From: Sulfolobales archaeon HS-7
GTDB taxonomy: Archaea > Thermoproteota > Thermoprotei_A > Sulfolobales > Sulfolobaceae
Assembly (NCBI GenBank): GCA_019704295.1
Contig: AP024596.1
Location: 1,856,001 to 1,920,000 of the forward strand
Direction of reading: 5' to 3'
DNA length: 64,000 nucleotides
Positions within the stretch are counted from its first letter, which is position 1. Every line of letters starts with the position of its first letter. The notes beneath the pieces were generated by a model. The model saw only the letters and a list, made by a program, of their open reading frames with translations. It was not told the origin of the DNA and made no database searches. Position numbers and translations under genes: made by a program. This document shows positions 1 through 64,000 of this stretch, one piece after another.

Positions 1-2
1 GA

Positions 3-413
3 AGGGAATATTCTAACGCAGCAACATTATACGAGGATGGTATTAATGTGCCGAAACCGTACCTGTTAGAAAGAAATGTCTTAGTAATGAAGTTCCTAGG
101 CTATAACGGAAATAGAGCACCACTCCTAAAGGAATATGACTACATTGATGACAAACTATACAAGATGATAATAGAACAAATAAAGAGAATGACGACTATC
201 TCAAAACTTGTCCATGGAGATCTAAGTGAGTATAATATCATGATCTATGACGATAAACCGTTTTTCATAGATTTTACTCAATCAGTACCGATAGATTCGG
301 AAAACGCATTAGAACTTTTGAGACGTGATTTAATTAATATTAACCGTTTTTTCTCTAGCAAGGGAATTCAAGTGATAGATCTAAATGAATTAATACTAAG
401 TATATCTAAATAA
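3..413 (+). CDS. rio1: RIO1 serine/threonine kinase, C-terminal part (5' truncated by window edge)
   Basis: VHGDLSEYNI catalytic loop and IDFTQ; frame is open back to the window start; neighbour is the KH/Dim2 gene. Confidence 0.93.
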   Translation, partial: REYSNAATLYEDGINVPKPYLLERNVLVMKFLGYNGNRAPLLKEYDYIDDKLYKMIIEQIKRMTTISKLVHGDLSEYNIMIYDDKPFFIDFTQSVPIDSENALELLRRDLININRFFSSKGIQVIDLNELILSISK

Positions 414-432
414 CTAATCAGTGAAGTAGACC

Positions 433-975
433 TTGTTCATTCAAGTACCTGAGAGTAAATTAAATGTAGTAAACGAGTTGCTTGAACAACTTCAATACAT
501 TAAAAAAGTTAAATTAACATTTGATGAGAAGAAGAAGATAATAACAGTTGTTCCTGAGGAAGGGTATACTTACGAGGCGTTAAAGGTCGAACAAGTAATT
601 AAGGCGTTTTTTGCAGGATATCCTCTGACAAAGGCTTCTAGGTTATTATCAGACGAGTATAGGTTTGACGTGATAGATCTTAAAGAGTATTCCCACGACC
701 CGAAGAAAATCAACAGGATAAAAAGTAGATTGATAGGAAAAAATGGGAAGTTTAAGAAGGATATAGAGGACTACACTTCAGTAAGCTTGCTCATTACCGA
801 CAGGTACATATACATTTTAGGACCCTATGATCAAATGAGCATAGCGCGTAACGCACTTGAACGAATAATTGATGGTGTAGAACATCAGTTAGTGTATAAG
901 TATATAGAGAATGCCGAAAGATCGATAATGGATTACAAGTTAGTTAAGAGTAAAAGAGATAATCAAGAGCAATGA
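433..975 (+). CDS. KH-domain rRNA-processing protein (Dim2/Pno1/Krr1 family)
   Basis: SRLIGKNGK GxxG KH loop; follows rio1 as is usual in archaea. Confidence 0.88.
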   Translation: MFIQVPESKLNVVNELLEQLQYIKKVKLTFDEKKKIITVVPEEGYTYEALKVEQVIKAFFAGYPLTKASRLLSDEYRFDVIDLKEYSHDPKKINRIKSRLIGKNGKFKKDIEDYTSVSLLITDRYIYILGPYDQMSIARNALERIIDGVEHQLVYKYIENAERSIMDYKLVKSKRDNQEQ

Positions 976-1513
976 GCTTCGCTTCGTTATCTTGTGTACT
1001 GTTAAAGAAAAACTTCAACGCTGAACTATACTTTTTAAGGTTATCTAAAACCTCCTTCTCTCTAAGGAGAATATTCAAGTTATCTACATTATTTGTTATA
1101 ACGTTATACATGAATTCTAAAAGTTCCCTTTTCGGCTTACTAAGCACTTCAACCGTAAAATACAGTTTAGGTTCGGGTCTCATAACTAGGGTTAAATGTC
1201 TTTTAGATAAGGGAACCAACATTGCTAATTTAAAGCCAGAGTATTCCTTAGTAGGCGAATGATTTGTAGCCTTAACTTCAATATAATATCTCTCCCCATC
1301 CTTGACTGCCTCTAAATCGTGTGTGGGGAGATCTACGTAAATTACCTCCTTATATCCCCATTCCTCTAGAAGATTCTTAGCCCTAAATTCCATCGCATAA
1401 CCTAAAATAATACCCTTAGCTCGCTCTATCGCGAAATCTATTTCCTCTTCTGAGAGGCCTAATTTTTTCAGAGATTCGATTCCTGATAGTTTGCAAGACA
1501 TGTTGTTCATCAT
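944..1513 (-). CDS. PD-(D/E)XK nuclease-like protein (DUF3883-like)
   Basis: E..A...L..WGY, HDLEA and YYIEVKAT motifs; start overlaps the aRF1 stop (TAATG). Confidence 0.6.
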   Translation of the reverse strand: MMNNMSCKLSGIESLKKLGLSEEEIDFAIERAKGIILGYAMEFRAKNLLEEWGYKEVIYVDLPTHDLEAVKDGERYYIEVKATNHSPTKEYSGFKLAMLVPLSKRHLTLVMRPEPKLYFTVEVLSKPKRELLEFMYNVITNNVDNLNILLREKEVLDNLKKYSSALKFFFNSTQDNEAKLIALDYLFYS

Positions 1514-2614
1514 TAATACTTGAATCTTAGTAGACCTATAGCACCTTGGAAGGTCTGCTGCACCCAGTCTGCTTCCGGAAGTTCGTCATTAACGTAAAAT
1601 ACAGTTGCTCCTTTCTTTTTCGCCTCATCCCCTAGCTTTTCCAACTCCTTATTACCCTCATATATAACAAGCTTCTCAATAGCTCCCATATCTAATGCTT
1701 TTTTGATCTCCTCAATACCATATACTACATTACTATCGCCCTTTGCTAGATGATACTTTATCTCCTCAAGAACTTTAGTCACCTCTATGTATTTCTGACC
1801 CTTAAGCATATCCCCCGCTTTAACTAATACTTCTCTAATTCCTCCTTCTCCCTGATATCCTACATCAATCAACGGCTGCATTACAATTTTCTTTAACCTA
1901 TAGTCCATATAGTCGCCCTCAAAGAAGTAGTTTTTAGCAAAGCCTGGACCAGCTAGGAGAATACCCTTTAATCTTCCCTCTTCCAAATATGGTAGTAAGT
2001 AACTGTTTACCCTCTCTCCCACGCTCTTGAAAAAGTCGTGTATCAATTCCTCGTGAATTCTGTCCATTCGCCTTTGACTTTGCCCTCCCATCTTATGTTT
2101 CCTTGGAAGAAAAGTGTCCATCTCTTCTAAGACCTCAACTCTCAGACCCTTTACGAGGCCGATCGTAGCCTCATCATTCTCTATGATGATAACCGCGAAA
2201 TAATCCGAGTCGTCGACCATGCTCTCCAAAAACTCTAAGTGATATTCCTTGTCCGTTCTGTAGAAGTATATGGTAACCTTTTCTGGAGGAATTACCATAA
2301 AGCATGAAAAAGTGTTTGTATCAAAATTTTCTCCGCAAAATAACGCTAGTCCCGTTTGCGGAACTTTACTTATCTGGACAAGCCTATCAATAGCTCCCGA
2401 TATTGCAGACTCAACTGCGTCTCTAGTCCTCTTTAGCTTGATGTTCTGAGATATTGACAATTCCTGCCTTAAGTTGTTTATTACATCGGCAACTGGTCTA
2501 CCTGGAGGGATATATAACGATAATAGAGTTGTGGCCGGTGAGTGCCATTTTTTCAGTTCCTTTATAAGAGATTTCAATTGATCTTTATCTAACTTATACT
2601 TTTCAAAGACTCAT
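1513..2614 (-). CDS. prf1: Peptide chain release factor aRF1; main frame 1513..2610, probable start ATG 2614 joined by a +1 frameshift at CTT-TGA
   Basis: [16 protein letters not shown] and [10 protein letters not shown] motifs; the frame extends upstream of TTG 2577 (EKYKLDKDQ) to a TGA at 2611-2613; ATG AGT CTT TGA lies in the adjacent frame. Confidence 0.95.
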
Positions 2615-2745
2615 CCCTGTTTCCCAAATATCTGTTATTCTGAGTAGAATAAAAAACTACTTAGTTAGCTTCACTATTTCAATCGGTATAAATGAGGTCT
2701 AGAAATACATTTTGAATATCGGAAACCTACATTCATTCGACTAAC

Positions 2746-3933
2746 TTATTTAAGACCTCTCACTTTCTCTATATATATCGCTGTGGCGCCTCCTGTTCCG
2801 TGACATAAACTTGCTATCCCTTTTTCAGCATTGTTCTTTGTTAAAACGTTAATTAGTGTTGTGACAATCCTCGCTCCCGATGCCCCTATAGGATGACCAA
2901 GAGCGATAGCTCCACCAAATAGATTCAGTCTTTCATAAGGGATCCCAAGTAATTTATGAACAAGTACGCTTGCTACGGCAAACGCTTCGTTATTTTCGAA
3001 ATAGTCGATATCATTAACAGTTTTTCCTATTTTACTCAGTAATTTCTTTATCGCGTAAACAGGCGCCTCAGGAAATCTCCATCCCTCAGTTCCAATCCAA
3101 CTTATTCCCTTTAGCTCTGCTATAGGTTCAACGCCAAATTTCGTGATCGCGGATTCTCCAGCAAGAACTAGTGCAGAAGCACCATCGGAAATCTGAGAGG
3201 AGTTTCCCGCAGTATGTAAGCCATTTTCTCCAAATGCTGGTCTAAGTTTAGATAACTTTTCAAGAGAGGTATCTTTTCTAATCCCTTCATCTTGATAGAC
3301 TTCGCCATTCGAAGTGGTTACAGGAACTACTTCAGATTTAAAGTTACCACTGGCAGTCGCCTTATATGCTCTCATATGGCTCTCAAACGCTACATTATCA
3401 AGTTCTTCCCTTTTTACGTCTCTTTCCTTAGCGATCATATCCGCCTCTTGCCCCATTAACTTATAGTTAGCCGGGTCTGTCAAACCATCATAAAGCATAG
3501 TATCCGTTAATTTAAACTCCTTATGAAGGGCGGATTTCACACCCCATCTGGCATCAGCCGAAATAGAGAAAGCCGCTCTACTCATAGACTCCATTCCTCC
3601 TACAACAACTACTTCTGCGTCTCCGCTTTTGATCATCTGTCCACCGTTTATTATGCTCATCATACCTGATGAGCATACCATATCTATACAATAGCCATCC
3701 ACGGTTACCGGAAGATTCGCCTTAAGTAACGCCTGTCTTGCCAGATCCTGACCATGGCCAGCCCTTAAGACGTTACCCATAATGACGAGGTCTACTGAGC
3801 TTGAAGGTATACCGCTCCTTTTTAATGCTTCCTGAATTACTATTCCCCCTAATTCCGGTGGGTTTATGTCCTTAAAGTAACCGCCAAATTTTCCAATGGC
3901 TGTTCGTACCGCGGAAAGAATATAGACTCTCAT
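2746..3933 (-). CDS. Acetyl-CoA C-acetyltransferase (thiolase)
   Basis: MRVYILSAVRTAIGKFGG start; VCSSG, NEAFA, GHPIGASGAR, LCHGTGG motifs. Confidence 0.95.
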   Translation of the reverse strand: MRVYILSAVRTAIGKFGGYFKDINPPELGGIVIQEALKRSGIPSSSVDLVIMGNVLRAGHGQDLARQALLKANLPVTVDGYCIDMVCSSGMMSIINGGQMIKSGDAEVVVVGGMESMSRAAFSISADARWGVKSALHKEFKLTDTMLYDGLTDPANYKLMGQEADMIAKERDVKREELDNVAFESHMRAYKATASGNFKSEVVPVTTSNGEVYQDEGIRKDTSLEKLSKLRPAFGENGLHTAGNSSQISDGASALVLAGESAITKFGVEPIAELKGISWIGTEGWRFPEAPVYAIKKLLSKIGKTVNDIDYFENNEAFAVASVLVHKLLGIPYERLNLFGGAIALGHPIGASGARIVTTLINVLTKNNAEKGIASLCHGTGGATAIYIEKVRGLK

Positions 3934-3976
3934 ATGTTTATTTATCTTCTCAAGGTAAAGAAATTTCTCAAAAATC

Positions 3977-5239
3977 TTAGTTTGAGGGTAAACCCCTAAG
4001 ATCAAAGAACGAGTGGTCTGTTATCCTAACTTGTATTTTTTCACCCAATTTATTAAATTCATACACAACTACGGGTTTATAGGATATCGTCCTTCCGATC
4101 ACCGACTTATCTTTGCCTACTTCAGTAGTTATGACATCTACTACTTTTCCTACATAACTCCCAAAGATCTCGCCCGCTATCCTCTCATATAACTCATTAG
4201 CTCTCCGTGTTCTCTCTTTTTTCACTTTTTCAGGTATTTGAGGCATCCTCATACTCCTAGTGTTGTGCCTCGGTGAGTACATAGCTAAATGAATCTTATC
4301 GAACCTCAGTTTCTCCATAAGTAGAAGTGTGTTTTCAAAGCTCTCGTCATCCTCACCAGGATGCCCCACAATTATGTCTGTTGCTATAGTAGTTTCCCCA
4401 AGTTCTTTCCGAATCTTATTAACTAACGAAATATATTCATCTACAGTGTATTTTCTATTCATGAGTTGGAGAACCTTATCGTCTCCACTCTGCACAGGTA
4501 TATGAAGGAATTTAAATATTTTCTCACGTTTCATTACCTCCAATAATCTATCAATTATCCTAAATGCATATTCGGGATTCATCATACCAATCCTTATATA
4601 GAAATCACCATCAATATCCGTAACTTCCTCTAACACATCAACTAACGATACGCCCGATTTTAAGTCAAGCCCATATGTTGCAAGATCTTGACCCGTTAAC
4701 TCTATTTCCTTAGCCCCTTTTTTTACAGCATCCATAACCCATTCCTTAATTCTCCTAACGGGAAAACTCCTAAGATAATTACGTGAAAGTTTAGTTATAC
4801 AGAAGTTACAACTGGACGCACATCCATCTTGAATGGGGATTACAGCAATAGTTCCTGAATTAAAAATAGAGTATCTTGATGGATCGTCGGGCTCTAGAAT
4901 TACTTGTACTTCATTGCTTTCCAATAGTGAAGATATTCTACTTACTGATTGAGGACCTATTATTGATGCTTGAGGTGCTAATTTTGAAATAGTTCCAGGC
5001 TGAGAAGACGCCATACAACCAGCTACAATTAAACGCTTTCCAGTCTTGGAAAAGTACCTTATCCTTTGTTTCATTCTTTCCTCTGTCTCCAATCTCACAA
5101 CGCATGTATTCAGTATTACCGCATCTGCATCTTCCTCTCGTTCGACTATTGTATGACCCTGTTCGGTAAGTAATTTCATCATTATCAGGGAATCCCCTTT
5201 GTTCAGAGTACAGCCGTATGTTTCAATGTACGCCTTCAT
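3977..5239 (-). CDS. mtaB: tRNA t6A37 methylthiotransferase (e-MtaB, radical SAM)
   Basis: ETYGCTLN, NTCVV, AGC, CxxxCxxC (CASSCNFC), C-terminal TRAM domain. Confidence 0.92.
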   Translation of the reverse strand: MKAYIETYGCTLNKGDSLIMMKLLTEQGHTIVEREEDADAVILNTCVVRLETEERMKQRIRYFSKTGKRLIVAGCMASSQPGTISKLAPQASIIGPQSVSRISSLLESNEVQVILEPDDPSRYSIFNSGTIAVIPIQDGCASSCNFCITKLSRNYLRSFPVRRIKEWVMDAVKKGAKEIELTGQDLATYGLDLKSGVSLVDVLEEVTDIDGDFYIRIGMMNPEYAFRIIDRLLEVMKREKIFKFLHIPVQSGDDKVLQLMNRKYTVDEYISLVNKIRKELGETTIATDIIVGHPGEDDESFENTLLLMEKLRFDKIHLAMYSPRHNTRSMRMPQIPEKVKKERTRRANELYERIAGEIFGSYVGKVVDVITTEVGKDKSVIGRTISYKPVVVYEFNKLGEKIQVRITDHSFFDLRGLPSN

Positions 5240-5517
5240 GTTACTAACCTATCATGTATTAATGCAAAATTTGAGATTATATAATCACTTACCTCAGAAC
5301 TTATTTATCAATAGTGGTGGACCCGCTGCTGAACTGGTAGGAGTAGCATAGTTACAGCTCAAAGATCTTTGCTCAGTTGTCTCAGTAACGTGCGCTCTAT
5401 AGATGCCTATCATTGAAACAGCATGTAAACTTACATTTAAGGGTGTGTTGGTTGCTCACAAATCCTCCTAACCTTCACTCAGATAAGTAAGTATAATAAC
5501 TACTACCAAAGAGATTT

Positions 5518-5949
5518 TTGGTAAAGATGTCATCTGATGCAGAATATGAAAAACTTCTCCAAAGGGTATATGAGAAGCTCCCGTATAAGAGCAATAAAAA
5601 GGAGAGTCAAGAACTCCCAGCCCTCATAATTAACAATATAGGTTCTACTACAATAATAAGAAACTTTTCAGAATACGCCGACAGAATTAGGAGAGATCCT
5701 AAAGTTCTCATGAAGTACCTTCTTAAGGAGTTAGCTGCAGCAGGAACTCTGACTGATAACGGAGCATTGGAGATTCAGGGTAAATTCTCGAGTTATACTA
5801 TAAACAACTTAATAGAAAGATTCCTCAATTCTTACGTAAGGTGTAGAACTTGTAAAAGTCTTGACACAATCCTAACTATAGAGAAGAACGTTTGGACTAT
5901 AAAGTGCCTGGCTTGTGGTGCGATAACTACAGTAAGAAAGGCGTTTTAG
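5518..5949 (+). CDS. eif2b: Translation initiation factor aIF2 beta subunit
   Basis: YEKLLQR, TIIRNF, C-terminal Zn ribbon CRTC...CLAC. Confidence 0.93.
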   Translation: MVKMSSDAEYEKLLQRVYEKLPYKSNKKESQELPALIINNIGSTTIIRNFSEYADRIRRDPKVLMKYLLKELAAAGTLTDNGALEIQGKFSSYTINNLIERFLNSYVRCRTCKSLDTILTIEKNVWTIKCLACGAITTVRKAF

Positions 5950-5950
5950 T

Positions 5951-6253
5951 TTGAATATTATGGTTAAGATTATTCATGCTCCCTCTGGAGAGGTTATAGT
6001 AAACCTCTGTGAACCATCACTATTAGGAAAGGTTTTCAGGGAGAAGGATATAAATCTTCATGTAAATAAGGAGTTTTATGAGGGGGAAATAATGGAAGAA
6101 GATGAGGCGTTTTCTTACGTGGAGCAGGCAACAGTTGCGTCATTTGTCGGAAAAACAGTTGTAGAGCAGGCCGCTAGGCGAGGGTTCATTAATAGGGACA
6201 CCGTGCTTGTAGTAGAGGGGGTTCCATTCGCACAAATGCTCAACGGGTTTTAG
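5951..6253 (+). CDS. DUF424 family protein
   Basis: CEPSLLGKVF...FYEGE...VG..VV...GVPFAQ; conserved position after aIF2-beta. Confidence 0.85.
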   Translation: MNIMVKIIHAPSGEVIVNLCEPSLLGKVFREKDINLHVNKEFYEGEIMEEDEAFSYVEQATVASFVGKTVVEQAARRGFINRDTVLVVEGVPFAQMLNGF

Positions 6254-6254
6254 C

Positions 6255-6950
6255 ATGAGGAAATTCTGCGTACTATGCGGGTCAGAAGACGAGGAGTTAA
6301 TTGATTCCCTTTGTGAGAGTTGTTATATTTCAACAAAACAGTTAGTAAAAGTAGAGAAAGAAGTATCGGTAAAGTACTGTCGTTCTTGCGGATCTATATG
6401 GGTAGGTGGCAGATGGGTTCAAAATTCTGAAGAACCACTTTACTATTCAATATATCTCTACGTTATGAAAACTACGGTATTAGATGAACATGTTTCGGAG
6501 TTCAAAGTTAACGTAGATAAAATATGGAAGGATCTTACAGGTGAATTACACGCTACTATTTCTGTTTCAGGTAAGATAAGAAGGGAATCGTTCACGAAAA
6601 CCCTTGATGTACAGGTAGAGGAAGATAGATCGTTATGCACCAGATGTCTTAAATCAAAGGGGAAGGATTTTGAAGCGGTAATACAATTAAGGACTTCTGG
6701 TAAAAGATTGGATAATGGAGTAAGGCAACTTTTTGAGGAAACTTTACTAGATCAAGCCAGCCAATCAATTGGCGACGTGAAAGAGGCCCATAACGGTTTT
6801 GATTACTACCTGACAGATAAGTCGAGTGCTAGGAAAACAGTGTCTAAATTTACTAAACTAATCAATGCTAAAATTATCGAATCATATGAGAATGAGAGAA
6901 GAGAAGACGGTAAAAGAAAAGCCAGATTAGTAATATCCGTGAGGATATGA
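6255..6950 (+). CDS. NMD3 family ribosome-binding protein
   Basis: Four CxxC pairs, FEAVIQLR, GFDYY. Confidence 0.88.
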   Translation: MRKFCVLCGSEDEELIDSLCESCYISTKQLVKVEKEVSVKYCRSCGSIWVGGRWVQNSEEPLYYSIYLYVMKTTVLDEHVSEFKVNVDKIWKDLTGELHATISVSGKIRRESFTKTLDVQVEEDRSLCTRCLKSKGKDFEAVIQLRTSGKRLDNGVRQLFEETLLDQASQSIGDVKEAHNGFDYYLTDKSSARKTVSKFTKLINAKIIESYENERREDGKRKARLVISVRI

Positions 6951-7558
6951 ACCTTGGAATTGATGAGGCTGGAAGAGGTTGTATAATAGGACCAATGATA
7001 GTTGCAGGTGTTTTCATCGAACAAGAGAAACTTAGAACGTTAAAAAGTATCGGAGTAAAGGATAGTAAGAAACTTACTAAAAGAAGTAGGGAGTCTCTCT
7101 ACAGGTTGATTTTCGAAATTGTTAACGGCGTAACAATAGTCAAGGTAGAACCTGAACTTATCGATAAATACAACCTTAACCTTCTAACTAAGTACTCAAT
7201 GCTTAAAATAATAGAGACGTCCCCATATAGATTATCTAAAGTGGTAATCGATAAGGTCGGAAATATGCAGGATGTAGAAGAGACTGTAATCAGGACAGGT
7301 GCAATCCCGATAATAGAGAATAAGGCTGATGATAAGTATTTAGAAGTGGGTGCAGCGAGTATTGTTGCGAAGGTAATAAGGGACGACATTATAGCCTCAC
7401 TAAAAGAGAAATATGGAGATTTCGGAAGCGGATATCCATCTGATAAAAAAACAATAAATTGGTTACATGCAGTATTAACTAAGGGACCCCCTCCAATAGT
7501 GAGAAGGAGTTGGAAAACTTTACAAAAGTTATCGTCTAATTATTATATGACCAAGTGA
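6947..7558 (+). CDS. rnhB: Ribonuclease HII
   Basis: GIDEAGRG, VKDSKKL, AASIVAKV, GSGYPSD. Confidence 0.96.
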   Translation: MNLGIDEAGRGCIIGPMIVAGVFIEQEKLRTLKSIGVKDSKKLTKRSRESLYRLIFEIVNGVTIVKVEPELIDKYNLNLLTKYSMLKIIETSPYRLSKVVIDKVGNMQDVEETVIRTGAIPIIENKADDKYLEVGAASIVAKVIRDDIIASLKEKYGDFGSGYPSDKKTINWLHAVLTKGPPPIVRRSWKTLQKLSSNYYMTK

Positions 7559-7562
7559 GATA

Positions 7563-8621
7563 ATGGTCACGAATCTCCCCGCCGAAGCTAAGGCGAAGTG
7601 GATTAAAGTTATGGATGCGAAAACACCGGAAGAGAAAATACAGGCCCTACAGGAATTTCTAAGTACCGTTCCTAAGCATAAGGGAACTGAGAACCTAGTT
7701 ATGTGGGCAAGGAGGCGAATGGCAGAGTTAAAAGAGGAAGTTGAAAAGGAAAAGAGGCGGGGAAAATCTGGTGCGGGGCCTAAGTTCTTCATAGAGAAGG
7801 ATGGCGCAGGTCAGGTATTACTTCTCGGAGACAGAGAATCAAGATGTAAATTAATGAATTTACTTACTGAAATTGACGAAGAACCTAAAGAAACGCCAAT
7901 ACCTGGAATAACGTATTATGAGGACGTTAGATTTCAGGTGATAAATCCGCCCGAACTCATAATTGAATCGAGAAGTATAGCCTCAAAGATCCTTGCGTTA
8001 ACGAGAAATGCAGATCTCATCGTACTAACAGGACGGAATATAGAAAGCGTTGTTAAGTTCCTCGAGGATAACGGAATATTCCTAGGAAGACCCAAGGGGA
8101 AGGTCGTTATTGAACGAGTGAGAGCTGGAAAAGGTATTAGAATTGTAAAAATGGGAAAACTTATAGGATTTTCAGAAAAGGAGATAGTAAATCTATTGCA
8201 TGAATACAATATAGTGTCGGGTACAGTAAAATTATCTGGCGAAGTCACCATAGATGACGTAGAAAAAGCCTTGTTTGGGGGCGTCACGTATAAGCCTGGA
8301 TTAATTGTAGGAGAGGAAAAAATTAACGACTTACCCGTTGCTCATATAAATAATGTAAATCAGATAAAACGGCTGATATTTGAACTTTTGGATATAATCA
8401 GAGTCTACACGAAGGAACCTGGTGAGGAGGTTAGTAAAGAACCCGTGATCTTGAGGAAAGGTGCTACAGTTCTAGATCTCGCTAGAACCATTCACTCGCA
8501 AATAGCGGAGAATTTCAAGTACGCGAAAGTACAAGGAAGATCGGTCAAATATCCTCAAAGAGTGGGCTTAAACCACGTCTTAGAGGATGGAGATATTGTT
8601 GAATTAAGAAGTAAGGTTTAA
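7563..8621 (+). CDS. DRG/OBG-like protein with TGS domain and degenerate GTPase motifs
   Basis: MVTNLPAEAK, PKHKGTE, IIRVYTK, C-terminal TGS (VGLNHVLEDGDIVE); G1 and G3 not recognisable. Confidence 0.85.
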   Translation: MVTNLPAEAKAKWIKVMDAKTPEEKIQALQEFLSTVPKHKGTENLVMWARRRMAELKEEVEKEKRRGKSGAGPKFFIEKDGAGQVLLLGDRESRCKLMNLLTEIDEEPKETPIPGITYYEDVRFQVINPPELIIESRSIASKILALTRNADLIVLTGRNIESVVKFLEDNGIFLGRPKGKVVIERVRAGKGIRIVKMGKLIGFSEKEIVNLLHEYNIVSGTVKLSGEVTIDDVEKALFGGVTYKPGLIVGEEKINDLPVAHINNVNQIKRLIFELLDIIRVYTKEPGEEVSKEPVILRKGATVLDLARTIHSQIAENFKYAKVQGRSVKYPQRVGLNHVLEDGDIVELRSKV

Positions 8622-8638
8622 GCCCTTCTTCTAAATGC

Positions 8639-10396
8639 TTACTCTGATTGTCGCATAAGTAGAGCTGAGTTACCTGGCAACAGTTTTTGTATATCTGAAA
8701 TATAGTTATTTATGTCCACCTCAAACTGCTTGCTAAGTATTTTAGCAATTCTCCTAGATATCTTCTCTGCCTGTTCGTCCCCTGGTCCTATGAGGACGTA
8801 ATTCCTGTTTAAACAGTGAAACTTGGCTGCTTCTTCAGAAAAGACTCCTGGGAGAAGAACGCCTTCAGTTTTAGTTAGACATACGGCTAGTCTCAGCCTA
8901 ACATTCTTAATATAATTCTTCCTTCCGTATATCATGAACGAACCGCGTGGCAGATATTCGCCTGAAGGAGGTGATTTACTGACTTGTTCCCCCTTTACGT
9001 AAAACACATCAATTGATGACAAACCTTCCTTCCAGGCTCTCGAATAGGACGCCGAAATAACTGCCGCGTCATTAATTTCATCTTCCGAAACCGTTTTTCG
9101 AGAACTCTTTATTATCGTAGCTGCAGCCCCGTGAAGATCCGCATGAAGAAATACGTCATCATTTTCAAGGTATTTCCTCACTAAGCTCTCATTCTGATCT
9201 ATATCTCTACCTGCTATTATCAGTATTCCACCTCTAGTAAAGCTCCACCTATACTTTTCAAACCAGAATTTCCTCCTATACGTGCTTTCAACCTTTTTTG
9301 ACGTTTCATCTAAAACCTTGTCGATTTCGTTTAGTTTTCCCTGAAATTCCTCAATAACCTGTAGTGTCTTCATATATTTGCCTCTGAAATCTTTAGCCAT
9401 ATCGAAGTAATCCGAGGCGTTTTTGTAAGCGCTTTTCTGCGGATCAAGCGTTATTTTCCTATCATTGATGCTTACTATAACTCGATTTTTTTCATGTTCC
9501 AGTTCAATTTTTCCTTTGTTGTAATCGTCTAAAATCTGATCTATAGTGGAAAAATTATTCATTATTACCATTGCAATTTCCCTTAATTCGTTCTCCTTAT
9601 CCTTATATTCCACTGCCCTTTTCTCAAGTTCCTCTATAGTACTTACTATTTTCTTCTTTTCCACGCCAGCACGTTCTTGAGCCCTCCTCTTTACTTCAAT
9701 TATCTCAAGATTGGAGAAGTAGTTATCAAGGAAGTTATCAAAATCGTCAATAGGCTGACAGTCGTCAATGCGAAATACGTAAAAATTTCCATCTTTACTA
9801 CTACAAATGTTAACTTGTCCAGACTTAATGTTACTAATAATGCTAGCGACATTATCGTTAACAACTTTTTGATCTTTGATATCTAAGCCTAATTTCTTCC
9901 CTTCCTCTGGAGATACATTAGGTCGTTGGGGAGAGACCTTGGGTGGAAGCCGATAAGTCGTGCCTATTTTCAGGTCCCTATCCTTAAAGTGGATTTCCCT
10001 CGAGAGATAAATAATCTTGCCTTCAAGGTCAGTGACGACAAGAACTCCTCTCGGGATAATTTCGCAAACAACCTTCAGCGAGTTACTTAACCAGAGGTTA
10101 ACTATTCTTTCATCCTCTTCCAGAGTGACGTCTTTTATCAAGGTCGAGTTAATTAAATTTCTTAGGATACCGATGCTACCACTTGATGTCCTATCCCTTC
10201 TCGTTTGAGTAAAATGAATTCTCCTTCCAGGTTCGATAATTAGCTCTCTTTCTCCTGCTGGACATCTGAGTTTAAAAAGAAATACTCCTTCTATGTTAGT
10301 CCCGTATACGTTATCAATCCAACAACCAATTAGCCTCCCTCTATTAATTACCATCCACGTCAGTAGATCTAGGTAACTCATAGCTTTTTTTGTCAT
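8639..10396 (-). CDS. rqcH: Rqc2/RqcH (NEMF/NFACT) ribosome quality-control protein
   Basis: WFEKYRW, GRDIDQNE, FLHADLHGAA, SGEYLPRGSFMIYG; central coiled coil. Confidence 0.92.
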   Translation of the reverse strand: MTKKAMSYLDLLTWMVINRGRLIGCWIDNVYGTNIEGVFLFKLRCPAGERELIIEPGRRIHFTQTRRDRTSSGSIGILRNLINSTLIKDVTLEEDERIVNLWLSNSLKVVCEIIPRGVLVVTDLEGKIIYLSREIHFKDRDLKIGTTYRLPPKVSPQRPNVSPEEGKKLGLDIKDQKVVNDNVASIISNIKSGQVNICSSKDGNFYVFRIDDCQPIDDFDNFLDNYFSNLEIIEVKRRAQERAGVEKKKIVSTIEELEKRAVEYKDKENELREIAMVIMNNFSTIDQILDDYNKGKIELEHEKNRVIVSINDRKITLDPQKSAYKNASDYFDMAKDFRGKYMKTLQVIEEFQGKLNEIDKVLDETSKKVESTYRRKFWFEKYRWSFTRGGILIIAGRDIDQNESLVRKYLENDDVFLHADLHGAAATIIKSSRKTVSEDEINDAAVISASYSRAWKEGLSSIDVFYVKGEQVSKSPPSGEYLPRGSFMIYGRKNYIKNVRLRLAVCLTKTEGVLLPGVFSEEAAKFHCLNRNYVLIGPGDEQAEKISRRIAKILSKQFEVDINNYISDIQKLLPGNSALLMRQSE

Positions 10397-10444
10397 TCCA
10401 TTTATCCCAAAATCTCTATAAACAGTCACATCTTAAATTATAAT

Positions 10445-10696
10445 GTGTCAATTGACGATAAGATACTCGCTTTCAGGGCATTTGCAGCTATAATATGTGC
10501 CATAATAAGTTTCGTATTTGGTGTAATGGGGATGTTAACAGCTTCGTACTTAACTCCACTCGTGATTTACTTATTAACTATTCCTGCTGTAAAATATACA
10601 ACAGGTACTAATTCAAGGTGGTTAATTATTGGCAAAGGCTCTTTAACTTTCGTTGTAATATGGTTCTTAATATGGACAGTGCTGCTTCAACTCTAA
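10445..10696 (+). CDS. Small membrane protein, hypothetical
   Basis: Three hydrophobic segments; first gene of an overlapping 3-gene run. Confidence 0.65.
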   Translation: MSIDDKILAFRAFAAIICAIISFVFGVMGMLTASYLTPLVIYLLTIPAVKYTTGTNSRWLIIGKGSLTFVVIWFLIWTVLLQL

Positions 10697-11154
10697 ACTA
10701 CAAGTTCGTAGTAGACGCGATGTTAGGTAACTTAGCAAGATGGCTGCGAATATTAGGTTATGATACATTGTATGACAAGAACTATCAATACTGGAAGATA
10801 TTAGAAATATCGAAGAGGGAGGGAAGAACGATAATAACCAGGAATTCGCATCTAGCTAAAAAGGCATACAAGATGGGCTTAAGCTATGTATTAATTCCTA
10901 AGGGTATTAACGTAATTGAGACATTAATCTACCTTAAACAAAATGGAGTTATAAATGTTGAGTATCCTATCTCCCCTATTAGATGTACAGTATGTAATGG
11001 ACCGTTGGAGAAATTCGATATAGGTAAATGGAAATGTTCCAAATGCGGGAAAATCTACTGGAAAGGATCACATTGGAACACTATTCAGAAAACCGTTATT
11101 AAGGTTGCTAACAGCAAGTTATATGATGACGGAGAGCCTATTAAATCTAAATAA
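10672..11154 (+). CDS. Mut7-C RNase (PIN-like, DUF82) protein
   Basis: FVVDAMLGNLARWLRILGYDT, RCxxC, CxxC..YWKGSHW. Confidence 0.9.
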   Translation: MDSAASTLNYKFVVDAMLGNLARWLRILGYDTLYDKNYQYWKILEISKREGRTIITRNSHLAKKAYKMGLSYVLIPKGINVIETLIYLKQNGVINVEYPISPIRCTVCNGPLEKFDIGKWKCSKCGKIYWKGSHWNTIQKTVIKVANSKLYDDGEPIKSK

Positions 11155-11752
11155 GGAACAGGCTAAAATCCTGATAAAAATAGCAAAGAAATCTATCGAA
11201 TCGCGGTTCTCTAAAAGCGATGAAACTAAGATGCTCCTGGACAGCATTAACGATCCCGTTTTGAATTCCCCAGGCCTCGCGTTTGTAACAATAAATCAGA
11301 AGGTGGGTGAGAGGTTGGAGTTAAGGGGTTGTATAGGTTTCGTTGAAGCGATAGCTCCGCTAAAGGAAATAGTAGCTAAAGCTGCTGCAGAAGCTGCTTT
11401 CGGAGATCCACGTTTTCCTCCACTAAAGGAGTGGGAACTGAATAGTATAGAAATAGAGATTACCATTCTGTCTAAACCTGAAAAATTTAATGTTTATAAC
11501 AGAAGAGAAGTCTTAAATCAAATAACATTAGGAAAACACGGACTTCTGATCAGAAAGGGGATAACTCATTCAGGATTATTACTACCACAAGTCCCAATTG
11601 AGTACTCTTGGGATGCCGAGACATTTTTGGCTCAAACGTGTATAAAAGCAGGTTTAATGCCATATTGTTGGCTAGATGAAAACACTGATATATATAGATT
11701 TGAAGGCGTCGTGATTAAGGAAGAGAATGATGATGTAAAAATAGGATTATAA
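11123..11752 (+). CDS. AMMECR1/TIGR00296 family protein
   Basis: AFVTI, LRGCIG, DPRFPPL, GLLLPQV. Confidence 0.92.
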   Translation: MMTESLLNLNKEQAKILIKIAKKSIESRFSKSDETKMLLDSINDPVLNSPGLAFVTINQKVGERLELRGCIGFVEAIAPLKEIVAKAAAEAAFGDPRFPPLKEWELNSIEIEITILSKPEKFNVYNRREVLNQITLGKHGLLIRKGITHSGLLLPQVPIEYSWDAETFLAQTCIKAGLMPYCWLDENTDIYRFEGVVIKEENDDVKIGL

Positions 11753-12346
11753 TCAAATATGCTTTTTAATAATGTAAAATGTAATATAAGCAACCATTAT
11801 AATCGCAGTTATTATCGCAACGAGATCAAGCTTAGTTGACAGGTAGTTTGTAATAGCAGCGTAGTTTTGATAAAATATTATTCCGATATATGTCAAAAAC
11901 ATGTCCCACAATAAGTTCCCTATAGTCGAATACATTAGAAATGAACCTATACGCATTCTCGCTAAGCCTGCCGGAAATGATACGAGCGTCCTAAATCCTG
12001 GTACGAATCTGAGCAGAAGTACGGCAATGTAGCCGTACTTGGAAAACCATACCGCTAAAAGTTCTAGATGTTTATCTCTTATGAGAATATACTTACCATA
12101 TTTCTTTAAGAATGGAAGTCCCAACTTGGCTCCTATGATATAATCGATTAACGAACCTACGATAGTTCCCAATGTAGCGGATAATATAACAAATGGGAAC
12201 CTTAAGATTCCAGTCTTTACCAAAACCCCTGCTAATGGAAGTACGACCTCGCTAGGTACTGGGAGAGATGACGACTCAAGTAGCATAAGGACGAAAATTC
12301 CAAGATAGTTCCCCACTAGGACGTCTATTAAATGTAGAAAGTTCAA
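11753..12346 (-). CDS. DedA family membrane protein
   Basis: LESSSLPVPSEVV, RFVPGFRTLVSFPAG. Confidence 0.92.
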   Translation of the reverse strand: MNFLHLIDVLVGNYLGIFVLMLLESSSLPVPSEVVLPLAGVLVKTGILRFPFVILSATLGTIVGSLIDYIIGAKLGLPFLKKYGKYILIRDKHLELLAVWFSKYGYIAVLLLRFVPGFRTLVSFPAGLARMRIGSFLMYSTIGNLLWDMFLTYIGIIFYQNYAAITNYLSTKLDLVAIITAIIMVAYITFYIIKKHI

Positions 12347-12726
12347 GGTATGTCTTCACCATGAGGACATTTCTTTGGTCTTCCTAGATACTCATACATT
12401 TTCTCTATAACCTCTTCAGGTATATCTGTGTCGAACTTAGTCGACAGTTCGCAAACCTTATCTTCTTGAATACCTATTTCGGTCAGTAATTCTTCTACTA
12501 CTCTGTGCGCTTTTATCGCCTTATATAACTCCCTCTTACCATTTTCGGTTATAAGGATCAACGATTGTTTTCTTTCGATCAAGCCTTTGCCTTCAAGATG
12601 ATTTAATTCTTCAAAAGCGCTTGCGGGTCTTATGTTAAGTTTTTTTGCCAACGTTGAGAGCCTTATCCCGTCTCGTTCCTTCTCTATCACCTTTAGATAT
12701 ACTATCTCCCTTTTAGTTATGTACAT
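12343..12726 (-). CDS. DtxR/MntR metal-dependent transcriptional regulator
   Basis: N-terminal wHTH, HRVVEELL, CPHG..IP. Confidence 0.9.
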   Translation of the reverse strand: MYITKREIVYLKVIEKERDGIRLSTLAKKLNIRPASAFEELNHLEGKGLIERKQSLILITENGKRELYKAIKAHRVVEELLTEIGIQEDKVCELSTKFDTDIPEEVIEKMYEYLGRPKKCPHGEDIP

Positions 12727-13077
12727 ACTTCATATGTATTGTCTATATCTTGTCTATTATTTTTTATGGAGATTCTTTCATGAACCAGAATCTCCACATC
12801 CATTCTAAATTTCACGCAAAATGTCTTAACAATTTGGGCTTCTCAGTAATTTAAAGTCGAATACTATAATAGTTCAGGTACTACAGCAGCAATTTCATAA
12901 AAGCCGTTGTTCATTGAGGAAACGTAAAACCGATAAGATAAAACTTACTGAAAATACTAATGCAATCCTTCTTACATTATCTTGGTTGTAATAACGGAAG
13001 TTCAACTATACTCCTCTGAATTTTTAAGGATAAGACTAACACAGATGATAAGAGGATGACAGTTAAGGTAGTTTGAC

Positions 13078-13413
13078 ATGGTAAATCCATCTGATCACCT
13101 AGCGAATAAAAGAACCTTTCTGGCATGGATTAGAACGGGGATCGCACTTATGGGATTCGGCTTTGTTATAGCTAAATTCCAGCTTTTCTTAAGGTTAATT
13201 CTAAAGGAAGCTGTAGGTAAGGGATATACTGGCTCTCTTCTCATAATAGCAGGAGTTGCAATTATAGCTTATGCGTTATACGAATATCTCGAAACGGAAA
13301 AAGAGCTTAAAAATGAGAGGTTTCAGGCAAGGACTGTATCTGCGGTAATATTAGCTATTGCATTAATAGCAATATCTATTTTCCTAGTGTTCTCTATAGG
13401 GATCGGATTTTAA
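13078..13413 (+). CDS. YidH/DUF202 membrane protein
   Basis: DHLANKRTFLAWIRT. Confidence 0.92.
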   Translation: MVNPSDHLANKRTFLAWIRTGIALMGFGFVIAKFQLFLRLILKEAVGKGYTGSLLIIAGVAIIAYALYEYLETEKELKNERFQARTVSAVILAIALIAISIFLVFSIGIGF

Positions 13414-13481
13414 AATAGGAAACGGATAAAGGCTATAAATCAGTAAAATTAATATGTGAATTAAGATGATATATCACGAGT

Positions 13482-13925
13482 ATGAAATATTGGTTAATAC
13501 CGATTCAGGAAGATGATTGGAACATTATAAAAACGGAGAAAGTTTACGGATATAAAAAGGAACTTTCAGATTTAATAAAGAAAGGGGACAGATTAATAAT
13601 ATACGTTTCTAAGTATTATGCAAAAAGGTACGGAGGAAAAATAGTAGGCATCTTGGAAATAGTCTCAGACTGGTTCATCGGAGATAAACCGATATTTACC
13701 GAGGAGAGAGTTGTCAATAAGGTAACTCTACCGTTTAGAGCAAAAGTAGAAGTATTAGTTGACGGAGTGTGTGATCTGAAAATGATTTTAGACAACCTGA
13801 TATTTATAGAGGACAAGTATCAACTCGCAAAGTATCTAAGAAATGCACCAGCAAACCTTAAAAGACCTATACCAGAAGTAGATGCAAATAAAATAGCCGA
13901 ATGCCTTAAACAGAGCGAACTATAA
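13482..13925 (+). CDS. EVE domain protein (UPF0310)
   Basis: MKYWL, IKKGDRLIIYV, PFR motifs. Confidence 0.85.
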   Translation: MKYWLIPIQEDDWNIIKTEKVYGYKKELSDLIKKGDRLIIYVSKYYAKRYGGKIVGILEIVSDWFIGDKPIFTEERVVNKVTLPFRAKVEVLVDGVCDLKMILDNLIFIEDKYQLAKYLRNAPANLKRPIPEVDANKIAECLKQSEL

Positions 13926-14243
13926 GAGCATATAAATTAGTTTCTCTGTTATTGCTTTTATTGTATTAATTGCACGGGTTATGAGCTCCTTTGCGTAAAA
14001 CACAATAATATAACGGATCCGCAAAAGTAGCAGTAACCTCTTTATGCTCTTAATTTCCCTGTTTATTATTTCCCTTAAGTTGGTACTTGTGGCAGTATGC
14101 TTTATACCCTCAAGTATCTGTAAAAATCGCCTTGATTGTCTGCTTATCAACTTTAGGTTCTTGGACTCTAGAGTCGATTCAAAGCTCTTACATTCTAAAC
14201 CTAAGATTCTAATATTTACAAGATCAGTAAATGTTGTACTCAT
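13920..14243 (-). CDS. Hypothetical basic protein (uncertain)
   Basis: 107-codon ATG ORF with no recognisable motif. Confidence 0.3.
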   Translation of the reverse strand: MSTTFTDLVNIRILGLECKSFESTLESKNLKLISRQSRRFLQILEGIKHTATSTNLREIINREIKSIKRLLLLLRIRYIIVFYAKELITRAINTIKAITEKLIYMLL

Positions 14244-14364
14244 GATCTATTAATTGTATGAATAAAGCTTAAAATGAGAAAACTTAGTAATATTATACCT
14301 CTTTGGACCTTTAGAAATCAATACGCTTTCCTTTGTACCCCTTAACATTGACCATATTCAAGAA

Positions 14365-14580
14365 GTGAACCGTCTTGCCCTTGCAGATAGGGATTCCTCA
14401 ATCGCGACCTTACCCTGCACAGAGGACTTCACAGGCACTAAGGGTGCCCCCATTAACTTAATGCCCAAGGTATAATATATGGGACTGTTGATTGGAGCAT
14501 GGCGTACCACACTAACCCTAATTTAGGCGTCTCGGTGACGCTTACTCCGTAGATCACCTTCATTAACATATGCCTAGTAA
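14365..14580 (-). mobile_element. Degenerate IS200/IS605 (TnpB) 3'-end remnant
   Basis: Minus strand ends ...GGCAAGACGGTTCAC, resembling an IS605 right end, preceded by a GC-rich structured tail; no intact ORF. Confidence 0.35.
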
Positions 14581-14970
14581 ACTCATTTTTAAGTATAGGA
14601 GTTATCCGTTCTTACAAATGGTCTCTTACATCTTAACCTATATAGTCGAGGAGTGTAATAATCCCCAACTGGGAAAATGGTCAACCTCTTAACTCAAGCA
14701 AAGTTGTCGAACGGAGGCGTATAAATACCTGTCGTCAGACTGAATACTGTGATAAAATTCACTGATGTAGGACACCCCATATAGATATTACTTAAGGAAG
14801 AGAACTTTATCCTTAAAGTACGAATGTAACAGTAGATAAGTAGAAGAAATTTTATCAATACTTACTGGGAATAATTATTTTATCCGATTACTCATCTATA
14901 AATTCATTATTTTTATTATACCGTTTTTTCTACATGTTAATCAATTTAATTGAAAGTTAATTAGTACATA

Positions 14971-15090
14971 GTGCCTTCCCGAATTTTTCGTAACTAACGT
15001 TAACAAATATTAGAATGCGCCTCTGGAATTAAAAGTATTCAATTGCATTTTGACGAATATCATAGAAATTCCTGGAATTTAGGAAAGTAC
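14971..15090 (+). mobile_element. ~120-bp MITE, family 1, copy A
   Basis: Imperfect TIRs gtgccttcccgaatt / aatttaggaaagtac; aligns end to end with copies at 20373, 20642 and 52261. Confidence 0.7.
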
Positions 15091-15190
15091 TGTCATTTTT
15101 GAATGATGGACTATTCTTCCTTATGGACCCATCCTTAACTCCCATTAAGATATATATGGGGATAACTAATGAATAGGAGAGGTCTTACGT

Positions 15191-16342
15191 ATGACTCGGA
15201 AATTATTAATGCATGTAGGTCCTACCACAATTGATTTAGATGTTCTGTTAGCAGGTGTGAAGGAGTCCTCCGGATTTACCTCTGAGGATTTCGTTTACGC
15301 GTCGAAAAACGTCCTTTACTCCATGGAGGAAATAGTAAAGGCCCCTCCTAACTCTCAATCCCTTATAATCCCTGGGAGCGGGACAGCTGCCATGGAAAGT
15401 TGTGTGTCCCTTTTAAATAAAGACGATAAAGTGTTAGTGATAAGTAATGGAGTGTTTGGAAATCGATGGACTTCGATTTTCAGCAGATATCCACTAAAGG
15501 TTGAGACCCTTGAGTCAAGGCCTGGAGAAGTAGTACCTTTGGAAGAGATCGCGCAAAAAGTAGAGAAAAATAGATACAAAATGATTACATTTACACATGT
15601 GGAGACATCTACGGGAGTTCGGCTTAATATAGGAGATTATGCAAAGGCCGTAAGAGATTTCGTTGACATAATTGTTGTAGATGGAGTATCGAGTATAGGC
15701 GGGGAGTTAGTTGATATGAGCGGTTGGGGTGTTGACGTTTACTTAACTGCAAGTCAAAAAGCTCTAGGGGCACCTCCAGGAGCTGGACTATTAGTAATAT
15801 CTCCACGTGCTTTAGAGGTCATAAATCATGAGAATCTTGGAGGTTACTTCCTTAATTTAAGTAATTGGCTTCCAGTTATGAAGAGCCTGAAAGAAAATGT
15901 TGGAGGGTATTTTTCCACCCTTCCTGTACATTTGATCTTCTCATTGTCGAAGGCCATGGAATTAATTAGGCACGAAGGAGTGGAAAAAAGGATTAAGAGG
16001 CACGAGCTGGTTGCGAGGGCGATAAGGGGAGGAGTAGAAGGAATGGGATTGGAGATAGTAGCAAAGAAGGGTCTTTATAGCAACACTGTGACTGGAGTCC
16101 TCTTAAAAAAGGCAGATCCCGTGAGACTCCTGGAGGAAATCCAAAGTGAAAATGTGGAACTTGCGCCCGGTGTTCATCCTGCATTAAAAGGCAAGTACTT
16201 CAGAATCGGACACATGGGATGGGTAACCCCTAATGACGCAATAGCAACAATAGGAGCTATTGAAAGAACTCTAAGGAGACTTGGAGAAGATATAAGAATT
16301 GGAGAAGGTGTTATGGCTGTGCAGGAGATCCTAGGCGCCTGA
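15191..16342 (+). CDS. Class V PLP aminotransferase (serine-pyruvate/alanine-glyoxylate type)
   Basis: [41 protein letters not shown]. Confidence 0.93.
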
Positions 16343-16395
16343 GATCTTGAAATGAGGGACATAGTTCTTAAGGCAAAAATAGTAATAACTATAGT

Positions 16396-16905
16396 ATGAT
16401 TTTAGGAGATAGGGATCTAAGGTATTTCATTGAACAGAAGTACATCAAGATAGAACCACTTTTCGAGGACTCGATAAGGGAAAACGGAGTTGATATGAGA
16501 GTTGGGGACCAGATAGCCAGAATGAAAAAGACGGACAAGGTCTTTACACTAGAGGAGGTGTCGGATTTTTACGATGTCGAAATAGGTGAAGAGTTCCTCA
16601 TTCGTCCTCACGAACACGTACTATTGACAACTGAGGAGTACATGGAGTTACCGAGAGATATAATGGCTTTCGTGAACCTTCGTTCAACGTTTGCTAGGGC
16701 TGGCTTATTCATCCCCCCTACAATAGTCGACGCTGGGTTTAGTGGTCAACTTACGATTGAGGTCTTGGGATCGGAATTTCCCGTCCTACTGAAAAGGGGA
16801 CAACGTTTTCTTCATCTGATTTTCGCTAGGACTTTAACACCTGTCGAAAAGCCGTACTCAAGCAGGTACCAGGGGCAGAAGGGAGTTACCCTCCCCAAAG
16901 GCTAG
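16396..16905 (+). CDS. dcd: dCTP deaminase
   Basis: [36 protein letters not shown]. Confidence 0.95.
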
Positions 16906-18236
16906 GCTTCTACTACTCGCAGTAAATCCTCTTGATCCAACTTATATACAACTAAGTACTTGTCTGAAACCCTGCGGAGGTCTGGATTATCTCCCCTTAT
17001 CATCACGCTTATGAGGGAGGAGTTCGCCTCCTTAACCGATTTTCTCACAGCAGCCTCGGCTATCTTATCCTCACCATCAGTTAAGAGAACAACCTCACCT
17101 ACTCCCTTTACGTGTCCCTCCTTTATGTCCTCACATGCCGAGATTATAGACCTGCTTATATCTGTTCCCCCTCCTCCTCTAACCTTGCTCATATACTCTA
17201 CCATTTTCAATACGTCTTTTGGCTTTGCATTTCGCATGACTTTTATTAATGGGTAAGGTATGTTATCGAAGAACCTCAGATAAAAGCTTCTGTTTTCCCT
17301 CCTCGCCTTATTATAAAGTGCTAATCCCACAGCTTTAGCCCATAGTATCTTTTCGCCATCCATGCTTCCCGATTTATCTAACAAGAGATATATAGGACCT
17401 AACGTTTCATTAATCCTCTTCTCGAAGAGCAGCAGATCGCTTTCAGCCAGCTTTAAGTAGAAAAGTTCGTCAGGAAGAGCTAGTTCCGATGTAACTAACC
17501 TTTCCAAATCATTCCCTTTTTCATATCCGAACAACTCTCCGCGAGGAAACTTAGTCGTTTTCTTCTTACTCGGGAAACCCAGATGAGGTATACCACTTAG
17601 GAACTCTAAAATCTTCTTAACTTCGGTATTTCTTGCAAGCTTCATAACTTCGTGTATTTCTCCATCGAATGTTAACATAGAACCTGTCCCAGCTCCCATT
17701 CCTCCCATAATCCTCTGCATGTCCCTAACCGTGTGCGAATCCTCAATAGCTTTTGACATGGCCTTTTGATGCGCTTGATTCATCACTCTCTCAACCTCGT
17801 TTTGGGAAACGGCTGATTGTGGAGAACCTCCTTTCATCAAACTTTGGAGAATATAGTCGGCTGCCTGCCTCTCTCCTTCATTAGGGGACGACTTCTTTAT
17901 TTTCTCAAGTTCCTCAATAAGGTTTTGGGCATATCCTACCGAAAGCGCGTTACTTACACTTGAATTAGCTACAGAATATTCCCTATTAGTTATGATCTCC
18001 TCTGAAGACAGTATTTTGTTGAATAAATTGTGCAGTGTGTCAGACTCTTCTTTACTTTCCTCTTTTGACTTTAAGAGCGGAAATGGTAAGTAGTGAACGT
18101 AATATATGTCAACCAACACGTCCTCTTTTACTGGGATATCCCTTCCTCCAAGTCGCTTCAGGGTGTAAAGTAGCCTTTCCCCTCTATATTTCACTACCGG
18201 GTCCGCGTAATCTATACTCCTTAAGTGCCCAGTCAT
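16902..18236 (-). CDS. von Willebrand factor A domain protein (ViaA/CoxE-like)
   Basis: MIDAS DKSGS, GGGTDI, LLTDGED. Confidence 0.9.
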
Positions 18237-19381
18237 GGAAATATTCCCAGCTTTTTAGCAACCTTTTCCGTTAATTCATCGACTTCCTTTACCACTTCTT
18301 CCGAAAACGTAACCACCTTCTCATCGCCGCTTTCCCTTCCTAAGGATATCACTCTTTCTCTCGTCGCCTTCAAATTCCTTATCATCTCAACCAATCTAGG
18401 ATCGTTTTCCGCCGTGGAGTCCACATATCTCTCGGCGTCCCTTATGTTATTATATATATCATTCAGCTCCTTCATGTACTTTATAGGTGTTTTTAATTCC
18501 TCAGAGAGAAGCGCCCCAACCTTCTCAAAGTCGTCTATTTCCCGAGGTGCCACGTACTTAAGGATTACTAAATCTTCCTCCGTGGCCTTCATTCTGCCGT
18601 TCAAGATTGCGTTGGCTGCAATCACCTTGAGTACCTTACCCTTTCTCCTATCACTCAGGTGTATCCCTTTCTCCTCTAATATAGCGTAAAGTTTGAGCAA
18701 CTTACTCTTAATACCCGAGAGATCTACTTCCCTAAGCTTATTATATATGTTGTCAACATCCTCAACAGTTAACATTGGCTTCTCAATTATCCACTTAGTG
18801 GAGAACTCGATATCCCACGCAGCGTCCAATAGTTCCCTCCACATTTCCTCCCCTACAGGTTTAGCATTATGCCTTAACAGTATCCTATCGTATAGGGCCT
18901 CTAACTCCGGTTCATCAGGAACTCTATTACTGGCTCCTATTAACGTACGTAATGGAGTCCTTATTACGTTATATCCGTCGTATATTACCCTTTCATTCAA
19001 AAGCGAAAGAAGGGCGTTTAAAATCGCTGAATTGGCGTTAAATATTTCGTCTAGAAAAGCTATTTCGCTCTCCGGCAGCCTATCCTTAGTTATCCTCATG
19101 TATTTTCCTTCTCTAAGGCTATTAATGTCTAGAGCACCAAAGAGCTCAGCAGGTTCTGTATATTTTGTAAGCAAATACATGAAGAACTTTGCGTTTATAA
19201 GTTCGGCAGCCCTTCTAGCTATAGCGGATTTAGCCGTACCTGGTTCTCCTATTAGAACTACGTGTTCCTTTGTAAGTAGCGATATGGTTATCAGCCTCGA
19301 TTCTTCTTCCCTCCCTACAAACGGCGCTGAGAGTTGTTCCATGAACTTTCTTGCAATTTCCAACACATTAGATGAACTCAA
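18233..19381 (-). CDS. MoxR/RavA-family AAA+ ATPase
   Basis: [24 protein letters not shown]; coupled to the vWA gene. Confidence 0.92.
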
Positions 19382-19450
19382 TAGATACCACTATTATACA
19401 GTGTTCCCCGTCTATTAAAAACACTTTTCAAGAACATTAGGATTTTTTAA

Positions 19451-20170
19451 CTAAACGTCCTCAGGTTCATCGTACCACTTAACTTTTTCGCCTATCTTAG
19501 ATCTCATCTTCCACTTCATGCTCTTTGGAGATTTCTCTATAGCCTGATATAAGAAATCTAGTTTATCCCTCACTGTTCTGTCCTTTACATACTCCCCAAC
19601 TCTCTTTAGATTAATGGTGAAAGTTTTGTAAAATCCCCAATCGTCAGATAAGACAGATAAAACTCTTCTTAAGTCTATCGTCTTATTGGTATCGCTGTCC
19701 CCAAAAGTAAGATCGGTTAATAGAGCTGCTATATCCTTTATGTCGTTTTCTGTTAGTTTCACTACCTGCATTTTCGTTAACAATAAGTCGGAGGGAGGGA
19801 TAGTTGGCGAGAATGAGAGGATCCTCTCCCCTAACCTTATTACATGACACATTTTAAAGTCGTCGAGGAACACGTCAGTATCGGTGTCTAACAGGAGATC
19901 CCGGTATATTAACCTTGAAAAACCATGTAATGCGTTAAATCTAGAGTTCGGTTCAAAGCCGTTTTTCTCAAAGAATTTATCTAGTTTACCCCTGTATTTA
20001 GAGATAGTGTAGTAATCTACATCCTTGTACTCCCTACTGTAGACCTCGCTCCCTATTTTAGCTAGGTAGGCCACGGCAATACCGCCAATTAACCTGAGCT
20101 GTATGCCCTCAATTTCAGCCTTTTTCACTACTTCTAACCCCCTTTCCAGTCCCTTATCCTTAGGTATCAA
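19451..20170 (-). CDS. Nucleotidyltransferase-fold hypothetical protein
   Basis: LIGGIAV...R.YKDVD motif, DLLLTK, KD. Confidence 0.7.
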   Translation of the reverse strand: MIPKDKGLERGLEVVKKAEIEGIQLRLIGGIAVAYLAKIGSEVYSREYKDVDYYTISKYRGKLDKFFEKNGFEPNSRFNALHGFSRLIYRDLLLDTDTDVFLDDFKMCHVIRLGERILSFSPTIPPSDLLLTKMQVVKLTENDIKDIAALLTDLTFGDSDTNKTIDLRRVLSVLSDDWGFYKTFTINLKRVGEYVKDRTVRDKLDFLYQAIEKSPKSMKWKMRSKIGEKVKWYDEPEDV

Positions 20171-34146: not shown

Positions 34147-34737
34147 ATGATTGACGCCCATATTATAAAGAAATATGAAAATTTTACGTTAGACTCTAAG
34201 TTAGAGGATGATGGGTTCATCCTTGTTACCGGCGAAAACGGAAGCGGGAAGTCGACTTTCTTAAAGTGCATAGCTGGAGCAATTAAGCAGGACTCTGGGT
34301 ACGTAAGGATTAATTCCCGTGATATTACCAATCTGCCGATTAGAAAAAGGGGAGTTGTTTTAATTACCGCTGATTCCTTTTTACCTAATCTAAAAGTTCA
34401 AGAGCACCTCCGCATTGGAGGAGAAAAGGTAACGGAACCAGTTAAAAATCTTCTCAATAACATGTCTATACCACTCAGCTCTAAGGTAGGCGAACTAAGT
34501 ATGGGACAGAGAGAAGTTGTGGCAATACTAACTGCAATCCTTGCTGAACCACCTTTAATTTTAATTGATGAAGCCCTAGCAAACATTGAAAACAACCAGG
34601 CTTTTCTTAGTCGAGTGTGGGAATTACGACAAAGAGGCAAATATACAGACACGATAATAGTTTCACATCAAGAATTCGACTTACCTCAGATCAGGAAATA
34701 TCAAATGAGCGGTGGTAGGCTAATTAAAATTTTTTAG
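34147..34737 (+). CDS. ABC transporter ATP-binding protein (ModC/WtpC-like, orphan)
   Basis: GENGSGKST, LSMGQ, ILIDE, VSH. Confidence 0.85.
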   Translation: MIDAHIIKKYENFTLDSKLEDDGFILVTGENGSGKSTFLKCIAGAIKQDSGYVRINSRDITNLPIRKRGVVLITADSFLPNLKVQEHLRIGGEKVTEPVKNLLNNMSIPLSSKVGELSMGQREVVAILTAILAEPPLILIDEALANIENNQAFLSRVWELRQRGKYTDTIIVSHQEFDLPQIRKYQMSGGRLIKIF

Positions 34738-34856
34738 TTTTTCCCCTCATTCTGTTTAACTTATTTAATTCATAATTATGAATTAAGAAACCTATGTATA
34801 AATGATTCATGAAATAAATGAAAAGTTTTATAACAGGATTAAACGTTGAGCATTTT

Positions 34857-36266
34857 ATGTCAGAAATCGATAGAGCTATTAAGACAATAGAAGAGAAAAA
34901 AATTGAATGGTTAGATCTGCAATTTACAGACTTGTTAGGGCAGTTACAGCATGTAACAATTCCCGCTAGGGATCTGACACCAGAGAGTTTCGAAACGGGA
35001 TTTGGAAAACTAGATGGAAGTAGTATTAAGGGATTCACGAGTATATATGAAAGCGATATGGTTCTAAAGCCAGTTGCTAAAACTTTATTCGAGATTCCTT
35101 GGCAAGAGAGAGTAGCAAGAGTATTAACACAAGTATATTGGGGAGGAAACAAGGGGAGATACGAAAAAGACCCTCGGTATATCGCCGAAAGGGCAGAGGA
35201 ATATCAGAGCACCATGGGCTATAAGAGTTACTTTGGCCCAGAGCTTGAGTTCTTCATTTTTGATAAAATAGAGCTAGACATTGCATTACCTCAGCGTGGA
35301 ATAGGGTATAAAATTCATGCTAGGGAGGCTCCTTGGGAAGATACGGGAACTTACAAGATAGGCTACAAAGAAGGATACTATCCTGCTCCTCCAGTAGATC
35401 AACTGATGGATATTAGGTTGGAAATCGTGGATATATTAGAAAAACATTTTGGATTTGAAATAGAGGCATTCCATCATGAAGTAGCAACTGCTGGACAAGG
35501 GGAAATAGATTTCAAGTATACCGAATTATGTGAAGCAAGCGACAAAGTCCAGACCTTGAAGTACGTAGTAAGAAACGTCGCATCAAAAAGGGGAATGCTC
35601 GCTACCTTCATGCCCAAACCCATGTTCGGCGATAACGGTACAGGAATGCATACCCATTTCAGCCTATGGAATAGAGATGGGAAAAATCTGATGTATGATC
35701 CGAATGACGAGTACGCTGAGTTAAGTCAGACAGGAAGGTATGTTATTGGTGGAATTCTAGAACATGCAAGGGCCTTATCTGCTATAGCGTCGCCTACTGT
35801 TAACAGCTATAGAAGACTTATTCCTGGCTTTGAGGCTCCAGTATATCTAGCCTGGAGTAAATCCAATAGAAGCGCTGTGATCAGAGTTCCATCTTACTAC
35901 AAGGGTATGGAAAAAGCTAAGAGAATAGAATACAGAGCCCCGGATCCTACAACTAATCCGTATCTAGCGTTCGCAGCGATCTTAGCAGCAGGTATTGATG
36001 GAATAATCAGGAAGTTAGATCCAGGTGATCCCGTGGATGATAATATATACCACCTTTCACCGGAGAGAAGGAGAGAAATGAAAATCAGGGAACTTCCACG
36101 AAACCTCGATGAAGCTATAGATGAGCTAGAGAGCGATAACGAATTTCTAAAACCAATATTTACTACGGAGATTCTCGATTCATATGTAGAACTAAAGCGA
36201 GAAGAGAGCAGAATATTGTCAATGTATCCGCATCCAATGGAACTCTATTACTATTTAGACAGTTAA
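34857..36266 (+). CDS. glnA: Glutamine synthetase type I
   Basis: [43 protein letters not shown]. Confidence 0.98.
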
Positions 36267-36468
36267 TCATTGAATAATTCAGATATATATTGTAACCTTT
36301 ACATATAATTTAGCAAGTTCTCGACCTTAATATAGAAATGCTTACACTAAACGACAGTTAATAATGTCGATAATAACTCGCTAACTATTTTTAATATAAT
36401 ATCTACGTGAGAGGGCTACCTATTGTGGCTCGATAATATTAAATAACTTTTAGGGTAAGTAAATCCAT

Positions 36469-36771
36469 GTGTCAAGTAGTAGATGGACTCCCAGATGGGT
36501 TTTAAGAAAAATTAGACTAGATGAAGGGGAATTTGAAGTGTGTTATGATGAGGTAACTGGTTTATATGTCTGTCCTCTATGTTCCCCAGAGTGTAAAAGG
36601 GAAGTAGATAAAATCCCCGAAGAGACTTCTTATTTCCTAAATGAGAAAGACCTAGTATATCATATAAAGGTTCATCCTAGGAAGCCTTGGAATAGAAGAA
36701 CTCAGAGAAGGAAAATTCCAGAAGAAATAGAGCGTGATAATGAAGAGGACGAAAATGAAGACGATTCTTGA
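36469..36771 (+). CDS. Small Zn-binding hypothetical protein with acidic tail
   Basis: WTPRW, CPLC..C, H...H. Confidence 0.7.
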   Translation: MSSSRWTPRWVLRKIRLDEGEFEVCYDEVTGLYVCPLCSPECKREVDKIPEETSYFLNEKDLVYHIKVHPRKPWNRRTQRRKIPEEIERDNEEDENEDDS

Positions 36772-37525
36772 TTTAGTTATAATATCAAATCTCACACTTG
36801 ACGTAATTAATAACACGATAAGACCTGGAGGACCTGCATTATATTCCGGCTTCGGTGTGGCAAAGGCCGGCGGTTATCCTACTTTGATAGGTCACGGATG
36901 CCACGAATACCCGTTAAACTCGCTTCCCTTTAAATTTACTAATATGATAGTTAATCAAGGCTGTAATATATTTCAAATAACGTATTACGGTAGTAAAAGG
37001 ACATTGAAGTTAATCAAGGCGAGTCCGCCTATACGCATTAGTTCACTACCTAAGGGAATAAGGGGAGTAATTGTCAACCCAGTATTTCATGATGTAAATC
37101 TAGAGGAACTTCTTCCATTAACTGAGACGCCTTTGGCTCTAGATATTCAAGGCTTCTTAAGGAATATAAGGGGTGATATTGTAATTTTTGAAAAAGCGGA
37201 CTTGCCTAAATATGAGTACTTCGTTACTCATGCCAGTATAGATGAACTCCAATCAGCTGGTTATAATATTGAAGAAATTCTAAAACTAGGCTCTAGAGAA
37301 ACCATAATTAGTTACGGGGAGGACGGTTTTGAAGTTTATTTAGGGACAAACTTAGCGACTAGAACTAAACCCACAGAACTATTCAATAACCCAACAGGAG
37401 CTGGAGACCTACTTATTGGAAGCTACTTCACATTCAGAATCAGCGGATATGATGTAATCAGGGCCTCTGAACTGTCAAGAGGAGTAGTCGAGAACTCTTT
37501 GAAAGAACTACATACAGGTCCATGA
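36755..37525 (+). CDS. PfkB/ribokinase-family carbohydrate kinase
   Basis: PGGPALYS, LDIQG, NPTGAGD. Confidence 0.85.
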   Translation: MKTILDLVIISNLTLDVINNTIRPGGPALYSGFGVAKAGGYPTLIGHGCHEYPLNSLPFKFTNMIVNQGCNIFQITYYGSKRTLKLIKASPPIRISSLPKGIRGVIVNPVFHDVNLEELLPLTETPLALDIQGFLRNIRGDIVIFEKADLPKYEYFVTHASIDELQSAGYNIEEILKLGSRETIISYGEDGFEVYLGTNLATRTKPTELFNNPTGAGDLLIGSYFTFRISGYDVIRASELSRGVVENSLKELHTGP

Positions 37526-37554
37526 TGGATCCTAGATAGTTTTAAAAAATACTT

Positions 37555-38202
37555 ATGCAAAAATATATCGTGAATGACAACTCTCTCGGGGATCTCCCCC
37601 TAAGTATAAAAACCTCATATGACATAGCAAACTTCGTTCTCCACTCCCTTTCCATGATAAAACCTTATCAGATAGAGAAAATGATTACTACGTTGACTGA
37701 ATTCTATGAAAGGAGAAAAGCAGGAAAAGTACTTGTTATGGGGGCGGGAAGAAGCGGATTAGTCGGCAGAGCGTTTGCCATGAGATTATTGCACTTAGGT
37801 TATAATTCGTATGTATTAGGTGAGACAATAGTTCCAGCTATTGGTGACAACGATATTGCAATAGCTATTTCAGGTTCAGGAAGGACTAAACTAATATACA
37901 CTGCCGCAGAAGCTGTAAAGGAAGCCAAAGCAACTCTGATCGGGATCACAAGCTATGCTGATTCGCCTTTGGGAAAGGTTGCCGACATAATAGTGGAAGT
38001 CCCTGGCAGGACCAAGTATTCTCAGAATGAAGACTATTTTGCGAGGCAAATCCTAGGAATAACCGAACCTTTAGCGCCATTAGGCACTCTCTTCGAGGAT
38101 ACTGCACAGATAATTTTAGATGGGATAGTAGCTGAGCTTATGGTCAGGCTTAAAAAAACTGAGGAGGACCTAAGGATGATACATGCTAATGTTGAACTTT
38201 AA
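37555..38202 (+). CDS. hxlB: 6-phospho-3-hexuloisomerase
   Basis: [28 protein letters not shown]. Confidence 0.95.
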
Positions 38203-38254
38203 ACACTTTTCTAGAAAAGCTTTTGTGTTACGGCAACAATCACATAACCTGATT

Positions 38255-38959
38255 ATGAGCGACTCGTATCCGTTATACATGTTTGACTCTTATCTAAATT
38301 CTTTTAAGTCAGAAGTAATCGAAGTTGTTAATGATAAAATCTATTTAAAGGAAACCGCTTTTTTTCCTGGAGGGGGTGGTCTGGAAAACGACATCGGATT
38401 TATCGAATATAATAACAGGCAAATTCCTGTAGTCAAGGTAGAAAAGGAAGGTAAAAGAATAGCCCACTATATTGGGGAAAGTGAGATACCAAAAGGCGTT
38501 ATAGTAAACTGTACGATAGCATGGGATAGACGATATAAAATGATGCGATTGCATACCGCCTCACACATAATTGCGGCAATAGCGTATAATGAGTTTGGTG
38601 CTATGGTCACGGGTGGACATATATCACCCGAATATGCAAAGGACGACTTCTCATTAGATTCTAAAGAACATCTTGAGGCTATAGTGGAGAAGGCTAATGA
38701 AGTTGCGTTACGGGGAATAGATGTTAAGGTTTATTTTTTAAATAAGGATGAAGCAATTAAGATACCAGGAATTGTTAAATTAGCCGAGAGAAATCCACCC
38801 GACGAGGAGAAGTGGAGAATTGTAGAAATACCAGGAATTGACATTCAAGCTGATGGCGGACCGCATGTGAAGAATACTAAGGAAATAGGCAAGATTAGAA
38901 TAACTAAAATTGAAAATAAGGGTAAAAACAGGAAAAGAGTTTACTATACAGTTGAGTGA
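38255..38959 (+). CDS. alaX: AlaX free-standing alanyl-tRNA editing protein
   Basis: TAFFPGGGG, RLHTASH, DGGPHV. Confidence 0.92.
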   Translation: MSDSYPLYMFDSYLNSFKSEVIEVVNDKIYLKETAFFPGGGGLENDIGFIEYNNRQIPVVKVEKEGKRIAHYIGESEIPKGVIVNCTIAWDRRYKMMRLHTASHIIAAIAYNEFGAMVTGGHISPEYAKDDFSLDSKEHLEAIVEKANEVALRGIDVKVYFLNKDEAIKIPGIVKLAERNPPDEEKWRIVEIPGIDIQADGGPHVKNTKEIGKIRITKIENKGKNRKRVYYTVE

Positions 38960-38961
38960 AC

Positions 38962-39423
38962 TTACGGTTTAATTACTGTGTCATATAATATTCTTTTCCT
39001 TTCTAGTAACAGATTCTGAACTTGAGTTATTATACTAGTAGATGGATTATCCACAAGGGATTTACAGGCAGTAATTAACTGATAGTCGAATTGTATTAAT
39101 TGATTTAATGTAACTTGATCTAGGGGTAATGATCGCAAACCTGAGGGAGAAGCTATTAACTGTGTGTAAATCTCCCGTAATGCATTAATTAGCGTGTCAT
39201 ATTGCTTGATTTTTTCAAAGTCAAAACCACTTAAATTCAATCCCATCGATGAACCTACGCTGTTTCTTTCGTTTTCAACTTTCGCTAGGGCTTCGGAAAC
39301 CCATAGGGCCGCAGTATTTCTAACTAGAGCGTCATCCTTCGCAATCTGATTTTTAATGAAATAGCCCCTATATCCTGGAATAATCCTTTGTATTTCGTAT
39401 AGTAAATTAGGTAGTATTGACAT
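38962..39423 (-). CDS. Conserved helical hypothetical protein
   Basis: IPGYRGY...DD.LVR and L..FD motifs; directly downstream of the SPFH gene. Confidence 0.7.
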   Translation of the reverse strand: MSILPNLLYEIQRIIPGYRGYFIKNQIAKDDALVRNTAALWVSEALAKVENERNSVGSSMGLNLSGFDFEKIKQYDTLINALREIYTQLIASPSGLRSLPLDQVTLNQLIQFDYQLITACKSLVDNPSTSIITQVQNLLLERKRILYDTVIKP

Positions 39424-39426
39424 TTA

Positions 39427-40314
39427 TCACTTTTCCCCAGCGGGCTTTCCTTCCTGTTTTGATGGTTGTTCAGTTGTCTGCTGCAACTGTGCTATACTTC
39501 CCCCTATGAAACCTCCAGCGTATGGCACTAGTATGTCTAAGGGCTTTTTAGCTAAAACGTTAGGTGTGGTTATTACTCCTCTATCAGCGAGAACTCGTGA
39601 CAGCTCATAAAGTGCTGCATCGTCTGACGAAAATCCTAAGGCTATCAGTGATAATATTCTCTTAATCATCTCGTCGTTGGCTTTTATTATAACTCTCACC
39701 TTATCTAATACTAATCCGAATTCCCTTAGTTCTTGACCTATTGCCGACTTTACGACTTCGGTAACTTTATCCGCAATCGTATTAATCTCTTTAAGGGAAA
39801 CTTGCTGGAGAAGTTGGTTTATTGCCTGGTCTATTATAGGATCTAGGAAAAACTTTAGATCCGCTACAGTGTATTTATGTTCCTTTAACATAATGGATTG
39901 TATCAGTCTGAGTACGTCATCTTGGTTTGGTGATACGTGGAAGTAGTATGTAACATCGTACTCCACTTCCGCCAACTCTTTCGTATAAGCTAGACCTCTT
40001 GTTGTAACTAATAACCTTGCCAAGTTAATGAAGATTACTTCATAAAGCCACGGGGCTACACCTCCGTAAAGTTCTCTCCTTATGAAACCCGTTATTGGTT
40101 TATCGGGCGTTTGAAGTTGATATTGCCCTTGCTGATATATACCTAGAATTGCCCCTCTCGACTTAACGACAGCCACTTCATTACTTTCCACCACCAGATA
40201 AGAGCCGGAGAAAATTGAGGCGTCGGGATAGCGCCACATAATTGTGTTTTGATCCATGAAAGAAGTTCCATTTTCCAATAAGGTTGAAACTACTTTATAA
40301 GGAGTACCTGGCAT
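39427..40314 (-). CDS. SPFH/band-7-like domain protein
   Basis: WRYP...I..GS.LVVESNEVAV...G, EVIFIN. Confidence 0.75.
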   Translation of the reverse strand: MPGTPYKVVSTLLENGTSFMDQNTIMWRYPDASIFSGSYLVVESNEVAVVKSRGAILGIYQQGQYQLQTPDKPITGFIRRELYGGVAPWLYEVIFINLARLLVTTRGLAYTKELAEVEYDVTYYFHVSPNQDDVLRLIQSIMLKEHKYTVADLKFFLDPIIDQAINQLLQQVSLKEINTIADKVTEVVKSAIGQELREFGLVLDKVRVIIKANDEMIKRILSLIALGFSSDDAALYELSRVLADRGVITTPNVLAKKPLDILVPYAGGFIGGSIAQLQQTTEQPSKQEGKPAGEK

Positions 40315-40472
40315 GGAAAACGATTTACCCTATAGTTAAAAAAACTGTCTGTATAAAAATACACAACTTATTGATATGGGCTGAATTTCTCCTCTCTATT
40401 ATCATTAGTTAAATGCGATTAATGCTAAAGGAGGTTAAGGAATACATCCTGATCTTTAGAGTCATAGGAAGC

Positions 40473-40680
40473 GTAAACTCACCCCTTCTTGGCAAAGGAG
40501 GCTTCCCGACTCACGCCTCTCCTTGCCAGCGGCAGAAAACGAAGCTCCACAGGCCCTGATAGTCGCACCAAGGCTGAAGTTAAAATTAGCGTTCAACATA
40601 TGACTGTAGTTGGGGGAGACGGGTATTACACCAACTCTCGCTTGGGCGTATCTGTGACGTTTACTCTGTTGATGACCGTT
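40473..40680 (-). pseudogene. TnpB (IS200/IS605) C-terminal remnant with right-end/omegaRNA region
   Basis: VIPVSPNYS and LNANFN resemble TnpB motifs with the Zn finger missing; ends GGAAGCCTCCTTTGCCAAGAAGGGGTGAGTTTAC. Confidence 0.55.
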
Positions 40681-40978
40681 AATGATATATTCGGCTACGA
40701 ACAGATATTTAATCTTATACAAAAGAGCTATCTATCCCCCTCCTCGTGGATCTTTTGCTCCCTTTGAACACACAATGAAGATAAACATAGAGTTACAAAG
40801 TTCATCACTGCTTAATTTTCCTATAAAAAGACATCTGAACCCTACAGTTTGCACATCCACTCATGGAGTTCTAATGAACTGTCGTGGATGTCCTCCATGT
40901 AGGGCTATATACTTGTTTAACTATAATTCGGTAAAAACGCTATTCGTTTTTAACTTGTGTTATTTTTCTTGTACTCGC

Positions 40979-41551
40979 ATGATAATACTCTCACTACTGT
41001 TCGGAATAGCAATGGGATTATCCATAGCGGCTCCACCAGGACCAGTAAACGCAATAATAGCAACTGAAGCAGTGAAATCTAAGTTGCATGGAACGAGCGT
41101 TGGTTTAGGAGCAATGACAGCGGACTTTACTTTCTTTCTAATTACCCTCTTTTTAGGAAGAGTTGTTCCCTCTACTATAATTAACTACATGTATCTAATC
41201 GGCAGCTTACTTATCATATATATATGTTATAATATATTGCATTCTTCATCTTCCCTAAGAAGTAGAGGTGGAAACTACTTTATGGGATTAATAATAGGTT
41301 TAACTAACCCCTTTCAAATAACATGGTGGTTAACAGCGGGTCTTTTCATGATAAGGGAATTAACAATAACTACTCCTATAGGTTTCTTTTCTGGCATACT
41401 GATCTGGATATTTACGTTTCCATACCTCGTTAATAAATTAGGCCAGAAATACATATTTTTAATAAAACTACTTAGTATCACAGTTTTACTTATTTTTGCA
41501 TCACTAATGTTTTATGAATTTTCAGAAAATATTATTCTCCCACATTTGTGA
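40979..41551 (+). CDS. LysE family translocator
   Basis: GLSIAAPPGPVN, GAMTAD, LTNPFQITWW. Confidence 0.92.
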   Translation: MIILSLLFGIAMGLSIAAPPGPVNAIIATEAVKSKLHGTSVGLGAMTADFTFFLITLFLGRVVPSTIINYMYLIGSLLIIYICYNILHSSSSLRSRGGNYFMGLIIGLTNPFQITWWLTAGLFMIRELTITTPIGFFSGILIWIFTFPYLVNKLGQKYIFLIKLLSITVLLIFASLMFYEFSENIILPHL

Positions 41552-42664
41552 AGCTAATTTCCCCTCATACATGAATTCCTTAATCATATCCTTCCTCTTT
41601 TCTCTCTCCTGTCTATGTACCTCTAAGAAAGTGTTAAGTTTCTCTATCAATATCTCCTTTAACTCTCCGGTAAGCATTTTTCCACTTGTATACTCCTCTC
41701 TTATTTCTTCAATTCTCTTATCATTATCCTCGAAATAGTAATACAACCAAATAAAAGATATATCTATATCTGGATTCCCTCCAAGCTTTCTTTGAAGTTC
41801 TATGGTGGGTTGTCCGCCAGAAAACGCGTATTTCATTATTTTATTTCTAACTGTTTTTTCATCATCGGTAAGATAGATCGCAGTCTCTGGTTGTGAAGAG
41901 CTCATTTTACCTTCAATTCCAGTGAGAGGAGGGAAAAACTTGCTATGAATAGCTGCCGCCTTAAGGTAACCTAAACTCGGAGCTAAGTCTCGCTGAAGCC
42001 TCCAGTAAGGATCCTGATCAATACCTGCGGGTATTAAACACCTCTTCTTCTCAAAGAAAGTGGGTGCAATTTGCAGTGCAGGATAAAATAGCATGCCTAT
42101 GTTAGTTGAGTTTTCGAAACCGAAGGTTGCTTTTACTTCCGAAAAATTTAACTTTTTTGCAATTTTAAGAGCTAGAGGATACATTTGCTTAATATATTGT
42201 GTGTCCTGAAATATGAACGTTTTATCCTTATCAAATCCCACTGCTATTATATCCAGGATGTTCTCTTTAGCTGCTTGTTTGACCTCCTCTAATTCTAAAT
42301 CCTGCTTCGCAAGGTATTTCTCGTCATCAGTTACCTCTATGTACACATTTGCGTTAAATTTTTCTTGTAACCATTTAGTGAAGATAAACGGTATGATGTG
42401 ACCCACGTGCATATCACGAGAAGGCCCTCTCCCAGTATACAAGAAGAATCCCTTTCCTTGTTCGAAATCCTGTAACACCAAATCTAAGTCCCTGTGCGAA
42501 AAGAAAATGCCTCTTCTTAACAGTACGTGAAGTTCTCCAGCTGAATTCCTCATCTTGATAAGTAACTGTTCGTCGATCTTCTTAGTTCCAAACTGTTCTA
42601 TTAGCTTATCATAATCCACTTTTCCCTTAACATTCCACGGGGTAACTGCAAACCCTTCAGACAT
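41522..42664 (-). CDS. trpS: Tryptophanyl-tRNA synthetase
   Basis: VTPW, YTGRGPS, HVGH, GIDQDPY, KMSSS. Confidence 0.98.
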   Translation of the reverse strand: MSEGFAVTPWNVKGKVDYDKLIEQFGTKKIDEQLLIKMRNSAGELHVLLRRGIFFSHRDLDLVLQDFEQGKGFFLYTGRGPSRDMHVGHIIPFIFTKWLQEKFNANVYIEVTDDEKYLAKQDLELEEVKQAAKENILDIIAVGFDKDKTFIFQDTQYIKQMYPLALKIAKKLNFSEVKATFGFENSTNIGMLFYPALQIAPTFFEKKRCLIPAGIDQDPYWRLQRDLAPSLGYLKAAAIHSKFFPPLTGIEGKMSSSQPETAIYLTDDEKTVRNKIMKYAFSGGQPTIELQRKLGGNPDIDISFIWLYYYFEDNDKRIEEIREEYTSGKMLTGELKEILIEKLNTFLEVHRQEREKRKDMIKEFMYEGKLASQMWENNIF

Positions 42665-42699
42665 CAAAAGAATAAATACGGCTTCCCATATATCTATTT

Positions 42700-43116
42700 A
42701 TGGGTCTTCAAGCAATATTTGGAATAGTATTTGCTATTATATTCTATTTCATTAGTGTAGTAACTGTATTAGCTTCATACGGAAATCTGGAAGATAGTTA
42801 TACTGCTTTAGGAACGACATCAAACTATAGATGGGGTACAAATAGTAATTACGCGAGAGCCTTTGGAGTTATTGCTTTAGGTACCTCTATGATCTCCATG
42901 CTGCTTATATTAATTCACGGTCTATTCTTCGGACTTTACGGTCTTATAGCTATTGCAGACTTACTTTGTTTAATTCCTGCTGCTTTCGCCACTGCGTTGT
43001 CTACAAGATATAATCCATCGTTATTCCGCACTATCTTTAATCTAAGGTATACTGCAATATTCTCAATTACGCTATTAATATCTGCAATTATATACTTGTT
43101 TGTGATTTACGTTTAA
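42700..43116 (+). CDS. Hypothetical membrane protein
   Basis: Four hydrophobic segments. Confidence 0.65.
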   Translation: MGLQAIFGIVFAIIFYFISVVTVLASYGNLEDSYTALGTTSNYRWGTNSNYARAFGVIALGTSMISMLLILIHGLFFGLYGLIAIADLLCLIPAAFATALSTRYNPSLFRTIFNLRYTAIFSITLLISAIIYLFVIYV

Positions 43117-43492
43117 CGTATTCGCTGTATAATTTTTCAACTGTTTTACGATTAACCTTTTTGCCGTGTGGTCTTAACCCTCCACTAAAATTGGAGGGAA
43201 TGTGAAGCAATTCGTGAATCAAGACTTTAATTTTCTCATTCTTATCAAGTTGTTCAAATCTCGGATATACCAGTTCGATTACATATACGGGCGGAATATT
43301 ATAGGCCTTAATTATTGTTTTAGGTACAGTCCATATCCTAGCTAATGCCCTCGTTTTGGCTCCGTAAGATCGTATTACTCTCACTCTCTCTGGAACAATA
43401 TAATTAAGTTCTAACGTGCTAATTATATCTTTTATCTCCTCTGTAGTACTTTCGTCATTGGTATACTTAATAATTTTTGAACCCCGTTTCAC
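43088..43492 (-). CDS. Putative zinc metallopeptidase
   Basis: ARIW, YVIE, IHELLHIP, GGLRPH. Confidence 0.85.
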   Translation of the reverse strand: MKRGSKIIKYTNDESTTEEIKDIISTLELNYIVPERVRVIRSYGAKTRALARIWTVPKTIIKAYNIPPVYVIELVYPRFEQLDKNEKIKVLIHELLHIPSNFSGGLRPHGKKVNRKTVEKLYSEYVKRKSQTSI

Positions 43493-43515
43493 TTAAGACG
43501 ATTTGCTTTAATTTC

Positions 43516-43725
43516 TTAATAAGGAGCGTTTAGTTCGAAAATGAACTTCTTAGTGGTATAATTAACATTCTTTACGACTGTTTTTTCTCTTACCAAATCC
43601 GCTAATTTTTCCCTAAGATCTAGCAAGTTTACTCTTGGATCTATTTTTAGTGCGCATTCCTTAATTTCATCAAAGTACATTGGCCTTTTCTTCAAACATT
43701 CAAAGATGATCACTCTCGTGTCCAT
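43516..43725 (-). CDS. Small winged-helix-like hypothetical protein
   Basis: 69 aa; pattern I...L...P....EI....LREKLADLVRE. Confidence 0.65.
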   Translation of the reverse strand: MDTRVIIFECLKKRPMYFDEIKECALKIDPRVNLLDLREKLADLVREKTVVKNVNYTTKKFIFELNAPY

Positions 43726-43899
43726 TTTACAGAACTATGTTAAACTCACAACTAATTTAATTTATCGTCAATCTGCGTCTTCAGAGTTAACGGCTGTGAA
43801 TAAATATACTTTACTTAAATAACTTATACTTCACCATATCTTAAGGGGTTGAGTTTATAATTATTCGTAATCGTTATAATAATTCCAAAATTATACCTA

Positions 43900-44825
43900 A
43901 GAACGTAATCCGAATATTCGGACTTAATAAGGAAAAGGAGGTTTAGGCGGAAAACGGAGAGAAGATAAGGAGATAAAGCAGCCCGTAAGAAAACCCTAGC
44001 GATGATATGCACCGTTTACAAGCGGTTAAGTCAAGCTGAGAACGGAGAGAAGGAAAGGTAAACTGTTAGAAGGAGAAGCTGAGAGTAGATCGAAAGGAAA
44101 AACTCGAGAAAATGTTGGTTAGAGGTCCAAGGGAAAGCGGATTAAAATGTTACTTCTCGATGCTTAAACTCGTTTCAAGAGGGGAAATTTATGCGAAGTA
44201 TGATAAGGAGGGGTTATCTTATAAGGGTGGAAGAGGAGAGATTAACCAGAGGAGGTTAACCAGTATAGGTAGGAATACCCTGAGTGAATGTTACGTTAGT
44301 AATTCCATAAAGTTCTTGTTGATTAAAATAACGTAAAATCAGACAAAAATAAGGTACAGACCTATTGGAAATACTAATGCGTTTATCCTTCTTAACACTT
44401 AATAAGCGTAAAGTCCGAGGATGTTATATTTAGGGAGGGCGAGTAAGTGAAATCAAAAGCTAGTTGTTAGCACGGATAACGCGTCGTAGAGGGAAAGTTA
44501 GGGATTTCCTGAAAGAGGACGCCGTTAATGCTTATACTTTCCTCCATACTCTCAAGAGTCCCTAGGGGAACCTTTGCGGTATTTAAGGAGAGCCTCCTCC
44601 CGAAAGTCCGCGTGGAATTTGAGTAGTTTTAGTAAAAGACGAATAGATTCCTTCGCTAAAACGGGAAGGTGGTAAGGAACCTTTAGTATACCATACCAAG
44701 GAACAGCGAAACCTGGACAACGTTGTTACGTGAAGTTCCATCGCTCTTTTAATAGTTTAAGATGATATAAAAAGGTGCCTTAAAAATACGATAAACCTCA
44801 AACACAGAATCCCGTAATACACTAG
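43900..44825 (+). pseudogene. Decayed transposase-like region
   Basis: ~900 bp purine-rich plus strand with broken frames; fragments resembling an integrase core (TDNA, HTLKSP). Confidence 0.3.
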
Positions 44826-44990
44826 AAATTATAACCGTAATAATAAAGTCTTTTTCGGACTCTCCAATAATGCACTTAATTTTATAAACTAAATCACCGT
44901 CTATTCTTCACAATTTATTAGGTTTAAATTCATTAAATTTATAGATATGGAAATAGTATAGATATCTGTGAAAAAATGGAGGTTGTGAAA

Positions 44991-45026
44991 ATGAGTCCAC
45001 CAAGCGATTGTGACGATGGCGACTAA
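44991..45026 (+). CDS. 11-aa acidic peptide MSPPSDCDDGD (alternative start 44976)
   Basis: SD GGAGGT at 44978-44983, 7 nt before ATG; TTTATA box at 44938; GC-richer than its AT-rich flanks. Confidence 0.5.
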   Translation: MSPPSDCDDGD

Positions 45027-45068
45027 AGGTTTATTAATGAGATTATAATATGTTATTTTTGGTATTAA

Positions 45069-46106
45069 ATGAAAGCTTTTTGGGGGGGCCAGTTCTTATC
45101 ATATTTGGTTAAGCTCGGAGATGTAGATGAGGAGTTACTTGCCTTGGTAGCAGGAAAGTATATAAGCGAGGACTTATTGAAATACCTAAAGTACACATAC
45201 GACCTCAAGCTATATCCTATAATAAATAGAGAGGTAGTAGGCCTTTCGGAGGTTATGATTCAAGCTAATGTTTCCCAAAAAGTGTCTTTGTTTGATATCT
45301 ATTACGCGTTTAACGAATATCCCATATTGATAGTAAGGGACGTAGTGGAGCAGAGAAAAGCAATTATTGACATGGTCGTTCCTCGTGGTTCTGGAGAATA
45401 CATAAAGTCATTAGAGTATGGCTTGAAAATGGGGATATTCCAGTCATATAACATATACTCTGTTAGCGATAAGGTGTTATATCCTCCAGATTTTTCCATG
45501 TTTGACTTTGAAGAAAATTTCTTCAAGGTTGGCACTTCTGATAAAAGGGTCGGCATAAAAGTCAACGACACCTTATTAGATATTATCCCAGATATAGAGG
45601 ACGTGACTCTTATAGGACTAAAGCAGACGAAAGGAAAAATTACGTTGAAGGATATGGCTGAGATAACAGGTTTGCCATTCGAAGAAGTTAGAAGACATTG
45701 GCAGGAACATTGTTCACTTATTGTATCCGGATATAGAATAAACTTAAAACTTCAGGACAAAATTATGGTGAACTTATTGATACCTGAAGGGGAAATCTCG
45801 GACGAGATAACGAAGATACCAATCTTGACAACTGCGACGTTTACGAGGAATGGAATGGTATGGTTAAAATTTACAGCACAAGCTAAAAACATTTACGAGT
45901 ATCTTAATATGATAAACAAAGCGATAAAAGATGTAGACACGGAGTTTGAAATATATTTATCACCTACGCATCCTCAATACGAATATAATTTCACTGCATC
46001 AATACCTTACACTCGATACCTAGGTAATAGAAAGTGGAGGTATGACCTAGAGAAATCTAGGGCTTATTTAGACAGTTTACACGAGAAACTTGCAATAAGG
46101 AACTAG
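45069..46106 (+). CDS. Tandem Lrp/AsnC-like transcriptional regulator (likely start TTG 45105)
   Basis: Internal HTH (ITLKDMAEITGLPFEEVRRHWQEH); two halves end in PDFSMFDF and IPY....W.YD. Confidence 0.65.
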   Translation: MKAFWGGQFLSYLVKLGDVDEELLALVAGKYISEDLLKYLKYTYDLKLYPIINREVVGLSEVMIQANVSQKVSLFDIYYAFNEYPILIVRDVVEQRKAIIDMVVPRGSGEYIKSLEYGLKMGIFQSYNIYSVSDKVLYPPDFSMFDFEENFFKVGTSDKRVGIKVNDTLLDIIPDIEDVTLIGLKQTKGKITLKDMAEITGLPFEEVRRHWQEHCSLIVSGYRINLKLQDKIMVNLLIPEGEISDEITKIPILTTATFTRNGMVWLKFTAQAKNIYEYLNMINKAIKDVDTEFEIYLSPTHPQYEYNFTASIPYTRYLGNRKWRYDLEKSRAYLDSLHEKLAIRN

Positions 46107-46125
46107 AAAATTTTGTAAAGTCTGT

Positions 46126-47094
46126 CTACTTATTTTCATGAGCGCCCTGTTCACACCCTTCGTATATTTTCAGGACAGCTTCAAGGTCTCTTCTGGCAAT
46201 GTAGGGATCCATTGGAACTGTTTTTCCTTTTTCAACTGCGTCAATGAAGCCCTCAATCTCCCTTACTACAGGGTTCATTTTCTCCACTACAATCCTCTCT
46301 CCGTTAAAAATGAGATCACCAAAAGGTTTTCCCGCTTCTCTAGACTTAGGATCTTCTACGATCGTTCCTTTCTCACCGTAGATTTCAAATGCTGGTACAG
46401 GAGGAGGGTTTCGTGCGGCCCAAGAGTAGGTTAACATACCAAGATAATCGCCGAAGTCGAAAATAGCTCCAGAAGTGTCTTCGCCCTCAATTCCTGCGAA
46501 AGTTCTCTTGCACATTCCTTTTACTTCTTTATACTCTCCTCCTAAGTTAAGCATTGTATCGACGAAGTGAATTCCTCCGTCGATAAGTGACCCGTTACCC
46601 ATCATTTCGTAATTCGTTCTCCACCCTTTCACTTTGTTTAGTCTCAAATCCCTAACAAGTATCAGGGATAACGGTTTTATCTTTTCGATTAACTCCTTAG
46701 CCTTCCAAACTGACGTATCGAAGTAAAAATTTTCTAAAACCATAAACTTTACTTTTTTCTCATTCGCTGTGGAAATTAAAGCGTCAGCCTCTTGTAAGTT
46801 CCTTGCTATTGGCTTCTCTAACATGACGTGTTTCCCTGAATTGATTGCCTCTAACCCCATTCTCATATGTTCGTCATGACTAACTACGAGGTCTATTATG
46901 TTAACTTCGGATTCTAAAACTGAGTCGAATTTAGTGAAATATCCTTTTGCCTGAAACTCTTTCATACAGTTTTTAGCTGCCGTTTCATCTCTACTGAAAA
47001 CGTATACCTCTATATCTTTCCTTTTCCTTATATCGGATAAGGCTCGTAGGTGGACTGTTCCGAATCCCCTACAACCTACAACAGCTATTTTCAT
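46126..47094 (-). CDS. Gfo/Idh/MocA oxidoreductase
   Basis: VVGCRGFG, HVMLEKP, DGGIHFVD. Confidence 0.92.
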   Translation of the reverse strand: MKIAVVGCRGFGTVHLRALSDIRKRKDIEVYVFSRDETAAKNCMKEFQAKGYFTKFDSVLESEVNIIDLVVSHDEHMRMGLEAINSGKHVMLEKPIARNLQEADALISTANEKKVKFMVLENFYFDTSVWKAKELIEKIKPLSLILVRDLRLNKVKGWRTNYEMMGNGSLIDGGIHFVDTMLNLGGEYKEVKGMCKRTFAGIEGEDTSGAIFDFGDYLGMLTYSWAARNPPPVPAFEIYGEKGTIVEDPKSREAGKPFGDLIFNGERIVVEKMNPVVREIEGFIDAVEKGKTVPMDPYIARRDLEAVLKIYEGCEQGAHENK

Positions 47095-47469
47095 GAGGGA
47101 ATTTGTAACTTTAAGAATTTAAGATTATTAATTAAGAGAACCGCAGGAATTTTCACATTAATGTCTTAGACAACTACGCTCATAATGAGACTTATTTATC
47201 GCGCCTCGTTAACTCATGATTAGAGATAACATATTCAGTAAACGCTAGCATTCCCTTTCCCGAGTTTTAGAAGTCCACATAGTGTCCCATAATAGCAATG
47301 ACGTTCAATATTAATCTCTAATGTAATTCACGCCAGGATCCACTATTTCCGTCTTATATTCAATATACTCTTTCTCGTAAATACCTTAACTCTACTTGAC
47401 GCTAAAATTTCGTGAACGTAAATCAGAGTTGAACTCTAGCTTAATTTGGTATGAGGAAGAAATGTGTAA

Positions 47470-48180
47470 ATGAACTACGAAGTTCTTATGTGTCCGAGAT
47501 GCGGGGGTGATGTTAAGATCGAAAAAGATAGAGTGGTTTGCATCTTATGTAAAAGGGAATACGCCTTCGTTAATGGCGTATTAGACATGCTGGAGGATAA
47601 GGTATCATGGATCGGATTCTTCGAGAGGCATCCTAGATTTTACGATGTATGGTCTAATGCAGGCTGGTTCCTGTTTAATGGTAGAAAATACTCTTCGTTA
47701 ATTAAGGATGTACTTGAGGGATTCAATAAGGGTATTCTTCTCGACGCAGCTACAGGTACAGGGGCTGTTCTCAGATCGTTAATGAGCGACAGTGGTATTG
47801 GAATTGATCTGTCCCTTCCAATGTTAACTTATGCGAAGAGCAAGGTAAAATCGTTATTAATACGAGGCAGTATAGAAAAACTTCCAATAAAGTCAGAGTC
47901 AATAGATTTTTACACTTGTAATATGGCTTTGCACATACTGAACGATAAGAGTAAAGTATTTGCCGAGATGTCGAGAGTTCTAAAGAAGGGGGGTATTGCT
48001 TCCGTGAGCGTAATAACAAAGGATAATTTGAAGGGGAGTATAATGTCCCGTGCTTTTGGGTTAAAGGATTACTCGGAAAATGATTACATTAACACCGCTT
48101 CAAATGAAGGTTTAACTCTATACAAGAGGAAAAGGGTAGGTCCTGTATCCGTTATAAAGTTTTATAAGGGTAATAGTTAA
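47470..48180 (+). CDS. Class I SAM methyltransferase with N-terminal Trm112-like Zn ribbon
   Basis: CPRC...CILC..Y...GV; LLDAATGTG, GIDLS..ML, RVLKKGG. Confidence 0.88.
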   Translation: MNYEVLMCPRCGGDVKIEKDRVVCILCKREYAFVNGVLDMLEDKVSWIGFFERHPRFYDVWSNAGWFLFNGRKYSSLIKDVLEGFNKGILLDAATGTGAVLRSLMSDSGIGIDLSLPMLTYAKSKVKSLLIRGSIEKLPIKSESIDFYTCNMALHILNDKSKVFAEMSRVLKKGGIASVSVITKDNLKGSIMSRAFGLKDYSENDYINTASNEGLTLYKRKRVGPVSVIKFYKGNS

Positions 48181-48276
48181 GGGTCGTCTTAATTAGTGTT
48201 AAACCTCTAGTTTAGCAAACTTTATACAAATAAGAGTAATTTGAAAGAGGTAAAAGAACTAATGCTTAAATACATT

Positions 48277-48675
48277 TTATTGAATTTTCTTTATTTCTAT
48301 TTCGATCTCTTTAGAAAAGTTATCGAACCATCTCTCTATAAAAAAAACTCCAGATATTTTTTCCATCCAACCTTCGTAGCTAAAGAGCGTAACAATTTCA
48401 TGTTCGTCGACTTCAAAAGTTAGCTCTCCCCTTCCCGTTTTCCCACCGGTTGTTAATGTAAATGAATATTTTATGGTATTATTAGACAGTTCCTTATAAA
48501 TATTAAGAGTGAATTTCATACCTAAGAACTTACCTGACCCTTTATACCCATTCCCTATGCCTTCAATCTCTTTTACCGGGGGGAAAAGCTTTGGGAAAAC
48601 GTAATCGACTTCGCTAATTTTTTCCATGACTAATTCTCTAGGTGCTTGATATGAAAATCTGTATTCCTTTTTCAT
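48277..48675 (-). CDS. START/SRPBCC-fold protein (STK_08120-like)
   Basis: 132 aa helix-grip pattern, FPKLFPP, YEG. Confidence 0.6.
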   Translation of the reverse strand: MKKEYRFSYQAPRELVMEKISEVDYVFPKLFPPVKEIEGIGNGYKGSGKFLGMKFTLNIYKELSNNTIKYSFTLTTGGKTGRGELTFEVDEHEIVTLFSYEGWMEKISGVFFIERWFDNFSKEIEIEIKKIQ

Positions 48676-48696
48676 TACGTTCTCACGTTATTTCTA

Positions 48697-49503
48697 CTAT
48701 CCGCGTTCCTCTTGTGCTCTAGAAATTTTCGGAAGAGTAATATTATCTATAGATATCTCATATGCTGAAATATCGACCTTACCCTTTTCTAGAAATAGTT
48801 TACCTAATGCAGTCTCACCGGTGTAAATTTCTCCTCCCCTCCGCATCATGTTCTTTTTAAGTTCTCCGTTGATAATAGTTGCATTAAATTGGAATCTCTC
48901 TCCCTTCATTGTAACAACGCCTATCTCTATCTGGGAAATAAATTCCTTCATTTTCTGAATTGCCAGTTCAATTTCTCCCGTATATTTCCCTATTTCAATA
49001 AGTTCTAATCCCTGTGATTCTGATGTGAAGAAGAATTGGTAGTAGGGGACTATATGCGCATCTACCATGTGCTGGGCTAGCTGGAACTGAGACTTACCAA
49101 AGAGCTTTTCGAGAGTGCTACTTTGATAAGTTACGTCCAAGCTCAATTTCAGAATAGTTTCGGCAGAAAACTCCTTTGCATATACGTTTAGTTTCCACCT
49201 GAATTTATCGTCGTCAGACCATCCCGTAACCTCAATTCCGTTCGAGTTGATATACGGACCTTTCATTATCCCTAAGGTCTCGCTCATCTTAGTCTCTGGA
49301 GTTCCGAAAATGTAAATTACCCTAAAATCGTCCCTTACTGGACTAACCAATTCATTCGGGGACACGTATTTCCTTTTTGACGAATCGTATATTTGGAGGA
49401 GCTGCACGTGACCCAATATGCCCGCTATTTTGAAAGGGTCTGTAAAGTCTTTTAGAACTCTAACCTTACTAGCTTGTACTCTGATTTCCTTATCATATAA
49501 CAT
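48697..49503 (-). CDS. START/SRPBCC-like N-terminal domain plus C-terminal domain, hypothetical
   Basis: DPFKIAGILGH, AQHMVDAHIVPY; the ORF extension to 49629 runs into a MITE. Confidence 0.6.
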   Translation of the reverse strand: MLYDKEIRVQASKVRVLKDFTDPFKIAGILGHVQLLQIYDSSKRKYVSPNELVSPVRDDFRVIYIFGTPETKMSETLGIMKGPYINSNGIEVTGWSDDDKFRWKLNVYAKEFSAETILKLSLDVTYQSSTLEKLFGKSQFQLAQHMVDAHIVPYYQFFFTSESQGLELIEIGKYTGEIELAIQKMKEFISQIEIGVVTMKGERFQFNATIINGELKKNMMRRGGEIYTGETALGKLFLEKGKVDISAYEISIDNITLPKISRAQEERG

Positions 49504-49573
49504 TATTGCTCTAGAGGAACATAATATCGATAACTTAAAAGCTTTATAAGAATTTTTTTTCTTTTTTTCTGTG

Positions 49574-49733
49574 TGGCCGTTTACACTTGATTGCAAATTC
49601 AGTTTATTTAGAAAGTAGGATAAATTCAATTGAATGCGATCGTATTGACTGGTAGAGATAGGTGTTTAACTATTTCCTTTATTCAATCCCTATTTGCTAT
49701 AATTACAATTAGCAATGGAAACCTGAATCGCCC
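49574..49733 (-). mobile_element. 160-bp MITE, family 2, with 6-bp TSD TCTGTG
   Basis: Full-length inverted homologue of 62471-62630; tctgtg at 49568-49573 and 49734-49739. Confidence 0.85.
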
Positions 49734-49869
49734 TCTGTGCAGTATATGTCTATATATTAAGAGATAAAATTAGATCAAGTTATGTGTTACTAAAAGCTAC
49801 TATTTAGGTTAGAGGCCTGAGTGGCTCATATTGGCTGTTAGTAATTATATAGAGCTGTGAAGTGTCAAA

Positions 49870-50991
49870 CTATGATGTCTTTATACATTCGAGTATCTCA
49901 TCAAAACTTTTGCTTGTCTTAAAACCCAACTCGTCAAAGTGAGTTCTAGAGGCTTTTCCTAAACACTCTATAAATTTTTCCATCTTAGGTAGATTTACTT
50001 TCCTTTTTGATGCTAAGGACGTTAAATTCCAATAGTGAGTAGTTTGATAAGGCATCTCTTGTAGTATCATCTGCATAAATTTCTTCACCCTATTAAATGT
50101 ATACAAATACTGAAAACTTCCTAAATTAGCATAAAACTGTTCTATAATAGAGTTTTCCCATAAACTACCAAGCCAAAGTGGACCTGCAATAATGGTCTTG
50201 CCATTACATCTAGGACAACTCCCTATTCTATTCTTTTCAACCACAGCAAAACCACATACACTGCATTCTATATAAAACCCAACGTTATCGAGGAGAGAGT
50301 CCGCGAGTTTAGCACCCCTTTTAATATTTAATATTACCCTAAAGTAATGATCTCTAAAAAATGCAAATATAGGTCTTGCAGCTAAATCTAGACTTGCCGC
50401 CTCCTGAATTATCTTATAGATTAATATTCGTACTCCTGCTTCTTTATTGAAAGAGAGCTTCTGATTCTCCCCTATATATTTTCTCTTGCATGCATTAGGT
50501 GCACTGCCCATTAAGGGAGAAAGATCGGTAGCAGTCACCGCAAGATAACCGTTATTCCTGATCGCATTTAGTGAAGGTATTAGAAAGGGGACTGGACTTC
50601 CAAATGGATCTAGATCGACTAACTGCGCAGTAATCGAGTAAAGTACACTACTAGCATCACCGTTGGTTATTACCGCGTTAATATGATTTTTCCTAGAATT
50701 CTGGTTCATGAGAGATACTGCTAATGGATTAATATCATTGAGAAACAGAGACTCAACGCCAGCCTCTAACTGATATCTTATACCCCTTACACCTGAAGCC
50801 GCTAAGGGTTCCGCGCATTCCTTTACCTTTAGAAGAGAAGTAATAATAACTGAGACATCCCTGTTAAACACCATCTTGGGGTTATAAAATACAGGCAGCC
50901 AAGCAGGATCAAACTTTCCGTCTTTTTCATATGCCTTTGGGTCTGGTACCAATAGTTTAGCTTTACCTTCAGTTATTTCTATGAGATTCAT
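49870..50991 (-). CDS. trm1: tRNA (guanine-26-N2)-dimethyltransferase
   Basis: VFYNPKM..NRD, AASGVRGIRY, DLDPFGSP, TATD, GPLWLG. Confidence 0.96.
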   Translation of the reverse strand: MNLIEITEGKAKLLVPDPKAYEKDGKFDPAWLPVFYNPKMVFNRDVSVIITSLLKVKECAEPLAASGVRGIRYQLEAGVESLFLNDINPLAVSLMNQNSRKNHINAVITNGDASSVLYSITAQLVDLDPFGSPVPFLIPSLNAIRNNGYLAVTATDLSPLMGSAPNACKRKYIGENQKLSFNKEAGVRILIYKIIQEAASLDLAARPIFAFFRDHYFRVILNIKRGAKLADSLLDNVGFYIECSVCGFAVVEKNRIGSCPRCNGKTIIAGPLWLGSLWENSIIEQFYANLGSFQYLYTFNRVKKFMQMILQEMPYQTTHYWNLTSLASKRKVNLPKMEKFIECLGKASRTHFDELGFKTSKSFDEILECIKTS

Positions 50992-51877
50992 TAATGACCT
51001 CTGGAATTTTAGACAATTCGGAACTCATTAAAACTTCTTTCCCTTTTCTCCTCGCTTCCTCTGCAACGTTTTGGGAATCGGCTATAACTATCATTAAACC
51101 CTTTATATTTTCAGCTATTTTTTCAGACTCATTAATCTTCTTAAATATCTTACCCTCTTTATCCTCCCTAGTAAGAAATATAGTGTTTTCTCTATATTTT
51201 GATATAAAATCTACAGGCGTTCTCCTCAAATCCGTGGTCGGTATTCCCATTTCATTTAATTGCCTGGCAATCTTGCTAGTTGTATTAACTTCTAATTTTT
51301 CGGAACTTTGATAGTCAGTAGGTCCTGCTAAGATCGACTCTCCTAATACCTCTACTAGTTTCTCGGCGACGTTAACGGCAACACATACTATTGTTTGATT
51401 TTCGTATTCATATATAGATTTACTTGTAACTCCAACCTCCTCTGCAAGTTTTCCCCTACTTATTCCCAGTTTTTCCCTTTCTCTTTTTAACTCAACTGAG
51501 TTAATTCTGACGAAAATATTGCCCTTTTTTCTCACAAAGAACAATTTCTCGCCATTTACCGCTCTATTTAATCCCTCAGTAGATATGGCGTTAATTCCAC
51601 TTTTTTCAAGAATTACGTCGTCACCGACTATCTCCTCTGCTACTACTAGAGGCGTGGTATTAGTGGCAATTGATAATTTCTTTAAATCGCTAATTTCCTC
51701 TATATCTACTTTGTCAATTTTTGATACAGCCTTTATCGCAACTTTTTCGTTGTCCTTACTGGCAACTATATCTATAGACTTCTTCCCACCATCAGGATAC
51801 TCGATTCTGCTTATCGAGAACCTATTGCTTTTCATTATCGTTTCTACATCATCTAATAGGCGTTCGACTCCCTTCAT
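50969..51877 (-). CDS. Archaeal HTH-type transcriptional regulator (COG1395-like)
   Basis: SIDIVA N-terminal domain; XRE HTH REKLGISRGKLAEEVGVTSKSIYEYE. Confidence 0.85.
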   Translation of the reverse strand: MKGVERLLDDVETIMKSNRFSISRIEYPDGGKKSIDIVASKDNEKVAIKAVSKIDKVDIEEISDLKKLSIATNTTPLVVAEEIVGDDVILEKSGINAISTEGLNRAVNGEKLFFVRKKGNIFVRINSVELKREREKLGISRGKLAEEVGVTSKSIYEYENQTIVCVAVNVAEKLVEVLGESILAGPTDYQSSEKLEVNTTSKIARQLNEMGIPTTDLRRTPVDFISKYRENTIFLTREDKEGKIFKKINESEKIAENIKGLMIVIADSQNVAEEARRKGKEVLMSSELSKIPEVINESHRNN

Positions 51878-52260
51878 CTCTCAGACTAACTAAAATTATG
51901 ATACTTTTTCCTTTTAAAGATTTTGAATGATATCAATATTTTAGCACATTTATTTGGACTAACAGGTCGATTCCAAGAAAGGTGAACTATGCACTTATCA
52001 GTAGATCAAAAGTAGTTTATCCTTTTAAATGCTTAGAATATTAATGATAAAAATAATTTGTGTTACGAAATAAATATGTGGTAAAAAGCTTAAGCAAGGT
52101 TTCTCGTATTACCTTATAAGAGGCAGGAAAGGATTCCGCTGGAATTTCATGGTGGCCTACGGAGGCAAACAGATTCTAGGGTTTACTATGATCTGACTCT
52201 AACAGAGAATAAGGCCAAGATTATTGGCGATAACTTAACACACAATTCTATAAACTTACG

Positions 52261-52382
52261 GCCCTTTCCTGAGTTTTGGGAACTTTACAGTACTAAATGA
52301 CAAGGCAATTGAGGGTTTTTTAATTCCAACCAGCTTATTATAATAGCATTTATCGCGATTTACGTGAAATTCGGGAAACATT
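52261..52382 (-). mobile_element. ~120-bp MITE, family 1, copy C
   Basis: Reverse complement aligns end to end with 14971-15090 (ttcccgaattt..cgtaa, tggaattaaaa, tcaattgc, aggaaag). Confidence 0.7.
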
Positions 52383-52508
52383 GTTAAGAATTACTTACGA
52401 ACGTCTACTAAATTCTCGATCCGTTAGGAGGACGTATAAAAAGGTAAGGAGTTAAATAGAGTAATTCAGGGAAAAAAGCTAAATCCTCTCCAAGATGTGT
52501 TATTTCTT

Positions 52509-53186
52509 CTACACCTGATTATTTAATCTGTATCTAGATAAAATATCATTTATTATTGACGTTGTACTTGAGTGCTTCCACTTATCAAACCTCTCAGGTA
52601 CTCTGACTATTTGCGCGTGTATTCCGCTTTCCTTTAATCTAACACTTAGTTTCTCCTCGTCGATACTCTGATCCGGACCTAACACTATAACATCAGGCTT
52701 TACCATCTCTACGCTTTTGAATATGTCATTTTTATCTCCTAAGAAAGCTTCATGAACGTACCTGATGGAGGCTATTACTTGCAATCTTTCTTGTTCGGTG
52801 TTTATTGGATGTCTTTTTTTGAACTTCTGTACATTCGCATCCCTAGCTACCGCTACGTAAACTCTTCCGTATTTCGACGCTTCCCTTAGGAACTCTATAT
52901 GCCCTGGGTGAATAATATCGAAAGTACCTCCTACAAACACCTTCTTTGAAACATTTGATTCAGGATCTATAGATTGAGAAATAAGTAACGCATCAAGTAA
53001 ACCTTCGGCATAAGCTATATCCACTAATGCGGTATCTAATTCGCCTTTCTCCAGATAGTATTTAGCGTCGTCCTTATAGTTACGAATTAATGATAATATC
53101 TTTTCATTAACTCCTTGGGGGATATTGTTTAGCTTCCTTTCTATTCCAATTATATACTTCCTTACTCTTTCCTCTTCTAAAGACAT
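52509..53186 (-). CDS. ribL: FAD synthase (RibL) with N-terminal DUF357 domain
   Basis: Y..DAKYY..KG...YAEGLLDA; [23 protein letters not shown]. Confidence 0.88.
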
Positions 53187-53923
53187 TTTAAAGCCTCCTC
53201 TTCTATAGAAGACAGTTTTGAAGGAAAAATAACTATATGTGGTCCACCTGTCTTATATTTATATACGACCTGATTAATATCCATATACTTTACCGTCTCG
53301 TTATCACAGCCTAGCTGCGAACCGACGATCACCTTTGTATCGGGATATACTATATGTCCTCCTTCGCTTTTCTCAAATTCTAATAGTAGTTCCATCGCTC
53401 TTCCTGCCGTCATATAATAGTCTTCCTTTAGATCCATGTAAAGGATTGTATGTAAACCACGCTCGTGGTTTTCCTTAATAACCCTATACGGTGTAGGATC
53501 TTTTCCCTCAACTATAGTAACCGATTTTCCAAATTTATATGATGATAACATTGATTTCGAAATTATATAACAGTGGACCGATACGCCAGGCACAATTGAA
53601 AAGTTAATTCCTTCTTCTCTCGCTGAAATTGGAATTATACTGTGAGTGGTAGATATTAATGGGTCACCGACTACAGCTATTGCTATCGATTTCTCTTTGG
53701 CAATGGCTAGGATTTTTTTAATTCCCCTTCCCTCTAAATCGCTTCTGTAGATCTTAGTCACTGGTTTACCGACCATCGAGTAGATAAGGGCCTCATTCCA
53801 ACCGCAAGAAGTCGATGTATATCCATCTAAGAATATAATATCACTATTCCTCATAACGCTTAATCCAGCTTCTGTGAGGAATTTAGGCGAAAGTCCAAGC
53901 CCTACTAAAGATACTCCTGTCAT
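53177..53923 (-). CDS. dph5: Diphthine synthase
   Basis: [31 protein letters not shown]. Confidence 0.93.
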
Positions 53924-53958
53924 AAAGTATTAAAATCGCCTAGGTATTACATAAAATT

Positions 53959-54705
53959 ATGCTAACGCTTGCGGAAGAACTTTACATAGCGGATGATTTA
54001 CCGATATTGTTTGATAAAGCCTTAAATTCAATAGTTTTATCTGACGTCCATATAGGATATGAAGAAGAATTAGCTAAAAAGGGAGTATTTCTTCCCCACG
54101 TGCAGAAGAAAAGATTCTTAGATTTATATAAGAGAGCCGTTAATATCTTTTCGACAAAAAATATCATTATAAATGGCGATATGAAACACATTTTTGAGAA
54201 GCTAGGGAGAACGGAGAGAGAAGAGCTTACCGAAATATTCAAGTTTTTAAAGGAAGACGGAGCTAATGTTATGTTAGTATTGGGAAACCATGATAACTAT
54301 ATCACAATTGTTACTGATAAATATGATAATATTCAAGTTACGGATGAACTTAGAACCGCTAATAGACTCTACATGCATGGACATAAGGAAGTCAGTTCCC
54401 TAGAGAAATATGTAATAATAGGACATGAACACCCTAGGCTTAGTATGAGGGATCGAATAGGTTATGCTAGAAAAATGCCGTGCTTCTTAAAAGTTCCCCG
54501 AAGGGATGGTGGTTATATTATAGTTTTACCGTCATTAGGACTTTACCAATCTGGAAACGATATAACTCTCTCCCACAGTTCCTTCCTTTCTCCAATTATG
54601 AGGAAAGAAGCGATGCTAGTTCGTGCTAAACCCTTTGTAATAATAGAGTCGCAAGGAATTATGGAGTTCCCAGAATTAGGTGTGATAGCTGATCTCATTT
54701 CCTGA
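53959..54705 (+). CDS. Metallophosphoesterase (ICC-like, COG1407)
   Basis: SDVHIG, NGD, GNHD, HGH, GHEHP. Confidence 0.92.
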   Translation: MLTLAEELYIADDLPILFDKALNSIVLSDVHIGYEEELAKKGVFLPHVQKKRFLDLYKRAVNIFSTKNIIINGDMKHIFEKLGRTEREELTEIFKFLKEDGANVMLVLGNHDNYITIVTDKYDNIQVTDELRTANRLYMHGHKEVSSLEKYVIIGHEHPRLSMRDRIGYARKMPCFLKVPRRDGGYIIVLPSLGLYQSGNDITLSHSSFLSPIMRKEAMLVRAKPFVIIESQGIMEFPELGVIADLIS

Positions 54706-55226
54706 ATTATTACGCACTCACGGACGGAGCTTCCTACTTCTCCGCTAGTAGTAGACGACTCTACAGCACTGATGGTCGTTATGACCCCCATTGAAATCGA
54801 TACTCATCATGCCCGACATGATACAGTGTCAAATATGTAATAAATATAATTTACTTTATTAACTAAATTTTTATGAGAAAAACAATTACCAAGAACCCAA
54901 CTAACAGAATAATGCTTAAGGGGGTTACGCCTAGGTTATACCATGGTCATTGTAATCTACCAAAACGCAATTCCTAAGAGTACTTAGGGTGGAAAAGTAG
55001 ATATCTTTTGCAAGGAAATGCTTAAGGAGTTGGAGGATATATTTGACAGGGAGTTCAAGGGCCTTATGTTCTCCAAGCACAAACCCTTCCACGGGGAAAA
55101 CATGTAACACTAGGGATGAGGACAGCGATATTCCTACAAGGGTTTAGTCTTAAGAGGTACAAGTTGTCCAAGTGTAAGAACGTTAAGGAACATAACGTTA
55201 ACGTATAGTTCTGGACTCACTGTTCA

Positions 55227-55465
55227 TACAGCTGTGTTAGAGGCAAAGTATGTAGCTCCTCTACGGGTGTCTTGATCCTTTTGCCCTCCTTGAACAAAAC
55301 TGGTAGTTTCACGCCGACGTAGAACGGTTCATAGATCTTTCTCCTACCATTCACCAAGTTCACGAAGCCCTTGAGAAAGCGGAAACTAGAGTACCCTTTC
55401 CTTTTAGCCTCCTTTTCCTACTTTGGGACCAATTCCTCCTCAAGGGCATTCCTCCTTCCTCGACT
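55227..55465 (-). pseudogene. Transposase C-terminal remnant
   Basis: Minus frame reads NALEEELVPK*EKEAKRKGYSSFRFLKGFVNLVNGRR...KTPVEEL with an internal stop. Confidence 0.4.
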
Positions 55466-55633
55466 AATTTGTTTAATAATGTCCGCTGCGAAAGCAGTTG
55501 TTAGATGAGCAGGAACGTAATACCGTATTCTGTAAGGGCTGTTACTTCAACTTGTTCCACGATATTATCTCTACTCGTCCACTATTCCGTATTATCAAGT
55601 TCACAATGAATTTATTGATTCCAGACTAATAAA

Positions 55634-55668
55634 ATAAAGTGAATTCACAATGAACGCGTAAGCGACCC
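55634..55668 (+). repeat. Right end of MITE family 2 (partial copy)
   Basis: gaattcacaatgaacgcgtaagcgaccc matches gaattcgcaatgaacacgtgaacggccc at 62603-62630. Confidence 0.6.
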
Positions 55669-55679
55669 TATACCTAACT

Positions 55680-56120
55680 TTACGCCCAAACGTACCAATA
55701 GCTTGTAATAAATCGTATTATAAATCCTGCAACAATAGAAATGAAATTTATCTCTAAGATAGAGAACGACGAGCCAGAAATCTCCTTAAGTAAATATATT
55801 AATAGTAATTTGAGTTCTGCTATATGGAAGAATATTGCTATTAAGAGTACAAAGACAATTAGTTGTACAGCAATGCCTGAAGCCGATGAACCGTGAAACT
55901 TGATAACTCTACTTACAATCGAACCAACCTTCTTATCATTAAATGTCCATATATCATTTAGGAAGAAGTTAAAAATTACCGATGCCTCAATAGCAACTAC
56001 AACCGCAATTATTAGAGGAGACACCTTAAGCAGAAAATACAAAATACCTTCATTTACAACTGTGCCGAGGGCTCCTACCACTCCGAATTTAATTAGCCTA
56101 AGTAATAGCTGATATTTCAT
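55680..56120 (-). CDS. GtrA family membrane protein
   Basis: KFGVVGALGTVVN, NFFLNDIWTF, WVW. Confidence 0.92.
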   Translation of the reverse strand: MKYQLLLRLIKFGVVGALGTVVNEGILYFLLKVSPLIIAVVVAIEASVIFNFFLNDIWTFNDKKVGSIVSRVIKFHGSSASGIAVQLIVFVLLIAIFFHIAELKLLLIYLLKEISGSSFSILEINFISIVAGFIIRFITSYWYVWA

Positions 56121-56637
56121 CTAATTGAAACTCCGATTTCTATATTATATCTTTGTTCCATCCTATCCGCACAACTAGTAGTAAAGTATTTAGTAAAAAA
56201 GAATTATATCAGCATTCAGCCATCCAGGCCTCTGTTACAAATTATAATAATATACTTTAACTAATATAATATTTTAATTTAATTATCATGCTATCCTATA
56301 CTATCTACGAACTAGTTTAATTAGTTAATTGTATATTATTTAAATAAATTAGTTAATAAGGAAAACCTAGGAGTCCTCGTAGGCAGTCACACTAATGGTA
56401 GCTTACTAACGAAAGTTTTTTGGAGAACAACGCTGACTTATATTTACTCAGACCTCAAGGTCAAGGGAAAATCTCTCATTGGGCAGTGTATAACACACCT
56501 AACTCTGTAGAACACTAGAAATCATAGCTTCGGAAGATGTTATTGTATATGAGATAATCACTTGCTTCTTAAGGTCTGACCAAGTATAATATAAAATTTT
56601 AGTTATCTCGAGTTGGATAATTAAATACTGAGAAACT

Positions 56638-57198
56638 TTGATAGTGGTCGTGACTGGTACGCCCGGTACAGGAAAAACGACAATCGCTAAGCTGTTAGCT
56701 CAGAGCATTAATGGTATATATATATCTACTACTCAACTAGTTATTGAACGAAAGCTTTACATTGAATACGATAGTGATTCCGCTTCTTACATAGTAGATG
56801 AGAAGAGATTAGACAGTGAACTCAAGGCAGAACTTACTAGCGCTTTACTTATGTCGAGCAATGTAGTAGTTGATACTCTTTTCCCCTCTATAGTGAAAAA
56901 TCCTGATTTAACCGTAGTATTAAGGAAGGACCCTTGTTCTCTTTACGAAGAACTTCTTTCCAGACAATGGCCAGAAGGAAAGGTTATAGAAAATGTCGAA
57001 GCAGAGATTATAGGCACAATAGAATATGAAGCTAGAGCGAATAATTCTGAAGTATGTTCCATAAACGTCACAAATAAAAAACCCTCAGAAGTTATCGAAG
57101 CAATTGAAAAGAGGATATGTGAAAACATAGATTGGCTCCTTTCGGAATCCACAGAAAAACTTATCGAATTGTTTTCAAGAAAATATAACGAAAAGTAA
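56638..57198 (+). CDS. Adenylate kinase 6 / Fap7 family
   Basis: VTGTPGTGKTT, R.W...KV.ENVEAE. Confidence 0.9.
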   Translation: MIVVVTGTPGTGKTTIAKLLAQSINGIYISTTQLVIERKLYIEYDSDSASYIVDEKRLDSELKAELTSALLMSSNVVVDTLFPSIVKNPDLTVVLRKDPCSLYEELLSRQWPEGKVIENVEAEIIGTIEYEARANNSEVCSINVTNKKPSEVIEAIEKRICENIDWLLSESTEKLIELFSRKYNEK

Positions 57199-57339
57199 CT
57201 CAATAGCTAGTAACGATAATGAAATCAGTATGAGCAAAAATTTAACAGTTATGTCAATTTTTTTTGTAATAATATCATATAATCCATATGGTAATAAAAG
57301 TATTCCAACAATTAATACGAATATCTCGATTTCGTCCAT
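57175..57339 (-). CDS. Small two-TM membrane protein
   Basis: MDEIEIFVLIVGILLLPYGLYDI; downstream of sul7d. Confidence 0.55.
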   Translation of the reverse strand: MDEIEIFVLIVGILLLPYGLYDIITKKIDITVKFLLILISLSLLAIELLFVIFS

Positions 57340-57404
57340 GACTATTAAATTTTCACGCAAAAAAGAAGTGATAAAAAACTCAATAATACTTTGACTTTAG
57401 AGGA

Positions 57405-57599
57405 TCATTTCTTACCTTTCTCTAACATATCAAGGAGTTCTTTCGGGGCATCCTTCTCAGAAACAGCTCCTCTCCCAGTTTTTCCTTGATCGTCGTAAGT
57501 AAAGGACACCATTTTTCCTACTTTCCATACCTTCTTTACCTTATCGATTGTTACTTCCTTATCTTCTCCCTTAAACTTAAACTTTACCTTAGTTGGCAT
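57405..57599 (-). CDS. sul7d: Chromatin protein Sul7d (Sso7d/Sac7d family)
   Basis: [48 protein letters not shown]. Confidence 0.98.
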
Positions 57600-57643
57600 A
57601 ATTTATGATAAACAGGGTAGCTTATTAACTTTACGGTGATAAA

Positions 57644-57940
57644 AGGGGTATTACATAAGTTAACACATATTATCATTAATAAGGTAATACCCCTGAATAT
57701 AACAACTGCATATTGTTTAGCGAAGAAACTACTATTTAACTATATATGTATTTACTAGACATGGTTGACACAATGAATCATTTTGTCAAGAATTAACTTA
57801 GTCGGACACAAAATGTCTAATAAATGTTCAATACGCAATAGTGTCCTATATTGGATAAATGTGCGTTTAAAAACTAAATTTTGGATAGGAATAACTTGCC
57901 CTACAGTGTTCAATTAAAAAGATAATTCAGGGGGATTACC
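57644..57940. repeat. Three copies of AGGGG(T/G)ATTAC in inverted arrangement
   Basis: 57644-57654 (+), 57684-57694 (-), 57929-57939 (+); 57683-57698 vs 57925-57940 form a 15/16 inverted repeat. Confidence 0.7.
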
Positions 57941-58575
57941 GAACATTGAACACCCTCTCCAACCTCATAGCCTACAATATCCGGCGATTCAGGACACTTA
58001 ATAACGCAAAATCATGCTAGAAAAGCCCGTTCTCTAACCAAGATTCTCGTAAATTACATGATTATTGCTGTAAAACCTAATAAACTGATTTTATATTATC
58101 ATTTATCTAGTAATTAAATGAGTTTAATTCTAAATAAACGCATTTTATAACTTTTTAATTTATATAGTTATTCTATTAATTGCAGATTGGACGCTACCAT
58201 TGTATAAGATAATCAAAGATTCCATCAGACTAAAGGTGTCTATACGTTTGCAATAATACAGAATTTCAAAATGGATGTTAAATAACCTTAGAACAATACT
58301 TCCCTGAATTTTGGTTATTGACCCTGTATCCTACACAAAACGTTTTAAGCCCCCCATTATTTATTATGGCTATCTTAAAACTCCTTAACCCATTTGAGGT
58401 AACGTTTAAGAAAGCTCTACTAAGAATATGCTTTCCTTTTCAGATAAATATCCTCTTGTTAATTGCACTATAATAATACTTAAAGTTAGTGCGAAAGTTT
58501 TTAATTAATCGTTTTAATATTCTTCAAGTTTAATATAAAGATTGTGAACTCGAATAAAATATAATTTACTACTTC

Positions 58576-59124
58576 TTATATAGCTTCGTTAGTAACTGGA
58601 AATGCGTAATTCATCAAGATACCACATACAACTCCTCCTGTATGTGCTAATATATCCACTTTAGGTAAAATATTAGATATTATAAAAACAAGAATTAGTA
58701 AAAAAATGTAGTTTTTTGCGACACTTCTATAAGTATCCCAATTCTTTCGCGCTTGATCTGTAACATAATATGCTAGTATACCAAAAATCCCTCCTGAAGC
58801 TCCAGCACTGGCGGATAACGGACCGTAGAGTAGGCTTACAATATTTCCCATAATTCCCGATAAAAGGAATACAAAGTATTCTAATCTATTTGCATATGAC
58901 TTAAATATCTGATAAATAACTAGCATAGAGATAAAATTAAATACGGCATCAGATATACTGGAAGTAACGAATATTGACGTAAATAGTTGGTAAACGTAAC
59001 CTCTCTCGACTAAACAGTTAATTTGAATAAGATAAAGATACAATGGGAGGTCTAAAAAGTATAGCGTTCTGCCTATAATGAAACCAAGTAGAATAAGGAA
59101 AGCTAAAACTAGAGTAGATTTCAT
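58576..59124 (-). CDS. Rhomboid intramembrane serine protease
   Basis: YQLFTSIF, GASGG, AHTGG. Confidence 0.9.
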   Translation of the reverse strand: MKSTLVLAFLILLGFIIGRTLYFLDLPLYLYLIQINCLVERGYVYQLFTSIFVTSSISDAVFNFISMLVIYQIFKSYANRLEYFVFLLSGIMGNIVSLLYGPLSASAGASGGIFGILAYYVTDQARKNWDTYRSVAKNYIFLLILVFIISNILPKVDILAHTGGVVCGILMNYAFPVTNEAI

Positions 59125-59127
59125 GAA

Positions 59128-59763
59128 CTATAGTACACCTGTGATATAAGACAATCCAAAACTGATTAAGATGAGTACTCCCCATATCCATACCCTCCAT
59201 TTTATTACCTTTGCACCGTCCAGAGGACCAAGAGGCAGTAAATTGAAAAATGCTACGTAAGAGTTAAATGCCGAATATTCTGCAAATATTGTCTTTAATC
59301 CGCCAGTTCCTATAGCTGCTAGCACACTAAAAATAATCGATAAAATAATGTTTGTCGTGGGTCCTGCAGCTGCAGTTATCCCATTTACGTCGTCCTTATC
59401 CGTGAGCGAATAAAAAGCCCTGCACGATATTCCAGTATATCCTGCTGCAAAAACGAAAAATGGAGTGAATAAGTTAAAAATAATCGTGAGAAATAGACCT
59501 AAGGGATAGAGATAAAATCTAGAAAGGCATCCGTATCGTCGAGCTACCTGTCTATGGGCTATTTCATGAGGAATAATTGCTAGAATTGCCCCAACTAAAG
59601 GTATTAAGAAGCTTAATAGTGTAAATTGTACATGTCTTATTAAATTAAAAACGTTTAGAGGTGTAAAGTAAACTGCAGTAGATAATATTGCTATAATGAA
59701 GGACTGCCATTCGCCTATATTTCCAAACTCGAGTTCAAGTTTCCTTAAAAACCAGCGATCCAT
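59128..59763 (-). CDS. Site-2 protease (peptidase M50)
   Basis: HEIAH, AAGP..N, NLLPLGPLDG. Confidence 0.92.
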   Translation of the reverse strand: MDRWFLRKLELEFGNIGEWQSFIIAILSTAVYFTPLNVFNLIRHVQFTLLSFLIPLVGAILAIIPHEIAHRQVARRYGCLSRFYLYPLGLFLTIIFNLFTPFFVFAAGYTGISCRAFYSLTDKDDVNGITAAAGPTTNIILSIIFSVLAAIGTGGLKTIFAEYSAFNSYVAFFNLLPLGPLDGAKVIKWRVWIWGVLILISFGLSYITGVL

Positions 59764-59888
59764 ATACAGCTCACATAGTTGCTTATTTTTATTCCTTTTG
59801 CTTCAACTTTCTATATCTGATATTATGTTTCTGGAGAGACATATTGGTATAATGCTTATTTACCATTCCGAAATATTATATACGTAAT

Positions 59889-60500
59889 ATGTATAGTATA
59901 TATGTAAATACCCCACTCTTTACCCCTACTAAGTACTTGACGGAGGAGGGGGATGTAATTGGCTTTGAACCAACTCTGGAGAGGGAACTATCTCAGCTAG
60001 GCATCTCATTAAAAAATGTAGCTGAGGCAGTATCTCTATATATAAGGGGGGATGAGGAAACATTTAATATTTACATAAGCACTGATTCGCAGTTAAGGAC
60101 AATAAAAATTTATGAGGTTACATTCGTTCAATATTCAAAAAATATTACGTCTTACTTGATGATATCGAATTTCCCAAAGATCTCAGAAATACTTATTACA
60201 CGTCTTTTTACAGAAGTGGCAAATAGATTGGTAAACGAGATGAGAAACGCTAATAAGTTAATAGTCGAAATGGGATTTCCATATAAAATAATAGTCTTTG
60301 AAACATTTAATAAATTTAATAAAGAATTTAATGCGATAAGAACAGGATTTGCCAAAACATTTGGCGAAGACGTAATAGTGTCTATCTCTAACACCTTGCA
60401 AGGACTTATATGGCCTATCGATAGAAAAATTATGCAATTCTCAGAATATGATGAAATGGATGTTGAAATTAAAAAAATAGTAAAGAGAATGGTTGAGTAA
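59889..60500 (+). CDS. Hypothetical protein
   Basis: 203-codon ORF with host-like composition. Confidence 0.7.
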   Translation: MYSIYVNTPLFTPTKYLTEEGDVIGFEPTLERELSQLGISLKNVAEAVSLYIRGDEETFNIYISTDSQLRTIKIYEVTFVQYSKNITSYLMISNFPKISEILITRLFTEVANRLVNEMRNANKLIVEMGFPYKIIVFETFNKFNKEFNAIRTGFAKTFGEDVIVSISNTLQGLIWPIDRKIMQFSEYDEMDVEIKKIVKRMVE

Positions 60501-61143
60501 ATTTTCTAGAAATGAATAATTTACTTTATAAATATTAAACGATGATGTATATAACTATAACTCTATAGCAAAAAGGAGTACATTTTACCTAATACATTTA
60601 CCGTTTCAATTAGAACTGCACTTTAGTAAGTTTTGCGTAAATTAGTCGCACACTATACTTTTCACACTTTAAACAGTTAATCTATATACATCATAGTGTC
60701 AAATGCGTAATTAACATGATTAACTATATAAAGTAAAAAGTTATAGAACACGTGAGTGAGGATTAAATTCAATTAATTATATGGCTAGATAATAATATAA
60801 GATTAGTTTATTAAGTGCAGTAATAGGCAATAAAATTTTCAAAGATTAATTTTTCGAAAATCGAGCACGGAAAACAAACTTTTCCAGCGTAATAAGCTTA
60901 ACGTTTACTAATGTTCCTGCAACGCTGAATATTGTAAGCCTAGAAGTCCGATAAAGGTGTTTAATCCCTTTAGGCTTCTGCGTAATATCTCATGTCCCAT
61001 TTACATGTCACTCCTTAAGCTCTTTAAGTAGTCGTATATCTAAGCTAACTTCATTTTTACCTTAAACCAGTTCCTGGAGAAACCTAATCTTAACTTTAAG
61101 ATAAATCTCATATAGCTGAATAACGTACTAATTTATTAAAGAA

Positions 61144-61223
<80 letters not shown>

Positions 61224-61578
61224 ATTAACACATAAAATACGTTATAATAGAACTTAGTGAATAAGACAACATTGGTAGATACTATTAATTCGGATGATAC
61301 TCTTCTTTTCGCTTCTAGCAGACTACGTTACATGGTAAAAGCAAAATTTCCTAATCTGTCTGAACAAAAATTGTTCTGAATTCTTCCAAAAAATTTCAGT
61401 TTTTATAAATGCCCTAAATCTTCTATCCTTATGGTAAACTAACGAAATAATAAAGACATGGTAATAAAGTTGATTTGCCAACTATTACTCTTCGTATAAT
61501 ACCTTAACGTATAATTAAAAAATTTTAAATATAAGAAGTAAAGCGAATTAGTAGGGGTGATAAATATTTGTATTAAAC

Positions 61579-62463
61579 GTGTTTTCCAATACAATAGAAC
61601 TGCTACAAGGAATGTGGCCAACACCTTTGTTAAAATTAGACATAGGACCTAATGTTTGGGCAAAATTAGAATTCTTTAACCCGTTTAGCAGAAGTATAAA
61701 GGATAGGACAGCCTATTTCCTTATTAAGAATGAGATAGAAAAGGGGAGAAACCGATTTATTGAAGCTTCGTCAGGAAATTTAGCACTTGCACTGGCTTCC
61801 CTAGCTTCTATCTATAAATTTGAGTTTACTCCATTCATACCCAGTACTTCCTCTAGATTCTTTAAGGTAGCTCTAAAGATTTTAGGTATAAGATACGTGG
61901 AATATGGTAATAAAACTACAGAAATAGTTCCATTAGCGAAAAAATATGCGGAGTTGACAGAAGCTGCCAACCTGGATCAATTTACAAATGAAAGAAATCC
62001 CAATGCTCATTTTACAACAAGTGCTAGAGAAATACTCGAGCAGTTAGGTTCAGTGGGCAAGTTCCCGGAAAGGATCTTCGCTAGTGTAGGTACAGGAGGG
62101 CATATTACAGGACTATACAGATTTTTCAAACAATTTGATAAGAAGGTAGAAGTCGTCGCAGTTCAACCTAAAGAAGGAAGTAAAATTCCAGGAATGAAGC
62201 GAATAGATGAGTCTGGCTTTGCAGAGGTCAAATCGATTCAAAAAGTAATAGATGTCTCTGAAGGTGAAGCTCTTGCTGGAGTTCAACTAATTGCAAGACG
62301 AAATGGAATTTTAGTGGGATTAAGCGCAGGCGCTACTGTTAGCGCTTTCTTGAAAATAATGGATGAAAGAACAACTGTTCTTATTTTCCCCGATGATTTA
62401 TTTAAATATATAGATGAAGTGGAAAAATTGTTAGAAAATGAAGCCACATCGAACTCTAAGTGA
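61579..62463 (+). CDS. PLP-dependent cysteine synthase family protein
   Basis: WPTPLL, AKLE..NP.S.SIKDR, EASSGN, VGTGGH, GLSAGA. Confidence 0.92.
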   Translation: MFSNTIELLQGMWPTPLLKLDIGPNVWAKLEFFNPFSRSIKDRTAYFLIKNEIEKGRNRFIEASSGNLALALASLASIYKFEFTPFIPSTSSRFFKVALKILGIRYVEYGNKTTEIVPLAKKYAELTEAANLDQFTNERNPNAHFTTSAREILEQLGSVGKFPERIFASVGTGGHITGLYRFFKQFDKKVEVVAVQPKEGSKIPGMKRIDESGFAEVKSIQKVIDVSEGEALAGVQLIARRNGILVGLSAGATVSAFLKIMDERTTVLIFPDDLFKYIDEVEKLLENEATSNSK

Positions 62464-62470
62464 TCTTAGC

Positions 62471-62630
62471 GGGTGATTCAGGTTTCCATTGCGAATTGTA
62501 ATTATGGTAAATGGGGCCAAACAAAGGGAATTGTTAAGCGCGAACCCCCTCAGTCCATACGATAGTATTCAATTGAATTCATTCTATTTTTCTAAATAAA
62601 CCGAATTCGCAATGAACACGTGAACGGCCC
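62471..62630 (+). mobile_element. 160-bp MITE, family 2
   Basis: ~27-bp imperfect TIRs gggtgattcaggtttccattgcgaatt / aattcgcaatgaacacgtgaacggccc; homologous to 49574-49733. Confidence 0.85.
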
Positions 62631-62762
62631 GTCTTAATGTTCTTTCTGTATAATTATATTGAACTGTATATTATTAGTAAGTTTCTAACAGAATTAAAAA
62701 CACAGTTATTGGCAAGTTGTTACTATATAAACCTAAGTGCACTCTATTATAATGAAGTAATT

Positions 62763-63422
62763 GTGCTCCCTATAAATAAGATTATGAACTCTATGGTAAG
62801 CCAAGTAAAGGTAGAGGAATTTCACGGAAAAAAGGTTGTTACAAAGAGGTACGACTCTGCTACCTCTGTGAAATGGTACTTCATTACTAATGCTTTCAGA
62901 GCTTATCCTTTCGTGGCTGAGGGTAAGGAGAGGATGAAGAGGGAAATGGACTTCCTCACATCCAGATTAAGCATAGCGAAACCCGTAGTTTACGATTTTG
63001 ACATGAAGAATTTGGTTCTTTATAGGGAATATATATATGGGGGACAAATAGAAAATTTTTACAAACTTGGGAAAACACTTAGTAAAGTTCATAATGACGG
63101 ATATGTCCTAGGTGATACGAAAATCAGCAATTTTCTAGAGAGCAAAGGCGAGGTTTACATTATCGACGCAGAACAAGCTATTCGTAACGAAAACGAGGGA
63201 TTTTTCGCATGGGATTTGCTTATTGCAATTTTGTTTATCTCATATAGGAATTTTTCTAACCTAAGGGCGTTCAGACTAGAACTTAGGGAATTCCTTGAGG
63301 GTTATGAACCTTCACCTAAGGTTTTACCGCTAATTTTCTCTGTTAAGAATCTAAATGTCCTTTCATTATTCCCCGTTTTTCATCTCTTAGAGTTGAGGAG
63401 ATTCATACAGACTTTTCAATAA
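62763..63422 (+). CDS. Protein-kinase-like protein (Bud32/RIO/Kdo-like)
   Basis: VVTKRY, R..RE, LGDTKISNF, IIDAEQ; start uncertain (62763 or 62784). Confidence 0.78.
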   Translation: MLPINKIMNSMVSQVKVEEFHGKKVVTKRYDSATSVKWYFITNAFRAYPFVAEGKERMKREMDFLTSRLSIAKPVVYDFDMKNLVLYREYIYGGQIENFYKLGKTLSKVHNDGYVLGDTKISNFLESKGEVYIIDAEQAIRNENEGFFAWDLLIAILFISYRNFSNLRAFRLELREFLEGYEPSPKVLPLIFSVKNLNVLSLFPVFHLLELRRFIQTFQ

Positions 63423-63591
63423 CAATCGAGTCCTTATCATGTTTTAAGAGCAAATTAGATATGTTTATTCTAGTTCCGCACACAGGGCATTTATAAAAAT
63501 ACCTTACAACCTTTTCCCCACTGCTTAACGTTTCGCTCTCCTTTATGAGATCAGTTCTTATCTTACATCTAGGACATAGCGGCTCTTTCAT
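63403..63591 (-). CDS. Small Zn-ribbon protein
   Basis: CPRC...YKCPVCG. Confidence 0.7.
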   Translation of the reverse strand: MKEPLCPRCKIRTDLIKESETLSSGEKVVRYFYKCPVCGTRINISNLLLKHDKDSIVIEKSV

Positions 63592-63629
63592 AATCTCATT
63601 TTAAAATATTACTATGCCTAAATATGTCT

Positions 63630-64000
63630 ATGCTTATAGATAGATATGGTCGGCCAATGGAAGATTTACGCATAACCCTAACTCATGTCTGTAATTTTAG
63701 CTGTTTCTTCTGCCACATGGAAGGTGAGGAATTATTGCCTAACGATCTTACAGCAAATGAAATTCGGTTAATAGCGAGTGTAGCAAAAGAGATTGGAATA
63801 GAATCGGTAAAGTTTACAGGTGGGGAGCCAACAGTTAGAAAGGACATTTTAGAGATAGTAGGATACGTTTCTGACTTCGGCTTTAAAGATATATCTCTTA
63901 CTACTAACGGATTTATGCTAACAAAATTAGCGATTAAATTAAGAGACGCAGGATTGCAGAGAATTAACATAAGCCTTCATTCTCTTAACCGAGAACGCTT
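63630..64000 (+). CDS. moaA: GTP 3',8-cyclase MoaA (3' truncated by window edge)
   Basis: [48 protein letters not shown]. Confidence 0.95.

Follow-up and report, generated by a model that had tools for sequence, protein, structure and literature searches.

The window analysed here is a stretch of 64,000 nucleotides from the genome of Sulfolobales archaeon HS-7 (2,151,177 bp, one contig), and it carries on its minus strand the gene for the archaeal release factor aRF1. If one base is skipped, the open frame of this gene runs from 2604 to 1516, with its stop reaching to 1513. The frame matches TIGR03676 over its full length (393.5 bits against a cut-off of 234.7) as well as all three Pfam domains (eRF1_1-3), and at E<=0.001 the match is unique in the HS-7 genome. 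Like canonical aRF1 (Aeropyrum pernix, PDB 3agk/3vmf), the product is an ordinary protein with NIKL, YxCxxxF-like and GGQ motifs; residue 2 of the 363-aa frame aligns to residue 9 of 3agk, and the two are colinear from there. The stop codon of aRF1 overlaps the ATG (TAATG) of a 189-aa ORF on the same strand (window 944-1513). This ORF has no NCBIfam match and is not the neighbour of aRF1 in the closest relatives of HS-7, L328 and L330; it contains a D-(X)n-EVK stretch which we take to recall a PD-(D/E)xK nuclease-like domain.

At the 5' end of aRF1 the minus strand (2625-2599) reads ATG (2614-2612), AGT (2611-2609), CTT (2608-2606) and TGA (2605-2603), with three T in the run at the slip site (plus-strand A 2605-2607). 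This is exactly the order given in the original prediction, which placed aRF1 in the +1 frame behind this short frame, where a frame of 363 aa is indeed found. An upstream in-frame start is excluded because the TGA at 2613-2611 closes the aRF1 frame. The 15-mer at the site occurs only once in the whole 2.15-Mb genome, which also contains a gene for tRNA-Leu(GAG). The features of the locus are collected in Table 1.

Table 1. Features at the 5' end of the aRF1 gene of HS-7 (window positions)
Feature	Position	Strand	Basis or remark
TATA-like box of the aRF1 promoter (putative)	2648..2655	-	T-run 41-34 nt upstream of ATG
Short 5' leader, predicted, about 8-11 nt	2615..2625	-	Family logo; predicted TSS
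Internal SD-like element GGGAUGA overlapping the start codon	2611..2617	-	Pairing computed; function putative
Upstream frame Met-Ser-Leu-stop, three codons	2603..2614	-	ATG-AGY-CTT-stop in 46/46 Sulfolobaceae
TGA closing the aRF1 frame on the upstream side	2611..2613	-	Same in 46/46 Sulfolobaceae
Slip site CUU-U; P-site tRNA-Leu(GAG) proposed to re-pair CUU -> UUU	2605..2608	-	NTT-T in all 149 loci
Internal stop UGA, putative sensor of aRF1 activity	2603..2605	-	+4 base A here, C in most relatives
aRF1 coding frame (+1), 363 aa; predicted full product 366 aa, (M)SLEKYKLDK...	1513..2604	-	TIGR03676 match, 3agk alignment, model
TTG, start in the database annotation (354-aa protein, P0002); probably an ordinary Leu codon	2575..2577	-	Leu in 46/46, TTG in only 15

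The first possible start within the aRF1 frame is the TTG at 2577, which is codon 10. In an AlphaFold model of the protein, residue 4 is assigned to a strand and residues 7-18 to a helix (pLDDT 81-85), so that this TTG falls inside helix 1, in line with what had been predicted. It is highly improbable that this TTG, or another downstream codon, is the true start and that the upstream motif merely belongs to the promoter or the leader. Such a start would agree with the database annotation and would leave the NIKS, YxCxxxF and GGQ motifs intact, but the codon for residue 10, Leu in all 46 Sulfolobaceae, is TTG in only 15 of them, and truncation at this point would cut helix 1. Within the family the first possible downstream start lies anywhere from residue 4 to residue 87, and in some relatives it is found only at residue 41-87, past the first strand or the NIKS loop. 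The stretch that follows the slip site, residues 1-9, also evolves as coding sequence (in Sulfolobaceae, an entropy of 1.13 bits at third positions versus 0.63 and 0.59 at the others). Third-position variation, pLDDT and the alignment to 3agk thus all indicate that the residues between the slip site and the TTG are coding. Orthologues with a continuous frame start with MSLSDKL (L074, L084), MSLEEKL (L211) or MSSLEEKL (L168), a pattern, M-S-(x)-L-E/S, that matches the predicted HS-7 product MSLEKYKL. Database aRF1 proteins of Sulfolobaceae (P0002-P0085) start at at least eight different positions and are 301-363 aa long; none starts with MSL, and some starts fall past the first strand. This scatter is a family-wide annotation error. 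Since the inspected database proteins are N-terminally truncated, recombinant aRF1 cloned accordingly may lack the start of the stop-recognition domain. In the available part of a cryo-EM study of S. acidocaldarius aRF1, the gene was cloned, a frameshift is not mentioned and domain I was not resolved (PMC10516650).

On the aRF1 tree, HS-7 forms the deepest branch of the Sulfolobaceae (f1), a family whose named members include Acidianus, Metallosphaera, Aramenus, Stygiolobus and Sulfodiicoccus. Every one of the 46 members with an aRF1 match carries ATG-AGY-CTT followed by TGA (39) or TAG (7); none has an upstream in-frame start, and a continuous ORF, looked for among these relatives, was found in none of them. 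The two closest relatives of HS-7, L328 and L330 (proteins 76% and 72% identical), come from independent Logan and JGI assemblies, read ATG-AGT-CTT-TGA-G and ATG-AGC-CTT-TGA-C, and likewise have three T at the slip site. A homopolymer sequencing error or a pseudogene might have been suspected from the short T run and from an apparent one-base problem at aroD in the same assembly. Conservation refutes it, leaving a negligible probability: the gene is essential and single-copy, and the agreement of 46/46 family genomes and of independently assembled close relatives rules out an error in the HS-7 sequence.

The signature extends well beyond this family. A conserved ATG-N(3n)-YTT-TRA across Sulfolobales had been put forward as a check; what was found is broader, namely a start, 1-3 codons, NTT and a stop in 149 of the 158 aRF1 genes sampled from ten families of Sulfolobales and their close kin, a count that comes from related genomes and so does not represent independent events. 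If a canonical start is left out of the definition, NTT-stop is found in 157 of the same 158 genes. The full signature is present in all Desulfurococcaceae sampled (f6, 35/35; Desulfurococcus, Thermogladius, Staphylothermus, Thermosphaera), in f9 (15/15), f12 (8/8), f14 (2/2) and f4 (1/1), and in part of f10 (30/37, including Zestosphaera), f2 (11/13, including AG1) and f13 (1/3). Leaving aside a small number of chance matches ahead of normal starts, it was not found in Fervidicoccaceae (7 genes), f8 (5), Pyrodictiaceae (15), 12 genes from other orders of the class or 30 genes from other classes, nor in Acidilobaceae, where, unlike in HS-7, the aRF1 gene is continuous in 16/16 sampled. Signal-bearing genes do not form one clade (AU p = 1.3e-10, quick tree) and are interleaved with continuous lineages: the Pyrodictiaceae genes fall together with those of f12, and a shifted gene with two continuous ones of f13. 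This pattern is most simply read as a single gain with several later losses, on a tree whose backbone is without resolution, and the switch is probably old within the order-level group and has been lost several times.

The variation that is tolerated at the site can reveal what selection keeps. Across the 149 loci, the slip codon is ATT (65), CTT (51), TTT (29) or GTT (4), and the internal stop is TAG (104), TGA (43) or TAA (2). The identity of the stop has changed separately within f1, f9 and f12, always remaining a stop. Changes in the upstream frame are synonymous or conservative (AGT/AGC, with residue 2 being Ser, Gly, Pro or Thr). The start lies at -6 in 111 loci, at -9 in 33 and at -12 in 5, and the base at -1 is a pyrimidine in 146 of the 149. 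In the aRF1 frame the site would be translated as Phe followed by Ser, Asp, Glu, Asn or Arg. TTC, which accounts for 62% of the Phe codons of these genes, never serves as the Phe codon here, nor does TCN, at 55% of their Ser codons, ever serve as the Ser codon. The codon after UUU always begins with AG, GA or AA, whereas the second codon does so in only 17 of 43 continuous genes. Since the synonymous TTC and TCN are never used, what is maintained is the stop and the UUU rather than the amino acids.

These constraints can be read in terms of a +1 shift. UUU is on offer after a +1 step at every slip codon, and since all slip codons are NUU with a U as the next base, positions 2 and 3 would re-pair unchanged. 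NUU codons are read by G34-A35 tRNAs, which retain two of their three pairs when moved to UUU. Arguing against a shift, the AUU and GUU slip codons (69/149) would need a first-position mismatch after it. Two other routes into the aRF1 frame were considered and rejected. Readthrough would fail because the upstream frame is not the aRF1 frame and meets its next stop two codons on (median 2 in relatives). A -2 slip would place the tRNA on a codon that is free to vary, with TAA found in two loci; the +1 codon, in contrast, is UUU throughout.

Correction at the RNA level would also restore the frame, whether by transcriptional slippage, editing or a bulge-helix-bulge intron that removes one (or 3n+1) bases. 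The run of five T in f6 would suit slippage of this kind, but HS-7 has only three. Moreover, such mechanisms exert no selection for a stop codon, the conserved stretch is only about 20 nt long with coding conservation directly after it, and the predicted fold of the 5' region contains no bulge-helix-bulge at the site. We therefore regard RNA-level correction as very unlikely.

The leader of the gene can be described from the family logo and from pairing with 16S rRNA. Sulfolobaceae share a conserved T/A-rich box at -38..-33, with a purine-rich block ahead of it, and their leaders read GAT(C/T/A)AGGG with a conserved GAT at -8 from the ATG. From the box and the GAT a leader of about 8 nt can be predicted. 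A hairpin formed by this conserved GAT was rejected, as the fourth base varies without compensation. The 3' end of the 16S gene in the HS-7 genome is GGATCACCTCA. In Sulfolobaceae the leader GAUC pairs with 16S rRNA at a mean of -3.6 kcal/mol, with C1535 placed 10 nt before the ATG, and the genome-wide SD spacing in HS-7 is 8-11 nt. A separate SD at the same initiation distance from the ATG is found in f6, f9 and f12. An initiation-spaced SD ahead of the ATG in f1, f6, f9 and f12 supports this ATG as a real start.

A second element, GGGAUGA, overlaps the start codon. It had been claimed that GGGAUG lies exactly 3 nt before CUU and can pair imperfectly with the anti-SD of this genome in the manner of bacterial prfB. 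Spacing and imperfect pairing both stand, but the helix is weaker than that of prfB and is set further back: GGGAUGA pairs with the HS-7 anti-SD at -4.6 kcal/mol (family mean -4.3) with C1535 opposite -6, whereas an E. coli prfB control gave -10.7 kcal/mol with C1535 at -4. Pairing at -4, the compressed register of prfB, or at -5 was found neither in HS-7 nor in the other families, whose best SD register puts C1535 at -8 or -9. Within f1, four loci of genus g2 (L009, L012, L014, L016) keep ATG-AGY-CTT-TAG and have lost the GGG before the ATG, which makes them a natural test of the need for an internal SD. The register and the loss of GGG in these four genes weigh against the frameshift reading. 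As far as can be judged by comparing sequences, the internal SD-like element is conserved in most genes and a prfB-type compressed helix is not. GGGAUGA may act as a pause, anchor or stimulator once the ribosome is at the stop.

The most serious rival to a frameshift is that ribosomes initiate non-canonically, or reinitiate after termination, at the overlapping UUU or AUU to give M-E-K-Y, where the poor start would keep aRF1 low. Several observations are in keeping with it. In f2, f9, f10, f12 and f14 the SD stands 8-9 nt ahead of the slip codon, at the initiation spacing of the genome; the base before UUU is free; TTT occupies the place of the ATG in continuous orthologues (ATG-AGC-GAG); and among exceptional loci, L193 and L196 have ATT in the aRF1 frame and L094 and L100 appear to use ACG. 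UUU is, however, not known as a recognised start codon. Initiation there leaves unexplained an ever-present stop with a changing identity, an ATG that is always present two codons earlier and has an SD of its own, the pyrimidine at -1 and the match to the CUU-stop of prfB and of the Mimivirus gene R726. In the case of reinitiation, feedback would be positive and not negative. Taken together, these points make initiation at UUU or AUU quite unlikely. A near-cognate start at the codon before TTT was also considered and rejected, as this codon varies (GTC, GCC, GTT, GTA, ATA, CTA, GCA, GGA) and is a stop in L139 and L140.

A +1 ribosomal shift is thus very probably required for full-length aRF1, judging by the comparative pattern and by analogy. 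It was originally proposed that the site is a negative-feedback recoding switch, and the comparative data support this in that they show the pattern expected of a stop-dependent +1 shift; we infer the slippage and feedback steps by analogy with prfB and R726. Under this model, ribosomes would initiate at the AUG at 2614 on an mRNA with a short leader and make Met-Ser-Leu, which would bring UGA into the A site. With aRF1 (and aEF1A) arriving fast, the tripeptide would be released. With aRF1 scarce, peptidyl-tRNA-Leu(GAG) would slip from CUU to UUU, GAA would enter the A site and the 366-aa factor would be made. The 16S 3' end, by pairing with GGGAUGA, may keep the ribosome in place at the stop, in an arrangement that is weaker and more relaxed than that of prfB and that is not universal.

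The shift could also be real but constitutive, serving as a fixed attenuator of aRF1 or as a sensor of something else. This would fit the weak SD and the common stop context in HS-7: the site has UGA-A, the commonest UGA context of its genome, and not UGA-C, which speaks against feedback. Across the 149 loci, on the other hand, the base after the internal stop is C in 106 (71%), although natural UGA and UAG stops in the HS-7 genome are followed by C less often than by any other base (10% and 15%). This enrichment of C, the acceptance of all three stops, and the placement of the shift site at a stop codon of the very gene that encodes the sole stop-reading factor make a constitutive shift unlikely. 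Overall, a +1 shift that also forms a negative-feedback loop is the probable reading of the sequence comparisons and of the analogous systems.

The closest parallel in logic is bacterial prfB. In both cases, a class I release factor gene is broken near its 5' end by CUU-stop with a +1 step onto UUU, C is preferred after the stop (among the relatives, with A in HS-7), a purine-rich element lies upstream, and there are repeated losses in sub-lineages and N-terminally truncated annotations (PMC12421855, PMC3711429). The differences are equally instructive. The archaeal protein has the aRF1/eRF1 fold, which is non-homologous to RF2; the site lies at codon 3-5 in the archaeal genes and at codon 26 in prfB; and the archaeal SD is weaker, overlaps the start codon and puts C1535 at -6 to -9, versus -4 in prfB. 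AUU and GUU slip codons, common in the archaeal genes, are absent from the bacterial prfB survey, in which the internal stop is TGA in 98.6% and TAA in 1.4% of 8,164 genomes, with no TAG (PMC12421855). The archaeal site, in contrast, uses all three stops, with TAG the commonest. Bacterial prfB lacks TAG because RF2 does not read it, whereas aRF1 reads all three stops (PMC3521657), so that free use of TAG, TGA and TAA would be expected at its internal stop. The aRF1 site thus appears to work like prfB without being a member of that family.

Within the same protein family, the nearest case is Mimivirus R726. Like the archaeal gene, R726 and its Megavirus counterpart mg280 encode an eRF1/aRF1-type protein with a +1 shift at CUU-stop (CUU-UAG-C or CUU-UAA-C), and the shift has been shown in E. 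coli (PMC3521657). Unlike the archaeal site, these genes are viral and are translated by eukaryotic ribosomes, readthrough is also needed, and the site is internal (PMC3521657). The paper on the giant-virus release factors describes such autoregulation as absent from archaeal and eukaryotic homologues (PMC3521657). Recoding on archaeal ribosomes is itself known, for example in S. solfataricus fucA1 (-1), the methanococcal Mg chelatase (-1) and haloviral tail genes (PMC8211752, PMC5009743). In contrast to the aRF1 site, these frameshifts are mostly -1, are not at a stop, are not order-wide and do not concern a core translation factor. Reviews of archaeal recoding and frameshifting do not mention aRF1 (PMC8211752, 2021; PMC5009743), and the available portion of the GeneTack survey yielded no aRF1 case. 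The original prediction knew of no such description in archaea. No report of an aRF1 frameshift in cellular archaea was found in the literature covered, which leaves out most subscription journals, although the same logic is known from the eRF1/aRF1-type gene of Mimivirus (PMC3521657).

It seems likely, if somewhat less so than the feedback loop itself, that an order-level lineage containing the Sulfolobales has independently evolved release-factor autoregulation by +1 frameshifting, 2-4 codons after initiation, with all three stops and four NUU slip codons and with no need for a prfB-type compressed SD helix. Among essential genes on archaeal chromosomes, this would be the first with a conserved +1 programmed frameshift, which would also act as a built-in sensor of termination efficiency in living archaeal cells. 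If true, evolution would have converged strikingly on CUU-stop, in a factor that is not homologous and in a third domain of life. The site could serve as a natural reporter of archaeal termination efficiency and stop-context rules, usable in genetically tractable Sulfolobales, and its natural variants (four slip codons, three stops, three spacings and several reversions) could be used to dissect +1 slippage just after initiation.

A number of loci depart from the common layout; eight genes with ATT-TAG and two with TAT-TAG count against the frameshift reading. The eight keep ATT-TAG and lack the canonical upstream start. Four of these (L212-L215) have GTG in the aRF1 frame and are probable reversions through a one-base indel. 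The others have ATC (L207, L079), ATT (L112) or ATA (L136) at -6, which are possibly near-cognate starts. Two f10 loci of genus g78 (L193, L196) have no canonical aRF1 start; TAT-TAG puts ATT in the aRF1 frame, 6 nt past the SD, and it looks as though one T was lost and AUU is now the start. In two f11 loci of genus g89 (L094, L100) the aRF1 frame is continuous and its N-terminus is without ATG, GTG or TTG. Here ACG-AGC-TAC after the SD matches ATG-AGC-TAC of relatives, which suggests an ACG start that may hold aRF1 low after loss of the shift.

Outside the window, the best look-alike in the HS-7 genome is an aroD-like (type I dehydroquinase) frame (G000:C1:647036-647690, minus strand; L331, L332), the first 18 codons of which contain no in-frame start and which is preceded by an SD and ATG-TCT-CTT-TAA. 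This frame served as a specificity control. Because all 29 relatives examined have ordinary in-frame starts, a one-base indel (an error or a lineage-specific change) is likelier here than a conserved shift. A second, divergent aRF1-like gene (L047, G011:C51:3313-4305; 31% identity, ordinary ATG) lies on a small contig of a Sulfolobaceae MAG and is a contamination or a paralogue. Finally, ARAGORN calls two tRNAs with the anticodon TTA ('Stop') in the HS-7 genome (G000:C1:1829248-1829335 and 1855149-1855236), which are more probably tRNAs with introns that the program has folded wrongly than suppressors.
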